The notes under the pieces are model-generated. The model searched no databases and was not told the DNA's origin. It saw nothing but the letters and a program-made list of their open reading frames with translations. A DNA stretch of 64,000 nt, from assembly GCA_021647505.1 (NCBI GenBank), contig JAKIUN010000001.1, positions 97,828 through 161,827 of the forward strand, read 5' to 3'. How positions within the stretch are numbered: the stretch's first letter is position 1; the number at the start of each line of letters is the position of its first letter. Source of the DNA: Gammaproteobacteria bacterium (GTDB taxonomy: Bacteria; Pseudomonadota; Gammaproteobacteria; SZUA-152). Of the stretch, positions 1 through 64,000 are shown one piece after another. The translations under genes and the position numbers were made by a program.

Positions 1-1842
1 GTCATCGCTGATCAGGCCGGCCATGTTGACCGTGGCGCTGGGGCGGATAGGCACCAGTTCCGGCGGCAGGAAGTCGGTGTCGGGATCGAGCATGCCGCTG
101 AAGTAGGCATTTTGTTCGCCATCGGTAATCTTGATACCGAGGCTGGCGCTGCCCAGCTCGAAGCCGAAGCTGAAGAACTTGAGGAAGTCAATGCCGACGT
201 TGAGGATGCCGTTGCCGCCGTATTCCACATCCGGTGAGAGACTGTTGAACAGGGTCTTGCCATCGTTGTTGACGTCCACGTCGACCACCAGTGAGCCGTC
301 CAGGTTCAGTGGCAGGCGGGCGAAGGGAATGACACCCTGCAGATACAGGTTGGCATCGAAGTTGCCAATCTCGTCACCGATACCCCAGGTGGTGTCAGGG
401 ACGAAGGGAATCAGACCTTGCAGGGACATGGCGATGCCGAGGTCTTCCACGCCGCCAATCTCAGACAGGCCGGGCAGACTGCCAGTGAGGAAGAAGAAGG
501 GGTCCAGTGGGTCGAGCACGAAGGTGACGGACTGACCGCCAGGGGCCTCGAAGCCGATGGGGCCGATGCTGGCCTCAAAGCCGGCACTGAACTTGAAGAA
601 CAGGTACTGACGGCTATCCACCAGTGGTGCCTCGAGGTCGGCCAGATTGCTGCCGTAGTCCAGACCCACATCGGCAATCACCGGAGTGCCGATTTCGGCA
701 TCGGCGAGGATGCCTACACTGGGGAAGGGAACCTGGGCGGTGCCGCGCAGGCGCTCGATGCCGGCCAGGGCAGAGTCGCCGTATTCGAATACCAGCTCGG
801 CTTCTTGCAATACTATCTCGCCCAGCGGAGTCAGCAATAGCAGTGAACCACTGGCCTGCAGGCTGGTGAGAATGCCATTGATGTACTCCTCTTCGAGATT
901 GTCCTCGCGTATGCGGAAGGTGATCTGACCCACTTGCAGGTCACGGAAAGCACTGGTGTCGACCACGTCGGCGGGGTTGCAGCCGGCGTTGTTGACGGTG
1001 TCGCCGGCGGCATTGTCGGGGCACAGGTCGAGTTCGTCGGGCACGCCATCGCCATCGCTGTCGGCCTCGACAATGACGCTGATACGCACGCTTTGTTCGA
1101 GGCCGGCGCTGGGCAGGCTGGCGCTGGGCAGGCTGGCGCTAAGGGCCAGTTCGAAGCGTCCGGCTTCGAGGCTGGTTACCGTCTGACTGAGGCGATAGCT
1201 GTTGCTGCCGGAGGCGAGGCGGATGGTGCCGCTGTTACTGTTACCCAGGCGCAGGCCACGGTCGCTGCTCTCGCGCAGGTTCAGGTCGCGGAAGGTGCCA
1301 TCGGGGTTGAAGGCCAGCAGTTGGTAGCTGATGTCACGGGTCTCACCAAGGCCCATGCGCAGCTCGAGCTGACCGGCCTCGAAGCTGAGGCTGGCTTTGC
1401 GTTCGGCCTCGATGATCCACACGAGATCCTCGACGCGGAAGGGCAGGCTGAGATCGCGGCGCAGGACGAAGCTCTTGCTGCTGTCTTTGCTGCCGTTGGC
1501 GATGACATTGTCGAAGCTCAGGGTGCCGTCAATAAGGGTGATGCCGTCCGGGGTCTCGACGATGCGTGCGGTGACCCTGCTGGCGGGGAAGTCGTCATTA
1601 TTCAGGCTGGCGCGGTAGGTGTATTCCATGGTGCTGTCATCGATTTGGCGGCTGCCCTCCAGAACGTAGCCGTCAATCTGTGCCGTTGCGGTAAGGATTT
1701 CCTCCTGCAGACTATCCGGTGCATTGGGCAGGGGTACGGGTGTGCTGGTGCCATTATCACAGGCACTGAGCAGCAAGGTGAGCAGCAATACGGCACTCAG
1801 CCAGAGTCCGGGGGGCGAGCTGCCGTTGGGTTGAATGTGCAT
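1..1842 (-). CDS. Large secreted lipoprotein, C-terminus cut by window edge (>=614 aa), with a thrombospondin type-3-like Ca-binding repeat
   Basis: Absent from the ORF track because it has no stop inside the window. Read by hand: ATG at 1842, then 614 sense codons down to nt 1; the upstream in-frame stop is at 1867-1869. N-terminus MHIQPNGSSPPGLWLSAVLLLTLLLSAC is a signal peptide plus lipobox Cys. Contains DSDGDGVPDELDLCPD. The rest matches no family I recognise. Confidence 0.6.
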   Translation of the reverse strand, partial: MHIQPNGSSPPGLWLSAVLLLTLLLSACDNGTSTPVPLPNAPDSLQEEILTATAQIDGYVLEGSRQIDDSTMEYTYRASLNNDDFPASRVTARIVETPDGITLIDGTLSFDNVIANGSKDSSKSFVLRRDLSLPFRVEDLVWIIEAERKASLSFEAGQLELRMGLGETRDISYQLLAFNPDGTFRDLNLRESSDRGLRLGNSNSGTIRLASGSNSYRLSQTVTSLEAGRFELALSASLPSASLPSAGLEQSVRISVIVEADSDGDGVPDELDLCPDNAAGDTVNNAGCNPADVVDTSAFRDLQVGQITFRIREDNLEEEYINGILTSLQASGSLLLLTPLGEIVLQEAELVFEYGDSALAGIERLRGTAQVPFPSVGILADAEIGTPVIADVGLDYGSNLADLEAPLVDSRQYLFFKFSAGFEASIGPIGFEAPGGQSVTFVLDPLDPFFFLTGSLPGLSEIGGVEDLGIAMSLQGLIPFVPDTTWGIGDEIGNFDANLYLQGVIPFARLPLNLDGSLVVDVDVNNDGKTLFNSLSPDVEYGGNGILNVGIDFLKFFSFGFELGSASLGIKITDGEQNAYFSGMLDPDTDFLPPELVPIRPSATVNMAGLISDD

Positions 1843-1971
1843 TCGGGAAATATCCTCTCTACTTTTCTATATGTTGTTTGCAGCGCAGAAGGGTAGCAGC
1901 AGACATTCGCCTCCGGTATTAGCCAAAGGTCTAATCAGGTAACGGCGAGTGGGAGTGTAAACTCGGTACTT

Positions 1972-3765
1972 GTGTTTTATATGTGGAGACGTGTTTTGAA
2001 CCAGGTAACAGATAATATATCGCCCGAATTCGCGGCACATATTCACCGGGAAAAGATTCACTTGTTGCGGGCGCAGTTGCCCTTCGTGCTGATTGCGGTG
2101 ATTTTTGTCGCCACGGGTATCGCCATTATTTTCTGGAATGTGGTGGACGCATGGATATTGGTGCCATGGGTGGGGGCGCAGTACGGACTCAGCCTGCTTC
2201 GCTGGTGGTTGTCCAAACGCTTTGACCAGGTTGACCTCGATGATGTCGAAGCGCGCCGTTGGGGCTGGATCTTTGCGCTGGCATCGGGGGTATCAGGCTG
2301 CCTTTGGGGCAGCACAGCCTTTCTCTTCATGCTGCCGGACAACCCGTTTTATCTTATCAGCCTGATTATGATCATCCTCGGTATGGCGGCTGGCTCCATG
2401 CCTTCGCTGTCGGCCTATTTGCCAGCCTATGCCTTCTACGTCACACCGGCGTTGATCAGTCTGAGCTGGAGCCTGGCCGGGATTGGTGACCAGGGTTACA
2501 TCCTTGCAATCCTGACCCTGGTCTTCCTGGGGGTGAATCTGATGTTTGCCCGCAACGTTCACGATTCTCTGGTGCAGTCCCTGCGACTGCGCTTTGAGAA
2601 TTTGGCGCTGGTCGAGCAGCTGCGTGAGCAAAAGGCCATTGCTGAGCAGGCAAATCGCGCCAAATCACGCTTTCTGGCGGCCGCCAGCCACGACCTGCGT
2701 CAGCCGCTGCACGCCCTGGGCCTGTTTGTCGATGCCTTGAGGGGGGTGCAGGATGAGGCCACGCGTATCCGTTTGTTGTCGCAGGTGGATGTTTCGCTGG
2801 ATGCCTTGGGCAAGTTATTCAATGCCCTGCTGGATATTTCGCGTCTCGATGCCGGGGTGGTGGAGGCACAGGTGGAGGACTTCCCGCTGGCTCGCGTGCT
2901 GGAAAAGCTGGAGGGGGAATTTCGCGCTCTGGCGGAGCAGAAAGGGCTGAAATTCCGCCTGTTGCCTTGCAGTGTGGTGGTGCGATCCGATCCCCTGTTG
3001 CTGGAGCGCATTCTGCGCAACCTGATCAGTAATGCCATTCGCTACACGGAGATAGGCCGCGTGAGCGTGGGTTGTCGTCGCCGAGTGGGCTGCGTGGAGG
3101 TGCAGGTGTGGGATACCGGGTACGGCATTTCCGATGAAGATGTCGGGCATGTCTTCGATGAATTTCAGCAGCTCGACAATCCCGAGCGTGACCGCGCCAA
3201 GGGCCTCGGTCTGGGCCTGGCCATCGTAAAACGTTTGTGTGAACTGCTGGATTATCCCTTGCAGGTGCATTCAAGACCGGATAAGGGCTCGGTGTTTTGC
3301 ATCGGCCTGCCTCTGGGCCGCGCCGAGGCGGTGCTGGAACGACGCAGCGGCGTAGTGCTACCGGGCATGCAGACGGCACAGCAGCTGGTGCTAGTGATCG
3401 ACGATGAGGTGGATATTCTCGAGGGCATGCGTGAGATTCTGCTGCGCTGGGGGTTTGTGGTGCTGGTGGCGGAATCATTGCAACAGGCGGAGCAGGTGTT
3501 GGTGGCCTATGGACGCGGGCCGGATGCCATCCTGGCCGATTTGCGTCTGCGTGATCATCACACGGGTATCGAGGCCATTGAGACCTTGAAGGCCATTTAT
3601 GGCACCCATGTGCCGGGCCTGATCCTCACCGGCGATACAGCCCCGGAGCGTTTGCAGATCGCCGGTACAGCGGGCTATCGGGTTCTGTACAAGCCGGTCA
3701 AGCCGGCGCGCCTGCGGGTTGCCCTGCAGCAGCTGCTGGCAAGTCGTCCGGATGATCCTGGATGA
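1972..3765 (+). CDS. Hybrid sensor histidine kinase / response regulator
   Basis: Multi-TM N-terminus. H-box SRFLAAASHDLRQPLHAL; HATPase motifs DTGYGISDEDVGHVFDEFQQL and GLGLGLAIVKRL; C-terminal receiver domain (LVLVIDDEVDILEGM...). Start uncertain between GTG 1972 and ATG 1981. Confidence 0.9.
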   Translation: MFYMWRRVLNQVTDNISPEFAAHIHREKIHLLRAQLPFVLIAVIFVATGIAIIFWNVVDAWILVPWVGAQYGLSLLRWWLSKRFDQVDLDDVEARRWGWIFALASGVSGCLWGSTAFLFMLPDNPFYLISLIMIILGMAAGSMPSLSAYLPAYAFYVTPALISLSWSLAGIGDQGYILAILTLVFLGVNLMFARNVHDSLVQSLRLRFENLALVEQLREQKAIAEQANRAKSRFLAAASHDLRQPLHALGLFVDALRGVQDEATRIRLLSQVDVSLDALGKLFNALLDISRLDAGVVEAQVEDFPLARVLEKLEGEFRALAEQKGLKFRLLPCSVVVRSDPLLLERILRNLISNAIRYTEIGRVSVGCRRRVGCVEVQVWDTGYGISDEDVGHVFDEFQQLDNPERDRAKGLGLGLAIVKRLCELLDYPLQVHSRPDKGSVFCIGLPLGRAEAVLERRSGVVLPGMQTAQQLVLVIDDEVDILEGMREILLRWGFVVLVAESLQQAEQVLVAYGRGPDAILADLRLRDHHTGIEAIETLKAIYGTHVPGLILTGDTAPERLQIAGTAGYRVLYKPVKPARLRVALQQLLASRPDDPG

Positions 3766-3766
3766 T

Positions 3767-4417
3767 TCAGTTTGATGGGGTATCGCCGGCCAGCAGACCG
3801 AGGCGCCGGGCCTTCTGCGCACACTCGGTGCGGTTGCTGACCTTGAGCGCCTGAAACAGCGCACCAAGATGGGCCTTGACCGTGTGTTCAGTGAGGTTCA
3901 GCCGTTGTGCGATCTGCTTGTTGGCGAGGCCCTGGGCCAGCAGGGCCAGCACTTGGTGCTGGCGTGAAGTGATGCCCTGACTGGTGGAAGTCCTGTCGCT
4001 CGCTGCAAGTTGATCGATATGCGCGCGGATGCTGTCCGGCAGATAGATCTCACCCTTGTCGAGTACTTGGTGGATGGCGTCCAGCATTTGCTCGGCGTGA
4101 TGTGACTTGGGGATGAAACCCAGGGCGCCAGCGGCGAGGGCAGCGCGAATCTGGTGCAGGTTTTCACTCGCCGAGACCACCACCACTGGCACCATGATGG
4201 CCTCTTCGCGCAGGATGCGCAGCAGGCCCAGTCCATCGGTATCGGGCAGCCCCAGATCGAGCAACAACAGATCGAATTCGATTTCCCCGCGCAGCAGTTG
4301 CAGGGCCGCCTCACCGGCTTCGGCACAATGGATCTGCACGGTTTCATCCAGTTGCGAGAGGATGTGACGCATGCCGGCGAGAAACAGCGGGTGGTCATCG
4401 GCGAGCAGTATTTGCAT
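3767..4417 (-). CDS. NarL/LuxR-family response regulator
   Basis: Receiver MQILLADDHPLFLAGM...; C-terminal LuxR HTH ITSRQHQVLALLAQGLANKQIAQRLNLTEHTVKAH. Last gene of the minus-strand ntrYX-trkAH run. Its stop lies 1 nt from the convergent kinase stop. Confidence 0.9.
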   Translation of the reverse strand: MQILLADDHPLFLAGMRHILSQLDETVQIHCAEAGEAALQLLRGEIEFDLLLLDLGLPDTDGLGLLRILREEAIMVPVVVVSASENLHQIRAALAAGALGFIPKSHHAEQMLDAIHQVLDKGEIYLPDSIRAHIDQLAASDRTSTSQGITSRQHQVLALLAQGLANKQIAQRLNLTEHTVKAHLGALFQALKVSNRTECAQKARRLGLLAGDTPSN

Positions 4418-4441
4418 GGACTTTCCCCGTCCCCGTGTTTG

Positions 4442-5893
4442 TTATTTACGCCAGAAGGCCGGGCTGAGCAATACCAGCAGGGTGAAGATTTCCAGCCGCC
4501 CCAGCAGCATGGCGAAGCACAACATCCACTTGGCGACATCATTGATGGAGCTGTAGTTGGCGCCCACTTCGCCGAGGCCCGGGCCGAGATTGTTCATGGT
4601 CGCAGCGACGGCAGAAAAGGCGGAAACCTGATCCATTCCGGTGGCCATGATGACCAGCATAATGACGGCGAAGGAGCCGACATAGAGTGCAAAAAATCCC
4701 CACACCGCATTGATGACGTGTTCCGGCACGGGTTTGTTGCCGATCTTGACCGGACGCTGGGCATTGGGATGGATGAGGCGAAACACCTCGCGCATACCCT
4801 GTTTTATCAGCAACAGGAAGCGGATCACCTTGATGCCACCACCGGTGGAGCCGGCACAGCCGCCGATAAAGCTGGTGAACAGCAACAGTACCGGTAGAAA
4901 ACCGGGCCAGGCGTAGTAATCGGCTGTCGTGAAGCCGGTGGTGGTGCCGATGGAGACGGCCTGGAATATGCCGTGATGCAGGGAAGTGGCGAGGCCATCG
5001 AAGGTGCCGGTGAAGTACAGGTAGAGACTGGAAATGGTCGCACTGGTCGCGAGTACAGCGGCGTAGGTGCGTACCTCTGGATCCTGCAGATAGGGGCGTG
5101 GGCTGTTACCGCGCCAGGCGACAAAGTGAATGGCGAAATTGATTCCGGCCAAGATCATAAAGACCACCGCCACGGACTCGATGGCGGCGCTGTTGAAATA
5201 GCCTATGCTGGCGTCGTGGGTGGAAAAACCGCCGATGGCGATGGTGGAAAAGCTGTGGGCGATGGCGTCGAAGGGTGTCATGCCCGCCAGCCAGTAGGCG
5301 GTGGCGCAGGCCACGGTGAGGCCCAGATAGATATACCACAGGGCCTTGGCGGTCTCGGTGATACGCGGCGTGAGCTTGGCGTCCTTCATGGGGCCCGGCG
5401 TCTCAGCGCGATACAGGGACATGCCACCGATACCCAGCATGGGCATGATGGCTACCGCCAGCACGATGATGCCCATGCCACCCATCCACTGTAATTGCTG
5501 ACGATAGAACAGGATTGAGTGTGGCAGATCATCGATGCCGGTGATCACCGTGGCGCCAGTGGTGGTCAGTGCAGAGATGGACTCGAAGACAGAATCTGTC
5601 AACGACATTTGTGGATAGTCCGAGAGTATAAAGGGCACCGAGCCGGACAGGCCCAGCACCAGCCAGAACACCACCACAATGATAAAACCACCACGCAGGC
5701 GTACCTCCATGTTGGCGTTGCGTACCGGCAGCCACAGCACCGTGCCCAGGCTGAGGATGGCGGAAAAGGCGGTCAGAAAGGGGACGATGGCACCGTCGCC
5801 GTACCACAGGCCGACGGCTACCGGTGGCAGCATGCTGAGGCTGAAAACCATCATCAGCAGGCCGACGATGCGTTGTATGGTGTCGCGTTGCAT
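4442..5893 (-). CDS. trkH: Trk-type potassium uptake membrane subunit TrkH
   Basis: 483-aa polytopic protein with repeated pore-loop motifs (QWMGGMGIIV, IAIGGFSTHD, IGTTTGFTTAD, GSTGGGIKVIRF). Sits directly downstream of trkA. Confidence 0.93.
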   Translation of the reverse strand: MQRDTIQRIVGLLMMVFSLSMLPPVAVGLWYGDGAIVPFLTAFSAILSLGTVLWLPVRNANMEVRLRGGFIIVVVFWLVLGLSGSVPFILSDYPQMSLTDSVFESISALTTTGATVITGIDDLPHSILFYRQQLQWMGGMGIIVLAVAIMPMLGIGGMSLYRAETPGPMKDAKLTPRITETAKALWYIYLGLTVACATAYWLAGMTPFDAIAHSFSTIAIGGFSTHDASIGYFNSAAIESVAVVFMILAGINFAIHFVAWRGNSPRPYLQDPEVRTYAAVLATSATISSLYLYFTGTFDGLATSLHHGIFQAVSIGTTTGFTTADYYAWPGFLPVLLLFTSFIGGCAGSTGGGIKVIRFLLLIKQGMREVFRLIHPNAQRPVKIGNKPVPEHVINAVWGFFALYVGSFAVIMLVIMATGMDQVSAFSAVAATMNNLGPGLGEVGANYSSINDVAKWMLCFAMLLGRLEIFTLLVLLSPAFWRK

Positions 5894-5899
5894 GATGCG

Positions 5900-7273
5900 T
5901 TACAGGAAGGTGGCGCTGACCTGGAACAGGCGCTCCACGTCTGGGATACGCTCCTTGTCCACGACGAACAGGATGACGTGGTCTTCGGCCCGAATCACCG
6001 TATCATGATGGGCGATGATGACTTCGTCTCCGCGCACGACGGCGCCGATGCTGGCTCCCGGCGGCAAATCGATGTCCTCGATGCTGCGATCGACTACGCG
6101 CGAAGACGATTTGTCGCCATGGGCCACTGCCTCGATGGCCTCGGCGGCGCCGCGGCGCAGTGAATGCACGGCAGTGACATCGCCACGGCGCACATGGGTG
6201 AGCAGGCTGCCAATGGTGGCCTGCTGCGGCGAAATAGCGATGTCGATGATGCCGCTCTGCACCAGGTCGACGTAGGCCGCACGGTTGATCAGCGCCATCA
6301 CCTTTTTGGCGCCGAGGCGTTTGGCGAGCATCGCGGAGAGGATATTGGCCTCGTCATCGTTAGTGACGGCACAGAACACATCGGTGTGGTTGATGTGTTC
6401 GTCCAGTAACAATTCCTCATCAGCGGCATCGCCGAGCAGCACCAGGGTCTTTTCCAGTTCCTCGGAGATCTTTTTTGAACGCTCTGGATTGTGGTCGATG
6501 AGCTTGACCTGATACTTGTCTTCCAGGGTCTTTGCCAGGCGGATACCGATATTGCCGCCGCCGGCGAGGATGATACGCTTGACCGGCTTGTCGAGGCGCC
6601 GCAGCTCCTTCATGACGACGCGAATATGGCGCTTGGCGGCAATGAAAAACACTTCGTCGTCGGCCTCGATGACCGTATTGCCCTCGGGTACGATGGCCTG
6701 TCCGCGGCGGTAGATGGCGGCGACACGGGTCTCGATGCCTGGCATGTGTTCGCGCAGGGCCCTCAGCTCATGACCGACCAGCGGGCCACCGTAATAGGCT
6801 TTCACTGCGACCAGCTGTACCTTGCCGCCGGCAAAATCGAGTACCTGCAGGGCTCCCGGATGTTCGATGAGACGTTGTACATAGTCGGTAACCAGCTGCT
6901 CGGGGCTGATCAGCACGTCCACCGGCAGTGCCTCCTGAGTAAATAATTGCGGATGCGAGAGGTAGCCGACGCTGCGCACACGGGCGATCTTGGTGGGGGT
7001 GTGGAACAGGGTGTAGGCGACTTGGCAGGCGATCATATTGATCTCGTCGCTGTTGGTGACGGCGAGAATCATGTCGGCATCTTCGGCGCCGGCACTGGCC
7101 AGCACCTCTGGGTGGGCTGCCTCGCCCTGCACGGTGCCGATGTCGAGACGGTCACGCAGGGCATCGAGCTTTTCGCTGTCGACATCGACAACGGTAATGT
7201 CGTTAGCCTCGCTGGCGAGGACTTCTGCGACCGATGTACCGACCTGGCCGGCGCCGAGGATGATGATTTTCAT
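5900..7273 (-). CDS. trkA: Trk system NAD-binding subunit TrkA
   Basis: [19 protein letters not shown] Rossmann motif and a second RCK repeat ([15 protein letters not shown]). Length of 457 aa is typical. Confidence 0.95.
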
Positions 7274-7308
7274 CGTGTTTCTAATTTAGGTGGTTGTTGA
7301 GTTTGTGG

Positions 7309-8655
7309 CTAATTATGTTTGTCGCGCCGGGTATCTATTCCCAGTGATTTCAATTTTCTGTACAGGTGGGTGCGTTCCATGCCCACCTGCTTTGCCACCT
7401 TACCCACGCTCCAGTCTGCCTGGCGCAGGTGGTATTCCAGATAGACCTTTTCGAATTGTTCGCGCGCCTGTCGCAGGGGGAGATTAAAATTGGTGGCAGC
7501 GGGCTCGCTGGTTTCCTGTTGGTTGCTGAGGATGATCTCAACCTCATCCAGTTCGATCTGCGATTCCAGCCCTCCCACCAGCATACGCCGCACTAGATTT
7601 TCCAGCTGGCGGATATTGCCCGGCCAGTGGTAGTAACGCAAGCGATTTTGTGCCGCCACGGAAAAACTGCGGTAGGGCAGACCCTCCCTGTCGCCGAGAA
7701 GGTTAACATAATACTGGAGCAGCTCGGTGACGTCCTCGGCGTGTTCGTGCAACGGCGGGATACGGATCGGTGCCACGTTCAGCAAATGGTAGAGATCCTC
7801 GCGGAAACGGCCGGCATGTACCTCCTGCTCCAGGCGGTAACGGGTGCCGGCGATAATGCGCACATCAAGGTTCTGCACTTCACTGCCGTTGATGCGTACC
7901 CACTGCTTGCTGGTCAATGCCATGGCGAGGTTTTCCTGTAGGTCGGCATCCAGCTCAGCGACGTCATCGAGATACAGGGTACCGCCATGGCATTGTTCCA
8001 GCAGGCCCGGGGTAATGCCGTCGGCACTCTCGCTGCCGAGCAGCAGGGCGGCGCCGTTGCCGTCACGGAAACTGCAGCTGTGGATGTCCATGAAGGGGCC
8101 GTTGTGGCGCTTGCCGCAGCCGTGCAAGTATTGGGCACAGAAGGTCTTGCCGCTGCCGGGTTCACCGATCAGCAGTACCGTGGTGTCGAAGGCGGCGGCG
8201 TGTTCGAGGCGTTCACGCAGGTGTTGCATCTGTGTACTTTTGCCCAATGGCGCGCTGTAGCGGGGCTGTTTTTTCGGCCCTGCTGATGGCGCGGCGGCGA
8301 GGGTTTTTTCCACTGTGTGCAACAGTTTGGCCAGTGACAGCGGTTTTTCGATGTAGTCCTTGGCGCCCAGCCGTGTGGCCTCGACGGCGGTTTCTACGGT
8401 GCCGTGGCCGGACATCATCACCACCGGAACTTGCAGACCCATGTCGGTAGAGAATTCTTTCAGCAGACTAATGCCGTCGATATCCGGCATCCAGATATCG
8501 AGCAGGATCATGTCCGCTTGCTGGCGGCGCATGATCTGCCGGGCGGCATTGCCATTTTTGGCGGTGATAACGGTATAACCCTCATCTTCGAGAATGTCCT
8601 TGACCGAGCTGCAGATATCCGGCTCGTCGTCCACAACCAGAATGGTGGCTTTCAT
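7309..8655 (-). CDS. ntrX: NtrX-type response regulator (receiver + AAA+ + Fis HTH)
   Basis: Receiver ILVVDDEPDI; Walker A GEPGSGKTF; Walker B TLYLDDV; C-terminal HTH. The sigma-54 contact loop GAFTGA is absent (LLLGSESADGITPG in its place), which is reported for NtrX. Paired with an NtrY-type kinase. Confidence 0.85.
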   Translation of the reverse strand: MKATILVVDDEPDICSSVKDILEDEGYTVITAKNGNAARQIMRRQQADMILLDIWMPDIDGISLLKEFSTDMGLQVPVVMMSGHGTVETAVEATRLGAKDYIEKPLSLAKLLHTVEKTLAAAPSAGPKKQPRYSAPLGKSTQMQHLRERLEHAAAFDTTVLLIGEPGSGKTFCAQYLHGCGKRHNGPFMDIHSCSFRDGNGAALLLGSESADGITPGLLEQCHGGTLYLDDVAELDADLQENLAMALTSKQWVRINGSEVQNLDVRIIAGTRYRLEQEVHAGRFREDLYHLLNVAPIRIPPLHEHAEDVTELLQYYVNLLGDREGLPYRSFSVAAQNRLRYYHWPGNIRQLENLVRRMLVGGLESQIELDEVEIILSNQQETSEPAATNFNLPLRQAREQFEKVYLEYHLRQADWSVGKVAKQVGMERTHLYRKLKSLGIDTRRDKHN

Positions 8656-8689
8656 GATGAATCTATGTTCCTTGGATCAATAGTCTGGA

Positions 8690-10915
8690 TTAACGGCTTT
8701 TCACCCTGTCCGGATGTAATTGCGTCACATTGTCGACAGGCTGTTTCAGGGCCGGCAGGCGCACCACTACACGGGCGCCGGTACGGGTGTTTTCGGCAAA
8801 CAGGTTGCCCATGTGTTCTTCGACGATACGCTTGACCACCGCCAGTCCCAGCCCGGTGCCGCGGGGCTTGGTGGTGGCGTAGGGCTCGAAGAGTTTGTCG
8901 AGCATGTCGTCGGGGATGCCCTGGCCATTATCTTCGATGGCCAGTTCGACAACGGTCTTCGAGGCCGCCTTGCGGCTGGCCAGGGTAATACGGATTTGTG
9001 CATCATCCTGTCCGGAAAGTGCGTCGATGGCATTGCGAACCAGGTTGTGCAACAGTTGCCGCAGGCGTCCAGGGTCGGCCTCCACCAGCGGTAGGTTTTG
9101 CTGTTCTTCAAAATGAAAGGAAACCTGGGTGCCATAACCACGATACAGGTCAAGCACTTCACGAATAAGCTCACCGAGGGACAGTGGGCGCAACTGGATT
9201 TGGGGAGTCTTGGCGTATTCTGAAAAGGCCTGCACCATTTCCTTCAGCGCTTGCACTTGCTGCACAATGGTGTGCGTGGAGCGGTCGAGCACCTCGGCAT
9301 CCTTTGGATCCATGCTATCAAGGTATTTGTGTCGCAGGCGCTCTGCGGAAAGCTGGATGGGGGTCAGCGGATTCTTGATCTCGTGCGCCAGTCGCCGCGC
9401 CACTTCACCCCAGGCGGCATCGCGTTGGGCCTGTACCAGCTCGGTAACATCCTCCAACACCACCACGTAGCCAGCGGGGATACCTTCCATGCCGGGTAGC
9501 CGGGTGCCGTGGCAGGTAATGATCTTGTGTCCACCACTGCCATACAATGAGACTTCTTCGCGCCAGTCGGCTTCCGTTTCATTGAGGTGTGGTAGCAGGG
9601 TTTGCACGAACGGGGCCACTTCCGGGTAATCTATTTCAAGTTTTGTGAGTTTGTGTCTGGCGCTGTAGTCAAGGTTAACGCCGAGGATGTGGCTGGCGGC
9701 AGCGTTTACGGCGCGTACGGTGAGATCGCGATCCAGGGTCATTACGCCCGATGACAGGCGTCCCAGCACGGCGCGCAGATAGGCGCGTTCGCGGTCGGCC
9801 TGACGCTGGCTGCGCATGGCCTGATCCTGGGCTTCGGCGATGCGCTGGGTCATTTCACTGAATGACTGCACCAGCGAGCCCAGTTCATCGTTGCTGGTGG
9901 CGGGTAGTTTCTTGTGATAGTTACCGGCCGCCACGGCGCGTGTACCGATGGCCAGGATGCGAATCGGCGAGACCAGACGCTGGGCGAAAAAGAACGCCGC
10001 CCATACCGCCGACAGCAGGGTGACCAGCAGAATCAGAAATAGGGTGAAGGCAAAGGTCTGCTTAAGAGGTTCACGCAGATACATCAGTTCCTTGTATTTG
10101 GTGTACGCCGATTGCACATTCTCTGCCATTTGGCCGATGCGCTTACTGACCGGATACAAGGCAATCAAGACCCTTGCCTTGCGGGCAGTGGCTGTCTGCT
10201 TGAGGGGGATGGCAACGCGAGTGTGCAGGCCCTGATTGCGGATTGGCGCCAGACCGATGTAGAACTTGTTGTCTCTGACTTGTTGCAGCACGGCCTCATC
10301 GGGCAGGCTGGGAATAATGGTGCTGGGATCGGCACTGGAGGAAGCGATCACCCGGCCATTGGATTGGGCGATCAGTAGTTCGCTGGCGCCAGATTTTTCG
10401 CGTAATTCATTGAGCCGGAAAAGCAGTGCACCGTCATTGGTTTGTTGAAGCTGTCGGGCAAGGCTGCGGGTTTCCTTGAGTTTTTCACGCATACGCATGT
10501 CGAGTGCGGATTTGCTTAATGCCAGCGCTTCGGTCATGGCGCGGTCGATGCGCACATCAAACCAGCTGTCGATACCCTGCTGTATGAAACCTAATGAGAA
10601 ATAGAAGACGATAGAGACGGGCGTAACGGCCATCACGACAAAGATCAGTACCAGCCGGGCAGTGAGGCGTGAGCCGGTGGCCGAACGGCGGTATTGATGA
10701 ATCAGGCGCAGCAGGCTGACGCCGATCAGGCCGGTGAGCACGATCAGGCCGAGGATGTTGATGGCCACCAGCACGATATGCAGACGGCCGAACTGGGCAG
10801 AGTTTTCTGTGGCGGCGGATAGCAGCCACAGCGAGCCCAGCATGAAGACGCCCATCAGAGCAACCGGGATGAAGCTGGTCGATATACGCCGCAACCAGGC
10901 GATAAGGGTGTTCAT
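8690..10915 (-). CDS. ntrY: NtrY-type sensor histidine kinase (TM-HAMP-PAS-HisKA-HATPase)
   Basis: HisKA box EVARRLAHEIKNPLTPIQLSAERL; HATPase DNGQGIP and GTGLGLAVVKRIVEEH. ATG 10915 overlaps the upstream stop as ATGA, so I prefer it to the track start at 10963. Confidence 0.85.
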   Translation of the reverse strand: MNTLIAWLRRISTSFIPVALMGVFMLGSLWLLSAATENSAQFGRLHIVLVAINILGLIVLTGLIGVSLLRLIHQYRRSATGSRLTARLVLIFVVMAVTPVSIVFYFSLGFIQQGIDSWFDVRIDRAMTEALALSKSALDMRMREKLKETRSLARQLQQTNDGALLFRLNELREKSGASELLIAQSNGRVIASSSADPSTIIPSLPDEAVLQQVRDNKFYIGLAPIRNQGLHTRVAIPLKQTATARKARVLIALYPVSKRIGQMAENVQSAYTKYKELMYLREPLKQTFAFTLFLILLVTLLSAVWAAFFFAQRLVSPIRILAIGTRAVAAGNYHKKLPATSNDELGSLVQSFSEMTQRIAEAQDQAMRSQRQADRERAYLRAVLGRLSSGVMTLDRDLTVRAVNAAASHILGVNLDYSARHKLTKLEIDYPEVAPFVQTLLPHLNETEADWREEVSLYGSGGHKIITCHGTRLPGMEGIPAGYVVVLEDVTELVQAQRDAAWGEVARRLAHEIKNPLTPIQLSAERLRHKYLDSMDPKDAEVLDRSTHTIVQQVQALKEMVQAFSEYAKTPQIQLRPLSLGELIREVLDLYRGYGTQVSFHFEEQQNLPLVEADPGRLRQLLHNLVRNAIDALSGQDDAQIRITLASRKAASKTVVELAIEDNGQGIPDDMLDKLFEPYATTKPRGTGLGLAVVKRIVEEHMGNLFAENTRTGARVVVRLPALKQPVDNVTQLHPDRVKSR

Positions 10916-11523
10916 TGCTCCATTCCCAGATCCCAGCTGTACCAGCCGCTGGTCAGCCACCAATTCTGTGATATATAGGCGCGCATGCGTAAGGGAACCG
11001 GCAGGCTTTCAAAGTCCAGATAAGAGCGGATGCTGACCATATAGTACTCATCAGGGTCGAGGAGCTTGGCATCGATGATGGGCAGGCTGCGGATATCACC
11101 GAGGGCGCGCAGTACGCTGGCTAACGTTGAGTAGCTGGCTTCGTGTCCGCTGTTGAGGTTACGCAGCAGGTATTGCTCGGTGAGGGCAAAATATTGGATA
11201 GTGGTGCGTTGTTCGAGGCTGGCGATGTGCTCGTCCCACAGATAGCGGCGTGGCTGGCGGACGTCGATATCCAGGGCAAAGGTCAGGGGAATGCCGTTGT
11301 CCAGGGCTTCCAGCACCTTTTTCGGTAGTGCGAAGGTGAGGAGGGCGTCAAGGCGGTAGACACCGTCTGTCAGGGTGGTTTTTGCTCCCTGCACACTGAA
11401 AGGCTGCGCTGCCAACAGCGGGCCGGTGCAGATCAGCAGCGCGCACAGCCAGCCCAGCAGATGGTGGTTGTGCCGTCGGGGCTGGCGCGTCAGCGGCGGG
11501 CTGTGGCGCGTTTGTGTAAGCAT
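10912..11523 (-). CDS. DUF4390-like exported protein
   Basis: 203-aa ORF between rsmB and ntrY, the usual position of DUF4390. The family call rests on synteny and general sequence resemblance from memory. The start overlaps the rsmB end by 34 nt and is uncertain. Confidence 0.7.
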   Translation of the reverse strand: MLTQTRHSPPLTRQPRRHNHHLLGWLCALLICTGPLLAAQPFSVQGAKTTLTDGVYRLDALLTFALPKKVLEALDNGIPLTFALDIDVRQPRRYLWDEHIASLEQRTTIQYFALTEQYLLRNLNSGHEASYSTLASVLRALGDIRSLPIIDAKLLDPDEYYMVSIRSYLDFESLPVPLRMRAYISQNWWLTSGWYSWDLGMEQ

Positions 11524-12806
11524 GCGTAGTAAAAACCGTCCATTTGGGCCGTACCGCCGGGCAGAATCTGGCGACCAATGCCCGTGGTGCGGCCCCAGTC
11601 TGCGTTGATGTCCCGGTGCTCAGCATCGGGCCGTTCGGCGAGGAAGGTGCTGATGCGCCGTTCGTTTTCCTGCGGCAGCACGGAGCAGGTGGCGTACAGC
11701 AGGATACCGCCAGTGCGCAGCAGAGGCCAGATGGCGTGCAGAACCTCTCCCTGCAACTCTAGCAGAGTTTCGATATCTCCCGGGCGGCGCAGCAGCTTGA
11801 TGTCAGGGTGACGACGGATAACGCCGCTGGCGGAACAGGGCGCATCGAGCAGGATACGGTCAAAGGGGCGGCCGTCCCACCAATCTTGCGGCTGGCGCGC
11901 GTCGCCGCGACAGGTGACTGCGGTCAGGCCGAGGCGCTGCAGGTTATCCGTCACCCGTTGCAGGCGTTGGGCCTCGATGTCCACGGCCAGCAGCTCAATG
12001 TCGTCATTGTGTTCGAGAATGTGCGCGGTCTTGCCGCCGGGGGCGGCACAAACATCCAGCACCCGCTCACCGGGCTGGGCATCCAGCAGCGTGGCGGCCA
12101 GCTGAGCGGCCTCGTCCTGTACCGAGACCGTACCCTCGGCGAAACCTGGCAGCAGGCTGACATCAACGGCCTGTCGCAGGCGGATACCGCAGTCACTGGC
12201 GGTGGTTACTTCGGCGCCAATGCCGGCCTGTTCGAGGCTTGACAGATAGTCACTGCGTGACTGTCTGTGTGTGTTGACGCGCAGGGTCATGGGCGCACGT
12301 TCATTATTGGCGGCAAGGATCTGCTGCCAATCATCCGGCCAGGCTTGGCGCAGGGTGTCGATCAGCCACTGGGGATGGGCCCAACGTCCGGGTTCGCTGT
12401 CGTCGGCCTGGGCCAGCAGCGTTTCTTGCCGGCGCTGGAAGTTACGCAGCACGGCATTGAGCAGGCCGCGCGCCCAGTCTTTGCCCAGGGCGTTGACGGC
12501 GCCAACGGTCTCGGCCACGGCGGCGTGGGCAGGAATGCGCATGGCGGTGAGCTGGTATAGGCCAAGCAGGATCAGGGCCTGTACGTCGCGATCTTTTTTG
12601 CCCAGTGGTTTGCGCAGCAGGGCGCCGGCGATGTGTTCGAGGCGCGGCCAAGCGCGCAGAGTGCCGTAGCAGAGTTCCTGAATCAGGGCGCGGTCATTGT
12701 CGCGGGCGCGCGGTAGGTTGTCGTCGAGGACGGCGGTGAGCGAGGCGCCATTGACGACGCGGGCGAGGATTTTGGCAGCGAGGGCGCGGGGATTCGTGTT
12801 TTTCAC
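11490..12806 (-). CDS. rsmB: 16S rRNA (cytosine967-C5)-methyltransferase RsmB
   Basis: NusB-like N-domain; SAM motif VLDVCAAPGGKT; catalytic DAPCSASGVIRRHPD and YATCSV. GTG 12806 overlaps the fmt stop (GTGA). The track start at 12920 would overlap fmt by 118 nt. Confidence 0.9.
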   Translation of the reverse strand: MKNTNPRALAAKILARVVNGASLTAVLDDNLPRARDNDRALIQELCYGTLRAWPRLEHIAGALLRKPLGKKDRDVQALILLGLYQLTAMRIPAHAAVAETVGAVNALGKDWARGLLNAVLRNFQRRQETLLAQADDSEPGRWAHPQWLIDTLRQAWPDDWQQILAANNERAPMTLRVNTHRQSRSDYLSSLEQAGIGAEVTTASDCGIRLRQAVDVSLLPGFAEGTVSVQDEAAQLAATLLDAQPGERVLDVCAAPGGKTAHILEHNDDIELLAVDIEAQRLQRVTDNLQRLGLTAVTCRGDARQPQDWWDGRPFDRILLDAPCSASGVIRRHPDIKLLRRPGDIETLLELQGEVLHAIWPLLRTGGILLYATCSVLPQENERRISTFLAERPDAEHRDINADWGRTTGIGRQILPGGTAQMDGFYYACLHKRATARR

Positions 12807-13747
12807 GCGGTGCCTAACCGCTTGCCCAGCAGGCTGTGGGCGTTGAGGTAGTCGGCCGCATCGATGGGTCGCCCGCCGGGCAGCTGCAGGCGAGTGATGC
12901 GCAGCAGGTCGTCGCCGCAAACCACGTCGATGCCGTCGCGGCCTTCGGCCACCACCGTACCGGGGAGGGTATCGCTGCCGCCACCGATGGCATCGGCCAG
13001 CCAGATACGCAGGTTCTGCCCCTGGTAGGGCGTGTGGGCGACGGGCCAGGGATTGAAAGCGCGCACCAAGCGGGCCAACTCAGCGGCGGGCTGTTGCCAG
13101 TCGATCCGCGCCTCGGCCTTGTCCAGCTTGGCGGCGTAGGTGGATTGCGTGTCGTCCTGCGGTTCGGGCCGGAGGGCGTCGTTCTGCAGGCCGTGCAGGG
13201 TGTCGAGCAGGGCCTGCGCGCCGAGGGTGGCGAGGCGGTCGTGCAGGGTTTGCGCGGTATCGTCGAACCCGATGGAGGTGCGGGCCTTGAGCAGCATGTC
13301 GCCGGTGTCCAGACCCTCGTCCATTTGCATGAGGGTGACGCCGGTCTCGGCATCGCCGGCAAGGATGGCGCGCTGAATAGGGGCGGCGCCACGCCAGCGC
13401 GGTAGTAGGGAGGCATGCACATTGAGACAGCCCATGCGTGGGGTAGCAAGCATAGCGGCGGGCAGGATCAGGCCATAGGCGACGACAATCATCACGTCGG
13501 CGTCAAAGGTGGCCAGCTCGGCCTGTGCTTCGACATTGCGCAGGGTCTTGGGTTGCAGCACCGGGATTTCATGGGTCAAGGCCAACTCTTTCACTGGGCT
13601 GGCCTTGAGTTTGCGGCCACGACCCGCAGGGCGGTCGGGCTGGGTATAGGCGGCGCGTACGTGGTGCGGCGAATCCAGCAGGGCTTGTAAACTGCTGCCA
13701 GCGAATTCCGGCGTGCCGGCAAAGATGACGTTCAGGCCTTCTGGCAC
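12803..13747 (-). CDS. fmt: Methionyl-tRNA formyltransferase
   Basis: VIFAGTPEFA N-terminus and the NVHASLLPRWRGAAPIQRAI motif. Lies in def-fmt synteny. Confidence 0.95.
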   Translation of the reverse strand: MPEGLNVIFAGTPEFAGSSLQALLDSPHHVRAAYTQPDRPAGRGRKLKASPVKELALTHEIPVLQPKTLRNVEAQAELATFDADVMIVVAYGLILPAAMLATPRMGCLNVHASLLPRWRGAAPIQRAILAGDAETGVTLMQMDEGLDTGDMLLKARTSIGFDDTAQTLHDRLATLGAQALLDTLHGLQNDALRPEPQDDTQSTYAAKLDKAEARIDWQQPAAELARLVRAFNPWPVAHTPYQGQNLRIWLADAIGGGSDTLPGTVVAEGRDGIDVVCGDDLLRITRLQLPGGRPIDAADYLNAHSLLGKRLGTA

Positions 13748-13786
13748 AGAATGTTCCTTCTAATAGGAGGGTGGTGCAGGCCGGAC

Positions 13787-14290
13787 TCACATGGCATGCA
13801 GGCGCTGTTTTTCCAGCTTCTTGCGGATGCGATTGCGCTTGAGGGCAGAAAGGTGGTCGACGAACAGCTTGCCGTCGAGGTGGTCGATTTCGTGCTGGAT
13901 GCAGACGGCCAGCAGGTCATCGGTCTCCAGTTCGATGGCCTTGCCGTCGCGATCCAGGGCGCGTACGCGGATGTGCTCGGCACGGCGAACCTGCTCATAG
14001 ATACCCGGCACGGACAGGCAGCCTTCTTCGCTCTTTTCACTGCCCGTGGCCTCGATAATCTCCGGGTTGATGAAACACTGGGGCTGATCCTTGTGTTCCG
14101 AAATATCAATGACAATGATGCGCTTTAGGATGTTGACCTGCACCGCAGCGAGACCGATACCCGGGGCCTTGTACATGGTTTCAAACATGTCATCGACGAT
14201 ACGCTGGATGCCGGCATCCACCGTGGTGACAGGTTCGGCCTTTTGGCGCAAAAGCGGGTCGGGAAAATGCAGAATATTCAGTACTGACAT
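13787..14290 (-). CDS. def: Peptide deformylase
   Basis: Motifs [17 protein letters not shown] and [23 protein letters not shown] is the canonical N-terminus, so I prefer ATG 14290 to the track start at 14326. Confidence 0.95.
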
Positions 14291-14522
14291 GTGAAGTCCA
14301 TCAATAAAGCCTGTAAATGTCATCAAAGATATGTTCTTGAGGGCCGATGATTATACGCAGGTAGCCGGCAATCCGGTAGAAAGCAAGCTCAACCCAAGTG
14401 AAGTTTTGCCGCTATCTCTTTCATTTTCTTTTATTAATAATGCGGCGTATAGCGCTGACGTCACTGGAGTCCAAGGGATGATTCGTCTACACTCGGGCAA
14501 ATCGATGAACAGAGGGATGACG

Positions 14523-15566
14523 ATGTCGAAGAGAATGCTTCTGGGCCTGTTGCTGTATCTCAGCATGGGCGTGGTGCTGGCCGACACGATCAAATTGAAA
14601 TCCGATCACCCTGACCGCTATGTGGTCGTCAAGGGCGACACCCTGTGGGATATTTCCGCGCGTTTTCTGGAAAGCCCCTGGCGCTGGCCCGAGGTATGGA
14701 GCTTCAATCCACAGATCAAGAATCCGCATTTGATTTACCCGGGCGACGAGGTCTATCTGGACTATGATGCCGAAGGTCGACCGATTCTGCGTGTACAGCG
14801 TGGCGCACCGACGGTAAAGCTGTCACCCAAGGTACGTGCTGAGCGTGTGGACACCCCCATTGCCACTATTCCACTGGATGCCATCAGCCAGTTCCTCGGC
14901 CAACCCCGGGTGCTCAGTGAGCGTGAAGTGGAAGATTCCGCCTATATCGTTTCCGGTAGCGAGCAGCGCCTGATCTCTGGCGCCGGCGATACCGTCTATG
15001 CCCGCGGTCTGGTGCCGGGGCAGGATCCAAAATCGCGTTACAGCGTATTGCGTATAGGGCAGCCTTATCGCAACCCGGGGGCCGCCCGTGGTGATATCCT
15101 GGGCTATGAGGCCTTGCATGTCGCTGACGCCGTTGTCGATGAGTTTGGTGATCCCAGCACCCTGCACATCATTTATTCCAATCGCGAAGCCCTGGTGGGT
15201 GACAAGTTGGTGCCCAAGGGGGTGAGTGATGTCGACCAGGCTTTTCTACCGCACTCACCGAAGATGCCTGTCGAGGGCAAAATTATTGCTGTGGTGGATG
15301 GTGTCTCACGTATCGGACAGTTCCAGACCGTTGTGCTGAACAAGGGTGAGCAGGATGGCCTGGAAACAGGCCATGTGCTGGCGGTGTATCAGAGCGGCGC
15401 GGTGATTCGTGACAATTTTGCTGCAAAGCGGGGCGAAAAGGTCACCCTGCCAGATGTCCGGGCAGGTATTGTGCTGGTATTTCGCACCTTTGACCGCGTG
15501 AGTTATGCGCTGGTCATGGAGTCTGAAAAGGCCATGCGCCTCTACGACAGCGTGCGTAATCCCTGA
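14523..15566 (+). CDS. LysM peptidoglycan-binding protein (TsaP-like position between def and dprA)
   Basis: Signal peptide MSKRMLLGLLLYLSMGVVLA. LysM domain YVVVKGDTLWDISARFLESPWRWPEVW...IYPGDEVYL. AGAGGG lies 6 nt upstream of ATG 14523. The def/dprA neighbourhood matches the type IV pilus secretin-associated TsaP locus. Confidence 0.8.
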   Translation: MSKRMLLGLLLYLSMGVVLADTIKLKSDHPDRYVVVKGDTLWDISARFLESPWRWPEVWSFNPQIKNPHLIYPGDEVYLDYDAEGRPILRVQRGAPTVKLSPKVRAERVDTPIATIPLDAISQFLGQPRVLSEREVEDSAYIVSGSEQRLISGAGDTVYARGLVPGQDPKSRYSVLRIGQPYRNPGAARGDILGYEALHVADAVVDEFGDPSTLHIIYSNREALVGDKLVPKGVSDVDQAFLPHSPKMPVEGKIIAVVDGVSRIGQFQTVVLNKGEQDGLETGHVLAVYQSGAVIRDNFAAKRGEKVTLPDVRAGIVLVFRTFDRVSYALVMESEKAMRLYDSVRNP

Positions 15567-15599
15567 TTTCGATCTGCCTGGGCGGGATGCCCGGGTTTC

Positions 15600-16754
15600 A
15601 TGGAGGCGTCGGCAATGGAAGGGCCGAACGGTGGGGCTGTGCCCCAGGATGATCTACGCTATTGGCTGGCGCTGCATCGTACACCCGGCCTGGGTGCGAT
15701 AGCGTTTCAGCGTCTGCTGGATCGGTTTTCCTCTCCCCGTGAATTTTTTACGCTGCCTGCGTCCGAGCGGCGTTGTGCACTACCTTTGCCACCAGCCGGT
15801 CGTGCCTTTCTCGCCGCACCCGCTTGGGACAAGATCGAGTCCGACCTGCGCTGGGCGGAAGCTGAATCCCGCACTGTTCTGACACTGCATGACCCCGACT
15901 ACCCACAGCTGCTGAGAGAGATTGCGGATCCACCGCCACTGCTGTTTGTGTGTGGGAATCCGGCCCTCCTCTCCCGGCCGCAGATCGCTATCGTTGGCAG
16001 CCGTAATCCCAGCGCGGGCGGACGCAGCCTGGCGGAAGACTTTGCCTTGTCCCTGTGTCGCTCCGGCTTAATCGTCACCAGCGGCATGGCACTGGGTATC
16101 GATGCCGCGAGTCACCGGGGGGCCTTGCGGGCAAAGGGTGGGACGATTGCCGTGGCGGGTACCGGCCCAGATCGTATCTACCCGGCCCGGCACCGGAGTC
16201 TGGCGCAGGCCATCGTCGCGCAGGGTGCCATCATCAGCGAGTTTTCACCCGGCACACCGGCACGGCCTGGCAACTTTCCGCGCCGCAACCGTATTATCAG
16301 TGGCCTTAGTCTCGGTGTGCTGGTGGTGGAGGCTGCCTGTAAAAGTGGTTCTCTTATCACGGCGCGCTTGGCGGCAGAACAGGGACGGGAGGTATTTGCC
16401 CTGCCCGGCTCTATTCACAACCCTCTGGCTCGGGGTTGCCACCAGTTGATCCGGCAAGGCGCGAAACTGGTGGAAGATATTAGCGATATTCTGGAGGAAC
16501 TGGGGCCACTGGCGGCAGTCACAGGGTATAAGTCCGTGGGCGTTGGGGGGAATATTACCGATACCGAGACATTGCCCGCTGACCAGCTGCAACTATTGAC
16601 ATCGTTGGCTTTTGAACCGGCAAGCATTGACACCCTGGTAGAGCGCAGTGGATTGACGGCGGACGTGGTTTCCTCCATGCTTTTACATATGGAGTTGCAG
16701 GGACGCGTCACATCAAGCGGTGGCCGATACTGCCGCGTCGACAAAAGTAGGTAA
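15600..16754 (+). CDS. dprA: DNA-processing protein DprA (Smf)
   Basis: GLIVTSGMALGIDAASHRGAL and FPRRNRIISGLS motifs. Start codon uncertain. Confidence 0.9.
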   Translation: MEASAMEGPNGGAVPQDDLRYWLALHRTPGLGAIAFQRLLDRFSSPREFFTLPASERRCALPLPPAGRAFLAAPAWDKIESDLRWAEAESRTVLTLHDPDYPQLLREIADPPPLLFVCGNPALLSRPQIAIVGSRNPSAGGRSLAEDFALSLCRSGLIVTSGMALGIDAASHRGALRAKGGTIAVAGTGPDRIYPARHRSLAQAIVAQGAIISEFSPGTPARPGNFPRRNRIISGLSLGVLVVEAACKSGSLITARLAAEQGREVFALPGSIHNPLARGCHQLIRQGAKLVEDISDILEELGPLAAVTGYKSVGVGGNITDTETLPADQLQLLTSLAFEPASIDTLVERSGLTADVVSSMLLHMELQGRVTSSGGRYCRVDKSR

Positions 16755-16756
16755 TC

Positions 16757-17239
16757 ATGAAAGAAGATGTGCTTGATGTACTGATGTATCTGTTTGAGAA
16801 CTATATGGACGATGACACCGCCCTGGATGAAGATCCAGAGACCTTGCGGGTTCAGCTCCGTGAGGCGGGCTTTCTTCATTCAGAGATCAGTAAGGCATTT
16901 ACCTGGCTGGAAGATCTGGCTCTGGCCCAACGCGGCACAGCGCCACAGTCGCTTCAGGCCGGGCGCTCCATCCGCGTTTTCAATGCCAGCGAAGAGAAGA
17001 AGCTGGATATCGAAAGCCGTGGATTCCTTATTTTCCTCGAACAGATGGGTGTGCTGGATGACGCCAGCCGCGAACTGGTCATCGACCGCATCATGGCGCT
17101 GGAGTCGGCGGATATCGACCTGGAACAGGTGAAGTGGGTGGTGTTGATGGTGCTGTTCAACCAGCCGGGCCTGGAAGAAGCTTTTTCCTGGATGGAAAAC
17201 ATGGTGATGGAAGAGTCGTCCCAGCAGTCTCTGCACTGA
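16757..17239 (+). CDS. smg: Smg (DUF494) protein
   Basis: MKEDVLDVLMYLFENYMDDD N-terminus. Canonical dprA-smg pairing with a 2-nt gap. Confidence 0.9.
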   Translation: MKEDVLDVLMYLFENYMDDDTALDEDPETLRVQLREAGFLHSEISKAFTWLEDLALAQRGTAPQSLQAGRSIRVFNASEEKKLDIESRGFLIFLEQMGVLDDASRELVIDRIMALESADIDLEQVKWVVLMVLFNQPGLEEAFSWMENMVMEESSQQSLH

Positions 17240-17253
17240 TTTCCCTCGGTACG

Positions 17254-17296
17254 AAAAAAGCCTCCTATCTCACGCGTGTGGCAGGGGGCTTTTTTG
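17254..17296 (+). terminator. Rho-independent terminator after smg
   Basis: AAAAAGCCTCCT ... AGGGGGCTTTTTT: an 8-bp stem with one G-U pair, flanked by an A-run and a T-run. Confidence 0.6.
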
Positions 17297-17363
17297 TCTC
17301 TTGACGTTTTTCCACAATACCCGTGCCGCTTGTTGTATGGGTTGTTGAGTTAGTGCGTATTCC

Positions 17364-17393
17364 GCGTGGGCATGGAAAGCCTGCCCACCCTAC
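17364..17393. repeat. REP-like palindrome (GTGGGCA...TGCCCACCCTAC)
   Basis: GCGTGGGCATGGAAAGCCTGCCCACCCTAC shares the TGCCCACCCTAC arm with the perfect palindrome at 61016-61040. Confidence 0.5.
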
Positions 17394-17508
17394 CAGGGTT
17401 CTGTGGGGACTCCTCAGCGATTAAAGTTGGCTGCTTACACCATGAAGAACATGGAGAGCATGAAGTACGGCTCAAATATGGGCTAGTACTCCGTCAACCC
17501 TGTCGGGT

Positions 17509-18480
17509 TCAGTCCACGGCAGGAACAAACGGATCGGCGTAAATGTCCTTGAGTGAGGCGCCTGCCAGAAAGGCCTTCTGACGGGCGGATTTCACCATGT
17601 CTTCGCGGCCACACAGGTAGATATGCCAGCCACCCAGTTTGCCGGTCTCTTCCAGTGCCTTTTGGTCTGCGCGCCCAGCGGTCATCCCCTGCGGCGGGTC
17701 ACCCTGGGAGACACAGGGGTGGTAGTGAACATTGGAGTGAGCGACATCCAGTGCCTTCAGTTCATCGATGAGGTACAGGTCTTCCGCCGTACTGCTGCCA
17801 TGGTAGAGGTGGATTTCGCCTGGGTGATCCTGGCGCAGGGCATCACGCAGGATGCCGTAGAGTGGAGCCAGTCCGGTGCCCGTGCCGATCAGGAGCAGGT
17901 TTTGCCCGGGCTGGCCCGGGGTGTAGAAGCAGTCGCCGGTTGCCGGACTGATGCTGACCCGGTTCGTGACTTTCAGGACGGTATGTATCCAACCGCTGAC
18001 CTTGCCGCCCGGGATGTGACGAACGTGCAGTTCAAGGAAGTCGTCGTCATCGGGAAGACTGGCCAGTGAATAGCTGCGCTCGACGCCGTCGGGGTTTTGC
18101 AGATTGAGGAATTGGCCGGGGAAATAGCTGTAGTTCTCCGGTCGCGCCAGCCGGACGCGGAGTACATCAGCATTGAGCCTGTCCAGCGCCAGCACGTCGG
18201 TTTCCATGCTCTGAAAATCCCTGCCTGGTCGGCTGATGGTGATATCTTCCTCCGCAACACAGGAGCACATGAGGAAATAGTTCTGTGCCTTAAGGGCATC
18301 TTTGAGGCCTTTTTGGGATGCCTCCGACGGCGTGCCCTCTTTCATCATCATCATGCAGCTCTGGCAGATACCGGCGCGACAGGAGTAGTTGACGGATACG
18401 TTATGCCGGATCAGGCAATCGAGAACGGATTCACCGTCTTCGGCCAGATATTCCTGGCCATCAAATGCTATTTTTGGCAT
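17509..18480 (-). CDS. 2Fe-2S ferredoxin-fused FAD/NAD(P)H oxidoreductase (FNR-like reductase)
   Basis: N-terminal plant-type ferredoxin cysteines (CRAGICQSC...C); FAD motif RSYSLAS; NAD(P) motif LLIGTGTGLAPL. Lies downstream of the truncated haemoglobin on the same strand. Confidence 0.85.
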   Translation of the reverse strand: MPKIAFDGQEYLAEDGESVLDCLIRHNVSVNYSCRAGICQSCMMMMKEGTPSEASQKGLKDALKAQNYFLMCSCVAEEDITISRPGRDFQSMETDVLALDRLNADVLRVRLARPENYSYFPGQFLNLQNPDGVERSYSLASLPDDDDFLELHVRHIPGGKVSGWIHTVLKVTNRVSISPATGDCFYTPGQPGQNLLLIGTGTGLAPLYGILRDALRQDHPGEIHLYHGSSTAEDLYLIDELKALDVAHSNVHYHPCVSQGDPPQGMTAGRADQKALEETGKLGGWHIYLCGREDMVKSARQKAFLAGASLKDIYADPFVPAVD

Positions 18481-18537
18481 AACCCATCCGTCAAGTGTGA
18501 TGAATCCGTACGTTGCTAACCCTGCCTTGATGGAGTA

Positions 18538-18906
18538 CTAGCGACCTAGAACGTCGTTGCGGGTGGTTTCAGCGATGGCGGCGACTTCTCCGATCAGGTC
18601 ATCAGAAACGCCCAGCTCTTTCAGCGTGCCACCGAGGTTTTCGACCACGGCATCAAAGTGGCTGTCATTCAGGCCACGGGCAACCAGGTGTGCGTGGCCC
18701 TTACGCATGTCTTCGCCGGTGTAGCTGTTGGGGCCGCCAAAGGCCATGGTCAGGAAGGCTTTTTGTTTGGCGGCTTGTTTATCCATGTCGACATCGGCAA
18801 AGAATTCGCTGATACGGTCATCGGCCAGCACCTTGCGGTAGAAAATATCGACGGCGGCATCGACAGCGGCTTCGCCACCCAAACGGTTGAAAAGTGAATC
18901 GGACAT
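18538..18906 (-). CDS. Group-I truncated haemoglobin (trHbN-like)
   Basis: 122 aa. LFNRLGGEAAVDAAVDIFYRKVLADDRISEFF...KQKAFLTMAFGGPNSYTGEDMRKGHAHL fits the 2-on-2 globin pattern. Confidence 0.9.
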   Translation of the reverse strand: MSDSLFNRLGGEAAVDAAVDIFYRKVLADDRISEFFADVDMDKQAAKQKAFLTMAFGGPNSYTGEDMRKGHAHLVARGLNDSHFDAVVENLGGTLKELGVSDDLIGEVAAIAETTRNDVLGR

Positions 18907-19070
18907 ACGGGTAGAACTCCTCGGTTAGCTGGTATCAGCGATGGAATATGCACCAGCACGGTGGGTGTCTGGCGCGGTTATGGATACTCAGGACTCTATT
19001 GTTGACGACACAAAAAACCACGCCTCTGCGCGGAAATTGAAATATCTAGCTGAAGACAGCTGGTCAAATG

Positions 19071-19087
19071 ATGTATTCTGAATATAT
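19071..19087. promoter_or_regulatory. Candidate NsrR/Rrf2 operator (imperfect 8-1-8 AT-rich palindrome)
   Basis: ATGTATTC-T-GAATATAT (7 of 8 positions symmetric) in the divergent nsrR/haemoglobin intergenic region. It resembles AT-rich NsrR half-sites only loosely. Confidence 0.3.
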
Positions 19088-19165
19088 ATAATATGCTCGG
19101 GTTGTCGATGTCAAGGTAGCCAAGGTAAAAGGACTACAACGGGTCATAATGATAGGAATGCACTG

Positions 19166-19630
19166 ATGCAACTGACACTACATACCGATTATTCCCTACG
19201 GGTATTGATTTACCTTGCCCAAAAAGGAGACGCCCTGTCGACCATTAGCGAGGTCGCCAGCTTTTATGCGATTTCACGTAATCATCTGGTGAAAGTCGTG
19301 CATCATCTGGCCGGCGCCAATTTTATCCAAACCCTGCGTGGCAAGAACGGGGGCATGCGCCTGGCACGGGCGCCGGAAGAAATCTCGGTGGGCGACGTGG
19401 TGCGGCAGATGGAGCCCAACTTTGATATTGTGGAGTGCTTTAATGCGGGTAAGAGCACCGGCAATCGCTCCTGTGCTGTCGCCTCCATCTGCGCACTGAA
19501 AAATGTACTGCAGAAGGCCAGCCGTGAATTTCTCTCCCTGCTGGATGGCTATTCACTGGCCGATGCCGTCGCTGGTGGCAGGCAGGCGGAGATTGTTTTT
19601 CCATTGGAACAGTTCAAACGCGTCCGGTAG
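19166..19630 (+). CDS. nsrR: Rrf2-family regulator, NsrR-like
   Basis: MQLTLHTDYSLRVLIYLA winged helix. Three C-terminal Cys (VEC...RSCAVASIC) suited to an Fe-S cluster. Divergent from the globin operon. Confidence 0.8.
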   Translation: MQLTLHTDYSLRVLIYLAQKGDALSTISEVASFYAISRNHLVKVVHHLAGANFIQTLRGKNGGMRLARAPEEISVGDVVRQMEPNFDIVECFNAGKSTGNRSCAVASICALKNVLQKASREFLSLLDGYSLADAVAGGRQAEIVFPLEQFKRVR

Positions 19631-19634
19631 CTGC

Positions 19635-21596
19635 TTAAATCGCCGCAGCTGCGGGCTGTTGCGGGTTATGGGCCGTCGGTAGTGGCGTATTAATTGCCTT
19701 CAGAATGTCGTTGATGGTACCCAACTGCTGCATAAGATCCTCACTCTGGGCCTCTAGCAGGGCGATATTTTCCGCAAGCTTTTCCCGTGATTTCTTTATT
19801 TTTTGCAGATTGGCGAGGCGTTTTTCCAGCTGTTGCTTGCGTTCCCTGATGCGTACCGCCAGCGGGCGCATGACCGAGCCCGCCCAGTCCTCGGCGTCCT
19901 GATTGGCGCGAAAGAAAATATTGCGCGCATGGCTCACCATCGAGACGAAGAATTTCTTTACCACGAAACTCTGCTCAGTCATGGTGGTGACGCTGCTATT
20001 GCGGAATTCTTCGGCCTTTTTGTACAGCTGATCCAGCTCGCGGGTGTACGAAGCTGTCGCAAACAAGCTGGGATTAAGGTTGGAAAAGCCGTGTTCGTCG
20101 CGGAAACGGTCATAAATGGACTGGACGATGGCGTTAGATTTTTCGGTCTGGTGGTTGACGTGAGTCATGGTGTCCCGCGCGCCGTCAAAAAAGGTTTTCA
20201 TACCGCCTTTCATGCCGAGGGTGGTCCAGCTGTCGACCATCCCGGCACGGGTTTTGGCGATCAAGTGATCCAGTGAGTCGAGCCCCAGGGATTCCACCAG
20301 GGCAATAAGCTGGCGTTTCAGCACATGGCGGCTGGTCTGGAAGTTTTCCACGTCCTTCTGATAAATATTCTGTTCCATGCGCAGTTTCTGCATGGTTTCC
20401 ATGAGCACGTCTGCGCTTTTTCCGGAGAGGGAGCGCAATTCATCCATCTGTGTCTGGATGTCATCCAGACGTTGAGTGAGCACTCCCTTGGTGCCTTCGA
20501 TCATGGCGCCGATGCGTGAGGTGATGTTGCTGCCTAGCAGCTGTTGCTTGGCGGGCAGGACTTCATTGGAGAGCGTTGCTTCCAGCGCCAGCAGGCCGCT
20601 CTTCTGCAGCAGGGCATCGTCGTTCTTGACCCGTGCCAACAATCCTTTTTGGGCGGTCACCGGGTAGACGTTTCGGCTTTCCACGCCCAGTATGTCGGCG
20701 GTATCGCTGCACTGTTTGTCGATATTGCGCTGTACGGCGGCCTCATCCTGCAATTCATCCCACAGGGTGTCTATCTTGTTCAGTACCACGATGAGTCCCG
20801 TCTGGCGATTGCCACGGAAGGTTCGTGCATGGGTATTCCAGATATCTATATCGCTCTTGGTGGCTCCGGTATCGGCTGCCAGCACAAAGATGACTGCCTG
20901 GGCGTTGGGCAACATGTCCATGGTGAGTTCAGGTTCGGTGCCTATGGCGTTGAGGCCGGGGGTGTCAAGGATCACCAGGCCCTGTTTCAGCAGGGGGTGG
21001 GGAAAGCTGATCATGACATGGCGCCACAGGGGAATTTCGATGCTGACCGGTGGCACCTCGGCCTTTTTTTGTTCTTCTCGGGTGTAGAGGCCGAGCTGAA
21101 TGGCGTTGTCAACGGGAACGGGCTTGGTCTTGATGATTTCCTGAAAGGCCTCGACCATGGCTTGTGGGGAATCGATATCGAGATCGATACTGATCCAGTG
21201 TGCGGGATCCTGCTTGAATTCGCTGATGCTGGTGTCTTCGAGGCGCGTTTCGATGGGTAGCATGCGGATGTAAGGTTTGTCCGTCTTGGCATCGTGAAAC
21301 AGTTCGGTGGGACACATGGTAGTGCGACCCGCCGAGGAGGGCAGCAGCCGTCGTTTATAATTGGCGAAGAAAATGGCGTTGATCAGCTCGGTCTTGCCAC
21401 GTGAGAACTCGGCGGCAAAACCGATGGTGATGTGGTCGGATTCCAGTGCATCAATAATTTCATAGATGCGCAAATCATCTTCCGGAGAACTCATGTCGTG
21501 TGCCGCCAGCCAGTCACGATAGGCGGTGATTTGGCGCCTGGTATTGTCCTTCCAGCGGCTATAGGCGTTGAGTTGTTGTGTGAATTGTTCCTTCAC
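19635..21596 (-). CDS. Bacterial dynamin-like GTPase
   Basis: G1 FSRGKTELINAIF; G3 ILDTPGLNAIG; G4 VLNKID. Long helical C-terminal stalk. 653 aa. Confidence 0.8.
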   Translation of the reverse strand: MKEQFTQQLNAYSRWKDNTRRQITAYRDWLAAHDMSSPEDDLRIYEIIDALESDHITIGFAAEFSRGKTELINAIFFANYKRRLLPSSAGRTTMCPTELFHDAKTDKPYIRMLPIETRLEDTSISEFKQDPAHWISIDLDIDSPQAMVEAFQEIIKTKPVPVDNAIQLGLYTREEQKKAEVPPVSIEIPLWRHVMISFPHPLLKQGLVILDTPGLNAIGTEPELTMDMLPNAQAVIFVLAADTGATKSDIDIWNTHARTFRGNRQTGLIVVLNKIDTLWDELQDEAAVQRNIDKQCSDTADILGVESRNVYPVTAQKGLLARVKNDDALLQKSGLLALEATLSNEVLPAKQQLLGSNITSRIGAMIEGTKGVLTQRLDDIQTQMDELRSLSGKSADVLMETMQKLRMEQNIYQKDVENFQTSRHVLKRQLIALVESLGLDSLDHLIAKTRAGMVDSWTTLGMKGGMKTFFDGARDTMTHVNHQTEKSNAIVQSIYDRFRDEHGFSNLNPSLFATASYTRELDQLYKKAEEFRNSSVTTMTEQSFVVKKFFVSMVSHARNIFFRANQDAEDWAGSVMRPLAVRIRERKQQLEKRLANLQKIKKSREKLAENIALLEAQSEDLMQQLGTINDILKAINTPLPTAHNPQQPAAAAI

Positions 21597-21853
21597 CTTG
21601 CCTACCTTTATCGTTGCAAAGAGTTTTGAAGCAATGACGGTGCGCAGAGCGATACGTCGATATCAATAACGGCCGGTGAGTGAGGAAGTTTAGAGGGATA
21701 TGAACGGCTCAGGCGGTGAAGGTAGAGGTGATCGATACACAGCCGTTTGTTGCGCCCGCTCTTGCCGCAGAGCAGGCCTTTCTGCGCATGTGGCGCACCA
21801 AGTACCCTGAAATTTGAATTGGGCACTGAGGGCCGGCACATTGTTGTCCCCAC

Positions 21854-22435
21854 TTACCCGGTAATCAGTCCTCGGCCCAGATCCTGGATGGGAGTGACGA
21901 GGAGAATTTCGAGTAATTGCAGGCCGATAAGCACCAGAATAGGTGACAGGTCAAAGCCGGAAATAGGCGGCAGAATGCGCCGCGCCCGACCCAGCAGGGG
22001 TTCGTTAAGGCTGTGGATCAGCGCTACGGCGGGGTTGTAGTTGCCGGGACTGACCCAGCTGAGGATGACCTGGATCAGGATGGTGAAAAAATAGATAGTG
22101 AACAACAGTGACAATAGCCCGGCCAGGGTGAGCACCAGCAGCCCCAGCGGCTGGATGCCGAAGCCTTGCACGGCGGCAATGAGCAACAGCTGGGTCGCCT
22201 GCAACGCGATCAGCAATACGATACTCGCCATATCGATGCCCATGATGCCTGGAATAATGCGGCGCAGGGGCAGTAATGGCGGGTTGGTGACCTTGACCAG
22301 AAACTGTGACACCGGGTTGTAGAAATCGGCCCGCACTATGGCCAGCAGGAAGCGTAACATCACGGCGCCTGCATACAGGCCAAACAGGGTCTGAATCAGA
22401 AAGGTTCCGGCATTGCCGGCGTATGAGCCACCCAT
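21854..22435 (-). CDS. yggT: YggT-family membrane protein
   Basis: Two YGGT-type hydrophobic repeats. Canonical position after proC. Confidence 0.85.
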   Translation of the reverse strand: MGGSYAGNAGTFLIQTLFGLYAGAVMLRFLLAIVRADFYNPVSQFLVKVTNPPLLPLRRIIPGIMGIDMASIVLLIALQATQLLLIAAVQGFGIQPLGLLVLTLAGLLSLLFTIYFFTILIQVILSWVSPGNYNPAVALIHSLNEPLLGRARRILPPISGFDLSPILVLIGLQLLEILLVTPIQDLGRGLITG

Positions 22436-23265
22436 TATGTTTCGTCCAGCAGTTTGGCCAACTCTCGCGAGCGGTCGCGGGCGGCCTTCAGCACCTTGTC
22501 CAACAGGGCGTCGATATCACCTGCCTCCATCGCCTTCAGGCCCTGCTCGGTGGTGCCGCCGGGCGAGGTAACGCGCTTGCGTAGGGCCGCGATAGGTTCG
22601 CTGCTCTCCAAGGCCATACGGGCGGCGCCGAGGGCGGTTTGCAGGGTCAGCAGGCGGGCGCTCTGCGCAGGCAACCCTTGTTCAACAGCAGCCCGCTCCA
22701 GGCCCTCCATGATGCGGAAGAAATAGGCCGGGCCGCTGCCGGAGAGGGCGGTAACCGTGTCCATTTGCGCCTCATCGTCGACCCACAGTGTGAGGCCGGT
22801 GGCACGCATAATGGCTTCGGCCAGATCGCGCTGTTGCGCGGAGACACCAGCGCTGGCATACAGGCCGGTGGCGCCGGATTGCAGCAGCGCCGGGGTGTTG
22901 GGCATGGCGCGTACAATGGCTGGGTTGGCGCCGCCCAGCCAACGCCTGAGGCTGTCGGTACGCACCCCAGCGGCCACGGAAACGACCAGCGGTTGCCTAC
23001 GCTGCACGGTATCGATGAGGTCTTTACAGGCCTCGTGCAATACCTGTGGTTTGACCGCCAGAACGATGACGTCGGCGCTGTCGGCGCAGGCGGCGTTGTC
23101 CTCACGGGTCTGCACACCGAATTGGGCGGCGAGGCGTTCCCGCTGGGCGGCGTCGCGGTCGGCGACGCACAGGCGGGCGGGAGAAACGTGGTCGGCCAGC
23201 AGACCACCGATGAGACTGGTGGCCATGTTGCCACCACCGATGAAGGCAATATTGACGTCTTTCAT
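22435..23265 (-). CDS. proC: Pyrroline-5-carboxylate reductase
   Basis: MKDVNIAFIGGGNMATSLIGGL Rossmann motif; C-terminal SPGGTTEQGL motif. Confidence 0.95.
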   Translation of the reverse strand: MKDVNIAFIGGGNMATSLIGGLLADHVSPARLCVADRDAAQRERLAAQFGVQTREDNAACADSADVIVLAVKPQVLHEACKDLIDTVQRRQPLVVSVAAGVRTDSLRRWLGGANPAIVRAMPNTPALLQSGATGLYASAGVSAQQRDLAEAIMRATGLTLWVDDEAQMDTVTALSGSGPAYFFRIMEGLERAAVEQGLPAQSARLLTLQTALGAARMALESSEPIAALRKRVTSPGGTTEQGLKAMEAGDIDALLDKVLKAARDRSRELAKLLDET

Positions 23266-23314
23266 GGGGGCTTACGATACTGAGTTATTGCCGTTTGCGC
23301 CATGCCCTACGCGT

Positions 23315-24031
23315 CTATTTTCGCGCCCCGAAGATATCACTGCCCACGCGCACGAGGGTGGCGCCTTCGGCGATGGCTGCTTCCAGGTCACCGGACATGC
23401 CCATGGACAGGGTGTCCAACGCAAGACCGTCTGCGTTGAGCTGGTCGAATGCCTCTCGCAAGCAGTGGAAGGCGGCACGCTGGCGTTCAAAATCATCTTC
23501 CCAGGCGGGAATCGCCATCAGTCCGCGCAAACGCAGGCCAGGCAAGGCGTTAACACCGGCAGCCAGCAGGGGCAATGCATCGAGCCCGGTGCCGGACTTT
23601 GCCGCCTCGCCGCTGATGTTGACCTGTAGACAGACATTCAGTGGCAATAGATCCCGTGGACGCTGGGCGCTGAGACGCCGGGCGATCTTTTCGCGATCCA
23701 CGCTATGCACCCAGTCGAAATAACGGGCGATGGGCCGGGTCTTGTTGGACTGGATAGGGCCGATAAAATGCCACGCCAGGCTTAGCCCGGTCAGTGCTTG
23801 CTGCTTGTCCAGCGCCTCTTGCAGATAGCTTTCACCGAAGGCGCGGTAGCCGGCGGAGGCCAGCTGCACGATGTCGGCTACTGGGCGGGTCTTGCTTACT
23901 GGCAGCAATTGTACGCAACCCGGTGAACGCCCAAAGCGTGTTTCAGCCTCGCGGATACGTCGTTCGACATGGGCGAGGCGCTGCTTGAGTAATTGATGGG
24001 TGATCACAGAACGGATTTCCGGCATGGTCAA
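23315..24031 (-). CDS. yggS: PLP-binding homeostasis protein YggS
   Basis: LLPVSKTRP (PLP lysine) and HFIGPIQSNK motifs. Lies in yggS-proC-yggT synteny. Confidence 0.9.
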   Translation of the reverse strand: MTMPEIRSVITHQLLKQRLAHVERRIREAETRFGRSPGCVQLLPVSKTRPVADIVQLASAGYRAFGESYLQEALDKQQALTGLSLAWHFIGPIQSNKTRPIARYFDWVHSVDREKIARRLSAQRPRDLLPLNVCLQVNISGEAAKSGTGLDALPLLAAGVNALPGLRLRGLMAIPAWEDDFERQRAAFHCLREAFDQLNADGLALDTLSMGMSGDLEAAIAEGATLVRVGSDIFGARK

Positions 24032-24168
24032 CAGGTTGTAATATGCGTTATGTTTAGTACCCGGGTGGGCGGTGGTTCCGTAAAGGATTCTACCGCATAG
24101 GTCGTTATGCTCGGGCAGTACAACGCCTTTTTATTCTCCAAGATCGCAATAAACGCAGGAACCCATGC

Positions 24169-25206
24169 ATGGATATCTCTGAACTGCTTGCCTTCAGCGT
24201 CAAGAACAACGCGTCGGATTTGCACCTCTCTGCAGGTGAGCCACCGATGATCCGTGTCGACGGTGAGATCCGTCGCATCAATGTGCCGAATATGGATCAC
24301 AAGATGGTGCACGCACTGATCTACGACATCATGAACGACAAGCAGCGTAAGGATTATGAGGAATTTCTTGAGACCGACTTCTCCTTCGAGATCCCCGATC
24401 TGGCGCGCTTTCGTGTCAATGCTTTCAATCACCAGCGAGGCGCCGGCGCGGTGTTTCGTACCATTCCCAGCACCATCCTCAATCTTGAACAACTGGGTTG
24501 TCCGCAGATCTTCGAGTCCATCTCAGAGACGCCGCGTGGTCTGGTGTTGGTGACCGGGCCGACGGGATCTGGCAAATCCACCACCCTGGCGGCGATGATC
24601 GATTACAAGAATGACACCGACCATGGCCACATCCTCACCATCGAGGATCCCATCGAATTCGTGCACAAATCGAAGAAGTCGCTGATCAACCAGCGTGAAG
24701 TACATCGCCACACCCTGGGCTTCAACGAGGCCCTGCGTTCGGCGCTGCGAGAAGATCCGGATGTGATCCTGGTCGGTGAAATGCGCGACCCGGAAACCAT
24801 CCGCCTGGCGCTGACTGCGGCGGAAACCGGCCATCTGGTGTTCGGCACCTTGCACACCAGCTCTGCGGCCAAGACCATCGACCGTATTATTGACGTGTTT
24901 CCGGCGGCGGAAAAGGAAATGGTGCGCTCAATGCTGTCCGAGTCGCTACGTGCCGTTATCTCGCAGACTCTGATGAAAAAGGTTGGCGGCGGACGTATCG
25001 CAGCACACGAAATCATGTTGGGCACGCCGGCCATCCGCAACCTGATCCGCGAGGCCAAGGTGGCGCAGATGTATTCGTCCATCCAGACCGGCCAAGGCCT
25101 CGGTATGCAAACCCTGGATCAAAACCTGCAAGCACTGCTGCAGAAGGGTATCATCACCAAACAGGAAGCGGCCCACAAGGCCGCCCACAAAGATACCTTC
25201 TTGTAG
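24169..25206 (+). CDS. pilT: Type IV pilus retraction ATPase PilT
   Basis: Walker A GPTGSGKST; Walker B DVILVGEMRD; PilT signature AIRNLIREAK. Confidence 0.95.
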   Translation: MDISELLAFSVKNNASDLHLSAGEPPMIRVDGEIRRINVPNMDHKMVHALIYDIMNDKQRKDYEEFLETDFSFEIPDLARFRVNAFNHQRGAGAVFRTIPSTILNLEQLGCPQIFESISETPRGLVLVTGPTGSGKSTTLAAMIDYKNDTDHGHILTIEDPIEFVHKSKKSLINQREVHRHTLGFNEALRSALREDPDVILVGEMRDPETIRLALTAAETGHLVFGTLHTSSAAKTIDRIIDVFPAAEKEMVRSMLSESLRAVISQTLMKKVGGGRIAAHEIMLGTPAIRNLIREAKVAQMYSSIQTGQGLGMQTLDQNLQALLQKGIITKQEAAHKAAHKDTFL

Positions 25207-25233
25207 GTAAATACAACAGACGCTGGACAACTG

Positions 25234-26388
25234 ATGGCGACGAAGAACTTCGATATTCTCCGGGATTTTACTTCACTGCTGAAAATGATGGTGCGCAAGG
25301 ATGCATCAGACCTGTTCGTCACCGCCGGTGTGCCGCCCAGCTTGAAGATCAATGGCAGCATTGCACCTATCTCGGACGTGTCCCTGAATGCGGATCAGGT
25401 GCGCAAACTTGCCTATTCCATCATGAATGAATCCCAACGAGCGGAGTTCGATCATACGCAGGAATGCAATTTCGCCATCGCCTTGCCGGATACCGGACGT
25501 TTCCGTGCCAACGTCTTCCAGCAGAAGAACCATGCCGGCATCGTCCTGCGTCGCATCAAGATCGAGATTCCGACCTTTGCCGAACTGGGTATTCCTCAAG
25601 TGCTGGAAAGCCTGGCCATGGCCAAACGCGGTATGGTGATCATTGTCGGTGCTACCGGCACCGGCAAGTCCAGCACCCTGGCGTCGATGATCGGCCACCG
25701 CAACCGCCACAGCCATGGTCACATCATCACCGTCGAAGACCCCATCGAATACGTGCACGAGCACAACGGTTGCATCATTACCCAGCGAGAAGTCGGCGTC
25801 GATACGGCGAGCTTCGAAGCGGCCCTGCGCAATACCCTGCGCCAGGCGCCGGACGTTATTCTCATCGGCGAGGTGCGTACCCGCGAGACCATGGAGCACG
25901 CCATCGCCTTTGCCGAAACCGGCCACCTCTGCGTCACCACCCTGCATGCCAATAATGCCAACCAGGCCCTGGATCGCATCCTCAGCTTTTTCCCCAAGGA
26001 TCGGCGCGAGCAGATTTTGCTGGATCTCTCACTCAACCTGCGCGCCATCGTCGCCCAGCAGCTCATTCCGACACCCGACCAGCAGGGCCGCTGTGTTGCC
26101 GTCGAAATATTGATGAATACACCGCTGGTGGCACAGATGATCCGCGACGGCAATGTGGCCACCCTGAAGGATGTCATGAGCAAGTCCAATCAGCAGGGCA
26201 TGAACACCTTCGACCAAGCCCTGTACGAACTCTACAAGGCGCGACAGATCACCTACGAAGCGGCCCTGCATCATGCCGACTCGGCCAACGAATTGCGTTT
26301 GATGATTAAACTGGGAAAAAAGGCAGGGTTGAAAAAAATGGAAGCATCGCTAAACGGCGTTACACTGGTAAACATTGATCAGTTGTAA
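25234..26388 (+). CDS. pilU: PilT-family ATPase PilU
   Basis: GATGTGKSS and DVILIGEVRT motifs. A second paralogue immediately downstream of pilT. Confidence 0.9.
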   Translation: MATKNFDILRDFTSLLKMMVRKDASDLFVTAGVPPSLKINGSIAPISDVSLNADQVRKLAYSIMNESQRAEFDHTQECNFAIALPDTGRFRANVFQQKNHAGIVLRRIKIEIPTFAELGIPQVLESLAMAKRGMVIIVGATGTGKSSTLASMIGHRNRHSHGHIITVEDPIEYVHEHNGCIITQREVGVDTASFEAALRNTLRQAPDVILIGEVRTRETMEHAIAFAETGHLCVTTLHANNANQALDRILSFFPKDRREQILLDLSLNLRAIVAQQLIPTPDQQGRCVAVEILMNTPLVAQMIRDGNVATLKDVMSKSNQQGMNTFDQALYELYKARQITYEAALHHADSANELRLMIKLGKKAGLKKMEASLNGVTLVNIDQL

Positions 26389-26434
26389 GTTTTTCCATGT
26401 GAGTACTCCATAGACAAATCAGGGAGATGATACG

Positions 26435-26689
26435 GTGCTCGGTTTTCAATCTGTTTTCAGAATTTTCACCGCAGTCGTTTTACTCACGGCGGTGATGCCT
26501 TTGCTGGCGGCCAGTGTGCGCACGGAAGCCTTGGTAACGCTCTATTCAGAAGGTAAGGCAGTCGTGACCTATGAGGCCGTTGATGCCGGTCATGCCGATG
26601 GTAATTGCTATATTTTTCATGTCAGAAAGGGTGTGCGGGACGTGGAGGTGCGGGTGTGTGGTACCTACACCGTGGAGAAAATCCGCTAA
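26435..26689 (+). CDS. Small exported hypothetical protein
   Basis: GTG start with AGGGAG upstream. Signal-like FRIFTAVVLLTAVMPLLAAS. No family recognised. Confidence 0.4.
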   Translation: MLGFQSVFRIFTAVVLLTAVMPLLAASVRTEALVTLYSEGKAVVTYEAVDAGHADGNCYIFHVRKGVRDVEVRVCGTYTVEKIR

Positions 26690-26845
26690 GTGATTGTTTG
26701 CGCGCATCGCGGTGCTGACATGCCGGACTATCACGGGCATAGCCCGCTCAGGGGGTTCTCTGCGCGGTCGAGGAAAAGTTCTTCTACTGGCATCGATGGG
26801 CCGCAGTACTTCCCTGCTTGGCGCCCTGTGCGACATGAGCCGGCG

Positions 26846-27586
26846 TCAATCGACATAAGGGCCGTGCTGATATATGGGTTCCCCGTGGGGACGCCCCAGG
26901 CACAACATGAGCCGGCAACCGACCTCTGAATCCATCACAATACGTGAGACATCGGTGACGAAACAGGCGCTGCCGGCATCGATATCCTGACCGGAAACCC
27001 ACGCCTGCCCTTGCAGCAGATAGGCTAGGCCGGTAAAGCCCTCGGGCAGTATTTCCGCAAAGTGGCCACCCGCCTCTAGCCGCAGTTCGCTATAGTGGAC
27101 AATGCTCTGCAGTTGCAGCGGCGAGCCCTCGCCAACAATAGTTTTCTTCCAGCCCGTCTCGAAATGCTCAATAGGAAAGGCATCGGCATCCACCTGTTGA
27201 TAGGCTGGGGTGGTGTCTTTCAGCCGCCCGGGCAGGTTGATCCACAGCTGGATACCGGTGTTGTCGCCAATACCACCGGGCATTTCTGAATGCACAATGC
27301 CCCGCCCAGCGGTAAAGCGCTGCGCTCCACCGGCCGTGACCGTGGACTGGTTGCCGAGGTTGTCGGTGTGTTGCATGCTGCCATCCAGCATATAAGTGAT
27401 GGCCTCGAAACCGCGATGCGGGTGGTCAGGAAAACCTGTGCCGGGAGCCACGCTGAAGTGATCCCAAAGCACAAAGGGATCAAGATTGCGCAGCCCCGGC
27501 ACGGGGAACAGGCGCTTCACCGTGACGCCCGACCCCTCCAGGGTTTCCACCGCCGCATGGCTAATGGCCTTTCCGTTCATGCTCAT
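26846..27586 (-). CDS. Pirin-family protein
   Basis: Cupin metal motif FPDHPHRGFEAITYMLDG. Bicupin length. Confidence 0.9.
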   Translation of the reverse strand: MSMNGKAISHAAVETLEGSGVTVKRLFPVPGLRNLDPFVLWDHFSVAPGTGFPDHPHRGFEAITYMLDGSMQHTDNLGNQSTVTAGGAQRFTAGRGIVHSEMPGGIGDNTGIQLWINLPGRLKDTTPAYQQVDADAFPIEHFETGWKKTIVGEGSPLQLQSIVHYSELRLEAGGHFAEILPEGFTGLAYLLQGQAWVSGQDIDAGSACFVTDVSRIVMDSEVGCRLMLCLGRPHGEPIYQHGPYVD

Positions 27587-27612
27587 GTCGTACTTCTCCT
27601 CAGTGGTTGTTG

Positions 27613-28608
27613 TTATTGCCGATGCTGTCGATTGTGCGAGGCATCCAGATCCAGTCGGGGCCCCAGCGGTACGATCCGCGTCGGGTTGATGCTGGTATGA
27701 CTGTAATAGTAGTGTTGCTTAATGTGTGTGAAATCGACCGTTTCGGCAATACCCGGCAGTTGGTACAGCTCACGTAGATAGCCGGACAGGTTGGGGTAAT
27801 CGGCAATGCGCCGCAGATTGCACTTGAAGTGACCGACGTAGACGGCATCAAAACGCACCAGGGTGGTGAACAGCCGCCAGTCGGCCTCGGTGATCTGTGT
27901 GCCGGCCAGATAGCGCCGGCTGGCGAGGCGCTGCTCCAGTTCGTCCAGGGCATCGAACAGGTGCCGGAAGGCCCGCTCGTAGGCCGTCTGGCTTGCCGCA
28001 AAACCGGTGCGGTAAACACCGTTGTTGATGTTGCCGTAGATGAAACCATTGATGCTGTCGATGTCTTCCCGCAGGGCCTTCGGGTAGTAATCAGGCCCAC
28101 TGGCACCGCAGGTATCGAAGGCGCTGTTGAGCATGCGGATGATTTCCGAGGACTCATTGTTGACAATGGTCTGGCGCTGTTTGTCCCACAGCACCGGCAC
28201 GGTAACGATGCCAGTGTAGTCAGGCTGGGCCAGGGTATAGATCTGGTGCATGAAATCAAAACTATTGGCATCATCGTCGGTGGTGCCGGTGAAGGGCTCA
28301 CCGCCGGCACTGGCGAATTTCCAGCCTGCGTCACCCATATCCGGGTGTACCACCGATAGCGAAACCCTGTCCTCCAGCCCCTTCAGTTTGCGGAAAATCA
28401 AGGTACGGTGGGCCCAAGGGCAGGCGAGGGAGATGTACAAATGGTAGCGCCCCGGTTCGGCCTTGAAGCCACCTTCACCGCTGGGGCCGGCGCTGCCATC
28501 CGCGCTGATCCAGTGACGGAACTGGGAATCCTGGCGGATGAACTCGCCGTCTTTTCGCTCGGACTCCAGCCATTGCTCGCGGAGAGCACCATTGATCAGC
28601 AAACTCAT
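27613..28608 (-). CDS. yqjG: Glutathionyl-hydroquinone reductase (Xi-class GST, YqjG-like)
   Basis: Active-site CPWAHRTLIFRKLKGL. 331 aa. Confidence 0.9.
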   Translation of the reverse strand: MSLLINGALREQWLESERKDGEFIRQDSQFRHWISADGSAGPSGEGGFKAEPGRYHLYISLACPWAHRTLIFRKLKGLEDRVSLSVVHPDMGDAGWKFASAGGEPFTGTTDDDANSFDFMHQIYTLAQPDYTGIVTVPVLWDKQRQTIVNNESSEIIRMLNSAFDTCGASGPDYYPKALREDIDSINGFIYGNINNGVYRTGFAASQTAYERAFRHLFDALDELEQRLASRRYLAGTQITEADWRLFTTLVRFDAVYVGHFKCNLRRIADYPNLSGYLRELYQLPGIAETVDFTHIKQHYYYSHTSINPTRIVPLGPRLDLDASHNRQHRQ

Positions 28609-28817
28609 TATGTTGTGTCCTGTACCGTGCTTTGGTGGTTGATACCCACTACACGGGCAGGTGTTACAGGCCTTATGCGTCCACTCGGGTTGAATTTTTG
28701 TTGCATTTTCTTTCTCCCATATCTGGTTTGCGTAAGCCCTATTATGGTTCGTTAAAATGAATATAAAAGCGCATATACTTGCTAGTAATTATCGATTATT
28801 TAGATACTATGTGAGCT

Positions 28818-29720
28818 ATGAAGGCAACCCGAGTCACTCTGGATCAATGGCGTGCCCTGCAAGCTGTGGTCGATTGTGGCGGTTATGCGCAGGCCGCAGC
28901 GCGGCTGCATCGCAGCCAGTCCTCGGTCAGTCACGCGGTGGCACGGATGCAGGATCAGCTGGGGGTGCGCCTGCTGCGCATCGAAGGGCGCAAGGCGCAG
29001 CTGACCGAGATTGGACGTTTACTCCTACAGCAGGCACGGCAGCTGCTCGATGACGCGGCACGGCTGGAATCACAGGCCAGGCAGTTTGAACAGGGCTGGG
29101 AGGTGGAGCTGCGGCTGGTGGTGGATACGGCCTTCCCCACTGCCCTGCTGATGCGGGCACTGCAGCACTTCGTGCCGTTGGGAGGAGGTACGCGAGTGCA
29201 GTTGGAAGAGATGGTGCTGTCCGGTGTGGACGAAGCCTTGCAGATGGGTACGGTGGACATCGCCATTGGCGGGCAGGTGCCGCAAGGTTTTCTTGGCGAT
29301 CCTCTACTGCACATGGAATTCATCGCTGTGGCGCATCCGGCGCACCCACTACATGCCCTTGAACGGCCGCTGAGCGCTGCCGATCTGCGTCGTGAAACCC
29401 AGGTTGTGGTGCGTGATTCCGGCACTGTCCACAAGCGTGATTCGGGCTGGCTGGGGGCAGAGCAGCGTTGGACGGTAGGCGGTCTGGAGACGGCCTTATT
29501 AGCCGTCTGTCACGGACTGGGCTTCGCCTGGCTACCCGATCATCTGATTGCCTCGGCACTCGCCGATGGTCGCCTCAAGCCCTTGCCCCTGCGTGAAGGG
29601 CAGCGCTACTCCGCCTCCCTTTGCCTGATTGTCGCCCACCCGGACCGGCCCGGCCCGGCGGCCCGGGAGCTGTTGCGTATCCTGCGCGAAACAGCGGCTA
29701 CCTGGCCGGCGACGAACTGA
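28818..29720 (+). CDS. LysR-family transcriptional regulator
   Basis: HTH LDQWRALQAVVDCGGYAQAAARLHRSQSSVSHAVARM. Divergent from the yqjG-pirin pair. Confidence 0.9.
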   Translation: MKATRVTLDQWRALQAVVDCGGYAQAAARLHRSQSSVSHAVARMQDQLGVRLLRIEGRKAQLTEIGRLLLQQARQLLDDAARLESQARQFEQGWEVELRLVVDTAFPTALLMRALQHFVPLGGGTRVQLEEMVLSGVDEALQMGTVDIAIGGQVPQGFLGDPLLHMEFIAVAHPAHPLHALERPLSAADLRRETQVVVRDSGTVHKRDSGWLGAEQRWTVGGLETALLAVCHGLGFAWLPDHLIASALADGRLKPLPLREGQRYSASLCLIVAHPDRPGPAARELLRILRETAATWPATN

Positions 29721-29985
29721 TCTCTGTCGATTTCCCAAGCTATATTCGGGTTACATTCCTTAATAGCTCTCATTTGCTAATTAATGGATATTCGAGGGTG
29801 AATGTATTGCTGGTGCTGCCGATAGGATAGGCGTGGACGTGAGCTATCGGCATTCTCCCAAGGGGATATGTCCATGCAATGCCGGGATATCATGACCTTT
29901 ACGCAGGCCGGGCATTGTTTCCGTCTCCGGAAACTGTGGCCAATTCCCCTGCGCCATCGCCACTCTGTGGGGCCAGGATTCGAGC

Positions 29986-30624
29986 TTGGGCGGGATCATG
30001 GCAGGGAAAAATAACAGGAATCAGGGCAGACCGATGATGAAACGTGAAGTACTTGAGAAGAAACTAACGCAACTGAAGGCCAAGCAGCAGTTAATGGAGA
30101 AGGCCTGGAAAGAGGCTGGTAACCGCGAACTGATCCAGTTTTTTGTCGATATCATGCCGCGTACCCTGGATACGGAACGCTGTAGCATCTTCATTCTCGA
30201 CCCAGTGGATGAGAAAGCCTGGCTGCAATGCGGCACAGGTATGAGCGAAAAACAGCTGCAGGTTCCCACCAAGAATTCTATCGTTGGTCGCGTCATCTCC
30301 AGTGGTCAACATGTGGTGGAAACCGACCTGCAGGAACAGGTCGGTGTGCACGATGTGGTGGCGGTAAAAACCGGCTTTATCACCCGCAATGCCCTGTGCG
30401 TGCCGGTGCATGGCGTGACAACAAAAAAGATCGTCGGGGCCATCCAGGTGCTGAACAAGAACAATGGCATGTTCGATGATGAAGACCGTAAGACTCTTGA
30501 ACGCCTGGCCTTCCACCTGGAAATGAACATCGAAAATATCTACCTGCGCCAGGAGCTGGCGAAGATCTCGCTGGAAATGGGTAAGAAAATCCGGTTATTG
30601 GAAAGAAAGCTGGGGATCAAATAA
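29986..30624 (+). CDS. GAF-domain protein
   Basis: Coiled-coil N-terminus followed by a GAF-like core (ERCSIFILDPVDEKAWL...IVGRVISSGQHV...ALCVPV...GAIQVLNK). TTG 29986 or ATG 29998 as start. First gene of the low-GC island. Confidence 0.7.
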   Translation: MGGIMAGKNNRNQGRPMMKREVLEKKLTQLKAKQQLMEKAWKEAGNRELIQFFVDIMPRTLDTERCSIFILDPVDEKAWLQCGTGMSEKQLQVPTKNSIVGRVISSGQHVVETDLQEQVGVHDVVAVKTGFITRNALCVPVHGVTTKKIVGAIQVLNKNNGMFDDEDRKTLERLAFHLEMNIENIYLRQELAKISLEMGKKIRLLERKLGIK

Positions 30625-30779
30625 GGGCATGGAAGATCCGTGTACCCATAGACAGCCTCGTTCTCCGTAAACCCATTTTCAGGTGCTCCATACGGGCAAA
30701 TAAGATCATTCTCCCCGGCCTCAAAGCCGTTCATCTTCGACACGTTCAAGGCTCAGATTACGGGTGAAGTGGGAGCGGG

Positions 30780-31778
30780 TTAATTCGCTTTCTCCTCAAA
30801 TATCTCAATATTGGCCTTGCTTCTGAGTTCTTCGATGTGTGCGGCAATCATCTGCGGTTTACGCTGGTTCTGTAAATACCGTTTGATGAAGTCCCTGACT
30901 TCTTCATAAGGTGTTTTCCCGGCTGGCCTTTTATCCATCAGCTTTGCAATGTGGTAACCAAACTGTGTCTCGAATACAGCACTGACCTCACCTTTTTTCA
31001 AAGAAAACACCACCTCGTCAAACGCTGCAGGCATGTAATCTCTCTTGATATACCCAAGATCACCATCGGCCTCAGAGCTGTCGGAGTGTTCTTTGGCAAG
31101 CTCGGCAAAGTCCGCGCCATCAACAATCATCTGTCGTAGTTCCTCGGCCTTTTGATGAATCTTCTCTTTTTCTGCGGGTGCTGTATCTTCTTCAACGCTC
31201 AATAGGATGTGGTTCAGGCGCAGGCTCTCATCCCTTTTGAAAGGCATTTGTTCATAAGCTGAACGTACCTCTTCCTCGGAGATTTGTGGAGTAACCAATC
31301 CCTGGTTTTTCAGATACTCATCCATAGTCAGCTTGCGTTTAGTGATTGCCAACATCTGCCCGGCGCTCAGGCTGTAGCTTTTCAGGTAGTCTTGAAAGCG
31401 CTCCTCGGAACCGAGCCTTGTCTGTATGGACTGTAATGTCTCTTCGGCTTTTTCATCGATGTCAGGAATATCGAGGGCCTGTGCCTGGCTTGCCTGATAC
31501 AGAAGCTCCTGTTCAATAACTTTCTTAAGCGCATTCCTCTTTGCAGTACCCGTCGAACCGGCACGTGGATTCTTGTGTTTTCGTAATTCTTTCTGAAACT
31601 CCATCGAAATTTGATACTCAAGAATCGGTGTGCCGTTGACCTTTGCCAAAATCTTTTCGGGCTTCTCCGCAAGCGTTTCCCTCTGTTCATTACATGCCGA
31701 CAAAGTGAGGGCCAGACAGGGCAAAAGCCACATCAAATAGCCTGTCATATTCTGTGTTTTCTTGCTCCATTTAGTCAA
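30780..31778 (-). CDS. Lipoprotein parvulin-type peptidyl-prolyl isomerase (SurA/PpiC-like)
   Basis: Signal peptide plus lipobox (LPCLALTLSAC). Parvulin domain RLNHILLSV...GDLGYIKRDYMPAAFDEVVF...FGYHIAKL. AAGGAG lies 6 nt upstream of TTG 31778; the track start at 31784 and ATG 31748 are alternatives. Confidence 0.85.
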   Translation of the reverse strand: MTKWSKKTQNMTGYLMWLLPCLALTLSACNEQRETLAEKPEKILAKVNGTPILEYQISMEFQKELRKHKNPRAGSTGTAKRNALKKVIEQELLYQASQAQALDIPDIDEKAEETLQSIQTRLGSEERFQDYLKSYSLSAGQMLAITKRKLTMDEYLKNQGLVTPQISEEEVRSAYEQMPFKRDESLRLNHILLSVEEDTAPAEKEKIHQKAEELRQMIVDGADFAELAKEHSDSSEADGDLGYIKRDYMPAAFDEVVFSLKKGEVSAVFETQFGYHIAKLMDKRPAGKTPYEEVRDFIKRYLQNQRKPQMIAAHIEELRSKANIEIFEEKAN

Positions 31779-31795
31779 GGTCAACTCCTTTCATT

Positions 31796-33301
31796 TTAGT
31801 TTAAGATAGTGATATCTGCGAAGGCACCGATGCTACCGAAGGGGACGAAGATAAGTTTGAAAGTGGTGCCGGTGGCATCCAGGTCGAAGGAGACCTGCTG
31901 GGGATAGTCTTCTCCGGGACTGTTGAAAATATGCACCGCCATCAAGTCCATTCTGAGGCGATCATTCTCGACAACCAAGAGGAGCACCGCATCGAGGGAG
32001 TCGTTTTCCAGGGTTATCTGATAGAAAGTATCTTCGAGGGTGGTTGTCTTCAGGCTGTCAGACCATGTTGGCTCTCTCACCAGGCTGATGGATGTGACGG
32101 AAGGGAAGGTGGTGGCTTCACTCACATCTACCAGGCCAAACCCATATTCCTCATCGCGTCCGGGTTTTCCCAGATCTATGGCGGTCATCTGCAGCTGCTG
32201 TCGCACATCCCGATTGTCTATCACCCCGTCACTGTTTACATCACCCACTCCGGCAGCCATTACCAGGGCTGCAGTGCCGGTGACATGGGCGGCGGATTGG
32301 GAGGTGCCGCTCTGTTCGATATAGCCGTTGTATTGGGCCGTGGATCGTATGCCCAGACCTGGGGCCGCCAGTTCAATGGCCGGGTCGATGGGTGTATAGA
32401 ATCCACGTTGATCCGCTGGATCAGTGCCCGTCACAGCGATGACTGAATCATAGGCGCCCGGAAAGGCAGCCGCAGCGCCAAACGTGTTTCCCGCAGCTGC
32501 AATGATCAGTACACCTGCCGCATAGGCGGCATCACAGGCTTCCTGAAGTATTTGCGAGTCGATTCCGGCAAGACTGAGATTGATGATGTCCATGTCGTTT
32601 TCCACCGCCCACTGGATACTGGCGACGATTGTGCCCAGGGTGCCAAAGCCTCCACCGTCCAATGCCTTGACCGCATAGAGTGAAACTTCGGGAGCCACAC
32701 CAACGACACCGGTACCGTTTGCTTCCGCACCGATAATGCCAGCAATGTGAGTGCCATGACTGTTCCAGCTATCGTCCATGGGGTCGTCGTCGTCATAGAT
32801 GAAGTCATAACCGCCGCGGTAATTGGCATCCAGATCTTCGTGGTTGTAATCGATGCCGGTGTCGATCACGGCGACCTTGATTTCCTTGCCGGTAATGCCC
32901 TTGTCATGCGCTACTTTGCTGTCGATATGCTGCACTCCCCAGGCATCCTGATACTCGCTATCTTCAGCAAAGCTTTCAATGGAGAAGGGCTTTTGAATCA
33001 TGGCTATGTACGGCAGTTCTATCGTTGTAACGACTTGGTCTTCCTCCACATAGGCGACAAGTGGATGTTCACGTAACTCGGCCATGGCCTGTTCCGACAA
33101 CTGCGCGACGATGGCGGGAATCAGACGATAGACACGATCAACCGTGCCGCCGGCACGCCGGATAAGCTCCTGTTCGGGCTGTCCCGGTTGCTGATGGAAT
33201 CCGATGATTACTGAATATTCCGCCGTCAAGGCTGTGGCGGAGAAGGTGATGCTCATGAAAAAGAAGGTTGCAGCAGAGATATATTTATTTTTGAAAGTCA
33301 T
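31796..33301 (-). CDS. Secreted subtilisin-family (S8) serine protease with I9 propeptide
   Basis: Signal peptide and an I9-like propeptide (YSVIIGFHQ...VAYVEEDQV). Catalytic triad contexts VAVIDTGIDYNHEDL, HGTHIAGIIG and GTSQSAAHVTG. Ca-loop-like DVNSDGVIDNRD. C-terminal beta-rich extension. Confidence 0.9.
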   Translation of the reverse strand: MTFKNKYISAATFFFMSITFSATALTAEYSVIIGFHQQPGQPEQELIRRAGGTVDRVYRLIPAIVAQLSEQAMAELREHPLVAYVEEDQVVTTIELPYIAMIQKPFSIESFAEDSEYQDAWGVQHIDSKVAHDKGITGKEIKVAVIDTGIDYNHEDLDANYRGGYDFIYDDDDPMDDSWNSHGTHIAGIIGAEANGTGVVGVAPEVSLYAVKALDGGGFGTLGTIVASIQWAVENDMDIINLSLAGIDSQILQEACDAAYAAGVLIIAAAGNTFGAAAAFPGAYDSVIAVTGTDPADQRGFYTPIDPAIELAAPGLGIRSTAQYNGYIEQSGTSQSAAHVTGTAALVMAAGVGDVNSDGVIDNRDVRQQLQMTAIDLGKPGRDEEYGFGLVDVSEATTFPSVTSISLVREPTWSDSLKTTTLEDTFYQITLENDSLDAVLLLVVENDRLRMDLMAVHIFNSPGEDYPQQVSFDLDATGTTFKLIFVPFGSIGAFADITILN

Positions 33302-33434
33302 GGTTCATCCCTGGGTTCAGGTTGTTTAAGGAGAAAAACTAATTGCAAATATTGCCCGGTTATTTGTTGATGTTTTTATGGGTCTCGTCATTCCTTTTGT
33401 GAGGGTTTTGACATCAAAAGGTCAAGGTCAAAGG

Positions 33435-33968
33435 TTATCGGCCACCCATTCCACGACCGTGACAGGCGCGGCAATTACGTTGCCAGAATGTCTCTGTCTG
33501 ATGGTGGACATTGGTGCTCCGCATGGGGCTGCCGGTAATCACATACACCGGATGGCACTGCAGGCAGTCTCTGAAGGGTTTGAGTGTGTAATGTGTCTGT
33601 GTATCATCCCAGATAAACTCGTGGCAGCTTGTGCACTCATAGGGCTCGCCGGGTATTCCGCCCGGGGCATCAGGAGCCTTTGATTGGCTTGGATCCGGAA
33701 TCGGTGTGCCGTTCAGGTGATGATGCCGGTCGGGGTTGGGCATTTGGAGTTGAGGAAACCGCTCCAGGTCTTCGTGACAATTTCGGCATTCCGCTTCGGT
33801 TGGAAATCCTGCGAATATACTCATCATTCCTCCGCCGCCCATTCCTCCGCCGCCCATCCCTCCGCCGCCCATCCCTCCGCCACCCATTCGGGCATGGCCA
33901 TCGGGCGAGTAGGCTGCGCTGACGGCAAGTAGCGATACTGCACAGAGAATCCAATTGAATTTATACAT
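33435..33968 (-). CDS. Tetrahaem c-type cytochrome with N-terminal (GGGGM)4 repeat
   Basis: Signal peptide MYKFNWILCAVSLLAVSAA. Four CxxCH motifs (CRNCH, CTSCH, CLQCH, CRACH). I prefer ATG 33968 with GGGAAG upstream, because the track extension to 34040 runs through a terminator hairpin. Confidence 0.85.
   Translation of the reverse strand: MYKFNWILCAVSLLAVSAAYSPDGHARMGGGGMGGGGMGGGGMGGGGMMSIFAGFPTEAECRNCHEDLERFPQLQMPNPDRHHHLNGTPIPDPSQSKAPDAPGGIPGEPYECTSCHEFIWDDTQTHYTLKPFRDCLQCHPVYVITGSPMRSTNVHHQTETFWQRNCRACHGRGMGGR
33825..33887 (-). repeat. Tandem 15-nt repeat x4 encoding M(GGGGM)4
   Basis: On the plus strand CCTCCGCC(G/A)CCCAT(T/C) is repeated four times head to tail. Confidence 0.9.
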
Positions 33969-34012
33969 TGTGAAGCTTCCCTTTATTTTTTTTGATGTTT
34001 GCTGCCTACATA

Positions 34013-34053
34013 AAAAAAGGGAAGGGGGCGTATTCATCAATGCCCCCTTCCCT
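34013..34053 (-). terminator. Strong intrinsic terminator/attenuator between the octahaem and tetrahaem genes
   Basis: On the minus strand: GGGAAGGGGGC - 12-nt loop - GCCCCCTTCCC (11-bp perfect stem) followed by TTTTTTT. Confidence 0.75.
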
Positions 34054-34097
34054 TGGTATTACCTCCTTTTCATGTTGACAGTCGGTCGTGCCAGTTG

Positions 34098-35588
34098 TCA
34101 GTTACACGAGACCTCTTTGGATGCGCTGCCGAAGATGCTCTCGACTTCCAGACTTCCACAGGCCGTCGTACCGCAATTGGCGACGATTTCACTGTCGCTC
34201 CATGAATCAACGGAGCATGCTGTGGTAGCGATGGTGACGCTGGTACCGGAATCGGCGGCATTCAAATAGGCGCCGAATCCACCGCCAGTAATGGTGAAGC
34301 TACTGCCATCTGCGCTCACCGTATCGATAGTCACCTGGGGCCCTACAAGCAGCGTCATAGGATTACTTATGGTATCCACCCCCTTGACGGCGCGCAGGTA
34401 GTAGTTGCCTGGGCTCAGATCTGCAGGCAGGGTCACCTCCATCTCAGACGGCGAGACGGTCTCTGGCGTCAGCTCAACCGTGGTGCCATCGAGTTCCGTC
34501 AGGCTGACTCTGGACTTCAGTACCATGGTACCCATGAAGGAGAGCACTTCATTGGTCAGGGCTTGGCCACTGACCGTAATGGTTTCCGCAGAACCGGCGG
34601 TGACACGCTGCTTACTCAGTCCCAAAATCTCCGGAACGATGGGGCCAGAGAAAGGCGCAGGCATGCCGGAGGCTGACAGGTAGCCACCATGACAGCCGTG
34701 GCAGTCCTGGGGAGAGCTGCCGACATGACCGAAGAACGGCTCTTCTCCACCGACGGTGACGACGCCATCATCATTGGAATCGAACTGGATATTGTGAATC
34801 GACTTTATGCCATGGCAGTCTTGGCAACGTCGAATTGCCCAGTCTGTGTTCATCTGGTCGTGGCAAATGGTGCAGTCGAGATCCGAAATACCGGGTTGGC
34901 CGATACCTGTGCTGTGATGGTTTATATCGTTTGTGGGTATAAAGCGTCCGGTCACATCGTCGGTACCCTCGTTATGGCAGAAGTCGCAGGCGCCCTCGCC
35001 GTTAGGCCCTTTACCGCTACTGGTGCGCGGCGTGACCAATGTCGGTGTACGACCGATGGGGATGTAGTGGCCATCACCCGGGTTATCAATGCGGGCACCG
35101 TGGCAGTGCATGCAGTTGAGCGCCTGAGCTGGTGCCGTCAGGTGGTGGACGGATGCCTGCCCCGGAATCTGCTGATGGCAGTTCAAACAGTTGGTGAAGT
35201 TGTCGACGATTTCGAAATACCCGACGTCTTCGTTGTACTCAACGATATGGCAATCGAGGCATTGATAGTTTTCGCCCGGTACGCCGAACGGGGAATCCGT
35301 GGGATCCTGAATGACGGTTCCTACCCGAAAATGGTGGCGGTCGGTGATGACTCCCGGTTTGACTTCCGGCGGCGCAAAAGTCCAGCCAATGTCATCCAGG
35401 TCATCCGGGGTCAAGCGGACGGGGATATGGCAATACCAGCAGTTTTCCCTCACCAGGTCGTTGAATACCCCATCCGGAATGCCGATGTTTTGATTTACCG
35501 GGGGGGCCGGTACGTTTGCCAGGGTTGTCGCACTCATTCCTCCTGCCACGATGAGTGCGCATAGTTGGAGTAGCAGTCGCTTAAACAT
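34098..35588 (-). CDS. Octahaem c-type cytochrome with C-terminal IPT/TIG-like Ig-fold repeats
   Basis: Signal peptide MFKRLLLQLCALIVAGGMSATTLA. Eight CxxCH motifs (CWYCH, CLDCH, CLNCH, CMHCH, CDFCH, CTICH, CQDCH, CHGCH) within about 300 aa, plus 9 further His. The C-terminal ~190 aa carry ETITVSGQALTNE, SSFTITGGGFGAY and SWSDSEIV (IPT/TIG-like). AAGGGAGG SD 8 nt upstream. Confidence 0.9.
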   Translation of the reverse strand: MFKRLLLQLCALIVAGGMSATTLANVPAPPVNQNIGIPDGVFNDLVRENCWYCHIPVRLTPDDLDDIGWTFAPPEVKPGVITDRHHFRVGTVIQDPTDSPFGVPGENYQCLDCHIVEYNEDVGYFEIVDNFTNCLNCHQQIPGQASVHHLTAPAQALNCMHCHGARIDNPGDGHYIPIGRTPTLVTPRTSSGKGPNGEGACDFCHNEGTDDVTGRFIPTNDINHHSTGIGQPGISDLDCTICHDQMNTDWAIRRCQDCHGIKSIHNIQFDSNDDGVVTVGGEEPFFGHVGSSPQDCHGCHGGYLSASGMPAPFSGPIVPEILGLSKQRVTAGSAETITVSGQALTNEVLSFMGTMVLKSRVSLTELDGTTVELTPETVSPSEMEVTLPADLSPGNYYLRAVKGVDTISNPMTLLVGPQVTIDTVSADGSSFTITGGGFGAYLNAADSGTSVTIATTACSVDSWSDSEIVANCGTTACGSLEVESIFGSASKEVSCN

Positions 35589-36276
35589 GATCAGTACCTC
35601 CCTTTATCAATCTTACTTTAGCGTTAGCGGTTTTCATGGTCTTTCTTTCCTCACTAGAATCACATTGGTTTGATTTGATTACGTATTACTCGATGTCGCC
35701 ATGCCGTACTGAAGATATGTACTGATTGCACATTTCACGCCATTTTTAATTTTTCCTTTTATGTCAGTCATATATGTCTGGTTATGCTGAGGAGGGCTGT
35801 TCTGAGCACTTAAATGTGTCTCTATATAAATACACCTGTAAGTCATTGGTTTATCATAACGCATTGAAAAATATACAAATGATAATGTCTTTGATTGGCG
35901 ACACCTGCTGAAGAATGATGTACGAGTGGGGGTGATGACTGATACAGGAGTGTGTTAACCAGATGATCATACAGTCGGGAGGTTACAGGCAATATACGGG
36001 GCGGGGGAAAGCGGTGTACAGGCAAGGGGTATGCCTAACTTGGAATGGTGTAAGTTATGCCGAGAATGGGTGCGAGGTAAGCTCAGCTTATGATTGGCAG
36101 GGGATATTTGCGAGCAATATAGGGAATATTTCTGGTTGATTTATCACCCTGACCCATGGCGGAATGACGGGCAAAAATGATTGTTAACACCCTTTAGAGA
36201 CTTTTTTAGGACAGAAGCGATGATAATGATCAGTTTGGGGTGTCCCAAATAAATCGCAGCCCTCTATCGAAACTCT
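35589..36276. other. AT-rich ~690-bp non-coding region (promoter/regulatory head of the cytochrome operon)
   Basis: Only two short ORFs (61 and 60 aa) with implausible composition. Visibly AT-rich compared with the flanks. It is the longest non-coding stretch in the window. Confidence 0.6.
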
Positions 36277-37320
36277 TTACAGATACCATTCTTCAGGCAT
36301 CTCGCAGGAAGGCATGGGCGCAACCTGTTCGCGCCGGGCTTCACTGCCTTTGGGCGTGATCTCCACTTCCACCTGTTCGGCATCACGACCTTTGCTGAAG
36401 CGCGCGGCGATGCGTGCAGCGAGGGCGATATCGTCCGCACCGGGTTGGCCGTCAAGCAGTACCAGCGGGCCGGGATGGCTGAGAGTGCGAATATGGGTGA
36501 ATTGCTTACGGTAGCCCTCAAGGAAATTGTTTTCTCCTTCTTCGCGACCGATGATAAGCTTGAAATTCGGCCGTGGGCGCAGGTGACGTCCCACCTTGAG
36601 CAGCATGATGTCGTCGATTTCGTACTGACGTTCGCCGCGTGCATTCCACAGGTCGGCGAGCTTGTGCGAATAGGCCTCGTCGGTGAGGAAGCAGCAGCCA
36701 CCGGAGGGCTGGGCATAGTCTTCGATGCCCATCTCACGGGCCAGGGCTATCTGTGGTTTGCGGCCACGGCCGGAAAATCCGTACAGGTGTTCGCGGTCGA
36801 TCCAGCCCTCGCGTTCAGGCAGGGTCTCGGGCAGGTTCTTGCCACACAGGGGGCGTAGCAGGCGGTCTTCGGCACCGGATTCACGCTGGATCACGGGCAT
36901 GGTGTCACGGCGCTGGGACATGGGCCGCTGACCGACCACCTCGCCGGTGATAATGAAGTCGAAATCATGTTCCTTGATCCACTCGTGGGCCTTGCGCACC
37001 ATGAAACACTTGCAGTCCAGGCAGGGGTTCATGTTCGAACCGTAACCATGCTTGGGGTTGATGACCACGTCCTTGTATTCGTCGATGACATCGACGATGT
37101 GCAACTTGATGCCGAGAGTCTCGGCGACCCACAGGGCGTTGTTACGCTTGGGTTTGGCGCGATCTTTCTTGCGGATGGCGTGGGTATGGCCCTCGACGCA
37201 GAAGCCGGTGAAGAAATTGACCCCCTCGACGTGGATGCCCTGATCCATGATCACGCGGGTGGCGAGCATGGAATCGAGTCCACCGGAAATGAGGGAGAGG
37301 GCCTTGCGCTGTCTGGACAT
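36277..37320 (-). CDS. PP-loop ATPase superfamily protein (ThiI/MnmA-like tRNA sulfurtransferase family)
   Basis: PP-loop LISGGLDSMLA. NPCLDCKCFMVRKA...ITGEVVGQRPMSQRRD resembles the thiolase family. Exact subfamily not resolved. Confidence 0.7.
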   Translation of the reverse strand: MSRQRKALSLISGGLDSMLATRVIMDQGIHVEGVNFFTGFCVEGHTHAIRKKDRAKPKRNNALWVAETLGIKLHIVDVIDEYKDVVINPKHGYGSNMNPCLDCKCFMVRKAHEWIKEHDFDFIITGEVVGQRPMSQRRDTMPVIQRESGAEDRLLRPLCGKNLPETLPEREGWIDREHLYGFSGRGRKPQIALAREMGIEDYAQPSGGCCFLTDEAYSHKLADLWNARGERQYEIDDIMLLKVGRHLRPRPNFKLIIGREEGENNFLEGYRKQFTHIRTLSHPGPLVLLDGQPGADDIALAARIAARFSKGRDAEQVEVEITPKGSEARREQVAPMPSCEMPEEWYL

Positions 37321-37414
37321 GGTCTGCGGGTCGATGAATGGCTGCGAGCCGGCAATTGTAGCCCAAAAATGGGGGGCTGGGCATGTGGCCGGTGCAAAGT
37401 CGGTGTGAGTGGAG

Positions 37415-37485
37415 GCTCTGTAGGCGTGGCCCCTCAGGTCGCGAAGCCCCCCACCATCACCATCACGGCCTGAGGAGCCGCTCCA
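37415..37485. repeat. REP-like element
   Basis: TGTAGGCGTGGCCCCTCAGGTCGCGAAG ... CACGGCCTGAGGAGCCGCTCC contains inverted CCTCAGG/CCTGAGG cores. Same style as the 50107-50172 element. Confidence 0.45.
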
Positions 37486-37509
37486 TTTTGTTAGGGACGT
37501 GCACGTTCC

Positions 37510-38082
37510 TTAATGGCGGCGTTGCTCGTGCGGCCGCACCAGGGTGCCGATGCTGATATCAGTGAGGGTGTCGCGGGCATGTTGGCTGCCGGTGGTCTCC
37601 CACAGTTCAAAGGCGGTCAGCGGATCGAGGGCCGGCTCGTCGGCGCCCAGGTCGCGCATGGTCTGCAATACGTCCATAGCCGGTACAAAGCGCTCGCTGA
37701 GCTGTGCATAAAGGCGGCTGAGGGAATGGTTGGCGGCGCTGTGTAGCTGGTAATAGGCGCCAATACCGAGGTCGACGTAATAGTTAACGGAAACACGCCG
37801 GCGCCTGGCCCGCTGCGGGTAAAGCCCGGCGTACAACAGGCAAATATCGCCCACGTCGCGTAGTTTCTCATGCTGCTGATGCCCCGTTGAGAGCAGGCCG
37901 GCCAGGTAGTCGAGGGCGAGGATGCGTGAGGCGATCTCCGGTTTGCTGAGAAAGCGCTGCAAGAGAAATACCAGATAACTCTGCACGTCTTCGCCCAGTT
38001 CGTGCCGTGCTTTTTGCTCCGCCTCGCACACCAGTGCATGCCAATGTGCTGCGGCTGTGGGTTGCAGTTCGATATCGCGCAT
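37510..38082 (-). CDS. Hypothetical protein (190 aa)
   Basis: GGAGG lies 5 nt upstream of ATG 38082 (MRDIELQP...). No motif recognised. Confidence 0.55.
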   Translation of the reverse strand: MRDIELQPTAAAHWHALVCEAEQKARHELGEDVQSYLVFLLQRFLSKPEIASRILALDYLAGLLSTGHQQHEKLRDVGDICLLYAGLYPQRARRRRVSVNYYVDLGIGAYYQLHSAANHSLSRLYAQLSERFVPAMDVLQTMRDLGADEPALDPLTAFELWETTGSQHARDTLTDISIGTLVRPHEQRRH

Positions 38083-38175
38083 ATACACCTCCAAATCGTG
38101 TACTTTTGCAAACACCTCTTGCTTACCTTATCGGGCCGTTTACCGGGCGGCTTGAACCGGCATGGCATTTTCGGC

Positions 38176-38754
38176 TTACGAGGATTTCTCCGAGCCGTCC
38201 AGTAGTTGGCGGATATTCTGACGATGCCGCCAGATCAGCATCGCGCTGATCACCACGGAGACTCCGATCAGTTCCGGTACTGGGCGCAGCCACCCCATGA
38301 ACAGTGGCGACAGGGCCGCTGCCATGAGCGCCGCCAGCGAGGAAATATGGAATACCTTGGCCATCAACAGCCAGACACCCAGCAGGCACAGCGCCACCGG
38401 CCAAGCCAGGGCGGTCAACACGCCGAAGGCAGTGGCGACACCCTTGCCACCTTTGAAACCGAAGAATAGCGGGTACAGGTGGCCGAGAAAGGCGGCCAGC
38501 GCAGTCAGTGCCAGCACCGGAGTGGAAACCGCCAGCGCCTGCGCCAGCAATACCGGCAACAGGCCCTTGATGGCATCACCGGCGAGGGTGATGGCGGCCG
38601 GTTTCCTGCCACCCACGCGCATCACGTTGGTAGCGCCAGGATTGCCCGAGCCCTGGCTGCGTGGATCCGGCAAGCCCATCAGGCGGCAGGTGATAATAGC
38701 GGCGGAGAGTGAGCCGGCGAGATAGGCGCCAAGAATCAGTGCAATATCAATCAT
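38176..38754 (-). CDS. plsY: Glycerol-3-phosphate acyltransferase PlsY
   Basis: GSGNPGATNVMR motif. Multi-TM protein of 192 aa. Confidence 0.92.
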   Translation of the reverse strand: MIDIALILGAYLAGSLSAAIITCRLMGLPDPRSQGSGNPGATNVMRVGGRKPAAITLAGDAIKGLLPVLLAQALAVSTPVLALTALAAFLGHLYPLFFGFKGGKGVATAFGVLTALAWPVALCLLGVWLLMAKVFHISSLAALMAAALSPLFMGWLRPVPELIGVSVVISAMLIWRHRQNIRQLLDGSEKSS

Positions 38755-38876
38755 GGGCTCATTATCCCGTGCTGGTACGGCTCAGGGCAAACCGCTATAG
38801 TTCTCAGGAAATTCCGGGGCCCAGGGTTGACCCCCAAATCACCCCCCCTAACATAAAGCGAAAGAACGAATACGGC

Positions 38877-39290
38877 ATGGATATCATTTTTCTACACGAT
38901 CTGACCATTGAAACCATCATTGGCATTTACGACTGGGAACGCAAGGAAAAACAGTCGGTCATCCTCGATCTGGATATGGGCGCTGATATCCGCCGTGCTG
39001 CTGCCAGTGACGCCATCGAAGATACCCTCAACTACAAGGCCGTGGCCAAACGCCTGATTGAATTTGTTGGTGATAGTGATTTCCAATTAGTTGAAACCCT
39101 GGCCGAGCGGGTGGCCGAGGTCGTGCTCACGGAATTCGATGTAACATGGGTGCGTCTGCGGGTGAACAAGAAGGGCGCAGTGCGTTATGCCGGTGATGTT
39201 GGCATCATTATTGAAAGAGGTATTCTTGAGAGAAGTATTGAGACTGAAAGAAGTATCGCGCAAAGTGTTATGGACGGAGAGAACGGCTGA
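38877..39290 (+). CDS. folB: Dihydroneopterin aldolase
   Basis: MDIIFLHDLTIETIIGIYDWERKEKQ...LNYKAV. I prefer ATG 38877, because the track start at 38709 overlaps plsY. Carries a ~20-aa C-terminal extension. Confidence 0.9.
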   Translation: MDIIFLHDLTIETIIGIYDWERKEKQSVILDLDMGADIRRAAASDAIEDTLNYKAVAKRLIEFVGDSDFQLVETLAERVAEVVLTEFDVTWVRLRVNKKGAVRYAGDVGIIIERGILERSIETERSIAQSVMDGENG

Positions 39291-39805
39291 TGCCACAGGT
39301 GTTCGTCGGGGTTGGCAGCAATGTTGAGCGCGCTACCAGTATCCGCGCCGGCATCGCCGATTTGCGTGCCCATTATGGTGAGCTACGGTTGTCCTCAGTG
39401 TACGAGAGCGAGGCGGTGGGTTTTATCGGTAATGCCTTTTACAACCTGGTGGTGGGCTTTGATACGCAAGAACCGGTCAATAACGTAGCGGATGTATTGA
39501 CCTCTATCGAGGATCGCAATGGCCGCTTGCGCGGCAGTGAGAAATTCGCCCCGCGCACCCTGGATCTAGATCTGTTGCTATACGGCGATGCGATCATTAG
39601 CACGGCGCGTTTTCATGTTCCGCGCGACGAAATTCTGCGCTATGCCTTTGTGCTCTGGCCGCTGGCCGAAATTGTACCGAATCTGCGCCACCCGGAGACG
39701 GGTAAAACCTTTACACAGTTATGGGAAGACTTTGATAAGGACGGCCCTGTACTGAGACCGGTTGTGTTTTCGTGGCAGGGGCCGACAACGAAAGCGAAAT
39801 CCTGA
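39290..39805 (+). CDS. folK: 2-amino-4-hydroxy-6-hydroxymethyldihydropteridine diphosphokinase
   Basis: RTLDLDLLLYGD motif. Start overlaps the folB stop (TGATG). Confidence 0.9.
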   Translation: MPQVFVGVGSNVERATSIRAGIADLRAHYGELRLSSVYESEAVGFIGNAFYNLVVGFDTQEPVNNVADVLTSIEDRNGRLRGSEKFAPRTLDLDLLLYGDAIISTARFHVPRDEILRYAFVLWPLAEIVPNLRHPETGKTFTQLWEDFDKDGPVLRPVVFSWQGPTTKAKS

Positions 39806-39837
39806 TTCAATGTGCCAATAGTATCGAGGGAGGAAGC

Positions 39838-41016
39838 ATGAACGAGGGGTTTGCTGGAGGCGCCACAGCAGTGAAAGAAGGCAAGCCGTTGATCCTGATC
39901 GTCGATGACTCACCGACAATTCGCATGTCGTTGAAACGTGCGGTACAGGATGAATTCCAGCCGCTGGAAGCGGAGGACGGTGAGGCCGCCTGGACGCTGT
40001 TGCTGCAGGATGCCAATATCGAATTGCTGATTACCGACCTCACCATGCCGCATCTCGACGGTTTCGGTCTGATCCGACGCCTGCGTGAAAATCCTGCGGC
40101 GCGTATGCAGAATCTGCCGGTGATCGTCGTTACCGGCGCGGATGATACTGCGGCCCGTGAGCGCGCCTTTCATGCCGGTGCCAATGATTTTCTGACCAAG
40201 GACAGCGACCGTATCGAACTGTTGGCGCGTTTGCGCGCCCATCTCAAGCTGGCGCAGACCATTCGCCAACTGGAGGCCAGCCAGCATGAGCTGCAGGCGC
40301 AAGCCAATACGGATCCACTGACCGGGCTTGCCAACCGGCGTTTCTTCGATGAGATTGCCGGCAAGGAATTGTCGCTGATGCGCCGGCAGCAGGATTATTT
40401 CTGCGTACTGATGATTGATATCGACCACTTCAAGGCGGTGAATGACACCTACGGCCACCCGGCCGGTGATGAAATTCTCAAGCGGGTGGCGGCGGCCCTG
40501 TCGGGCAATCTGCGCGAAGAGGACACGGTGGCGCGCATCGGTGGTGAGGAATTCGTGGTCTGCTCACCAGCCACTAACCGATTGGCCTCTATTGTCCTCG
40601 CCGAGCGTTTGCGCAAGGCTGTGGAATCCCTGGCGATTGAGTTCGAAGGTAGGCGGATTTCGGTTACCATCAGTCTGGGCATTGCCTTGCGTCCGCTCGA
40701 TGGTGATGATCTGCAGGCGTTGTTGGCTGTAGCGGACGAACGCCTGTATCGCGCCAAGCAGGACGGCCGCAATCGTTTCTGTGTCGTGGACAAGGCGTCA
40801 CAGGATGATGACGGGTTTACTGTGGGCCGGATCTGCCCGCGTATGGATGCGGCGCTGGCGATGATACGCCACGGTAATCTGAACCGCCTCAAGCCGCACC
40901 TGTCCACACTGCTGGAGGAGCTGATCCCCTTTTTGGAGCTGGTCAATCAGCAGTCGGCGGAGGCGCAGGTCGATGTTGGCCTGATTCGCGAGATTGCCGA
41001 AAATCTGCAGGATTAA
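39838..41016 (+). CDS. Response-regulator receiver + GGDEF diguanylate cyclase
   Basis: Receiver LILIVDDSPTIRMSL...D; GGDEF active site RIGGEEFVV; I-site-like context. GAGGGAGGAAG SD before ATG 39838. Confidence 0.9.
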   Translation: MNEGFAGGATAVKEGKPLILIVDDSPTIRMSLKRAVQDEFQPLEAEDGEAAWTLLLQDANIELLITDLTMPHLDGFGLIRRLRENPAARMQNLPVIVVTGADDTAARERAFHAGANDFLTKDSDRIELLARLRAHLKLAQTIRQLEASQHELQAQANTDPLTGLANRRFFDEIAGKELSLMRRQQDYFCVLMIDIDHFKAVNDTYGHPAGDEILKRVAAALSGNLREEDTVARIGGEEFVVCSPATNRLASIVLAERLRKAVESLAIEFEGRRISVTISLGIALRPLDGDDLQALLAVADERLYRAKQDGRNRFCVVDKASQDDDGFTVGRICPRMDAALAMIRHGNLNRLKPHLSTLLEELIPFLELVNQQSAEAQVDVGLIREIAENLQD

Positions 41017-41022
41017 CCTGCC

Positions 41023-41616
41023 TTATCGCTGCCACACCAGGATACGATTGTTGGCTGGCATTTCATGGTCGGCCACAGGTTGCAGGCCCTGTCCCTGAGC
41101 CAGTTCATCAAGCTCGGCACGGTCGCGGATGCCGCTCTTTGGGTCTCGTTGCTTTAGCCAGACATCGAAGTGTGCATTGCTCTCGCTGGTGAATTTTCCG
41201 TCCCGGTTGAAGGGGCCGTAGAGACAAAAGCGCCCACCCGGAGCGAGTACCTGCCCGACGCCTTCGAAGAGCTTTTCCACCTCCGCCCAGCCCATGATGT
41301 GCACGGTGTTGGCACTGAAAATGCCGTCGTAGAGGTACCGTGGCCAGGGGTCGTGGCTGACATCCAGCGTCAGCGGCAGGTGCACATTATCGCCGCTGTT
41401 TTCGTTCAGCCAGGCGAGGATGCCGGGGTGGTTTTCAGCACAGTCGCTGGTTTGCCAGTGTAGGTGCGGTAGTGCGTTGGCAAAGAATACGGCGTGCTGT
41501 CCAGTGCCGCTGCCGATTTCAAGAATTTCTGAGGCCAGTGCAAACTCCTCGCGTAGCACGGCGAGGATGGGGTGTTTGTTTTGTTCGCAGGATTCGGCGA
41601 AGGGTTTCATGGTCAA
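41023..41616 (-). CDS. DUF938-family SAM-dependent methyltransferase
   Basis: NKHPILAVLREEF...EIGSGTGQHAVFFA...LHWQTSD. Confidence 0.75.
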   Translation of the reverse strand: MTMKPFAESCEQNKHPILAVLREEFALASEILEIGSGTGQHAVFFANALPHLHWQTSDCAENHPGILAWLNENSGDNVHLPLTLDVSHDPWPRYLYDGIFSANTVHIMGWAEVEKLFEGVGQVLAPGGRFCLYGPFNRDGKFTSESNAHFDVWLKQRDPKSGIRDRAELDELAQGQGLQPVADHEMPANNRILVWQR

Positions 41617-41674
41617 TATACTTTTTGGTAGTCCGTAGCGCTCCGCGCCACTTCATCCGCGCTGGAATAATCCG

Positions 41675-42442
41675 CTAGCTATTCAACGACCGCCCACCAT
41701 CCACTGTCAGCACCTGGCCACTGGTGTATTCGGCATCACGAATCAGATACAGCACCGCCCGCGCAATATGCTCCGGACTGCCCTGCCGTTTAAGAAAGGT
41801 GCGGTTGATGATGCGTTGCTTGGTGACTTCATCCATGTCCGTTTCCGGCCACAGGATGGCGCCCGGTGCGACGGCATTGACGCGGATCTCCGGCCCCAGT
41901 TCACAGGCCAGCGCCTTAGTCAGCATGACCAGCCCCGCCTTGGCCGTACTGTAGATGGGGTGGCGTTTGAGGGGGCGGTCGGCGTGAATATCGACGATAT
42001 TAACGATACAGCCGCGGCGGATTTTGAGGTGTGGCGCGGCAGCCTGGGCGAGAAAAAAGGGCGCCTTGAGATTGGAACCGAACAGGTCTTCCCACTGCTG
42101 CGGCGTGGCCTTGCCGATGGGGGTGGGATAGAAGGTGGAGGCGTTGTTGATCAATACGTCCAGCCGTTTCCAGGCCGAGTAGGCATCACTGATGAGGGCG
42201 GGCAGGGTGGCTTCGTCGAGCAGGTCGGCGCAGACCAGCACCACGGAATCGGCGCGCTTTTGGTTGAGTTCGCTTTGCAGGGTATGGGCGGCATTACGTG
42301 AGCTGCGGTAATGCAACACCAGGTTTGCCCCCTCGGCATGCAGGGTGCGCGCGGTGTGTGCACCGATACGATGGGCGCCGCCGGTGATCAGCACGACGCG
42401 CCCACTCAACGGGCCGTTGTTGGCTTCTGTGGTATTATCCAC
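41675..42442 (-). CDS. Short-chain dehydrogenase, pteridine reductase (FolM-like)
   Basis: VVLITGGAHRIGAHTAR...HYRSS and the YSTAK catalytic motif. Confidence 0.8.
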   Translation of the reverse strand: MDNTTEANNGPLSGRVVLITGGAHRIGAHTARTLHAEGANLVLHYRSSRNAAHTLQSELNQKRADSVVLVCADLLDEATLPALISDAYSAWKRLDVLINNASTFYPTPIGKATPQQWEDLFGSNLKAPFFLAQAAAPHLKIRRGCIVNIVDIHADRPLKRHPIYSTAKAGLVMLTKALACELGPEIRVNAVAPGAILWPETDMDEVTKQRIINRTFLKRQGSPEHIARAVLYLIRDAEYTSGQVLTVDGGRSLNS

Positions 42443-42500
42443 GACTTATCCTCCGAGACTGATTCGACACTGTAACCTACCTGCGCCGATCTTGCCCAGC

Positions 42501-43715
42501 ATGAACATCCCCGTTTCCCGAGCCACTTCCCGGCACACCATTCGGCAGGCTGGCGAGGCTTTGGCACGCCTCCCTGAGCCGGATGGGGAGGCCCAGGCGC
42601 ACAGCATGGCGCTGATCCGCTTGATCGTCGATGAGATTACCCGTGCTGGCGGGCAGATCAGCTTTGCGCGCTATATGGAGCTGGCACTGTTCGCCCCCGG
42701 TTTGGGCTATTACAGCGCCGGCAGCCAGAAGTTCGGTGCCAGCGGGGACTTCGTGACCGCACCGGAAATCTCGCCGCTGTTTTCCCGTTGTCTGGCGCGG
42801 CAGACGGCCGAGGTGCTGGAAAATCTGGGTGGTGGCGATGTGCTGGAGGTGGGTGCCGGCTCCGGTATCATGGCGGCGGATCTGCTGGCCGAACTGGCGT
42901 TGCTGGGCACCCTGCCCGAGCAGTACTTTCTGTTGGAGCTAAGCGCCGATCTGCGCCAGCGGCAGCGCGAAACCCTGGCACAAAAAGTGCCGCATCTGCT
43001 CGCTCGGGTGCAGTGGCTGGACAGCCTGCCCGACGACGGCTTTCGTGGCGTGGTATTGGCTAATGAGCTGCTTGATGCCTTGCCGGTACACCGCTTTCGT
43101 GTCGAGGTCAGCGGCCTTACGGAGCGCTGTGTAAGTTGGCAGGATGGGCGCTTCCAGTGGCGCAGCGCCGAGATTGACGACGCGGCGCTTGCGCAATGTC
43201 TGGCGATGCTGGGTGAAGGCCTGCCCGAGGGCTACGAGTCGGAGTTGAATCTTGCCGCCGGAGGCTGGATCGGTTCCGTCGCCGCCCTGTTGCAGGCCGG
43301 CGTGGTACTGTTGATCGACTATGGTTTTCCGCGCCACGAGTATTACCACCCGCAGCGTGACCGAGGCACCCTGATGTGCCACTACCGCCATCGCGCTCAC
43401 GACGACCCCTTTGTCTACCCCGGCTTGCAGGACATTACCGCTCATGTGGATTTCACCGCCGTTGCCGAGTGCGCGGTAGATAGCGGCCTGAATGTGCTGG
43501 GCTACAATACCCAGGGCCTGTTTCTGCTCGCCAACGGCATTACCGAGTTGCCGCAGTCGGATGACGAGCACGAACAACGGCGTTTGGCACAGCAAGTACG
43601 CACCCTGACCCTGCCGGGTGAAATGGGAGAGCTGTTCAAGGTGATGGCGCTGGGGCGGGACTACGATGCGCCGTTGCGTGGTTTCATGTTGCAAGATTTA
43701 CGCGGCAAGTTGTGA
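42501..43715 (+). CDS. SAM-dependent methyltransferase, MidA/NDUFAF7 (DUF185) family
   Basis: ISFARYMELALFAPGLGYYSAG...FGASGDFVTAPEISPLF. I prefer ATG 42501, because the track start at 42345 overlaps the divergent reductase. Confidence 0.85.
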   Translation: MNIPVSRATSRHTIRQAGEALARLPEPDGEAQAHSMALIRLIVDEITRAGGQISFARYMELALFAPGLGYYSAGSQKFGASGDFVTAPEISPLFSRCLARQTAEVLENLGGGDVLEVGAGSGIMAADLLAELALLGTLPEQYFLLELSADLRQRQRETLAQKVPHLLARVQWLDSLPDDGFRGVVLANELLDALPVHRFRVEVSGLTERCVSWQDGRFQWRSAEIDDAALAQCLAMLGEGLPEGYESELNLAAGGWIGSVAALLQAGVVLLIDYGFPRHEYYHPQRDRGTLMCHYRHRAHDDPFVYPGLQDITAHVDFTAVAECAVDSGLNVLGYNTQGLFLLANGITELPQSDDEHEQRRLAQQVRTLTLPGEMGELFKVMALGRDYDAPLRGFMLQDLRGKL

Positions 43716-43837
43716 CCATTCTATGGTAAAAGAGAGTCTCCTATGAGTGGGCTCAGCCGTGATTAAAAATTGATTTTTCTCGCCTTTACATATCTGTAAT
43801 TAGTATGAAATACTAAGCTTATAAAACAGGAAAAGAT

Positions 43838-44527
43838 ATGGAAGGCAAGCTCAGGCAGACCCAGGACATGCTGGCCAGACATCACCGTGACGGTGCGGTC
43901 TTCGCGCAGATGATGAAGGACACCTTCGATGACCGTTTCAATGAGACCTTCTGGGAGATGTGGGGACAGCACATAGAACCTGCGTTGTCCGATGTACCGG
44001 TGATTCTTGACTTGGGCACCGGCCCCGGTATGCTGCTCAAGGTTCTGGCGGCACGCTACCCAAAGGTACGTGCCATCGGTGTGGAGTGTGCCGACTATAT
44101 GCTGGAGGCCGCTGTCGAACTGCCCGAGGGCTGTGAGACTATTGTCGCAGATCTCCACAATCCCCTTTTGCCGTTGGAAGATAGCACTGTCGATGCGGCA
44201 GTAGCTTCCATGGTGCTGCACGAGATGCAGCAGCCGGTGCGCGCCCTGCGAGAGGTCGCCCGCTGCCTTAAACCGGGCGGTTGCCTATATATGCTGGACT
44301 GGGTGCGTGCACCGCTGAAGCAATATTTCGACGATACGGAGCTGGATGTGTTTGCCGCCGATACTCCGCTGGAGGCGCTGGAAGACCTGTTCATCCACTT
44401 CGCCGAGCATAATCGTTTTTCTGCCGATGATCTGGTGTTCATGCTCGAGAATACCGGTTTCCGCGTGCTGGAGGCCACCGCACTGAAGGACGGCCGTCAG
44501 GTGCGTATCATTGCCGAAAAGCTGTAA
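43838..44527 (+). CDS. Class I SAM-dependent methyltransferase
   Basis: Motif I VILDLGTGPGMLL; post-I and motif II LKPGGCLYMLD. Confidence 0.8.
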   Translation: MEGKLRQTQDMLARHHRDGAVFAQMMKDTFDDRFNETFWEMWGQHIEPALSDVPVILDLGTGPGMLLKVLAARYPKVRAIGVECADYMLEAAVELPEGCETIVADLHNPLLPLEDSTVDAAVASMVLHEMQQPVRALREVARCLKPGGCLYMLDWVRAPLKQYFDDTELDVFAADTPLEALEDLFIHFAEHNRFSADDLVFMLENTGFRVLEATALKDGRQVRIIAEKL

Positions 44528-44530
44528 CTG

Positions 44531-44690
44531 TTCACTACAGAGGCACGGAACACACAGAAAAACGGACTGCAAGGCCGCACAGATGCGGCAAGAAATGACA
44601 TCTTGGTATACTGGCTTTTACGCCCATTCCCTGGTTTTACATTCCATCCATGCATTCTCTGCGTTTTTCGTGTCTCCGTGGTGTGCTGAA
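44531..44690. repeat. Inverted pair of REP-like units
   Basis: TTCACTACAGAGGCACGGAACACACAGAAAAACG (44531-44564), and the reverse complement of 44652-44690 (TTCAGCACACCACGGAGACACGAAAAACGCAGAGAATGC). They share CACGGA.ACAC and GAAAAACG cores around ~85 nt. Confidence 0.45.
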
Positions 44691-44734
44691 TAGTGATCAA
44701 AACCTTCGACTTATTATAAGGACTGATTGACCCC

Positions 44735-45532
44735 ATGGATCACCTGCACGCCATTGCCTTGGCCCTGTTACAGGGCTTTACCGAATTTTTGCCCATTTCC
44801 AGTTCAGCGCACCTGATATTGTTGCCGCGCCTGCTTGGCTGGGAGGATCAGGGTCTGGCCTTTGACGTTGCCGTGCACCTTGGCACCCTGAGTGCGGTGA
44901 TGCTGTATTTCCGCCATGAACTGGTGCTCATGGCGCGTGACTGGGGCCGCTCGCTGGTGACCCGCCGGCAAACGAAAGACAGCCGGTTGGCCTGGGCGGT
45001 GCTATGGGGCACCATTCCTGTGGGCCTCGCCGGATTGGCCTTCAAGGGCTATATCGAGGTTGAGCTGCGCTCGGAACTGATGATTGCCGTCACCACCATC
45101 GGCTTCGGCCTGTTGTTGTGGTGGGCGGATGCCCGCGGGCGCGGTGAGCGCGACGAGCATCATCTCGGCTGGAAAGATATCCTGATTATCGGCATTGCCC
45201 AGGCCGTGTCGCTGATTCCCGGCACCTCGCGTTCCGGCATCACCATGACGGCCGGGCTGATGCTGGGCTTGTCGCGTGAGGGTGCGGCGCGCTTTTCCTT
45301 TCTACTATCGATTCCGGTGATCGTGCTGGCTGGCGGCCTCAAGGGGTTGGATTTGATTAAGGAAGCGGTGCCGGTGGACTGGGGGGTGATGATCATTGGC
45401 ATGGTGACCTCGGCCATCACCGCCTACGTCTGCATCCACTTCTTCCTCAAGCTGCTAGAGCGCATTGGCATGCTGCCCTTTGTGATCTACCGCCTGGTAC
45501 TGGGTGGGGTGTTGTTGGTGTTGTTTATGTAA
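44735..45532 (+). CDS. uppP: Undecaprenyl-diphosphate phosphatase
   Basis: LLQGFTEFLPISSSAHL and PGTSRSGITM motifs. Confidence 0.95.
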   Translation: MDHLHAIALALLQGFTEFLPISSSAHLILLPRLLGWEDQGLAFDVAVHLGTLSAVMLYFRHELVLMARDWGRSLVTRRQTKDSRLAWAVLWGTIPVGLAGLAFKGYIEVELRSELMIAVTTIGFGLLLWWADARGRGERDEHHLGWKDILIIGIAQAVSLIPGTSRSGITMTAGLMLGLSREGAARFSFLLSIPVIVLAGGLKGLDLIKEAVPVDWGVMIIGMVTSAITAYVCIHFFLKLLERIGMLPFVIYRLVLGGVLLVLFM

Positions 45533-45753
45533 GGAGTGCGCACTGTGGGATGCAGCGAGGGCGCACGAAATGACTTTACCACTTAACTAGAGTGCCAGAG
45601 TGGAAAAAAACCATCGCGGCTCAGGAGGTAGAGCTGGGTGTGGGCTGCGCCGGCTACTTGCCTGTTGACGGGCTTTCTGTATCCGCATTTAGTATGAGAC
45701 ACTACACTAGTGTCATGTCACGGGGCTAGAGGCCGTTTTTACAAGGATCATCG

Positions 45754-46590
45754 ATGGCGATTTATGCGATTGGCGATATCCAGGGATGCTTTGACGAGCT
45801 TCAAGCCCTGTTGGCGATGTGCCGTTTCGACCCGGCGATGGATCAGCTCTGGTTCACCGGTGACCTGGTCAATCGTGGCCCGGACTCGCTCAAGGTACTG
45901 CGCTTTGTGCGCGGCTTGGGTGAGGGCGCCATCAGTGTGCTGGGCAATCATGATCTGCACCTGCTGGCCGTGGCCGAGGGGCTGGGTAAGTTGCACAAGC
46001 CCGATACCCTGCAGGCCATTCTCAAGGCCCCGGATCGTGACGAGTTGTTACACTGGCTGCGCCAACGGCCCCTGCTGTACTACGATAAAGACCTGGATAC
46101 TGCGCTGGTTCACGCTGGCCTGCCGCCGCAGTGGGATCTACACGAGGCATGTGCGTACAGTGTGGAGGTGGAAGCGGTGCTGCGCGGTAATGACTACCGC
46201 GATTTTTTCGCCCAGATGTATGGCGACAAACCCCGCCGCTGGGCGATGGGACTGACGGGCTGGGATCGGCTGCGTTTCATCGTCAACTGCTTTACGCGCC
46301 TGCGCTTTTGCCGTGCCGATGGCAAACTGTGCCTAAAGGCCAAGGGCGCGCCCGGCACGCAGCCCGCAGATTGTATGCCGTGGTTTCAAGTGCCGGGGCG
46401 TCGTAGCACACAGACGCGAATTGTGTTTGGGCATTGGTCGACGCTGGGCCTGTATCAGGATGATAACGTGCTGGCACTGGATACCGGCTGCCTGTGGGGC
46501 GGCCAGCTGACGGCCGCGCGCCTGGCTGGCGATCATGGGTTTGTCTCCTGTGATTGCAGTGGCTATCGTCGGCCGGATGCTGAGGTGTGA
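45754..46590 (+). CDS. apaH: Symmetrical bis(5'-nucleosyl)-tetraphosphatase ApaH
   Basis: MAIYAIGDIQGCFDEL, GDLVNRGP and GNHD metallophosphatase motifs. Confidence 0.93.
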   Translation: MAIYAIGDIQGCFDELQALLAMCRFDPAMDQLWFTGDLVNRGPDSLKVLRFVRGLGEGAISVLGNHDLHLLAVAEGLGKLHKPDTLQAILKAPDRDELLHWLRQRPLLYYDKDLDTALVHAGLPPQWDLHEACAYSVEVEAVLRGNDYRDFFAQMYGDKPRRWAMGLTGWDRLRFIVNCFTRLRFCRADGKLCLKAKGAPGTQPADCMPWFQVPGRRSTQTRIVFGHWSTLGLYQDDNVLALDTGCLWGGQLTAARLAGDHGFVSCDCSGYRRPDAEV

Positions 46591-46659
46591 GGGCCGGTCA
46601 TAGCGCTATGAGGGTTATTAATGGTTGGGTTGATTAAGTATCGGGGAGGGCAGAAAGAC

Positions 46660-47160
46660 GTGAACATAAAAAGACAAATATTTATGGGTACGGTGTTGTT
46701 ATTTATCGCAACGATTGCCGTGGCCACGCCGAAGGCGGAGATTCTGGAGTACGGCTACTACGAGTTCAGCACCTCGGCAAAGCGCTCGGCACATCCGGCG
46801 ACCACCTCCGGCTTTGTGCAGACGGGTGAGGCCCAGTTGGTGAAGCAGGCAGAGCGTATTCCTATTGAACAGGGGCGCCTGTTCGGTTTTCGTTTTATCA
46901 TCACCGGCATGGATCCGAATATCGGTCAGCTCCCGGTGGAGCTGGTCGTGACGCATCCAAAAATGGACAAACCAGATGGCACCAGTTCGACGGGCTATCA
47001 CTACACCCTTGACCTGGTGCTGAATCAGGGCGTTGTGGAAGACAAAACCGGTTATCGCATGAATGAAGAATATGAGATGGTCGAAGGTGATTGGGTGTTT
47101 GAATATCTCTTCATGAACAGACCGCTGATGGTGCAGCGTTTTACCACCTACAAGCCTTGA
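46660..47160 (+). CDS. Exported hypothetical protein (possibly DUF3859-like)
   Basis: GGGAGGG SD before GTG 46660. Signal peptide NIKRQIFMGTVLLFIATIAVA. The family guess is from memory only. Confidence 0.5.
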   Translation: MNIKRQIFMGTVLLFIATIAVATPKAEILEYGYYEFSTSAKRSAHPATTSGFVQTGEAQLVKQAERIPIEQGRLFGFRFIITGMDPNIGQLPVELVVTHPKMDKPDGTSSTGYHYTLDLVLNQGVVEDKTGYRMNEEYEMVEGDWVFEYLFMNRPLMVQRFTTYKP

Positions 47161-47249
47161 ATCTGGATTAATCAGCTGAGCGTTCCGAGGCGGATGTAAG
47201 CATGTGATAATCAGCGAATTTATCTAAAAAACCAAGTTTCACCCGTTGG

Positions 47250-47669
47250 ATGAAAATTGAGGAAACCCTGATGATAGATACCGAACAAATGGATACCGAG
47301 CAAAAAGAAAAAATGACCCCGCAAGAGGCTTGGACCCGCGGCCTGTTTATGGTGATGTTTTTCATCCTTCTCCAACTGGCCAAGATCGTCGCCGGAATGG
47401 TGGTCGTATTGCAATTTTTGTTTACGATTTTCACCAACCAGACCAATGATAACCTGTTGAATTTTGGTGCCAGCCTGAGCCGCTACATTTATCAGGCTTG
47501 GCGTTTCCTGACGTATAGCTCGGAGACCCAGCCTTTTCCGTTTACGCCATGGCCGGCTGCCGATGAAGCTGGGCCGGATGAAATGGCAGACAGAGACGGG
47601 GTGACCGTACAGAGTGAGCCGAAGGCCGAAGGAAACGATTCCGGGAAGTTGCCGCCGGGGAAAGACTGA
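47250..47669 (+). CDS. DUF4389-like small membrane protein
   Basis: Two TM helices (GLFMVMFFILLQLAKIVAGMVVVLQFLF). Conserved-looking tail YSSETQPFPFTPWP. Confidence 0.55.
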   Translation: MKIEETLMIDTEQMDTEQKEKMTPQEAWTRGLFMVMFFILLQLAKIVAGMVVVLQFLFTIFTNQTNDNLLNFGASLSRYIYQAWRFLTYSSETQPFPFTPWPAADEAGPDEMADRDGVTVQSEPKAEGNDSGKLPPGKD

Positions 47670-47842
47670 CCGGTTCCGCCGGGACATCGCGCAGCGGCGG
47701 ACGATAGACGCGATGGTTTGCTGCGGAGGATAATGGGGGCACAGCCCACCGCCCCAAAACGCGCTGTTTGCAACGAAATCGTGCCCTGGGGGGCTGCTCC
47801 CACACCACCACTGATTCCCCTGAGTCTCATCGAGTTTTCCCC

Positions 47843-50077
47843 ATGCCGTCCGCCACTGCCATTTTCAGTTACCGCAAACACTGGGCCAGCCGTTTCGGCA
47901 CTGCGCCCGAATTGCCCATGTCGCGCGAGGAGATGGACAACCTGGGCTGGGATTCCTGTGATGTGATCCTGGTCACCGGCGATGCCTATGTGGATCACCC
48001 CAGCTTCGGCATGGCGGTAATCGGCCGGGTGCTGGAGGCGCAGGGCTTTCGTGTCGGCATCATCAGTCAGCCGGACTGGAATGATGCCGATGGTTTCCGC
48101 CGCTTGGGCCGGCCGAATCTGTTCTTTGGCGTTACCGGCGGCAACATGGACTCCATGGTCAACCGCTATACCGCCGAGCGCAAGCCACGCTCCGATGATG
48201 CCTATACGCCCAACGCCGAGGGCGGCAAACGTCCCGACCGCTCGGTGATTGTCTACAGCCAGCGTGCCCGCGGGGCTTACAAGGGCGTGCCGCTGATCAT
48301 CGGTGGTATCGAGGCCAGCCTGCGCCGTATCGCCCACTACGACTACTGGTCGGACAAAGTGCGCCGCTCGGTGTTGATGGATGCCAAAGCCGACCTGCTG
48401 GTGTACGGCAATGCCGAACGGCAGGTCGTCGAAATCGCCCACCGTCTGGCCCGCCGTGAGCCCGTGAGCGAGATCCGCGATGTGCGCGGTACGGTTTTTA
48501 TCTGTCGTGACGCCAATGGCCGCCCGGATCGTGTGCCTGCGGGCTGGAGCCTGCTGAATTCGAGCGAGGTGGATCGTCCGGGGCGCATCGAGGCCCACCC
48601 CGACCCCTACGCCATGGGCGAGGCCTGTGACAAGGTGGCCAGTGGCGAAATGCCGCACGAAGAGGGTTCGGTGGCGGTCACCGCGCCGCAGCGGCAACTG
48701 CCCGACCCGGCGTGTACCCTGGTGTTGATTCCCGGCTATCACGCTGTGCGCGAAGACCGTGTGCTCTACGCCCACGCCTCGCGCGTGCTGCACCGCGAGA
48801 CCAATCCCGGCAACGCCATGGCCATCTACCAGCCCCACGGTGAACGTGGCGTATGGCTCAATCCGCCACCCGTCCCGCTCAGTACCGAGGAGCTGGACGC
48901 GGTGTTCGAGCTGCCTTATACGCGCCGCCCACACAGCGCCTATGGCAATGCGCGCATCCCGGCCTACGAGATGATTCGTTTTTCCATCAACATCATGCGT
49001 GGCTGCTTCGGTGGCTGTACCTTCTGCTCCATCACCGAGCACGAAGGGCGTATTATCCAGAGCCGCTCCGAGGACTCCATTATCCGTGAAGTGGAGACCA
49101 TCCGTGACAACGTGCCCGGTTTTACCGGCCACATTTCCGACCTCGGTGGGCCGACCGCCAACATGTGGCGCCTGAAATGTAAGGACGAGAAGGTCGAGGC
49201 CAGCTGCCGCCGTCCTTCCTGCGTCTATCCCGGTATCTGTAAGAACATGGATACCAACCAGATGCCGCTGGTACACCTCTACCGCCGCGCACGCAAACTG
49301 CCGGGCATCAAAAAGATCTTTATCGCCTCCGGTCTGCGCTACGACCTCGCCGTGGAGACCCCTGAATACGTCAAGGAATTGGTTACCCACCACGTCGGCG
49401 GCTACCTGAAAATCGCCCCCGAACATACCGAAGGGGGGCCGCTGTCAAAGATGATGAAACCCGGCATCGGCAGCTATGACCGCTTTAAAAAAATGTTCGA
49501 TAAGTATTCGCAGGCGGCGGGCAAGGAGCAGTACCTGATCCCCTATTTCATCTCCGCCCACCCCGGCACCACCGACGAGGACATGATGAACCTCGCCCTG
49601 TGGCTGAAGGCCAACGGTTTTCGCGCCGACCAGGTGCAGAACTTCCTGCCCTCGCCCATGGCCACCGCTTCGGCCATGTATTACTCGGGCAAGGATCCGT
49701 TGCACAAAGTCAGCCGCCGCGCGCCCGACATGCCGGTGCCCAAGGGCACCCGCCAACGGCGTCTACATAAGGCCTTCCTGCGCTACCATGACGCCAACAA
49801 CTGGCCGTTGCTGCGCAAGGCGTTAAAGCAGATGGGCCGGGCCGACCTCATCGGCAACGGCAAGCGTCACCTCATTCCCACCTGGCAGCCCGACGGCACC
49901 GGCGACGCCGGCGAGGGTAAGCGGGCCTTTCGCACCCAGCACAGTGGCCTGCCACAGATGCCCGCCGGCAAGCCGCGCCGTGCGGGGGCCCCATCAGCCA
50001 AGCCCGGCAAGTCTCGTAGCAAGCCAGCAATAAAAATCTTCAGCAAATCATCACGCAAGCCTCGCGGCCGCCGCTGA
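47843..50077 (+). CDS. ygiQ: YgiQ-family radical SAM protein
   Basis: [43 protein letters not shown]-domain. Radical SAM CxxxCxxC ([10 protein letters not shown]). Lys/Arg-rich tail. I prefer ATG 47843. Confidence 0.9.
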
Positions 50078-50106
50078 CGTTTCGGGTTTTTGTTGTGGTG
50101 TATGAG

Positions 50107-50172
50107 TGTGGGAGCGGCTTCAGCCGCGAAGGTCATTTCCGGCGCGGTTTCGCGGCTGAAGCCGCTCCCACA
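50107..50172. repeat. REP element: 24-bp perfect inverted repeat with 18-nt spacer
   Basis: TGTGGGAGCGGCTTCAGCCGCGAA (50107-50130) pairs with TTCGCGGCTGAAGCCGCTCCCACA (50149-50172). Each arm holds the nested palindrome GCGGCT-TC-AGCCGC. Lies just after the ygiQ stop. Confidence 0.85.
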
Positions 50173-50532
50173 TGGTAGTTGGTGGGGTTCCTCTCCATGT
50201 CTCAAATTCGTGGTAAGAGCGGGCCATGCCCGCGATCAGTTTTGCCAAAACAGGCTGGGATGCAGAGGTTGCAAAGGCGCAGAGAGCGCAAAGATTTCTA
50301 AACTATTTTTCTTTGTGTTCTTGGCATTGATTGTCACTATCGAAAAAAGCGCCTCGCGGGCATGGCCCACTCCTCCGAAATTAAGCAGAATCACAGAGTG
50401 AGCATTGCCTACCGCAGATGCCCATTGACAGGTCGTGTCACCCTGCACCTTTGCGGCTATGATTCTCCCGCTTGCCGCCCGGCACTGATTGTCGCAGACT
50501 GTCCAGGAATCTGAACCCAAGGAGATCGACCC

Positions 50533-51111
50533 ATGGCCAAATCCATCAAAGGTACGCAAACGGAAAAAAACCTGCTCATCGCCTTTGCCGGCGAATCCCA
50601 GGCACGCAATCGTTATACCTATTTCGCCGGCGCCGCACGCAAGGAAGGGCTGGTGCAGATCGCCGAGGTCTTTGCCGAAACAGCCGATCAGGAAAAGGAA
50701 CACGCCAAGCGCTTTTTCAAATTCCTCGAAGGTGGCGAGATAGAGATCACCGAACGTTTTCCCGCCGGTGTCATCGGCAACACCCTAGAGAATCTGCGTG
50801 ACGCCGCCGCCGGTGAAGAGCACGAGTGGACTGAAATGTACCCGGCCTTCGCCAAGGTGGCGCGCGAAGAAGGCTTCCCCGAAGTGGCCGCTGCCTTCGA
50901 TGCCATTTCTGTCGCAGAAAAGCAGCATGGCAAGCGTTACACGGATCTGGCCAATAATCTCGATGCAGGCCGGGTGTTTCGTCGCGATGGCAAAGTGGTC
51001 TGGCGTTGCCGCAATTGTGGTTATCTGCACGAAGCGGAAGAGGCCCCGGAAGTTTGTCCGGCCTGCCTGCATCCGAAGGCCTATTTCGAACTACTGGGTG
51101 AGAATTGGTGA
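50533..51111 (+). CDS. rbr: Rubrerythrin
   Basis: Erythrin di-iron helices (KNLLIAFAGESQARNRYTYFA, EKEHAKRF, EEHEWTEMY). C-terminal rubredoxin CRNCGY...CPAC. Confidence 0.93.
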   Translation: MAKSIKGTQTEKNLLIAFAGESQARNRYTYFAGAARKEGLVQIAEVFAETADQEKEHAKRFFKFLEGGEIEITERFPAGVIGNTLENLRDAAAGEEHEWTEMYPAFAKVAREEGFPEVAAAFDAISVAEKQHGKRYTDLANNLDAGRVFRRDGKVVWRCRNCGYLHEAEEAPEVCPACLHPKAYFELLGENW

Positions 51112-51166
51112 GTAAAGGGCAGAGCGGGATTCAGTTTCCACACAACAATAATGCTGGGAGATTATT

Positions 51167-51994
51167 ATGGGGAATCTAGAAAAATATATGGATCAGGCGA
51201 TTGGTCTGAGCATGGCCTATGGCCCTAAACTATTGTTGGCGCTGATTGTGCTTGTTGTCGGTTTGCGGCTGATTAAATCTGTGGTGAAGTTGCTGAATCG
51301 CGCCATGGAAAAAAGCCATACCGAGGATACGCTAAGAACCTTCCTGGAGAATCTATTGGGTGTTCTCCTCAAGGTGCTGTTGCTGATCAGTGTTGCCGCA
51401 ATGGTCGGCGTGGAAACCACCTCGTTCATTGCCATACTCGGCGCCACGGGTCTTGCCATTGGTCTTGCGCTACAGGGTAGTCTGGCTAACTTTGCCGGCG
51501 GTCTTCTTATCCTGTTCTTTAAGCCCTTTAAGGTCGGCGATGTGATTGATGCTCAGGGGTATCTGGGCGTAGTGCGCGAAATTCAGGTATTCAATACGAT
51601 CATCCTCACCCTGGATAACAAGAAAGTGATTATCCCCAACGGGAATCTTTCCAATGACTGCGTAGAAAATGTCTTTAGTGAGCCCACCCGCCGGGTTGAT
51701 CTCACCTTTGGTATCAGTTACAACGATGACATTCTCTTCACCAAAGAGGTGCTGCGTAAAGTGATTACCAGTGATGACCGTATTCTGACGGATGACGACC
51801 ATGCGCATGAGATTTATGTGGCAGAGCATGGCGATAGCTCCGTCAATCTGCTGGTGCGCGTCTGGGTCAAGACTGAGAATTACTGGCCCGTGCACTTTCA
51901 TCTTATGGAGCAGGTTAAGCTGAGTTTCGACAAAGAAGGCATTTCCATTCCCTTCCCGCAGCGGGATGTACATCTCATTCAGCAGGCAGGATAG
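51167..51994 (+). CDS. mscS: Small-conductance mechanosensitive channel (MscS family)
   Basis: Three TM helices plus the pore helix motif GATGLAIGLALQGSLANFAGGLLIL and FKVGDVI. Confidence 0.9.
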   Translation: MGNLEKYMDQAIGLSMAYGPKLLLALIVLVVGLRLIKSVVKLLNRAMEKSHTEDTLRTFLENLLGVLLKVLLLISVAAMVGVETTSFIAILGATGLAIGLALQGSLANFAGGLLILFFKPFKVGDVIDAQGYLGVVREIQVFNTIILTLDNKKVIIPNGNLSNDCVENVFSEPTRRVDLTFGISYNDDILFTKEVLRKVITSDDRILTDDDHAHEIYVAEHGDSSVNLLVRVWVKTENYWPVHFHLMEQVKLSFDKEGISIPFPQRDVHLIQQAG

Positions 51995-52002
51995 TCACAC
52001 TC

Positions 52003-52056
52003 TTAGACTTTTTGTATTAACTTGCTGCGCAAAAAACGTTAATACAAAAAGTCTAA
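52003..52056. terminator. 19-bp perfect inverted repeat (likely bidirectional terminator between mscS and ppa)
   Basis: TTAGACTTTTTGTATTAAC - 16 nt - GTTAATACAAAAAGTCTAA. Confidence 0.5.
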
Positions 52057-52244
52057 TGTGTTTGCCAAGAATTGCTCCAGGATAAAACCTTCTGAAACAA
52101 TTTCTTGCAAGTTAATACATGTCAGAATGGCTATCGGAAACAATGCAGATTTTACATGCGGGGGGGTATTCGCGGCCTTGAGGAAGGAAGGCCGCCAGCG
52201 GGCAACATGCGCTCGCTGTCGGTCGACTCTGTTTCACCCAGGTT

Positions 52245-52793
52245 TCAGAAACAGGGCTTCTCAGGTGAGGCCTTGAAGCGCTCTACGGAGGCCAGGATTT
52301 CGGCCTTGGCTGCATCGGTGCCGACCCAGCCATCGATCTTCACCCACTTGTTGCTTTCCAAATCCTTGTAATGCTCAAAGAAATGGGCGATCTGATCCAG
52401 CAACAGGGGTGACAGATCTTCCAGCTTTTCCACACCACGATACTGCACCGCCAGCTTGTCCACCGGCACGGCGAGAATCTTGGCGTCAATGCCGGATTCG
52501 TCGGTCATCTCCAGCATGCCCACCGGGCGGCAGCGAATCACCGAACCGCTGATCAGTGGTGTGGGGGTGACCACCAGCACATCCACCGGGTCACCATCTT
52601 CGGACAGGGTGTGAGGCACATAACCATAGTTGCAAGGATAGTACATGGCCGTGTTCATGAAACGATCCACGAACATGGCGCCGGTTTCCTTGTCAACTTC
52701 GTATTTCACCGGATCGCTGTGCGAGGGGATTTCGATAATAACATTAATGTCGTTGGGCACATCTTTGCCGGAACTGACTCGGTCTAGGCTCAT
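52245..52793 (-). CDS. ppa: Soluble inorganic pyrophosphatase (family I)
   Basis: [24 protein letters not shown] and the DAKILAVP motif. 182 aa. Confidence 0.95.
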
Positions 52794-52828
52794 TCTTCTC
52801 TCTCTCCTGAAAATAAAAATCGTCGAAT

Positions 52829-52850
52829 AAAAAAGGCCGACAGGTCGGCC
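52829..52850 (-). terminator. Intrinsic terminator 35 nt upstream of the ppa start codon
   Basis: On the minus strand: GGCCGAC-CU-GUCGGCC followed by UUUUUUAUU. Confidence 0.75.
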
Positions 52851-52854
52851 TTTT

Positions 52855-53009
52855 CCAGCGTAGTGGGTCGAAACAAGATCCGCTTCCGGTTATGGTGCTA
52901 CGCGGCGGTGATCTGCCCCGCTCGATGGAAACAAGGACGGCTTCGCCCAGTAAGCAATTTATACCCACATATTCAGATTAATTCCACCACTGGTTGTGCC
53001 CGTATTGTA
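52855..53009 (-). promoter_or_regulatory. Candidate structured 5' leader or small RNA between pfp and ppa
   Basis: TACAAT -10 box at 53004-53009 (minus strand). CCAGUGGUGG (52993-52984) can pair with CCCACUACGCUGG (52867-52855) as 4+6 bp with a 2-nt bulge. That helix would enclose ~115 nt containing two CUUGUUUC copies, with the terminator immediately 3'. Confidence 0.4.
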
Positions 53010-53138
53010 ACGCAGATAAGGTGGCCAAGAAACCGCTTATTCCATACAAAAATAGCGGATGCTGAGTGCAAGATGTTGGTTTCATAGTGGAATCAAGAGC
53101 TTGTGCTATGCGCCGTCATGAAGCCACGGATTCAGGTC

Positions 53139-54425
53139 TTACTTAAGCTTGAAGGACTTCTTCAGCTTCTTTTTTACCGCCACATTCTTCAGTGTCACGT
53201 ACTGTGGCAGGCCTTTCTTGAAAGGTGGATAATCCTCACCCTGAATCAGCGGCTGCAAATAGGCTCGACAGCGCTGGGTAATGTGAAAACCGTCTTTGCT
53301 GATGTAATTTTCCGGCATCATTTTTTCCCTGTTCGCCACCTTGGCCAAACGCGCCTCGACAATTTTCCAGCGATAGGGCTTGTTGGAGATGCGCTTGATC
53401 GCCGGCATCACGGCATTTTTTCCAGCCAGCGCCATCTTCACCGCCGCTTTGCCGGTGGCGTAGGCCTGCTCCACATCGGTCTTCGAGGCAATATGCCGCG
53501 CCGCACGCTGCAGATAGTCCGCCACCGCCCAGTGATGCTTATAACCCAGCTTTTTCTGAATAATCTGCGCCACTACCGGCGCCACACCACCTAACTGGGC
53601 ATGACCAAAGGCGTCTCGCGCGCCACTCTCGGCGAGAAACTGACCCTTGCTGTTACGCACCCCCTCGGACACCACAATGGCACAACAACCATATTTCTTA
53701 ACCGACTTTTTTACCTGGGCAAGAAATTTACGCTCATTGAACACCACCTCCGGGAATAAAATGATATGTGGTGCATCACCCTCGTTCTCTGCCGCCAAGC
53801 CACCCGCTGCAGCGATCCAGCCAGCATGCCGGCCCATCACCTCCAAGACAAAAACCTTCGTCGAAGTCTTGGCCATAGAGGCCACATCGAAGGCCGCCTC
53901 GCGAATCGATACCGCCACATATTTTGCCACCGAGCCAAAACCGGGACAGTTATCGGTAATCGGCAAGTCATTATCGACCGTCTTGGGAATATGAATGGCC
54001 TGAATGGGATAGCCCAGCGTTTTAGAAAGCTGTGAAATTTTCAGGCAGGTGTCGGCGGAATCCCCCCCCCCGTTATAAAAGAAATAACCGATGTTGTGCG
54101 CCTCGAACACCTCGATGAGACGCTCATACTCGGCGCGATTTTCCGCCAAACCCTTCAGCTTGTAACGGCAGGAACCAAAGGCCCCGGACGGCGTATGGCG
54201 CAAGGCCGCAATAGCACGGGCCGACTCTTTGCCGGTATCAATAAGATCCTCGGTCAACGCACCAATAATACCATTACGGCCCGCATACACCTTGCCGATC
54301 TTGTCCTTGTTTTTGCGTGCGGTCTCGATAACACCGCAGGCACTGGCATTGATCACCGCAGTCACGCCTCCTGACTGCGCATAAAAAGCATTCTTCTTCG
54401 TCATTTTTACTGTCGTTTTCGCCAT
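53139..54425 (-). CDS. pfp: Pyrophosphate-dependent 6-phosphofructokinase (PPi-PFK)
   Basis: AFYAQSGGVTAVINA, FFYNGGGDSADT and IPKTVDNDL motifs. A ~428-aa long-type PFK resembling the PPi-dependent group. I prefer ATG 54425. Confidence 0.85.
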   Translation of the reverse strand: MAKTTVKMTKKNAFYAQSGGVTAVINASACGVIETARKNKDKIGKVYAGRNGIIGALTEDLIDTGKESARAIAALRHTPSGAFGSCRYKLKGLAENRAEYERLIEVFEAHNIGYFFYNGGGDSADTCLKISQLSKTLGYPIQAIHIPKTVDNDLPITDNCPGFGSVAKYVAVSIREAAFDVASMAKTSTKVFVLEVMGRHAGWIAAAGGLAAENEGDAPHIILFPEVVFNERKFLAQVKKSVKKYGCCAIVVSEGVRNSKGQFLAESGARDAFGHAQLGGVAPVVAQIIQKKLGYKHHWAVADYLQRAARHIASKTDVEQAYATGKAAVKMALAGKNAVMPAIKRISNKPYRWKIVEARLAKVANREKMMPENYISKDGFHITQRCRAYLQPLIQGEDYPPFKKGLPQYVTLKNVAVKKKLKKSFKLK

Positions 54426-54797
54426 GACAAACTCCCTGCCGTTCAAATAATTCGGATCTTTTTGTGCGCTTTCCCGCAAAGAAAAACTGCCGTAGCCACA
54501 ACACTATTCTTTCCAGAGTGCCTGCGCAGTAAGAAAGAGTATTAACACAACCAGCGGGGAGCTGTTCAATAAATCTGCACAAAAAACAAAATGATTTTCT
54601 ACGCCAAGAGAAATGTCCTCCACATTTGTTATGCAGTATGCGGAAGATATACAGGAAAAACAGCAAAAATATGAGAAAACACCCTTTTTCCGCATTGACT
54701 TGCGCATATTGAAAGGGGTAGGTTTACAGCGATAAACAGTAAGCAGCACTCATTGGCAACGCTTGTTTATGCGCTTGACGAAGGGAGACAGTCGATT

Positions 54798-55976
54798 ATG
54801 AGGATTGTCCTGATTGGTGCGCCAGGATCTGGCAAAGGCACCCAGGCCAAGAAACTGGTCAGCCGCTACGGGGTACCACAGATTTCCACTGGCGACCTGC
54901 TGCGCGCCGCCGTCGCCGCAGAAACACCCCTCGGCCTGCAAGCCAAGGCCGCCATGGATGCAGGGCAACTGGTCTCGGATCAGATCGTACTCGACATGAT
55001 CGAAGAACGCATGGCTGAGCCCGACACAGAAAAAGGCTTCATCCTCGACGGCTTCCCACGCAACATCCCACAAGCTCAGGCACTCGATGCCATGCTGGAT
55101 AAGCTGGGACGCCCGTTGAAAACCGCCATCCTCATCGACGTGGACTTCGACCTGCTGATCCAACGCATCGCCGGCCGTCGCACCTGCTGTAGTTGTGGAC
55201 AGATGTACAACATCTACACCTCTCCGCCGAAAATGGATGGCCTGTGTGATGTCTGTGGCGGCAAGTTGCACCATAGAGCCGACGACAATGAAGACACCAT
55301 CACCAATCGCCTACGCGTTTACGAGGCGCAGACCGCACCACTGATCAACTATTACAAGGCTCAGGGCAAGCGGTATATCGTCGATGGTACGGGCACGCTC
55401 GATGAAATTTTCCAGCGTCTGTGCAATATCATCGATGGATTACCCACCCACGAAAGTCTGGAATCTGCCAGAAAGGCCGCCAGATTTGAACAAACTATTC
55501 AAGAAATGGTGGAAAAGGCCGAAGCCAAGCCCACCCCAGATACGCAAACAACTCCAGTCGCCAAAAAGGAAACCCGGATCATGACGGCAAAAAAGAGAAC
55601 AGCAACGAGCAAGAAGGCGGCGAGCAAAAAATCAGCCGCAAAGAAAAAGATCGCCAAGAAAACCGCCACAAAAAAGAAAGTGGCCAACAAGAAAAAGACT
55701 GTAAAAAAGAAGGTTGCCGTTAAAAAAGCTGTCGCCAAAAAGAAAAAAGCCGCTGTAAAGAAATCGATGAAAAAGAAGGTGGCGACCAAGAAAAAGACGG
55801 CAAAAAAGAAGGTAGCTAAGAAAAAGGTAGCCAAGAAGAAGGTCGCTACCAAGAAAGTATCACCGAAGAAGAAATCTGCAAAGAAAAAGGCCGCCGGAAA
55901 GACGCCTGCGAAGAAGAAGGCCCCGGTCAAGAAGAAAGGGGCAAAGAAGAAGGCCGCAGCCAGAAAAAAGCGCTGA
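54798..55976 (+). CDS. adk: Adenylate kinase fused to a ~175-aa Lys/Ala-rich histone-H1-like tail
   Basis: AAGGGAGA SD before ATG 54798. MRIVLIGAPGSGKGTQA P-loop. Cys4 LID (CCSCGQ...CDVCGG). The Adk fold ends near residue 215. The same frame then continues without a stop through (A/V)KKK repeats to 55976. Confidence 0.85.
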   Translation: MRIVLIGAPGSGKGTQAKKLVSRYGVPQISTGDLLRAAVAAETPLGLQAKAAMDAGQLVSDQIVLDMIEERMAEPDTEKGFILDGFPRNIPQAQALDAMLDKLGRPLKTAILIDVDFDLLIQRIAGRRTCCSCGQMYNIYTSPPKMDGLCDVCGGKLHHRADDNEDTITNRLRVYEAQTAPLINYYKAQGKRYIVDGTGTLDEIFQRLCNIIDGLPTHESLESARKAARFEQTIQEMVEKAEAKPTPDTQTTPVAKKETRIMTAKKRTATSKKAASKKSAAKKKIAKKTATKKKVANKKKTVKKKVAVKKAVAKKKKAAVKKSMKKKVATKKKTAKKKVAKKKVAKKKVATKKVSPKKKSAKKKAAGKTPAKKKAPVKKKGAKKKAAARKKR

Positions 55977-56124
55977 CATAACGAACCACCCCCGGCTTGT
56001 TTCCTGCCGGGGCCAGCCTTACAATCGGGCGCACAGGGTGACTTGTGCGCCCGAGCTGTTTCCGGGCCACCGATTTTCAGCCCCCCCCCCCAGTTTGCGA
56101 ATGCAGGAGTAACCTAGTGCCTAA

Positions 56125-57141
<1,017 letters not shown>

Positions 57142-57172
57142 GTCCCAGGCTACCGCCACCAAGGAGCAAGCT

Positions 57173-57850
57173 GTGCCCCAATCCACCATTTCCAGCCTGT
57201 TCGGCACCTCACCCATCAAGCCCTTGCAGGGGCACATGCAGGTGGTGCAGGTCTGCGTTCAACAGCTGATCCCTTTTTTCGATGCCGTGCTGGCAGATGA
57301 CTGGGACGAGGCCCGCCGCCAACAGGCAGAAGTTTCCCGCCTGGAAAACGAGGCCGACGCGCTCAAGCGCGAACTGCGCCTGAACCTGCCCAACAGCCTG
57401 TTCATGGCCGTGCCACGCCGTGATCTGCTGGAAGTGCTGACCATGCAGGACAAGATCGCCAACAAAGCCAAGGACATCGCCGGACTGATCACCGGCCGGG
57501 AAATGCGCCTCCCTGAGGCCATAGCGCCAACCATCAAGGCCTATGTACAGCGTTCCATCGACGCGTCCGCACAGGCGCAAACGGCCATCAACGAGCTGGA
57601 TGAACTGGTCGAGACCGGCTTTCGTGGCAACGAAGTGAAACTGGTCGCCTCTATCATTAAAACCCTGGATGAGATCGAGGGTGATTCCGACCGTATGCAA
57701 GTAGAAATCCGCGCCCGGTTGTTTGCCGTGGAAAAGGATCTGCCGCCGGTGGAGGTCATCTTCCTCTACCGCATCATCGACTGGATCGGTGACCTGGGTG
57801 ATCTGGCGCAGCGCGTCGGTAGCCGTCTCGAATTAATGTTGGCCAAATAG
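57173..57850 (+). CDS. DUF47/TIGR00153 PhoU-like protein (Pit accessory)
   Basis: Helical 225-aa protein immediately upstream of a PiT transporter, which is the usual pairing. Confidence 0.8.
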   Translation: MPQSTISSLFGTSPIKPLQGHMQVVQVCVQQLIPFFDAVLADDWDEARRQQAEVSRLENEADALKRELRLNLPNSLFMAVPRRDLLEVLTMQDKIANKAKDIAGLITGREMRLPEAIAPTIKAYVQRSIDASAQAQTAINELDELVETGFRGNEVKLVASIIKTLDEIEGDSDRMQVEIRARLFAVEKDLPPVEVIFLYRIIDWIGDLGDLAQRVGSRLELMLAK

Positions 57851-57894
57851 CCAGCTCAGCACTCAATTATTACCGCAAAACGGGAGTTTTTGCC

Positions 57895-59148
57895 GTGGAA
57901 TATGGCCTGATTTTTATCATCCTTGCCTGCCTGTTTGGTTTCTTCATGGCCTGGGGCGTGGGAGCCAATGACGTCGCCAATGCCATGGGCACCTCAGTGG
58001 GCTCCAAGGCAATCACCGTTAAACAGGCGATCATCATCGCCGCTATCTTCGAGTTTGCCGGCGCCTTTCTCGCCGGTGGCCAGGTGACCGCCACCATCCG
58101 CAAGGGCATTATCGATGCCAGCGTCGTCTCTGGCACGCCGGAACTGTTGGTCTATGGCATGCTCGCCTCGCTGCTGGCGGCGGGCATCTGGCTGCTGGTC
58201 GCCAGCCACTTTGGCTGGCCTGTTTCCACCACCCACTCCATCATCGGCGCCATCGTCGGTTTCGCCGCCGTGGGCATCGGTATGGACGTGGTGCAATGGA
58301 GCAAGGTGGGCACCATCGCCATGAGCTGGGTGGTATCACCGCTGTTGGCCGGCTCCATCGCTTTCGCCCTGTTTGTCAGCGTACAAAAGCTCATCCTCAG
58401 CACCGAAGACCCGCTCGCCAATGCCAAGCGTTATGTTCCAGTTTACATTTTCTTCGTCGGCTTCATCATCGCCCTGGTATGCATATTCAAGGGACTAAAG
58501 CATGTCGGGCTGGAACTGAGCACGGCTGAATCCTACAGCATCGCGGTATTAGTGGGCGCCATCACGGCAGCCATTGGCATCGTGATGATTAACCGCCTGA
58601 AATTTGATCCTGAGGCCGATCGTGACTTCCATTTCACCAATGTGGAAAAAATCTTCGCCGTGCTGATGATGATCACCGCCTGTGCCATGGCCTTTGCCCA
58701 CGGCTCTAACGATGTTGCCAACGCCATTGGCCCGGTGGCTGCCGTGATAAGCATTGTCCAAAATGACGGCATGGTGGCGCAAGAATCCGCTCTACCACTG
58801 TGGATTCTTGCCCTCGGTGGACTCGGTATCGTCATTGGCCTGATGACCTATGGCAAAAAGGTCATGCTCACCATCGGCACCCAGATCACCGAACTCACCC
58901 CCAGCCGTGGCTTTGCCGCCACCCTCGCCGCCGCCACCACCGTGGTACTGGCCTCCGGCACCGGGCTGCCCATCTCCACCACCCACACCCTGGTGGGGGC
59001 CGTGCTGGGAGTCGGCTTGGCGCGCGGTATCGCGGCAATCAACCTCAACGTGGTACGCACCATTTTTATATCCTGGGTCGTGACCCTGCCGGCCGGGGCG
59101 ATTCTTTCGATCATCTTTTTCTTCATCCTCAAAGGCATTTTCGGCTGA
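57895..59148 (+). CDS. pit: Inorganic phosphate transporter, PiT family
   Basis: Duplicated GANDVANAMG and GSNDVANAIGP signature motifs. Polytopic. Confidence 0.92.
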   Translation: MEYGLIFIILACLFGFFMAWGVGANDVANAMGTSVGSKAITVKQAIIIAAIFEFAGAFLAGGQVTATIRKGIIDASVVSGTPELLVYGMLASLLAAGIWLLVASHFGWPVSTTHSIIGAIVGFAAVGIGMDVVQWSKVGTIAMSWVVSPLLAGSIAFALFVSVQKLILSTEDPLANAKRYVPVYIFFVGFIIALVCIFKGLKHVGLELSTAESYSIAVLVGAITAAIGIVMINRLKFDPEADRDFHFTNVEKIFAVLMMITACAMAFAHGSNDVANAIGPVAAVISIVQNDGMVAQESALPLWILALGGLGIVIGLMTYGKKVMLTIGTQITELTPSRGFAATLAAATTVVLASGTGLPISTTHTLVGAVLGVGLARGIAAINLNVVRTIFISWVVTLPAGAILSIIFFFILKGIFG

Positions 59149-60014
59149 TGGGCGACCCTTTCGACTTCGCTGCCAAACCCGACGCCTACGCAGTGATGGG
59201 CAACCCCATCGCGCATTCGAAATCACCCCAGATCCACGCCGCCTTCGCCCGACAGACCGGCCAGGGTATCGAATACACCGCTATCCAGGTCGACCCGGGT
59301 GGTTTTGAGCAGGCCGTCGGCAACTTCTTCGCCAGCGGCGGCATGGGCCTCAACGTCACCGTACCCTTCAAACAGGAAGCCTGGAAGCTGGTGCACGAAC
59401 ACGGCCCGGAGGCCGAACGCGCCGGCGCGGTGAATACCCTCCTGCACGACAGCGCCGAACACTTCATCGGCCGCAACACTGACGGCATCGGCCTGGTGCG
59501 TGACATCCTGCAAAATCACCGTGGAAACATCAAAGGTCAGCGGGTATTGTTGGTAGGCGCTGGTGGCGCCGCGCGCGGCGTGTTGCAGCCCCTGCTGGCA
59601 GAAAAGCCGCAACGACTGGTGATCGCCAATCGCACCCCGGATCGCGCTGTGGAGCTGGCCCGAGATTTTGCCGATATCAGCGCCGCCAGCCTGCTGCACG
59701 GCGGCGGTTTCCCTGACCTCAGCGGCGAGACCTTCGACCTCATTATCAACGCCAGCGCCGCCAGTCTGCATGGCGAAGTGCCACCTCTTCCCGGCGATAT
59801 CCTCGCCGACGGCGGCTGGTGCTACGACATGATGTACGGCGCTGCACCCACCCCCTTTGTGCGCTGGGGCCTTGAGCACGGCGCCGGCGTCTCGCTGGAC
59901 GGCCTCGGCATGCTGGTGGAACAGGCCGCGGAATCCTTCCACCTGTGGCGTGGCGTACGCCCCGACACCGCCCCCGTGATTGATGAAATTCGCACCACCT
60001 TAAAAGCCGACTAA
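59148..60014 (+). CDS. aroE: Shikimate dehydrogenase
   Basis: YAVMGNPIAHSKSPQIHAAF; LLVGAGGAARGV Rossmann motif. ATG 59148 overlaps the pit stop. The upstream 116 codons of the track ORF lie inside pit. Confidence 0.92.
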   Translation: MGDPFDFAAKPDAYAVMGNPIAHSKSPQIHAAFARQTGQGIEYTAIQVDPGGFEQAVGNFFASGGMGLNVTVPFKQEAWKLVHEHGPEAERAGAVNTLLHDSAEHFIGRNTDGIGLVRDILQNHRGNIKGQRVLLVGAGGAARGVLQPLLAEKPQRLVIANRTPDRAVELARDFADISAASLLHGGGFPDLSGETFDLIINASAASLHGEVPPLPGDILADGGWCYDMMYGAAPTPFVRWGLEHGAGVSLDGLGMLVEQAAESFHLWRGVRPDTAPVIDEIRTTLKAD

Positions 60015-60017
60015 GCC

Positions 60018-60198
60018 ATGATCCACCTTGCCGACAGTGACCGGGACATCAGCCGCTGCATCCCCGTGATGGGGCAACTGCGCCCACATATTCCGCCGGC
60101 AGATGCCGCAGGGCTACCGCCTGGCTATGCTCGAACGCGATGACACCGTGGTCGCCCTGGCGGGCTTTCAGTCCGTAAAACCAACCCGTCAGTGTTAA
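60018..60198 (+). pseudogene. Decayed, truncated GNAT acetyltransferase gene
   Basis: Frame 1 reads MIHLADSDRDISRCIPVMGQLRPHIP and stops at 60141-60143. Frame +1 from 60097 reads RQMPQGYRLAMLERDDTVVALAGFQSVKPTRQC and stops at 60196-60198. Together these are only the first ~60 residues of a common GNAT family, with an internal deletion/frameshift and no acetyl-CoA-binding half. Confidence 0.55.
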
Positions 60199-60277
60199 CG
60201 GGTGGTTGTTGGGTTTTATCGCTTTGGCTTTAAATTTGACTGAATGCCTCGCCGAAACCTCGGCACAGTATTCGGGG

Positions 60278-60976
60278 TCAGCTGTCTTGCTCGTCGGCAG
60301 GTTTCTTGCTGGGCAGCACCTCGAATTCCACCTTGATCTCCAGGTCACCGTTATCCACACCAATGTGTGCCACATAATCGCCGGGGGCGGTCTGTGCATC
60401 GGTGCTGATAAGCAGGGTCAGCTTTTCGAAATCCTTGGGGGCGATGTCCAGGCGCTCCGGCTGAAAACACAGGGCGGTCTCGGTCAGGGGCTGGCCGGCA
60501 CTGATACGTGTGCCACGCATGTCCTGGCAGGCAAAGACCAGGTTTTCCATGGGTAGGTCGGCAGGGTTCTCCATCGACAAAGGGATGCGCAATGTCCCAC
60601 CCTGATGCACTCTGGGGAGGCGTGCCGCAGCACGGTCTTTTTCGGGGGTGCTCATGGGCTCGGTGGCCCGGGCGTCTGTCGATGCGTCCTTGCCTGATCC
60701 ACTGTCCGCTGTTCCGCCCGTAGCCCCGCCCACCACTGAGACCACGAGGCCAATGACGTTGGTCAGGGTGGTCACCCCATAATGCACCATCTCGCCAAGT
60801 GGCCCCTGCGGGGTATTCGGGTTGGCGACGGGTTTACCCACTGCGGTGACTTCCGCCAGGGTTTTGGTAATCGCCGCACCCACGCCAAAGGCCGCATTGA
60901 TGACGTCCGAGACACCTTCTGCCAGCGATGGGTTGGCACGGTTTTCCTGCTCTTCGCCCTGCTTTTGTTTGCTCAT
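60278..60976 (-). CDS. Hypothetical protein (232 aa): Gly/Val-rich hydrophobic N-region, low-complexity linker, beta-rich C-domain
   Basis: Long ORF with coding-like composition. No motif recognised. Confidence 0.55.
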   Translation of the reverse strand: MSKQKQGEEQENRANPSLAEGVSDVINAAFGVGAAITKTLAEVTAVGKPVANPNTPQGPLGEMVHYGVTTLTNVIGLVVSVVGGATGGTADSGSGKDASTDARATEPMSTPEKDRAAARLPRVHQGGTLRIPLSMENPADLPMENLVFACQDMRGTRISAGQPLTETALCFQPERLDIAPKDFEKLTLLISTDAQTAPGDYVAHIGVDNGDLEIKVEFEVLPSKKPADEQDS

Positions 60977-61015
60977 GATTTATTTATACCTCTAAACGAT
61001 CCTCAGCTTCCTGGC

Positions 61016-61040
61016 GTAGGGTGGGCAGTGCCCACCCTAC
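61016..61040. repeat. Perfect 12-1-12 palindrome (REP-like)
   Basis: GTAGGGTGGGCA-G-TGCCCACCCTAC in the gap between two orphan ORFs. Confidence 0.85.
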
Positions 61041-61160
61041 AGATAAGAGGATTGTGTATTTTGTGGTGGCACACGCCTCACGCTAAGACTTGTTTAGAGG
61101 CATATGATTTTTTGCTCGGTGATGGTTATTTCAGCAACACGGAAAGCCTGGGAACTGGCG

Positions 61161-61718
61161 TCAAGGATTACCCGGCGGCGTGGTTTTGGGTTGTGGGCAG
61201 GGATTATCTTCACATTGCTGAGGGGTGGCTACCGTGGCACCCGTCAGGCGCAGGGACATGACGCGGTTCTTGCCCATGCGCAGCTCCATGACATAGTCGG
61301 ATGCGATATGCCAGGGATTGCAGAAGCGCAATTGCAGGGGCGTGCGCATTTGCAGTGCGTGGTGAATGGGTTCGGCAAGTGCCGTATTCACCTTCAGGGC
61401 ATGATCCAGCGGTTCGATCTGGTGGGTCTGATGATGATCGTTGGCAAAATGGTGGGCCATACGGACATGTAACGGGGCCTTTTCATCACCCTTGAGGGTG
61501 ATTTCGCCGGATACCTTGCATTCGCAAGGGTGCTCTGCATCCCAAGACACCATGTGAACCAGTGGTTGCTGGGGATGGGTCGCATGTTGTACTTGATGTT
61601 TGACCGGTGGTTTTTCAGCGTCACCATGTAGTTGCAGGCCGCCATCGTGCTGAAAGCGGTCGCCGGTCTTCTGCCCGATGACGAGGGTTTTGCTTTCCCG
61701 GGATTTTTTTTCTGCCAT
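61161..61718 (-). CDS. Histidine-rich hypothetical protein (185 aa, 17 His)
   Basis: ATG 61718 lies 17 nt after the upstream stop, with AGGAAG upstream. His occur in HH/HxxH clusters, and there are four Cys. Confidence 0.5.
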   Translation of the reverse strand: MAEKKSRESKTLVIGQKTGDRFQHDGGLQLHGDAEKPPVKHQVQHATHPQQPLVHMVSWDAEHPCECKVSGEITLKGDEKAPLHVRMAHHFANDHHQTHQIEPLDHALKVNTALAEPIHHALQMRTPLQLRFCNPWHIASDYVMELRMGKNRVMSLRLTGATVATPQQCEDNPCPQPKTTPPGNP

Positions 61719-61735
61719 GAATCACTTCCTGCCGC

Positions 61736-63193
61736 TCAGCGGATTTGATAGACATCCATGATGAATTCATTGTCACAGACCCAGCTTTCCAGCCGGATCT
61801 CCACGTCGTGGTCACCACCCAGGCAGGCATGGGCGAACTGGATACCCGCCTCGTCTGAATCATGCAGACACAGTTCTTCATTGTCCACCAGCACCCTGAA
61901 GCCGCCGGGCAGCTTGAACTGGAAGCGATAGACGCCGGGATTGAAGCAACCCAGGCCCCGCCATGCGGCAGGATAGGGGATGCGCAGGTCACGCAGGGTC
62001 TGGGGCTGGAGATCGCTGCTGGGCACGCCGTCGGTGCAGGCGAAGCCCTCCGGGCCGTGATCCAGTGATTCGCGGGCGATGGTGATCCACACCGGGCGGC
62101 TGGCTGAGGCCAGGTGGGCCAATAATTTCGCGGCGAACACCAGGCCCATGGTGGCTTGCGCCACTTCGTTGACGGTGGACATCTCGCCGGTTTCGAGCCG
62201 GTTCAGACGGGCCATGGCGGTGTAAGCGATGGAGGCAGTGGCAGGGGCGTCATAGCCTGTGTCGTTCGTACTGCCCACGTCACCGTGGCTGGCATCATCG
62301 GAATTCCCCGAGTCCCCGTCCTTGATCAAGATGGCGTTGACCTGCATGCGCAGATTGTCACGCAGGCCCGCTTCGAACAGTTCGTAAGACAGCGATCCCT
62401 TGGCTACGAACAGATCCAGGGTCATCGGCGTGAAGGGCGTCAAGCCAATGGTGTTGCCTGGGCCGGTGAAGGGGGGGGCGGTGGTAAAGCGGACGTGGGC
62501 GAAGCTGCTGGCGGGGCTGCTGGTGCCAGTGCCACTGAAGGGGGCCCGAATGAGGCTCAGGGATTCCACGAAACCATCCACTCGCTGGGCGCGCTGGTCG
62601 CCGAAGGCGCTGAGGCTGTTGTCCAGGGCGACGGCGTGGATACGTCCTCTGGCGGCGCTATATCCGGTGTCGTTCTCCGTGCTGACAAAGAACTGTGCCA
62701 GCCGCCCATGGGCCTGGGCCTCGCGGATCATCTCCAGTTGCTGGCTCACGACCAGGCGTTCCGGTGATTGCAGATTCAGTTCCAATATTGCCGTGCCGAG
62801 ATTGGTGGTGACGACCTCGACGAGCGCCATATCATGTTGCTCTCTGTCACCCGCAGTCTGGTTGCGGGCAAGCACCGACACACTGACCACCAGCCCTACG
62901 ACCATGGTCAGATTGAGCGGTGAATCCAGTTGGTCACGGCTGATGCGCGCCGCCTGCTGGATTTCGTTGCCCGACTCGCTCTGCGTGTGTTCGATGAACA
63001 CCGGTTCGGCACGATTCATGGCGTCGCGCAGGATGCCGATCTTGGTCAGACGCTCATTGAAACGTTCCGGATCGCCGTCGATATCACGCACTACGTATAC
63101 GCCGCTGCTGCCGTCGCTGTGAATCAGGGTGACACGCACGAGGCCGGCGCGCCCGACCTCGATCTTCTGTACAAAACCTCGTACCGTTGCCAT
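61736..63193 (-). CDS. Hypothetical protein (485 aa)
   Basis: AAGGAG lies 7 nt upstream of ATG 63193 (MATVRGFVQKIEV...), which I prefer to the track start at 63232. No family recognised. The C-terminal ~90 aa are possibly a PA14-like beta-sandwich (GVYRFQFKLPGGFRVLVDNEEL). Confidence 0.6.
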   Translation of the reverse strand: MATVRGFVQKIEVGRAGLVRVTLIHSDGSSGVYVVRDIDGDPERFNERLTKIGILRDAMNRAEPVFIEHTQSESGNEIQQAARISRDQLDSPLNLTMVVGLVVSVSVLARNQTAGDREQHDMALVEVVTTNLGTAILELNLQSPERLVVSQQLEMIREAQAHGRLAQFFVSTENDTGYSAARGRIHAVALDNSLSAFGDQRAQRVDGFVESLSLIRAPFSGTGTSSPASSFAHVRFTTAPPFTGPGNTIGLTPFTPMTLDLFVAKGSLSYELFEAGLRDNLRMQVNAILIKDGDSGNSDDASHGDVGSTNDTGYDAPATASIAYTAMARLNRLETGEMSTVNEVAQATMGLVFAAKLLAHLASASRPVWITIARESLDHGPEGFACTDGVPSSDLQPQTLRDLRIPYPAAWRGLGCFNPGVYRFQFKLPGGFRVLVDNEELCLHDSDEAGIQFAHACLGGDHDVEIRLESWVCDNEFIMDVYQIR

Positions 63194-63274
63194 GACAAAA
63201 CTCCTTTCTCTCGATTCAGAAAATAGGTTCAATAACGCATTGCGGCGATAATGCGGCCAGACAACCGTTTGTCG

Positions 63275-64000
63275 TTATGGATCCGGGCGCGGCATGCGTC
63301 CCATGCCGCGCAGATCCTCGGCACTGCGTGACAGGCGCCGGATAGACAGCTCACCGGGAAACACAAAGCCAGCGCGGAACACGGTGATACCGGTCAGACA
63401 GCTGGTAATTTCCGCAATGCCATTCACCACCGGTGGGATGGGTTCAATAATGGCGCCCTGTTCGTTGGCGATGTCTTCCGCCACCTCACCGCCCACCCTG
63501 TCGATGGTGATCTCGATGACAATCAGGGCGATCCAGCCGGCGATGGGGATAATGATTTCCAGAAAGACGTCACAGCAACTCTGATCGAAATCGAAGTCGC
63601 CTACGACGGGAGAGTCAATCACCAGTTCACAGCCGTCTTCGCTGTCTTCGCGGTGTGCACGCATGAAAACAGGCCCTTCGAATTCCACCGTGGGGTCCCA
63701 CCAGCAATCAATCTTGACCTTGGTCTTGCCGCTTATCCACAGGTGCCCCTCACTTTCTTCGTGTTCACCGGGGTCGGCCAGGGAGACGTTGAGTTCGTAG
63801 AGCACGGCATCGCCTTCCGGTGTTTCTATCAGTTCGCCGTCATCGCTGCTGACACCGGGAAATTTCTCGGTGATCACTGCCTGAATTTCTTCCTGCACCT
63901 TCGCCGCCCCCACTGCCAGAGCCAGCTCGCGGCCGTCGAGGAAGTTGTCCGGCACGGCATCATCCGCCGCCGTGCCCGAGCGCCGATTGAGCAGGATGGC
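63275..64000 (-). CDS. Hypothetical protein with one hydrophobic helix, N-terminus beyond window
   Basis: The frame stays open from GTG 63955 to nt 64000 (15 further sense codons), so the gene probably starts outside the window. Hydrophobic segment FLEIIIPIAGWIALIVIEITI. Confidence 0.5.
   Translation of the reverse strand, partial: AILLNRRSGTAADDAVPDNFLDGRELALAVGAAKVQEEIQAVITEKFPGVSSDDGELIETPEGDAVLYELNVSLADPGEHEESEGHLWISGKTKVKIDCWWDPTVEFEGPVFMRAHREDSEDGCELVIDSPVVGDFDFDQSCCDVFLEIIIPIAGWIALIVIEITIDRVGGEVAEDIANEQGAIIEPIPPVVNGIAEITSCLTGITVFRAGFVFPGELSIRRLSRSAEDLRGMGRMPRPDP

Follow-up and report, generated by a model that had tools for sequence, protein, structure and literature searches.

A chromosomal omcZ-ozpA-type gene cassette in a hydrothermal-vent gammaproteobacterium and its probable role in nanowire biogenesis

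Four co-oriented genes at 30780..35588 on the minus strand of the window, the 64-kb stretch of DNA analysed here, raise the question of whether an octahaem cytochrome encoded beside a secreted protease merely resembles the OmcZ system of Geobacter sulfurreducens in architecture or belongs to it by descent. The host is an uncultured hydrothermal-vent gammaproteobacterium, and the cassette is chromosomal. As the initial annotation had described, an octahaem cytochrome, a four-haem paralogue, an S8 subtilase and a parvulin are encoded on one strand; reading 5' to 3', the order is octahaem cytochrome, tetrahaem cytochrome, S8 subtilase and lipobox-bearing PpiC-type isomerase. Each of the four proteins has a Sec or lipoprotein signal in its sequence, and the two cytochromes are the only multi-CxxCH ORFs in the window. 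We consider it probable (roughly 0.7) that the cassette is the orthologue of the Geobacter omcZ-ozpA-prolyl-isomerase nanowire-biogenesis operon and works by the nanowire mechanism proposed below. It is an additional member of a gene set whose operons have already been called widespread (PMC9473688), not a new type of system.

The octahaem precursor

The omcZ homologue (34098..35588, minus strand) encodes a pro-form octahaem c-type cytochrome of 496 aa, comprising a signal peptide (residues ~1-25), a haem domain (~26-311) and a tandem Ig-like tail (~320-496). The signal peptide and eight CxxCH motifs noted at the outset are present, the motifs lying at residues 50, 110, 134, 159, 201, 239, 255 and 296. 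Nine further histidines had been counted and judged sufficient for bis-His ligation; the count was too low, as 11 of the 19 histidines lie beyond the CxxCH motifs, but the judgement stands. In the family alignment all eight CxxCH motifs are invariant and eight distal histidines (H85, H86, H148, H149, H224, H225, H265 and H288) are invariant or nearly so. With these 16 presumed axial ligands conserved, all eight haems are presumably bis-His ligated.

A phmmer search of the PDB aligned the protein over its entire length, tail included, with G. sulfurreducens OmcZ (PDB 8D9M, E=2.6e-55) and gave E=5e-29 for PDB 7LQ5; its haem domain is 34% identical to that of OmcZ. The structural search suggested for this protein, run with Foldseek against the PDB on an AlphaFold model (pLDDT 89.2, pTM 0.86), returned 8d9m as its top match (E=2e-10, target-normalised TM-score 0.59), and the OmcZ filament is the sole cytochrome match. 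Because the sequence match is end to end and its statistics are far past chance, the relation to OmcZ is, on this alignment, one of homology; the parallel drawn initially is real, but it is more than the analogous, architectural likeness then proposed. No similarity to OmcS or OmcE was detected by phmmer against the PDB or by Foldseek. Those filaments are functional analogues, in that polymerised multihaem cytochromes carry electrons over long distances, but they are unrelated in sequence, in fold and in the way their haems are packed, rely on His ligation between subunits and need no processing by a subtilase (PMC9473688).

The predicted mature nanowire-subunit domain (residues 26-311; 34656..35513, minus strand) was delimited by alignment to OmcZ residues 27-284, the part visible in the G. 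sulfurreducens filament (PMC9473688). Its computed mass is ~36 kDa (protein ~31 kDa plus eight haems), it contains 24 prolines within 286 aa, and its N-terminus bears the motif VPAPPVNQNIG (family pattern P[PA]PPVNQx[LIM]G; VPPPPVNQ in G. sulfurreducens), of which VPxPPVNQ is invariant in the family. Haem VIII is joined to the first Ig domain by the linker S305-P319, SASGMPAPFSGPIVP (34632..34676, minus strand), with the family consensus APxSGPxxPxI and an invariant P319. G. sulfurreducens OmcZ is cut after FGNSS (PMC9473688), and alignment with this site (FGNSS/PYTNATVP) leads us to predict subtilase cleavage near A311/P312. The remainder, residues 320-496 (34101..34631, minus strand), is a presumably removable pro-domain. 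The two IPT/TIG-like Ig-fold repeats previously recognised there are borne out by a Pfam TIG match (residues 424-479, 6.5e-7), by two modelled beta-sandwich domains (~320-416 and ~420-493) and by Foldseek matches to the tandem IPT domains of plexin and MET. The accompanying view that this tail differs from that of OmcZ is contradicted, as the tails alone align with 37% identity (E=3e-19).

The precursor thus has in common with G. sulfurreducens OmcZ, the product of GSU2076 (PDB 7LQ5, 8D9M), the signal peptide, the N-terminus, the order of the eight haem sites and eight distal histidines, the linker and the tandem Ig tail. Identity is nevertheless just 34-38%. The haem II site is CLDCH here, whereas Geobacter has a CX14CH loop, which in G. 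sulfurreducens forms part of the contact between subunits (PMC9473688), and the clade, unlike G. sulfurreducens OmcZ, carries a 21-27-aa insertion after haem I. Because of this missing loop and added segment, the assembly interface cannot be identical to that of G. sulfurreducens OmcZ.

Protease, isomerase and gene order

The OzpA-type S8 subtilase (501 aa; 31796..33301, minus strand) was assigned from Pfam, PDB and synteny evidence. A signal peptide, an I9 propeptide (Inhibitor_I9, 1.1e-5), a subtilisin E-like catalytic domain (Peptidase_S8, 9.7e-53) and a group-specific C-terminal extension of ~100 aa make up the protein, whose top PDB match is pro-subtilisin E (3whi, 1.2e-59). The catalytic triad (D147, H182, S334) is intact, so that the secreted, propeptide-bearing protease initially annotated is upheld, as is the lipoprotein parvulin that follows it. 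This PpiC/parvulin-type isomerase (30780..31784, minus strand) begins 11 nt past the S8 stop, has an LSAC lipobox and matches Rotamase (2e-26) and SurA_N_3 (4.5e-7), a SurA-like N-domain. In Geobacter clusters, too, an S8 gene with I9 propeptide and C-terminal extension lies downstream and is followed by a PpiC-type isomerase. Eight of the 10 S8 genes from Geobacteraceae omcZ clusters align with residues 5-499 of the present protease (41-43% identity), and the other two align to residue ~427 (46% identity). Orthology with OzpA (GSU2075) and its neighbouring prolyl isomerase rests on these Geobacteraceae relatives, whose OmcZ proteins are 53-60% identical to that of G. sulfurreducens.

Among 60 testable omcZ-homologue loci, drawn from Gammaproteobacteria, Campylobacterales, Desulfobulbia, Desulfuromonadales, Nitrospirota, Myxococcota and others, S8 adjoins omcZ in 45, and the order omcZ-S8-ppiC is kept in 43. 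In Geobacteraceae/Desulfuromonadales all three genes occur in 9/10 loci (for example, in Pelotalea chapellei DSM 13688); at the remaining locus S8 adjoins omcZ and no ppiC lies downstream. This survey, which the initial annotation had called for, together with the full-length homology and the structure match, supports its equation of precursor cytochrome, dedicated subtilase and parvulin foldase with the OmcZ/OzpA set. Co-conservation holds for these three genes and less so for the full four, as the tetrahaem gene accompanies omcZ clusters in only 22/60 loci and is mostly deleted in one closely related lineage. Relatives with taxon labels include Chromatiales, Ectothiorhodospiraceae, Sedimenticola and Thiolapillus.

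Other family members outside Geobacter, also identified by homology and cluster conservation, are the OmcZ-peptidase-isomerase clusters of 'Ca. Methanoperedens', Borgs and ANME-2 (10.1101/2023.08.01.549754; PMC9012536), whose protease likewise models best on 3whi. Unlike the present cassette, they are found in archaea or on extrachromosomal elements; additional beta-rich domains or adjoining giant multihaem cytochromes occur in some, and no tetrahaem partner has been described for them.

The tetrahaem gene and the untranslated regions

The 177-aa tetrahaem c-type cytochrome (33435..33968, minus strand), a 'half-OmcZ', has four CxxCH motifs and aligns with OmcZ residues 83-164 (38% identity, E=5e-14, BLASTP); by this alignment it is, as proposed, a paralogue, specifically of the part of OmcZ that bears haem motifs I-IV. 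Its start is the ATG at 33968; the TTG at 34040 was rejected because it lies inside the terminator hairpin described below. A signal peptide is followed by Gly/Met-rich N- and C-terminal tails, and a 15-nt tandem repeat encoding (GGGGM)n (33825..33899, minus strand; 4.3 copies with 94% matches in TRF) begins just after the signal peptide and differs in copy number between aligned relatives. The family alignment shows conserved columns, Pfam matches are weak (Cytochrom_c3_2, C7), and none of 54 homologues carries a functional name. The protein is most likely an optional accessory, a small soluble electron carrier for the OmcZ system. It shares small size, Sec export and bis-His multihaem character with the PpcA-E and cytochrome c7-c3 carriers, of which PpcA-E are reported to charge OmcS nanowires (PMC10954620); in contrast to these carriers, it is a paralogue of the N-terminal half of OmcZ rather than of c7 and has Gly/Met-rich tails. 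Such a gene between omcZ and the protease is found in 0/10 Geobacteraceae/Desulfuromonadales loci.

A strong terminator after omcZ is a further difference from the G. sulfurreducens operon. This intrinsic-terminator-like hairpin (34010..34053, minus strand) has a 13-bp perfect stem, a 12-nt loop and a U7 tract, with a fold energy of -32.1 kcal/mol (z=-5.05; 0/200 shuffles as stable), and is kept in five relatives, one with G-U-compatible substitutions. A pattern scanner did not report it because its loop exceeds 8 nt. It may affect the level of the downstream transcript. Upstream of omcZ, a conserved 5' leader and putative regulatory region (35589..35930, minus strand) is alignable with three relatives over ~330 nt, the last 70 nt being near-invariant. 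It contains a GGGAGG ribosome-binding site, matches no Rfam family, and includes most of an 18-codon upstream ORF (35581..35637) that overlaps the omcZ start codon.

Proposed mechanism and alternative explanations

We propose that transcription of omcZ starts in the conserved upstream region and that the hairpin would let only a fraction of transcripts extend into the three genes downstream (tetrahaem, S8 and ppiC), leaving the structural subunit in excess over its helpers. Haems would be added in the periplasm, eight to one cytochrome and four to the other. Judging from Geobacter and Shewanella work, the lipoprotein isomerase may aid folding of the proline-rich haem domain. The isomerase belongs to the published Geobacter operon, and that three-gene operon is enough for nanowires in a heterologous host, the isomerase being required (10.64898/2026.07.18.739370; 10.1101/2023.08.01.549754). 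After removing its own I9 propeptide, the subtilase would cut pro-OmcZ in the AP-x-SGP linker and take off the assembly-blocking Ig tail, much as OzpA converts 50-kDa OmcZ into the 30-kDa polymerising form (PMC9473688; PMC12307469). The trimmed bis-His unit could then self-assemble extracellularly into a conductive filament connecting the cell to minerals, partner cells or conductive vent sulfides. For this host, a vent gammaproteobacterium rather than a metal-reducing member of the Desulfuromonadales, we infer processing, secretion, polymerisation, electron-flow direction and involvement in extracellular electron transfer by extrapolation from Geobacter. Against this reading, the window encodes neither an outer-membrane conduit nor an inner-membrane quinol oxidoreductase, and no further cytochrome, through which electrons could reach the filament. 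What cytochrome filaments do physiologically is also reported to be under dispute (PMC11077965).

It is unlikely, although worth serious consideration, that the cassette is homologous but its octahaem protein, processed or not, is a monomeric or loosely matrix-bound extracellular or surface cytochrome, serving as a terminal reductase or oxidase or as an electron 'sponge', with a tail that mediates attachment besides inhibiting assembly. The altered haem I-II region is consistent with this, but Geobacter OmcZ engineered to carry a canonical CxxCH at haem II in place of the loop still forms wires (10.64898/2026.07.18.739370), a result that is relevant because CLDCH occupies that site here. A positive function of the tail is suggested by the many family members with extra Ig, PKD or dockerin domains or with anchor-like C-termini (such as a transmembrane segment with an RRR run, or WSWSRR); the present tail, however, is anchorless and ends in ...EVSCN, and the protease and linker motif are conserved. 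Although omcZ paralogues stand without an adjacent protease in 12/60 loci, most of these are in genomes with a full cluster elsewhere. Far less probable, and effectively refuted, is the view that the octahaem protein works in the periplasm as a multihaem enzyme, for example of the octahaem tetrathionate/nitrite reductase or HAO type, with unrelated neighbours; the initial annotation had named haem packing of such a family as evidence against its own reading. Only sub-threshold NrfB- and QrcA-like model matches (E=0.004-0.04) point that way, whereas neither sequence nor structure matches an enzyme family, bis-His ligands on all eight haems would leave no open catalytic site, and the neighbours are co-conserved across phyla.

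A further alternative, that the cassette is an island acquired horizontally, poorly integrated or in decay, with little current function in this host, appears improbable. Its composition is atypical (GC 0.527, compared with 0.577 elsewhere in the window; GC3 0.53-0.65 against 0.69-0.77 in neighbouring genes), its genomic context differs in Thiolapillus and Sedimenticola, and outside the clade it is closest to Campylobacterales (50-59% identity), with other Gammaproteobacteria more distant (32-42%); the tetrahaem deletion mentioned above would also fit decay. However, a search around the cassette for flanking repeats, an integrase or a tRNA found none, and none of the four ORFs is disrupted or has lost catalytic or ligand residues. 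In several vent metagenomes and metagenome-assembled genomes the cluster also recurs with 86-99% identical proteins and a conserved leader and terminator.

The octahaem protein and its relation to OmcZ

Four co-oriented genes fill positions 30780..35588 of the minus strand, as the initial annotation described. The first of them (34098..35588) encodes a 496-aa octahaem cytochrome with eight CxxCH motifs, the number originally counted, spread over residues 50 to 300, and 19 histidines in total, 11 of which are extra to these motifs rather than the nine first given. The parallel with OmcZ of Geobacter sulfurreducens had been drawn from architecture only, but it proved to be one of sequence homology. 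In a phmmer search of all PDB chains, the protein matched OmcZ (8d9m_A, entry 8D9M) over query residues 8-490 with E=2.6e-55, and also matched the filament-form chain 7LQ5 with E=5e-29. The haem domain alone shows 34% identity to Geobacter OmcZ (E=5e-38). The IPT/TIG-like tail noted at the outset was recovered as a Pfam IPT/TIG match in the last ~180 residues and as two beta-sandwich domains in the AlphaFold model. Because this tail alone is 37% identical to the Geobacter OmcZ tail (E=3e-19), we regard it as the same removable module, and not as the different tail that had been suggested.

Conservation was assessed in two family alignments, one of 26 sequences that includes G. sulfurreducens OmcZ and one of 99 sequences that leaves it out. 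In both alignments, the eight CxxCH motifs and H85, H86, H148, H149, H224, H265 and H288 show no variation, H225 is conserved to 90% or more and an N-terminal motif, VPxPPVNQ-IG, is retained. The conserved CxxCH histidines and the distal histidines would presumably supply exactly sixteen axial ligands, as expected for eight bis-His haems, the arrangement seen in the cryo-EM structure of G. sulfurreducens OmcZ (PMC9473688). When an AlphaFold model built from the 99-sequence alignment (pLDDT 89.2, pTM 0.86) was compared with the PDB using Foldseek, the top match was the OmcZ nanowire 8D9M (E=2e-10, target-normalised TM-score 0.59); the remaining top matches were tandem IPT/Ig proteins aligned to the tail, leaving OmcZ as the sole cytochrome among them. 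As the model contains no haems and superposes with an rmsd of 7.1 Å, it supports the OmcZ fold but no detail. A haem packing like that of a periplasmic enzyme family would have pointed to another kind of protein; no octahaem reductase or similar family turned up in these searches. We rejected a periplasmic octahaem enzyme of the OTR, ONR or HAO-like type, because no PDB sequence or fold match to one was found and eight conserved distal histidines are present for eight haems. Judged from sequence and model, the homology, the order of haem motifs and histidines, the fold, and the tail and linker all place the octahaem protein in the OmcZ family.

The main structural caveat on an OmcZ-like assembly concerns the subunit interface. 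In Geobacter OmcZ, a CX14CH loop at one haem site forms part of this interface (PMC9473688). The window protein lacks this loop and has a canonical site instead (CLDCH at residues 110-114), as do nearly all members outside Geobacter; its clade also carries a 21-27-aa insertion after haem I. An engineered Geobacter OmcZ in which the loop was swapped for CxxCH still made wires with an unchanged fold (10.64898/2026.07.18.739370), and absence of the loop therefore does not rule out an OmcZ-like assembly. Because C110 is invariant across the 99-sequence alignment, from which G. sulfurreducens was left out, and wires form without the loop, CX14CH does not define the family.

The processing genes and their conservation with omcZ

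The secreted S8 subtilase recognized in the initial annotation (501 aa, minus strand) starts 133 nt past the tetrahaem gene. Its Pfam matches (S8, 9.7e-53; I9, 1.1e-5) bear out the protease and its propeptide, and alignment to subtilisin E shows an intact catalytic triad (D147/H182/S334). The PpiC-type isomerase (334 aa, minus strand), which lies 11 nt past the S8 gene, has a SurA-like N-domain, a Rotamase match of 2e-26 in Pfam and an L-S-A-C lipobox, in agreement with its earlier description as a lipoprotein parvulin. For comparison we used ten Geobacteraceae/Desulfuromonadales loci with an OmcZ 53-60% identical to that of G. sulfurreducens, including that of the cultured Pelotalea chapellei DSM 13688. 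In all ten the S8 gene directly follows omcZ, and in nine it is followed by ppiC. The proteases of these clusters are 41-46% identical to the window S8, and eight of the ten align over residues 5-499, a range that takes in a ~100-aa C-terminal extension lacking in ordinary subtilisins; by sequence, the window enzyme is accordingly best placed as the orthologue of the protease in these omcZ clusters. The window PpiC is 28-33% identical to their copies over its full length.

In G. sulfurreducens, OmcZ (GSU2076) is made as a ~50-kDa precursor that OzpA (GSU2075) cuts after FGNSS to give the 30-kDa filament form (PMC9473688; PMC12307469). The three-gene omcZ operon makes wires in Shewanella, where the isomerase is required, and about 20% of OmcZ prolines adopt the cis conformation (10.64898/2026.07.18.739370). 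The window linker aligns with the Geobacter cleavage site FGNSS|PYTNATVP and belongs to a family consensus, AP-x-SGP-xx-P-x-I, in which P319 is invariant. The cassette products have signal peptides and, in the isomerase, the lipobox, and the cytochromes would be exported by Sec before haem attachment. The PPIase may then help to fold the proline-rich haem domain (24 Pro in 286 aa of the predicted mature form), while the subtilase would activate itself and probably cleave pro-OmcZ near A311/P312, the position indicated by the alignment, releasing a ~36-kDa octahaem unit that could polymerize outside the cell. By homology with Geobacter OmcZ, the window protein may thus exist as a short, extracellular form that builds conductive filaments.

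To survey synteny, loci were fetched by family motif from species-representative genomes and assemblies and searched by tblastn with the four window proteins. This gave 89 non-redundant loci that carry omcZ homologues; 60 of them had at least 4 kb of downstream sequence and were testable. The co-occurrence of octahaem, S8 and PpiC genes proposed in the initial annotation was found in 43 of these 60; S8 alone was present in 2, PpiC alone in 3 and neither in 12, and S8 adjoins omcZ in 45/60. Most of the 12 loci without either gene are extra paralogues, with a complete cluster on another contig of the same genome. The OmcZ family is large: a profile search covering 1.84 billion representative proteins returned 332 clusters (at 50% identity) with E<=1e-30 and 1030 with E<=1e-10. 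When G. sulfurreducens OmcZ peptide patterns were compared with genome contigs, the best matches were Geobacter/Geobacteraceae metagenome-assembled genomes at 59-60% identity.

Several loci depart from the simple arrangement. Two to several omcZ paralogues share one locus in some genomes (Campylobacterales, Nitrospirota, Gammaproteobacteria and a Deltaproteobacteria-labelled MAG). Three tandem copies precede a single S8-ppiC pair in L024 (8001..14114) and L046 (199..4701), S8 lies between the omcZ copies in L060, and the copies in L045 are without S8; several metagenome-assembled genomes hold further protease-less copies on other contigs. Three loci, L011 (5708..13771 of a 2.6-Mb contig; OmcZ-like protein P0099) and the similar L073 and L075 (Planctomycetota/Pirellulaceae), contain OmcZ-like genes and PpiC but no S8, and may represent a different, protease-independent arrangement. 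L011 also encodes a multihaem cytochrome of 715 aa with a fused cytochrome-b (Ni_hydr_CYTB) domain.

In many OmcZ homologues the C-terminus resembles an anchor or a sorting signal, for example a hydrophobic segment with an RRR run or ...WWSIWSWWSSWSWSRR, and others have additional PKD, dockerin or Ig domains (P0034, P0039, P0045, P0050, P0101, P0030 and P0095; alignment A1, columns about 900-1030). The anchor-like tails of these homologues suggest that some OmcZ precursors are tethered before cleavage. In the same alignment, the window OmcZ shows no anchor-like tail and no extra PKD, dockerin or Ig domain.

The tetrahaem protein and the non-coding elements

The tetrahaem gene lies downstream of the octahaem gene on the same minus strand and encodes a 177-aa protein with the signal peptide MYKFNWILCAVSLLAVSAAYS. 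Its listed TTG start is overlapped by a terminator hairpin, and the start was therefore moved to the ATG at 33968. No further ORF with two or more CxxCH motifs was found in the 64-kb window beyond the octahaem and tetrahaem genes. The proposal that this protein is a four-haem paralogue held up in BLASTP, in which it is 38% identical to residues 83-164 of OmcZ (E=5e-14); both proteins also have the pattern HH...CxxCH...CxxCH...HH...CxxCH. On the strength of this alignment, we consider the tetrahaem protein, or half-OmcZ, to be a paralogue of the OmcZ region with haem motifs I-IV. None of the 54 homologues detected bears a functional name. Members of the family have Gly/Met-rich tails at both the N- and the C-terminus; in the window protein, the N-terminal tail is (GGGGM)n, encoded by a 15-nt tandem repeat, and its copy number is variable. 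The AlphaFold model was too poor for a fold search (pLDDT 51), and the PDB sequence matches were discarded, being solely artificial (G4S)n linkers that paired with the (G4M)n repeat.

A separate tetrahaem-like gene occurs near omcZ in 22/60 testable loci, at varying positions: between omcZ and S8 in the window clade; upstream in other Gammaproteobacteria (same strand) and in Campylobacterales (opposite strand); and downstream of ppiC in Desulfobulbia. In contrast, it is found in none of the ten Geobacteraceae/Desulfuromonadales loci, compared with which it is an extra on the window side. In the HyVt-441 vent lineage, whose OmcZ is 96% identical, a clean deletion of ~425 bp has removed the ribosome-binding site and about the first three quarters of the gene, leaving its last 47 codons (loci L001/L016, 2257..2649; L012, 11491..11880; L013, 2188..2577). 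To judge from this distribution, the tetrahaem gene is a recurrent but dispensable accessory.

The hairpin resembles an intrinsic terminator (34010..34053, minus strand) and begins 44 nt past the omcZ stop, with a 13-bp perfect stem, a 12-nt loop and a U7 tract (-32.1 kcal/mol, z=-5.05). It was missed by the pattern scanner because of the 12-nt loop. It is conserved in five relatives, one of which has G-U-compatible substitutions, and partial termination here could keep the omcZ dose above that of the accessory genes. Upstream of omcZ lies a conserved leader of about 330 nt (35589..35930). An 18-codon upstream ORF (MKTANAKVRLIKGGTDHV; 35581..35637, minus strand) with its own Shine-Dalgarno sequence overlaps the omcZ start codon by 8 nt; ~70 nt around this ORF are nearly invariant in four relatives, while the encoded peptide varies. 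No Rfam riboswitch or RNA family matched the window at the gathering threshold, and a snoRNA match in the leader (E=0.17) was spurious. A sigma-54 promoter found by eye ~430 nt upstream of omcZ was also set aside, as it has three mismatches and is not conserved; the 44 sigma-54 pattern matches in the window are at chance level (45.8 expected).

Ecological and genomic setting

Among known cytochrome nanowires OmcZ conducts best, and most work on its three-gene assembly module has been done in Geobacter and methane-oxidising archaea. Systems of this kind are already known and their wide distribution is published; the window cassette is a further member and no new kind. It adds a modest variation, the half-OmcZ accessory, and an ecological setting that places an intact OmcZ module in lineages labelled as sulfur oxidisers (Sedimenticola, Thiolapillus, Chromatiales, and Campylobacterales from hydrothermal vents). 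In the searched literature, which did not include Gu et al. 2023, a study that may list such homologues, OmcZ was nowhere paired with Sedimenticola, Thiodiazotropha or Thiolapillus, and where OmcZ papers touched on sulfur oxidisers or hydrothermal settings, they dealt with other organisms.

Because the tetrahaem protein corresponds to the part of OmcZ with haem motifs I-IV, it might dock as a pseudo-subunit on the filament end, where it could charge, nucleate or cap the wire. Its recurrence beside omcZ clusters in Gammaproteobacteria, Campylobacterales and Desulfobulbia can be read together with the setting: the tetrahaem protein would be a dedicated adaptor on the filament end, and the wires would give vent sulfur oxidisers a means of electron exchange. 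We consider this joint reading unlikely, with a probability of roughly 15%. If it were true, vent sulfur-oxidising Gammaproteobacteria and Campylobacterota would swap electrons with partner cells or with sulfide minerals that conduct, and OmcZ wires could either reach a distant oxidant as an electrical 'snorkel' or take up electrons for autotrophy, a wider role than the metal-reducer and ANME settings of earlier OmcZ discussion.

Public annotation gives close homologues as 'hypothetical protein' or 'IPT/TIG domain-containing protein', and neither Pfam nor NCBIfam holds a model that identifies these proteins as OmcZ, an annotation gap that we flag here. The family also offers natural variants with a canonical haem II, a site for which heterologous expression had needed an engineered form, and the recurrent tetrahaem partner could be studied in the existing Shewanella expression system. 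Little of this will surprise a specialist; its value is that it supplies well-defined natural variants of OmcZ that lend themselves to testing, along with a partner protein that awaits characterisation.

Outside the cassette, the window is given over to housekeeping genes, namely trkAH, an NtrC-type two-component system, rsmB, fmt, dprA, pilT/pilU, folB/folK, a PFK-family (phosphofructokinase) gene, adk and a PHO4-type transporter. Gene order is unchanged in a sister contig (GCA_054043645.1), where protein identities are 97-100% in the cassette and 89-100% in the flanks, and the named relatives are vent Gammaproteobacteria, Chromatiales, Ectothiorhodospiraceae, Polarisedimenticolaceae, Sedimenticola and Thiolapillus. 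The closest OmcZ proteins outside the window clade are those of Campylobacterales (50-59%, against 32-42% for other Gammaproteobacteria), the GC content shifts modestly (0.527 in the cassette and 0.577 in the rest of the window), and different genes flank the cassette in Thiolapillus. Taken together, these features suggest horizontal spread of the cassette among vent bacteria. The direction of any transfer is ambiguous, as omcZ genes of Campylobacterales have a higher GC content than the loci around them. As to marks of a mobile element, no tRNA and no flanking direct or inverted repeats were found around the cassette.

Directly upstream of the cassette, a minus-strand gene (36277..37320) codes for a fusion of a PP-loop (ThiI/MnmA-like) domain and an NFACT-R_2 RNA-binding domain; the gene adjoins the cassette in the closest relatives and lies outside the cluster elsewhere. 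On the other side, a stand-alone GAF-domain protein (29986..30624, plus strand) is convergent with ppiC. Its gene adjoins the cassette in the closest relatives (loci L001, L012 and L102) but is missing from Thiolapillus and Sedimenticola; the protein may act as a local regulator, or the gene may be a mere neighbour. Farther away, an adenylate kinase (ADK residues 20-205; 54753..55976, plus strand) is fused to a ~170-aa C-terminal tail that is Lys/Ala-rich and histone-H1-like, with KKKVAKKK repeats. The AT skew peaks at this gene (0.268 at 54-56 kb), which also coincides with tandem repeats of 15 and 30 nt (55788..55859). A bacterial dynamin-family protein of 653 aa (19635..21596, minus strand) is encoded among the housekeeping genes.

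Follow-up and report, generated by a model that had tools for sequence, protein, structure and literature searches.

An adenylate kinase fused in frame to a histone H1-like tail, with conserved translation and promoter-like signals in the linker

Textbooks present adenylate kinase (Adk) as an enzyme of energy homeostasis that diffuses freely. In the 64-kb stretch of DNA analysed here (the window), an open reading frame on the + strand starts as an adk gene at ATG 54798 and continues in frame through a linker and a lysine/alanine-rich tail to TGA 55974-55976. The locus thus raises the question of whether an enzyme of this kind is genuinely joined to a histone-like polycation, whether one protein or two are made from the frame, and what such a tail may bind. 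The coding features, by position in the window, are as follows.

54781-54787, + strand: AAGGGAG, Shine-Dalgarno-like element of the full-length gene, seen in the sequence itself, 10 nt upstream of ATG 54798
54798-55976, + strand: full-length coding sequence, adk-H1, 392 aa plus stop (42.8 kDa, pI 10.3); homologues of the same architecture have 330-510 aa
54798-55436, + strand: adenylate kinase domain, aa 1-213, above the cutoffs of PF00406 and NF001380, with an AF2 pLDDT of 80-95
54816-54842, + strand: P-loop GAPGSGKGT (G7-T15) within the Adk domain
55176-55283, + strand: LID, aa 127-162, of the zinc-type Cys4 class
55185, 55194, 55245 and 55254, + strand: LID cysteines C130, C133, C150 and C153
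55437-55580, + strand: linker, aa 214-261 (48 aa), pI 6.8, open in frame 0
55581-55976, + strand: nested open reading frame from the internal ATG (M262), with the same sequence as the fusion's tail; 131 aa, 14.2 kDa, pI 12, net charge +66
55788-55859, + strand: tandem 15/30-nt repeats (TRF) in the tail, coding (V/T)AKKK units

The earlier note on this DNA had described the Adk as complete, with both P-loop and Cys4 lid, and the profile searches bear this out. Residues 1-213 scored 190.8 bits against Pfam ADK (PF00406, cutoff 26.8) and the lid 52.6 bits against ADK_lid (PF05191, cutoff 26.6), with 292.1 bits for the NCBIfam adenylate kinase model NF001380 (cutoff 251) and 255.1 bits for TIGR01351 (cutoff 168). 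In an alignment of 38 homologues (alignment A1), the columns of the P-loop and of the four LID cysteines were invariant, as were those of the catalytic arginines and aspartates R36, R88, R123, R127, R160, R171, D162 and D163. The best PDB matches were Bacillus-type and ancestral Adk structures, which covered residues 1-215 and aligned without gaps over residues 1-207; the zinc-binding long-lid enzymes of Geobacillus and Bacillus (1ZIN, 1P3J; E ~1e-66) match residues 1-213 from one end to the other. Judged by these matches, the domain is a canonical long-lid adenylate kinase with a predicted structural zinc site and predicted activity. The solved Adk chains in the PDB, however, are 181-245 aa long, and none of them carries a linker and polycationic tail of 179 aa as the window protein does.

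Downstream of this domain the anatomy is also as described earlier, with an acidic/helical linker followed by some 130 aa of (A/V/T)KKK repeats. The tail (aa 262-392) consists of 50% K+R and 21% A with no D or E, and pLDDT is below 50 across most of aa 240-392 in the AF2 model; the tail is thus predicted to be a disordered polycation, H1-like by composition. The H1-like label given to it earlier holds for this Lys/Ala composition and does not extend to family membership. Against the tail alone, the Hc2 models PF07382 and NF038052 gave 24.1 and 9.7 bits (cutoffs 40 and 135), and the Burkholderia-type histone H1-like model NF038053 gave 26.5 bits (cutoff 80), so that membership in either family was rejected. 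The units of the tail are (A/V/T)KKK and VAKKK, and its sequence contains no KPAA repeat. No other K-rich open reading frame was found in the 64-kb window.

The same architecture is widespread. Among 168 Adk sequences examined, 80 were fused with a methionine at the junction and 64 were fused without one. The tailed homologues, at least 144 in number, come mostly from gammaproteobacterial MAGs, and all are labelled plain "adenylate kinase" in the databases, so that current annotation shows neither the tail nor the nested gene. A search of relatives for the same fusion, as the earlier note had proposed, recovered it in every one of the best 120 database clusters (120/120), each an Adk of 330-510 aa with a K-rich tail; the junction motif KE(A/T)xxM(A/T)(A/V)K is present in about 75 of these 120 homologues, and the gene order pfp / adk-H1 / hemB / PhoU_div is conserved. 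The fusion was found, moreover, in 25 independent metagenome contigs that were retrieved by DNA pattern with no requirement for an open frame upstream, and all 25 junctions were in frame. Environments in which such contigs occur include hydrothermal vents and sediments (Ga0256830/39 and Ga0316204/09). The observation of an Adk joined in frame to a Lys/Ala tail is thus confirmed, far beyond chance, and by sequence the fusion is conserved in well over 100 uncultured bacteria. The earlier remark that no Adk with such a tail had been described stands for the searchable literature, in which we found no relevant Adk with a lysine-rich or H1-like extension, but not for the sequence databases, where such proteins are common. 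One curated 'adenylate kinase' model, NF010381 (PRK13808), has 335 positions and is thus longer than a normal Adk. The window protein scored 191.7 bits and 10 tailed homologues 172-217 bits against its cutoff of 426, and membership was rejected for all of them; some tailed homologues nevertheless match the model over its whole length, among them P0120, whose residues 1-388 align to model positions 1-333, which indicates that curators have already met extended Adks.

Three further features, one in front of the nested open reading frame, one within the linker's last codons and one after the stop codon, bear on how the tail might be expressed.

55499-55525, + strand: sigma-28-like bipartite motif TCAAG-N14-GCCGAAGC, a putative promoter, ending 55 nt upstream of the internal ATG
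55566-55571, + strand: internal Shine-Dalgarno sequence AAGGAA, which encodes K257-E258 in the fused frame and lies 9 nt upstream of the ATG at 55581-55583
55990-56054, + strand: two GC-rich hairpins after the stop, with a 7-bp stem at 55990-56012 and a 13-bp stem at about 56025-56054

The internal ATG 55581, with AAGGA upstream, had been suggested as a possible start of a separate protein, and at the nucleotide level both elements proved to be conserved throughout the clade (relationships were drawn by UPGMA on Kimura distances, and clade statements are approximate). AAGGAG-N9-ATG is found in 20 of 22 loci, the window and L094 having AAGGAA instead; the two codons read AAG in 22/22 and GAG in 20/22 loci, against backgrounds of 30% AAG and 26% GAG. 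Across 19 diverse loci, K257 is encoded by AAG in 19/19, E258 by GAG in 17/19 and E236 by GAA in 19/19. As a control, 39 invariant two-fold-degenerate codon columns of the Adk domain were scored in the same way, of which none was fixed (0/39) and none exceeded 16/19. At third codon positions, identity is 0.69-0.74 within the linker block versus 0.36-0.50 across Adk; the junction methionine is invariant in alignment A1, and the stretch from the Shine-Dalgarno sequence to the ATG is predicted to lie in accessible RNA. By these comparisons, the Shine-Dalgarno sequence and ATG are under nucleotide-level selection, from which we infer internal initiation. Recent recombination was rejected as the source of the low linker dS, conservation being confined to the motifs; it is further countered by spacer sequences that differ between groups and by a saturated dS in the tail, for which dN/dS values are only indicative, the alignments being of low-complexity repeats.

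Upstream of these signals lies the bipartite motif. The sigma-28 (FliA) promoter consensus is TNAAG-N14-GCCGATA (PMC3333780, PMC12784957), to which the window copy, TCAAG-N14-GCCGAAG, conforms at 5/5 and 5/7 positions. The clade consensus is TAAAGAAn-N11-nCCGAAAn, and TNAAG-N14-nCCGAAA occurs in 23/23 loci of the clade with an invariant spacer length, a variable spacer sequence and a distance of 55-58 nt to the ATG; the motif is absent from 48 kb of other coding sequence. The background rate is 0.057/kb. The codon preceding the conserved GAA is ACC, TCC or GCC, so that the amino acid varies while CC is fixed. TNAAG-N14-nCCGAAA thus matches the sigma-28 consensus, with both elements correctly spaced, and may serve as a promoter. 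A sigma-28-dependent promoter of the form TNAAG-N15-GCC... drives an H1-like gene, hctB, in Chlamydia (PMC3333780). The motif overlaps the predicted helix of the linker, where some constraint at the protein level is possible. Within the clade, the internal signals of the window are the weakest, with TCAAG rather than TAAAG, GCCGAAGC in the second element and AAGGAA rather than AAGGAG; members such as L087 and L061 have the consensus signals.

That TNAAG-N14-CCGAAA is instead some other cis element (an RNA element, a ribosome standby/S1 site or a regulator site) is a substantial minority possibility. The -10 part reads CCGAAA and not CCGATA, no fliA was seen in the window, and the A-rich context would suit an unstructured translational enhancer. 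On the other hand, the spacer has precisely the 14 nt of sigma-28, a distance of 55-58 nt to the ATG is typical of a 5'UTR, conserved halves around a free spacer are what a promoter would be expected to show, and the sigma-28-dependent hctB provides a precedent. The searches behind these statements found no fliA, flagellar or polyphosphate (polyP) gene among the ~40 open reading frames scanned in the 64-kb window, and no Rfam family in the window at gathering thresholds or in 55300-56170 at E <= 1. A sigma-70 promoter was rejected, there being no promoter-like site on the gene's strand in 54500-56200, as was a classical terminator on that strand and interval; a single terminator-like site was found, within adk but on the minus strand. 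The region of the two post-stop hairpins folds at -49.9 kcal/mol (z = -3.9), has no classical T-run and is the probable transcript end.

Where the linker may have come from is suggested by distant relatives in which the two genes are separate. In the split loci L037, L038, L040-L043 and L047, an Adk of 213-227 aa is followed 149-232 nt downstream by an H1-like gene whose product begins MAKKK... and is 98-185 aa long in the complete cases (L037, as read, gives 38 aa). Most split loci have a GGGGAG-type Shine-Dalgarno sequence before the separate gene, and L041-L043 have a CTATAAT -10 box. A short adk with a separate H1-like gene downstream suggests that adk became fused with its neighbour, and the linker is probably a former intergenic region. 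Since the split loci belong to distant relatives (Adk identity 43-48%) with different neighbouring genes, this history is reconstructed, and several fusions may be independent.

Taken together, we favour, at a rough probability of 0.6, a nested two-product gene that yields a selected Adk-H1 fusion and a free H1-like protein, with a polyanion-binding tail and with the expression signals kept in the linker. Most likely, loss of its stop codon let adk run on into the neighbouring H1-like gene. The linker in the window's clade would then be both a spacer and the carrier of the old gene's sigma-28-type promoter motif, Shine-Dalgarno sequence and ATG. The first product would be the 42.8-kDa fusion from ATG 54798 and the second, starting at ATG 55581, a free H1-like protein of 14.2 kDa. 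The tail that they share would bind polyanions electrostatically, most likely nucleoid DNA, with polyphosphate granules or RNA/ribosomes as alternatives, and the fusion would place AMP/ADP/ATP equilibration on a scaffold coated by the free protein.

That the tail tethers Adk to a polyanion, be it DNA, polyP or RNA, is suggested by analogy with other H1-like tails: that of AlgP binds polyP granules and DNA, and localises to the granules (PMC9239181), and that of PhaF binds RNA (PMC12818456). It is possible, if somewhat doubtful, that the tether is specifically to polyP granules, where polyP:AMP phosphotransferase (PAP) or PPK2 would make ADP and Adk would turn 2 ADP into ATP + AMP, giving a local path from polyP to ATP. 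AlgP offers one model for this; in Acinetobacter, PAP acting with Adk regenerates ATP from AMP and polyP (Resnick & Zehnder 2000, as cited in PMC8776046), PPK1 overproduction is reported to raise Adk-dependent PAP activity (PMC3163519), and the neighbours of adk-H1 include the phosphate/PPi genes ppa, PPi-type pfp, PhoU_div and Pit. Yet ppk, ppk2 and ppx were not found in the 64-kb window, the tail lacks the KPAA repeats, and polycations bind DNA and RNA equally well. Also tentative is a more far-reaching version of the nested-gene reading, in which the overprinted intergenic linker is still a promoter and ribosome-binding site and conditionally sets the ratio of tethered to free polycation, and in which Adk tethered on the nucleoid or on polyP granules forms a spatially organised adenylate or polyP-to-ATP buffer, widespread in uncultured sulfur-oxidising and symbiotic Gammaproteobacteria.

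The two-product reading has also to be weighed against the fusion protein being the only product, the internal Shine-Dalgarno sequence, ATG and promoter-like motif being inert relics or conserved at the protein level as helix and junction motif. Many fused clades have lost the methionine and the motifs and keep the tail, which indicates that the fusion suffices alone; the window's own motifs are degenerate, and part of the motif lies in the predicted helix (aa 218-241, a low-confidence AF2 prediction). We nonetheless regard this as unlikely. Protein-level conservation does not account for synonymous positions fixed as AAG (19/19), GAG (17/19) and GAA (19/19) when none of the 39 control columns is, nor for the constant CC of a codon whose amino acid changes among T, S and A, nor for L113, in which the linker peptide is unrelated and all three motifs are retained. 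Inert relics, for their part, would be expected to have decayed at the saturated dS between groups.

The converse possibility is that the gene makes effectively two proteins, the linker frame being merely tolerated, or the linker cleaved, to give a 23-kDa Adk and a small basic protein. Linker omega ranges from 0.17 to 1.2, versus ~0.1 in Adk, and lies near 1 in several groups; the linker is predicted to be flexible, and the internal expression signals are conserved. Frame 0 of the linker, however, contains no stop in 19/19 loci, versus 0-8 stops in the other frames, even though a single mutation would turn 25-50% of its codons into a stop, and shuffled linkers remained free of stops with a probability of 0.003-0.26 per locus. 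Neither a frame-0 stop nor a frameshift was found in more than 140 sequences. Clades without the internal methionine, which can make the tail only as a fusion and hence need read-through, still retain it. Codon comparisons thus indicate that the fused reading frame is under selection and that the linker of the window's clade is nearly neutral as protein yet without a stop codon, and they render it improbable that the cells contain just the two separate proteins. An artefact of sequencing or assembly, for instance a stop that was missed or a frame that was shifted behind the Adk domain, has nothing but the unusual length in its support and was rejected, as independent assemblies from NCBI, ENA, JGI and Logan carry the same in-frame architecture.

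Several known systems resemble the window protein in part. Like it, PhaF of Pseudomonas combines a functional N-terminal domain with a disordered tail rich in Lys and Ala; the tail of PhaF binds nucleic acid and so connects the cargo of its domain to a polyanion, as the window tail may do. The domains of PhaF, however, are a granule-binding phasin and a KPAA tail, in place of a soluble enzyme and (A/V/T)KKK repeats. We know of no nested internal start reported for phaF. AlgP of P. aeruginosa has a disordered Lys/Ala-rich C-terminal domain of a length similar to the window tail, but with 25 perfect KPAA repeats plus variants, a helical N-terminal domain and no sequence family in common with that tail. 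Hc2 (hctB) and the Burkholderia H1-like proteins are, like the tail, Lys/Ala polycations built of pentamer repeats, and the hctB promoter parallels the linker motif; they are stand-alone proteins, whereas the window tail is fused to an enzyme. Mycobacterial HupB is an HU protein with a Lys/Ala tail. Streptomyces DdbA, which pairs an H1-like with a DksA-like part, resembles the window protein in joining a low-complexity module to a folded domain (PMC3643593). The partner domains of DdbA and HupB act on DNA or RNA polymerase, in contrast to the nucleotide-metabolism enzyme of the window protein.

In-frame nested genes with internal initiation are known in E. coli, for example infB (IF2-alpha/beta), clpB (93/79 kDa) and cheA (long/short). 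The likeness lies in a single open reading frame with a conserved internal Shine-Dalgarno sequence and start, and with predicted full-length and C-terminal products. The window gene would differ in that its short product goes back to a once independent gene and in that its linker appears to keep a promoter of its own.

In the proposed reading, the linker would act at once as promoter, as ribosome-binding site and as spacer between the two parts of the protein. The model predicts a transcription start near 55530, two proteins of ~43 and ~14 kDa and a tail that binds polyanions. As a natural case of gene fusion the locus is unusually clean, the split and fused states both surviving in related lineages. 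Finally, the permanent attachment of Adk to a histone-like polycation in a large clade suggests that adenylate buffering in these bacteria may be spatially organised, at chromatin, polyphosphate granules or ribosomes.

The forward strand of the window carries a single ORF that runs from the ATG at 54798 to the TGA at 55974-55976 and encodes 392 residues, and the in-frame fusion of an adenylate kinase (Adk) to a histone-H1-like tail claimed in the earlier note was borne out in every detail by this ORF, its profile matches and the composition of the tail. The Adk is complete within residues 1-213 (Pfam ADK, 190.8 bits; ADK_lid, 52.6 bits), the protein matches NCBIfam NF001380 at 292.1 bits (cutoff, 251), and the P-loop GAPGSGKGT, the four lid cysteines (C130/C133/C150/C153) and the catalytic Arg/Asp columns do not vary across 38 homologues. 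Its sequence places the N-terminal part firmly within the adenylate kinase family. The nearest solved structures, which align over residues 1-215, are Bacillus-type and reconstructed ancestral Adks, and the closest are all of 245 residues or fewer, against 392 in the window protein. The latter does not belong to the long-Adk model NF010381. The Adk domain is followed by a linker of 48 residues (pI 6.8) and a tail of 131 residues that is 50% K+R and 21% Ala, lacks acidic residues and has a net charge of +66 and a pI of 12. AlphaFold2, run with a 38-sequence alignment, predicted the Adk fold with confidence (pLDDT 80-95), a helix of low confidence at residues 218-241 and disorder from about residue 240 to the C-terminus.

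An assembly artefact could be ruled out, like architectures being present in NCBI, ENA, JGI and Logan assemblies. The 120 best-scoring clusters from a 5.8-billion-sequence protein collection, drawn from these four sources, were all Adks of 330-510 residues with K-rich tails, named, where at all, only "adenylate kinase", and 144 of 168 Adk sequences compared were fused. Labels taken from GTDB representative genomes place the fused form in MAGs of Chromatiales, Ectothiorhodospiraceae, Thiotrichaceae, Arenicellales, Natronospirales, Thiohalophilus, a Lamellibrachia tubeworm endosymbiont, a Bathyaustriella symbiont and one Bacteroidetes MAG. It is thus established that one ORF joins an intact Adk to a polycationic tail, predicted to be disordered, and that this in-frame fusion is conserved. 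The architecture is real and recurrent, and no account of an Adk that carries a tail of this kind was found in the searchable literature. The tail itself is H1-like in composition only; because it scores below the cutoffs for Hc2 and the Burkholderia H1-like family (NF038053) and contains no KPAA repeats, it falls outside both.

The order PPi-type pfp (opposite strand), adk-H1, hemB, PhoU_div is kept in the window's wider clade. Around adk-H1 in the window, positions 52245-59148 form a phosphate/pyrophosphate gene neighbourhood, listed here with one more distant gene.

Features of the window
19635-21596, minus strand, bacterial dynamin-family protein of 653 residues (Dynamin_N match)
52245-52793, minus strand, inorganic pyrophosphatase (ppa), upstream of adk-H1
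53139-54425, minus strand, PPi-type phosphofructokinase (pfp)
56170-57141, hemB, downstream of adk-H1
57173-57850, PhoU_div/DUF47
57895-59148, PHO4/Pit phosphate transporter, downstream of adk-H1

Two strong GC hairpins lie past the adk-H1 stop (55990-56054; -49.9 kcal/mol, z = -3.9); they lack a canonical T-run and were not called in a consensus terminator scan. A run of 11 C between this stop and hemB (56081-56091) could mark a site of slippage or phase variation, or else a sequencing-error hotspot. The rest of the window holds ordinary chromosomal housekeeping genes (trkA/trkH, rsmB, fmt, dprA, proC, pilT/pilU-like ATPases, an ntrY/ntrX-like pair, rubrerythrin and an MscS channel).

Among the homologous loci compared with the window (L-numbers), those of distant Gammaproteobacteria (L037, L038, L040-L043 and L047; Adk 43-48% identical) have a short adk of 213-227 codons and, beginning 149-232 nt past it, a separate Lys/Ala-rich gene. 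Its product starts MAKKKTAKKK and has 98-185 residues where complete (38 as read in L037); most copies have a GGGGAG-type Shine-Dalgarno (SD) sequence, and those of L041-L043 a CTATAAT -10 box. One gene pair therefore exists in nature in both split and fused form. The fused linkers, at 135-240 nt, are the size of the split loci's intergenic gap. The linker-tail junction reads KE(A/T)xxM(A/T)(A/V)K in about 75 of the 120 best homologues, and sequences with this motif, the window's included, form one cluster on Adk-domain distances. The neighbouring genes of the split loci differ from those of the fused clade, so that a single-origin history is one that we infer, and the fusions in L036, L046, L017, L023 and L027 are probably independent. 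Further architectures of the H1-like module were seen in the split-type loci L039 (~5090-6500) and L044 (5162-6532), where a far larger gene past adk (at least 345 and 456 residues, respectively) encodes an Ala/Lys-rich helical N-terminal part and then a KKK-repeat tail as elsewhere. The Adk tail of L003 (4001-5200; Ectothiorhodospiraceae MAG) is a block-ampholyte, its basic repeats being followed by the acidic repeat GEEKGQEESSQEK, four times.

The earlier note had also pointed to an internal ATG at 55581 preceded by an SD-like sequence, and both are present, the latter as AAGGAA at 55566-55571. A metagenome scan with a pattern that was degenerate at the wobble positions of the K and E codons and demanded no upstream open frame returned 25 Adk-linked junctions, all 25 fused in frame. 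The junction K codon was AAG in 22 of 22 distinct loci and the E codon GAG in 20 of 22, against 30% AAG and 26% GAG in the same genes; the junction thus reads AAGGAG, 9 nt, ATG, with AAGGAA instead in the window and L094. The empirical control consisted of 39 codon columns from the Adk domains of 19 diverse loci, all two-fold degenerate and invariant in amino acid, and none was fixed for a single codon (maximum 16/19); in the same loci K257 was AAG in 19/19, E258 GAG in 17/19 and E236 GAA in 19/19. Third-position pairwise identity was 0.36-0.50 across the Adk domain, 0.69-0.74 at window residues 229-240 and ~0.6 at the junction. The RNA from SD to ATG is A-rich and predicted to be accessible (P unpaired 0.63, vs 0.48 in adk). 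Small K-rich ORFs standing alone in metagenomes, with no adk upstream (L110, L138, L114, L049, L068), share the start context AARGAR-N9-ATG-GCN-GCN-AAR, so that such an SD/start layout would seem to be the usual one for free H1-like genes. The share of AAG among Lys codons rises from 30% in adk and linker to 59% in the tail (window 55581-55973 and homologues), a shift that may limit long A-runs, promoters of ribosome sliding.

The conserved block further upstream in the linker is a bipartite motif, T[AC]AAGAAn-N11-n[CT]CGAnnn, found in 23 of 23 loci, with a spacer invariant in length and variable in sequence by group. From its end to the ATG is 55-58 nt in most loci (64-79 nt in four), and both strands of 48 kb of these genes hold no further copy. 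The codon ahead of the conserved GAA is ACC, TCC or GCC, CC staying constant while the amino acid varies, and L113 keeps all three motifs though its linker peptide is otherwise unrelated to the window's. Unrelated loci carry a relaxed form at 0.057 per kb, and this form was not found in clades without the junction Met, except in L006. In this Thiotrichaceae locus (NORP103), TAAAG-N14-CCCGACA towards the end of the Adk domain (4627) and a Met (…APAPMAEKAAATK…) ahead of the tail may amount to a second set of internal signals that has diverged. The linker motif fits, with identical spacing, the gammaproteobacterial sigma-28 consensus TNAAG-N14-GCCGATA (PMC3333780), whose elements are given elsewhere as -35 TCTAAAG and -10 GCCGATAA (PMC12784957). 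The window's copy, TCAAG (55499-55503), N14, GCCGAAGC (55518-55525), is the most degenerate of the clade. Sigma-28 dependence of the chlamydial H1-like gene hctB (Yu & Tan 2003, as cited in PMC3333780) is a parallel, not proof. Conservation of the internal SD, the ATG and the promoter-like motif is established for all three.

Protein-level constraint on the linker is weak, with omega at 0.17-0.25 among close relatives of the window and at 0.4-1.2 beyond them, compared with ~0.1 for Adk. Frame 0 of the linker is nevertheless free of stop codons in 19 of 19 loci (0-8 in the other two frames), while 25-50% of its codons are one substitution from a stop and shuffled linkers remain open with a probability of only 0.003-0.26. 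Clades without the internal Met retain the tail, which, as their sequences read, can only be produced there by read-through. Taken with the conserved internal signals, these observations argue that both the fusion and the free tail protein appear to be under selection.

Initiation at 54798 would yield the 42.8-kDa Adk-H1 fusion and initiation at 55581 a free H1-like protein of 14.2 kDa, translated either from the full mRNA or from a shorter transcript off the putative internal promoter. The H1-like tail of AlgP binds DNA and polyphosphate (polyP) granules (PMC9239181) and that of PhaF binds RNA (PMC12818456); by analogy, the adk-H1 tail should bind a cellular polyanion and would so concentrate Adk at that site. 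PolyP is an attractive partner, since PAP/PPK2 plus Adk regenerate ATP from polyP and AMP (according to references in PMC8776046 and PMC3163519) and the neighbourhood is rich in phosphate and PPi genes. A scan of the genes in the 64-kb window found none for polyP, and nucleoid DNA ranks no lower as a candidate partner.

In its logic, adk-H1 comes closest to PhaF, AlgP, DdbA and HupB, each a folded domain with an H1-like tail, and, for the nested start, to in-frame nested genes such as infB and clpB. A main weakness is the window's own internal signals, weaker than those of its clade, and the two products are predicted from sequence. Of greatest interest is the overprinted linker, which would act as peptide spacer and expression cassette at once and implies a two-product gene.

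Follow-up and report, generated by a model that had tools for sequence, protein, structure and literature searches.

A conserved gene cassette encoding a predicted TULIP protein beside putative isoprenoid enzymes

Four genes at the edge of the window

Four minus-strand open reading frames (ORFs) lie at the right end of the window, that is, of the whole 64,000-nucleotide stretch of gammaproteobacterial DNA that was analysed, and are referred to here as genes B to E (Table 1). All four were found where a sequence-only reading of this DNA had placed them, and several details that it had described hold as well. For instance, an AAGGAG Shine-Dalgarno (SD) site is located 7 nt upstream of the ATG at 63193, the stop codon of C is separated by 17 nt from the next ATG, D is rich in histidine (9.2% of its residues), and the N-terminal part of E is rich in Gly, Ala and Val. 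The partial product of B likewise contains the one hydrophobic helix described, a very hydrophobic 19-mer with a Kyte-Doolittle value of 2.33. The full-length gene B occupies positions 7038-8798 of the longer contig L001.

These ORFs are genuine genes under purifying selection and not chance frames, since each has hundreds of homologues, with 40-65% identity between phyla, and dN/dS values against an 88%-identical relative are low (0.08 for B, 0.16 for C, 0.08 for D and 0.33 for E). It had been noted that none of the four products could be placed in a family and, in effect, none has a Pfam, NCBIfam or PADLOC match at E ≤ 1, noise aside. Nevertheless, the label "orphan" that had been attached to them does not fit, as they belong to widespread, highly conserved families that merely lack a model.

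Table 1. Features at the right end of the window (positions are those of the whole stretch).
Feature	Position	Strand	Basis or remark
Gene B, 3′ part: last 241 codons (full protein, 586 aa)	63275..64000	-	frame open to window edge
Gene C, 485 aa	61736..63193	-	ORF and SD site; alternative upstream TTG start at 63232
Gene D, 185 aa	61161..61718	-	ORF
Gene E, 232 aa	60278..60976	-	ORF
Perfect 12+12 palindrome, GTAGGGTGGGCA-g-TGCCCACCCTAC	61016..61040	.	D-E spacer
GNAT fragment, frameshifted, ~60 aa	about 60018-60200		weak tblastn matches, from plasmids

The spacer between D and E is unusually long in this copy, at 184 nt, compared with about 60 nt in close relatives, and contains a perfect palindrome. 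This REP-like hairpin is probably an insertion or a transcript-stabilising element, and not an ancestral part of the gene set. Synteny with close relatives breaks about 36 nt past the stop codon of E, beside a GNAT pseudogene. The earlier description of this feature as a destroyed GNAT gene is plausible, given that tblastn matched it weakly to genes annotated as GNAT; searching PDB with the fragment gave no match, and neither did Rfam and tRNA scans of the window. Two genes that commonly adjoin the set in other genomes, K and ispH (see below), were not found beside it in the 64-kb window, so the local copy may be incomplete.

The cassette and its distribution

The suspicion that more of the cluster lies beyond nucleotide 64000 is borne out by the longer contig, and the unit is larger than the four genes first recognized. 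The window holds about half of a cassette of 8 to 10 genes, which includes a predicted polyprenyl-diphosphate synthase. Its gene order is fixed: H (176 aa), G (577 aa) and F (356 aa) form a left arm, read from F towards H, and A (285 aa), B, C, D and E form a right arm that is read in the opposite direction, from A to E. A convergent helical gene, K, usually follows E, and a copy of ispH often follows K. The same layout is observed in 46 species-level loci from Gamma-, Beta- and Alphaproteobacteria, Actinomycetota, Chloroflexota, Acidobacteriota, Brocadia and Gemmatimonadota.

Co-occurrence of these genes is strict. Among loci with sufficient flanking sequence, B (37/37), A (35/35), D (42/42), E (41/41) and H (25/25) are always present, followed by G (29 of 30), F (30 of 32) and K (31 of 39), and ispH adjoins the cassette in 23 loci. 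Gene-neighbourhood conservation had been named beforehand as a check that might refute the idea of a multi-component system; instead, the window genes were found together in every relative with enough flank, and the idea stands. K and ispH are the only flanking genes that recur among distantly related loci of the 46. Other recurring flank groups are confined to close relatives or consist of unrelated genes in up to 8 loci.

The cassette has spread horizontally over at least eight bacterial phyla, in agreement with the accessory origin that had been proposed for it, and we infer the direction of transfer. Those of its core proteins that lack sequence relatives (see below) are 40-65% identical among Proteobacteria, Actinomycetota, Chloroflexota, Acidobacteriota, Planctomycetota and Gemmatimonadota, and they invariably occur as a set. 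Proteins so well conserved, in a cassette that is passed on horizontally, would be expected to have a function under strong selection. A literature search for the gene combination found no description of the cassette, and relatives of C were found neither on plasmids nor in viral contigs. Cultured carriers include Phenylobacterium sp. LjRoot225, Rhodobacter sp. SW2, Lentzea sp. NPDC051213 and Paraburkholderia sp. XV.

Predicted folds and remote relatives of the proteins

Seven of the nine core proteins have no sequence relative in Pfam, NCBIfam or PDB. Family searches of Pfam, NCBIfam and PADLOC, which between them covered the four window proteins, the additional cassette proteins and orthologue sets, returned nothing beyond polyprenyl_synt, and profile searches of PDB sequences with the B, C, D, E and F families and the N-domain of G gave no match. 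An all-against-all hhalign comparison of the nine families revealed no paralogy. In addition, a check for N-terminal signal-like segments detected no signal peptide in any cassette protein examined. With the latter result, and the occurrence of the cassette in both monoderm and diderm phyla, the suggestion that the assembly is secreted is not supported.

B, with at least 215 homologues, is predicted to be a multi-domain TULIP (tubular lipid-binding) protein. Its structure was approached through an AF2 model of the 94%-identical protein P0241 (pLDDT 81.6, pTM 0.71), which shows repeating units of a helix and long beta-strands. The best 11 Foldseek matches in PDB are all TULIP proteins (E 4e-8 to 3e-5), with CETP at 4e-8, LBP at 5e-8, OrfX2 at 6e-8, BPI at 1e-7 and P47 at 1.6e-6. 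Global TM-scores are low (0.15-0.36, with P47 the highest at 0.36/0.48), as expected because the models are multi-domain; thus, the assignment draws on the E-values and the consistency of the top matches to a predicted structure. Neither B nor 22 orthologues matched Pfam, known bacterial TULIP families included, even at E ≤ 10, and a PDB sequence search with B gave no match. Some family members carry an internal domain duplication. The 3′ part in the window encodes the hydrophobic helix FLEIIIPIAGWIALIVIEI, as well as a Cys-Cys pair that is invariant. The proposal of membrane association is plausible, but for a different reason than originally given: B is a predicted lipid-binding protein, and its hydrophobic helix, instead of anchoring it across a membrane, may form the core of a TULIP domain.

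C has at least 304 homologues, with 37-55% identity across phyla. Its AF2 model (pLDDT 73) shows three tandem OB folds, as the secondary-structure pattern of this fold repeats three times. They are followed by a linker that is disordered and varies between members, by a segment that is invariant (ASASRPVW...LRDLRIPYPA.W) and, at the C-terminus, by a PA14-like beta-sandwich in which Cys residues are conserved. Foldseek matched it to RPA70 (1e-6), LEF-3 (1.5e-6) and the OB arrays of Teb1 and BRCA2. The PA14-like end, already suspected from the sequence, has weak backing at the level of fold (E 3e-3 to 7e-3 against PA14 domains; TM 0.27-0.29, normalised to target length), but the Pfam PA14 model does not match C.

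Of the two smaller window proteins, D matched nothing in Pfam or PDB; in an alignment of 23 orthologues, H55, H89, H95, H119, H120, W59 and W136 are invariant and C133, C169 and C174 nearly so, which makes D a candidate metal-binding or adaptor subunit. E begins with Ala/Gly-rich amphipathic helices, continues with a variable linker and ends in a beta-sandwich with the conserved motif TLRIPLS.EN...PRDFEKL...APG.Y. Family members match the Ig-like domains NPCBM_assoc/NEW3 and FixG_C weakly, and the Ig-like domain of E is proposed from sequence only. Beyond the window, A is very basic (22% K+R, with a Lys/Arg-rich tail) and K has amphipathic helices.

In the left arm, G matches PF00348 (polyprenyl_synt) at 3e-54 and is assigned by its motifs to the trans-isoprenyl (polyprenyl-) diphosphate synthases, with an extra N-terminal domain of ~240 aa. 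DDIAD, GKGLRP, HRR, KT and GKR are invariant, and the IPP- and allyl-binding motifs are retained; the second Asp-rich motif is invariably DDVLN, not DDxxD. A Phe at position -4 of the first DDxxD motif suggests a short-chain product of about C15-C20. An SCP2-like identity for the N-domain was considered and found unsupported, with a single member matching Alkyl_sulf_C at E 0.14. F has no direct Pfam match, Tocopherol_cycl, DUF2804 and CrtC included. Nevertheless, hhalign relates it (99.9%, E 6e-36) to a wider family of 66 members, of which 30 match Tocopherol_cycl and 26 DUF2804, both below gathering cut-offs, and 6 match CrtC; one member carries a fused SCP2 lipid-carrier domain. Through this intermediate family, F is classed as a remote relative of tocopherol cyclase/DUF2804/CrtC. 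It is rich in Arg, His and Trp, and the YHDHNWG motif of its relatives is replaced by GYHERVRG.WGW; F could serve in binding and not in catalysis.

Possible functions and comparison with known systems

The presence of a predicted polyprenyl-diphosphate synthase, a tocopherol cyclase/CrtC relative and, often, ispH places the cassette in the context of isoprenoid lipid metabolism. The reading that we favour, with about as much confidence as doubt, is that it encodes a cytoplasmic complex that binds, chaperones or delivers a hydrophobic terpenoid that the enzymes of the cassette itself produce. In such a scheme, ispH would supply IPP and DMAPP, the left arm would produce the isoprenoid with G as the prenyl-diphosphate synthase, and F would probably cyclise, hydrate or at least bind the prenyl chain. 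The right arm (A to E) would form a protein complex centred on B, with the TULIP tube of B receiving the hydrophobic product. C, D and E could be the adaptors or scaffolds of this tube, with a part in its opening, capping, oligomerisation or targeting, and the amphipathic helices of E and K, together with the hydrophobic helix of B, might allow the complex to dock at the membrane's inner face. If true, this would be, as far as we have found, the first cytoplasmic bacterial TULIP system and the first TULIP genetically tied to the biosynthesis of its likely ligand, and the ligand question for bacterial TULIPs would become open to direct test. The cassette could further lead to a new bacterial terpenoid and, in F, to a non-canonical prenyl-chain enzyme.

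A bolder form of this proposal is offered tentatively, as one that we doubt. The cassette would encode a self-contained cytoplasmic lipid-handling machine, a lipoprotein-like particle or organelle that packages a dedicated terpenoid made on site, with a new TULIP family, a triple-OB/PA14 scaffold, a His/Cys metal-binding subunit and an amphipathic coat, and that has spread as a unit over at least eight phyla.

Also unlikely is a storage or sequestration particle, in which B to E, K and A would coat or fill a cytoplasmic terpenoid-rich body and would not shuttle anything to membranes. An extra ispH copy suggests high flux, the amphipathic helices of E and K resemble those of droplet-surface proteins, and the very high cross-phylum conservation would fit tight packing. 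CETP, LBP and BPI, to which B is structurally likened, act on lipoprotein particles or lipid aggregates, and the crystal-forming protein CipA is similar to one of the OB domains of C (TMt 0.71). By contrast, G looks like a short-chain enzyme and not a maker of polymers or waxes, and no shell-type fold (HK97, BMC) was found.

Tandem OB folds are typical of ssDNA binders and not of lipid systems, and A is very basic; thus, a link to nucleic acids is possible. C and A might bind ssDNA or RNA in, for instance, a defence or stress system, with the isoprenoid and the TULIP protein as effector or signal. We regard this as distinctly improbable, even though the best Foldseek matches of C are ssDNA-binding OB arrays in PDB and BFVD alike and the patchy, horizontally transferred distribution is like that of accessory defence cassettes. 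The cassette contains no nuclease, helicase, ATPase or NTase, its neighbours are housekeeping genes and not defence islands, and relatives of C are missing from plasmids and viral contigs, as stated above. A PADLOC scan of the four window proteins gave noise only (E 0.039), and OB folds bind proteins and sugars too.

We consider it very unlikely that the genes are unrelated neighbours, or a decaying remnant that is inactive here after the loss of K and ispH. The break in synteny beside the GNAT pseudogene, the REP-like insertion between D and E and the missing K and ispH would agree with decay, but all frames are intact with low dN/dS, K is likewise missing in 8 of 39 other loci where the rest of the cassette is kept, and the strict cross-phylum co-occurrence speaks against a chance grouping. 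Scarcely credible is an OrfX/P47-like accessory module, with B acting as do the clostridial TULIPs encoded beside neurotoxins or insecticidal toxins: B does have OrfX2 and P47 among its best structural matches, but no toxin, NTNH or OrfX1/3-like gene and no orfX1-3/p47 cluster occurs in the 46 loci, Pfam P47 is unmatched, secretion signals are absent and the hosts are free-living environmental bacteria.

The favoured reading, a terpenoid-handling complex, can be set beside several known systems. Family 2 encapsulin operons likewise place a polyprenyl synthase with a long N-terminal extension beside structural proteins. An encapsulin-cargo reading was nevertheless rejected: G scores 184 bits against NCBIfam NF041169, far under the cut-off of 450 bits and lower than its generic IdsA match, no cassette protein matches HK97 or encapsulin, and B and C have predicted TULIP and OB folds. 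With RPA and LEF-3, C shares three consecutive OB folds in the same beta3-alpha-beta2 order, but it lacks sequence similarity to them, is fused to a PA14-like domain and lies in a lipid-related operon. Tocopherol cyclase and CrtC act on prenyl chains via protonation of a double bond. F is related to this superfamily through the intermediate family, but falls under all Pfam thresholds and has a changed central motif, and no aromatic prenyltransferase or carotenoid gene lies near it. In the Ubi metabolon, a cytoplasmic complex that includes UbiJ, with an SCP2 domain, and UbiK keeps a hydrophobic isoprenoid shielded during the action of soluble enzymes on it, and there are other soluble carriers of polyprenyl intermediates. 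The cassette would share this concept, and SCP2 occurs fused to a remote homologue of F; however, the cassette has no homology to UbiJ/UbiK and no quinone-ring enzymes.

Finally, the predicted fold of B, with a long helix in a curved beta-sheet, is like that of the TULIP proteins BPI, LBP and CETP, as well as P47/OrfX2, YceB/DUF1439, DUF4403, DUF2140, DUF2993 and TipA, but B has no sequence match to any known family of this kind. The bacterial TULIPs described are periplasmic, lipoproteins or secreted (PMC6791001), whereas B has no signal peptide or lipobox. Moreover, B is linked to isoprenoid enzymes, which is reported for none of the known TULIPs. In the TipA/TipB operon, a bacterial TULIP is paired with an adaptor, a small beta-sandwich protein by which its tube is opened (bioRxiv 10.1101/2025.09.09.675085); the cassette likewise has a predicted TULIP gene in an operon with beta-sandwich proteins.

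A conserved cassette crossing the window edge

The four minus-strand ORFs at the right end of the window belong to a cassette of 8 to 10 genes, of which they make up the distal part. Their positions, with the fourth frame open up to nt 64000, agree with the sequence-only reading, as do the AAGGAG Shine-Dalgarno sequence 7 nt ahead of the ATG at 63193 for the 485-aa ORF, the 17-nt spacer between its stop and the next ATG, the His content of the 185-aa protein (9.2%), and the single strongly hydrophobic 19-mer of the partial ORF (Kyte-Doolittle 2.33). None of the four had been placed in a family, and Pfam, NCBIfam, and PADLOC likewise returned only noise for all of them. An N-terminal signal-like segment is absent from their proteins, and Rfam and tRNA scans across the window gave no matches. 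The expectation that the cluster continues beyond nt 64000 was borne out by a related 35.7-kb contig (L001) of a gammaproteobacterial MAG (GCA_021648705.1), which carries the 485-aa (C) and 185-aa (D) proteins with identical sequence and runs past the window edge with further cassette genes. There, the full-length form of the partial ORF encodes 586 aa (B) and is preceded by the gene of a basic 285-aa protein (A), whose stop overlaps the B start. Divergent and upstream are the genes of F (356 aa), of G, a 577-aa polyprenyl synthase extended at its N-terminus by ~240 aa, and of H (176 aa). A coiled-coil-like protein encoded beside H, also at L004, L046, and L048, is kept only in close gammaproteobacterial relatives and thus probably lies outside the core cassette.

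Features and their coordinates
Feature	Sequence	Position	Strand	Remarks
B, 3' part	window	63275..>64000	-	partial
C	window	61736..63193	-	485 aa
D	window	61161..61718	-	185 aa
E	window	60278..60976	-	232 aa
Palindrome, 12+12	window	61016-61040		D-E spacer
Palindrome half-site	window	17382-17393
GNAT acetyltransferase fragment (tentative)	window	60018-60242	+	~60 aa, N-terminal; between aroE and E
Homopolymer of 11 C	window	56081-56091		intergenic, upstream of hemB
407-aa ORF	window	54753-55976	+
G	L001	3033-4766	-	577 aa
Coiled-coil-like protein	L001	1635-2330	+	231 aa; adjoins H
D with internal repeat	L013	11407-12006		Acidobacteriota

Searches returned at least 304 homologues of C, at least 215 of B, and 416 of F, every one labelled 'hypothetical' and none with a Pfam domain. 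For comparisons between phyla, identity is unusually high: C copies from other classes and phyla show 37-55% identity to that of the window, and the alignments of B and F have a mean column identity of 51% and 59%, respectively. A survey in which each GTDB species was represented by one genome yielded 46 loci, from Gammaproteobacteria (Chromatiales, Ectothiorhodospiraceae, Sulfuricaulis), Betaproteobacteria (Caldimonas, Derxia), Alphaproteobacteria (Phenylobacterium sp. LjRoot225, Rhodobacter sp. SW2, Roseobacter, Sphingomonadaceae), Actinomycetota (Lentzea, Nakamurella, Acidimicrobiales), Chloroflexota, Acidobacteriota, Candidatus Brocadia, and Gemmatimonadota. When six-frame ORFs of these loci were searched with the L001 proteins, the order and orientation H <- G <- F, A -> B -> C -> D -> E proved nearly universal; two Acidobacteriota loci have the H-G-F unit downstream. 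Conservation of the neighbourhood, on which the idea of a multi-component system depended, is seen in all loci with sufficient flank for A (35/35), B (37/37), D (42/42), E (41/41), and H (25/25), while G is present in 29/30 and F in 30/32. Flank clustering revealed a ninth gene, K (31/39), which is convergent, directly follows E, and encodes a helical protein of ~130-170 aa. In addition, a copy of ispH (LytB) is adjacent in 23 loci, including the close relatives L004, L005, L006, and L048. The nine cassette families show no paralogy among one another. Gammaproteobacterial copies are 53-55% identical to those of Chloroflexota/Brocadia but 37-45% identical to alphaproteobacterial ones, which indicates horizontal transfer; relatives of C were sought on plasmids and in viral contigs and were not found.

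Predicted isoprenoid enzymes, a putative lipid-binding protein, and the other cassette proteins

G carries the full catalytic signature of trans-prenyl diphosphate synthases (DDIAD, GKGLRP, HRR, KT, GKR). In the orthologue alignment (A9), its second Asp-rich motif is invariably DDVLN...E instead of DDxxD, and 7 of 18 orthologues weakly match Terpene_syn_C_2 (best E 2e-4); thus, G might be terpene-synthase-like and not purely chain-elongating. Established chain-length rules, applied to the Phe that stands at position -4 relative to the first motif, suggest a short-chain product. Family assignment was also attempted for the N-domain of G, and none was obtained. F has no direct family match. A profile search across 1.84 billion representatives uncovered a wider family, to which F aligns (hhalign probability 99.9%, E 6e-36) and whose 66 members include weak matches to Tocopherol_cycl (30/66, best 1.2e-5), DUF2804 (26/66), and CrtC (6/66). 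One distant member, P0509 (508 aa), has a C-terminal SCP2 sterol-carrier fusion over the gathering cut-off (23.1 bits), an independent link of this enzyme family to lipid carriers.

B was modelled from P0241, a protein 94% identical to the L001 copy, with a 35-sequence alignment (pLDDT 81.6, pTM 0.71). The model consists of repeated helix-then-long-beta-strand units, and its best 11 PDB matches are all tubular lipid-binding (TULIP) proteins, namely, CETP, LBP, BPI, Clostridium botulinum OrfX2, and P47 (E 4e-8 to 3e-5), with YceB and BPIFA1 lower in the list. Known bacterial TULIP families comprise P47/OrfX2, YceB/DUF1439, DUF4403, DUF2140, and DUF2993 (PMC6791001), as well as TipA (bioRxiv 10.1101/2025.09.09.675085). 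B has no sequence match to any of these and, unlike them, lacks an export signal; judging from the model, it represents a putative new bacterial TULIP family. Its hydrophobic helix (model residues 488-513) could be either a core helix of the TULIP fold or an element that inserts into the membrane. Orthologues of 730-760 aa in Brocadia and Chloroflexota (L008, L009, L012, L015, L043; P0251-P0258 and others) contain an internal ~150-aa duplication of the second module (YDGNRD...LKVT.PIHV...YGR..FWR), so the TULIP array is modular.

The AF2 model of C (pLDDT 73) contains three OB folds, each built as beta3-alpha-beta2, followed by a variable disordered linker, an invariant low-confidence segment (ASASRPVW/LRDLRIPYPA), and a C-terminal beta-sandwich. 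Foldseek matched C to the tandem-OB ssDNA binders RPA70, LEF-3, Teb1, and BRCA2. A PA14-like end had been suspected for this protein; PA14 domains are indeed among the Foldseek matches of its C-terminus, and at ~3e-3 the likeness is tentative. In D, H55, H89, H95, H119, and H120 are invariant and C133, C169, and C174 nearly so; Pfam and PDB sequence searches gave no fold assignment. The D copies of Acidobacteriota (L013, L014) have an additional ~24-aa internal repeat of the (A)GD.K.P.R.(E/R)M segment. In E, a variable linker joins amphipathic Ala/Gly-rich helices to a domain that weak NPCBM_assoc/NEW3 and FixG_C matches suggest to be Ig-like. Finally, A is helical, with a variable tail rich in Lys/Arg.

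A lipid-handling model and its rivals

What can be recognized in the cassette consistently suggests a role in isoprenoid lipid chemistry and lipid binding. The simplest model, to which we give roughly even chances, has three steps: ispH and G would supply a prenyl diphosphate, F would modify or hold the chain, and B would receive the hydrophobic product, with C, D, E, and K acting as adaptors, scaffolds, or membrane-docking subunits. The analysis shows gene content, linkage, and fold and family assignments. Complex formation, the identity of the ligand, and the cellular role of the cassette are what we infer. Among rival readings, one is that the same genes build a particle for storage; another, suggested by the RPA-like OB array of C and the basic protein A, is a role directed at nucleic acids or in defence.

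The cassette might also be decaying locally in this genome. Similarity to the close relatives ends ~36 nt past the E stop codon, and K and ispH, both of which follow E in those relatives, are absent from the 64-kb window. Instead, aroE, pitA, a PhoU-like gene, and hemB lie past the supposedly destroyed GNAT gene, in which a frameshift is seen and the GNAT identity is weakly supported. The D-E spacer measures 184 nt here versus ~60 nt in relatives and holds a perfect palindrome, GTAGGGTGGGCA-g-TGCCCACCCTAC, that starts with GTAG, ends with CTAC, and looks REP-like. Yet B, C, D, and E remain intact, and their dN/dS versus L004 (0.08, 0.16, 0.08, and 0.33, respectively) shows purifying selection.

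Other features of the window were recorded as well. An extra palindrome half-site brings the matches to 3, against 0.25 expected by chance, and a homopolymer of C precedes hemB. The 407-aa ORF begins with an adenylate kinase-like part, as judged by eye (e.g., ...RLRVYEAQTAPLINYYKAQGKRYIVDG...), and ends in a histone-H1-like Lys/Ala-rich tail of ~140 aa with KKAAKKKV repeats, which accounts for an AT skew of 0.71; the called genes of L001 list none at its place.

Comparison with known systems

The likeness of B to OrfX2 and P47 might suggest a toxin accessory, but toxin genes are absent from every locus. For the proposed lipid-handling model, TipA/TipB provides a precedent, as there an operon-encoded beta-sandwich adaptor opens a TULIP (bioRxiv 10.1101/2025.09.09.675085). 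No account of this gene combination turned up in literature searches, and nothing comparable to its system-level architecture has been described. It is possible that the cassette forms a cytoplasmic lipoprotein-like particle, a reading that would be categorically new. The parts of the cassette come from known superfamilies, and as a whole it is best seen as a gene cluster for isoprenoids that includes putative lipid-transfer proteins.
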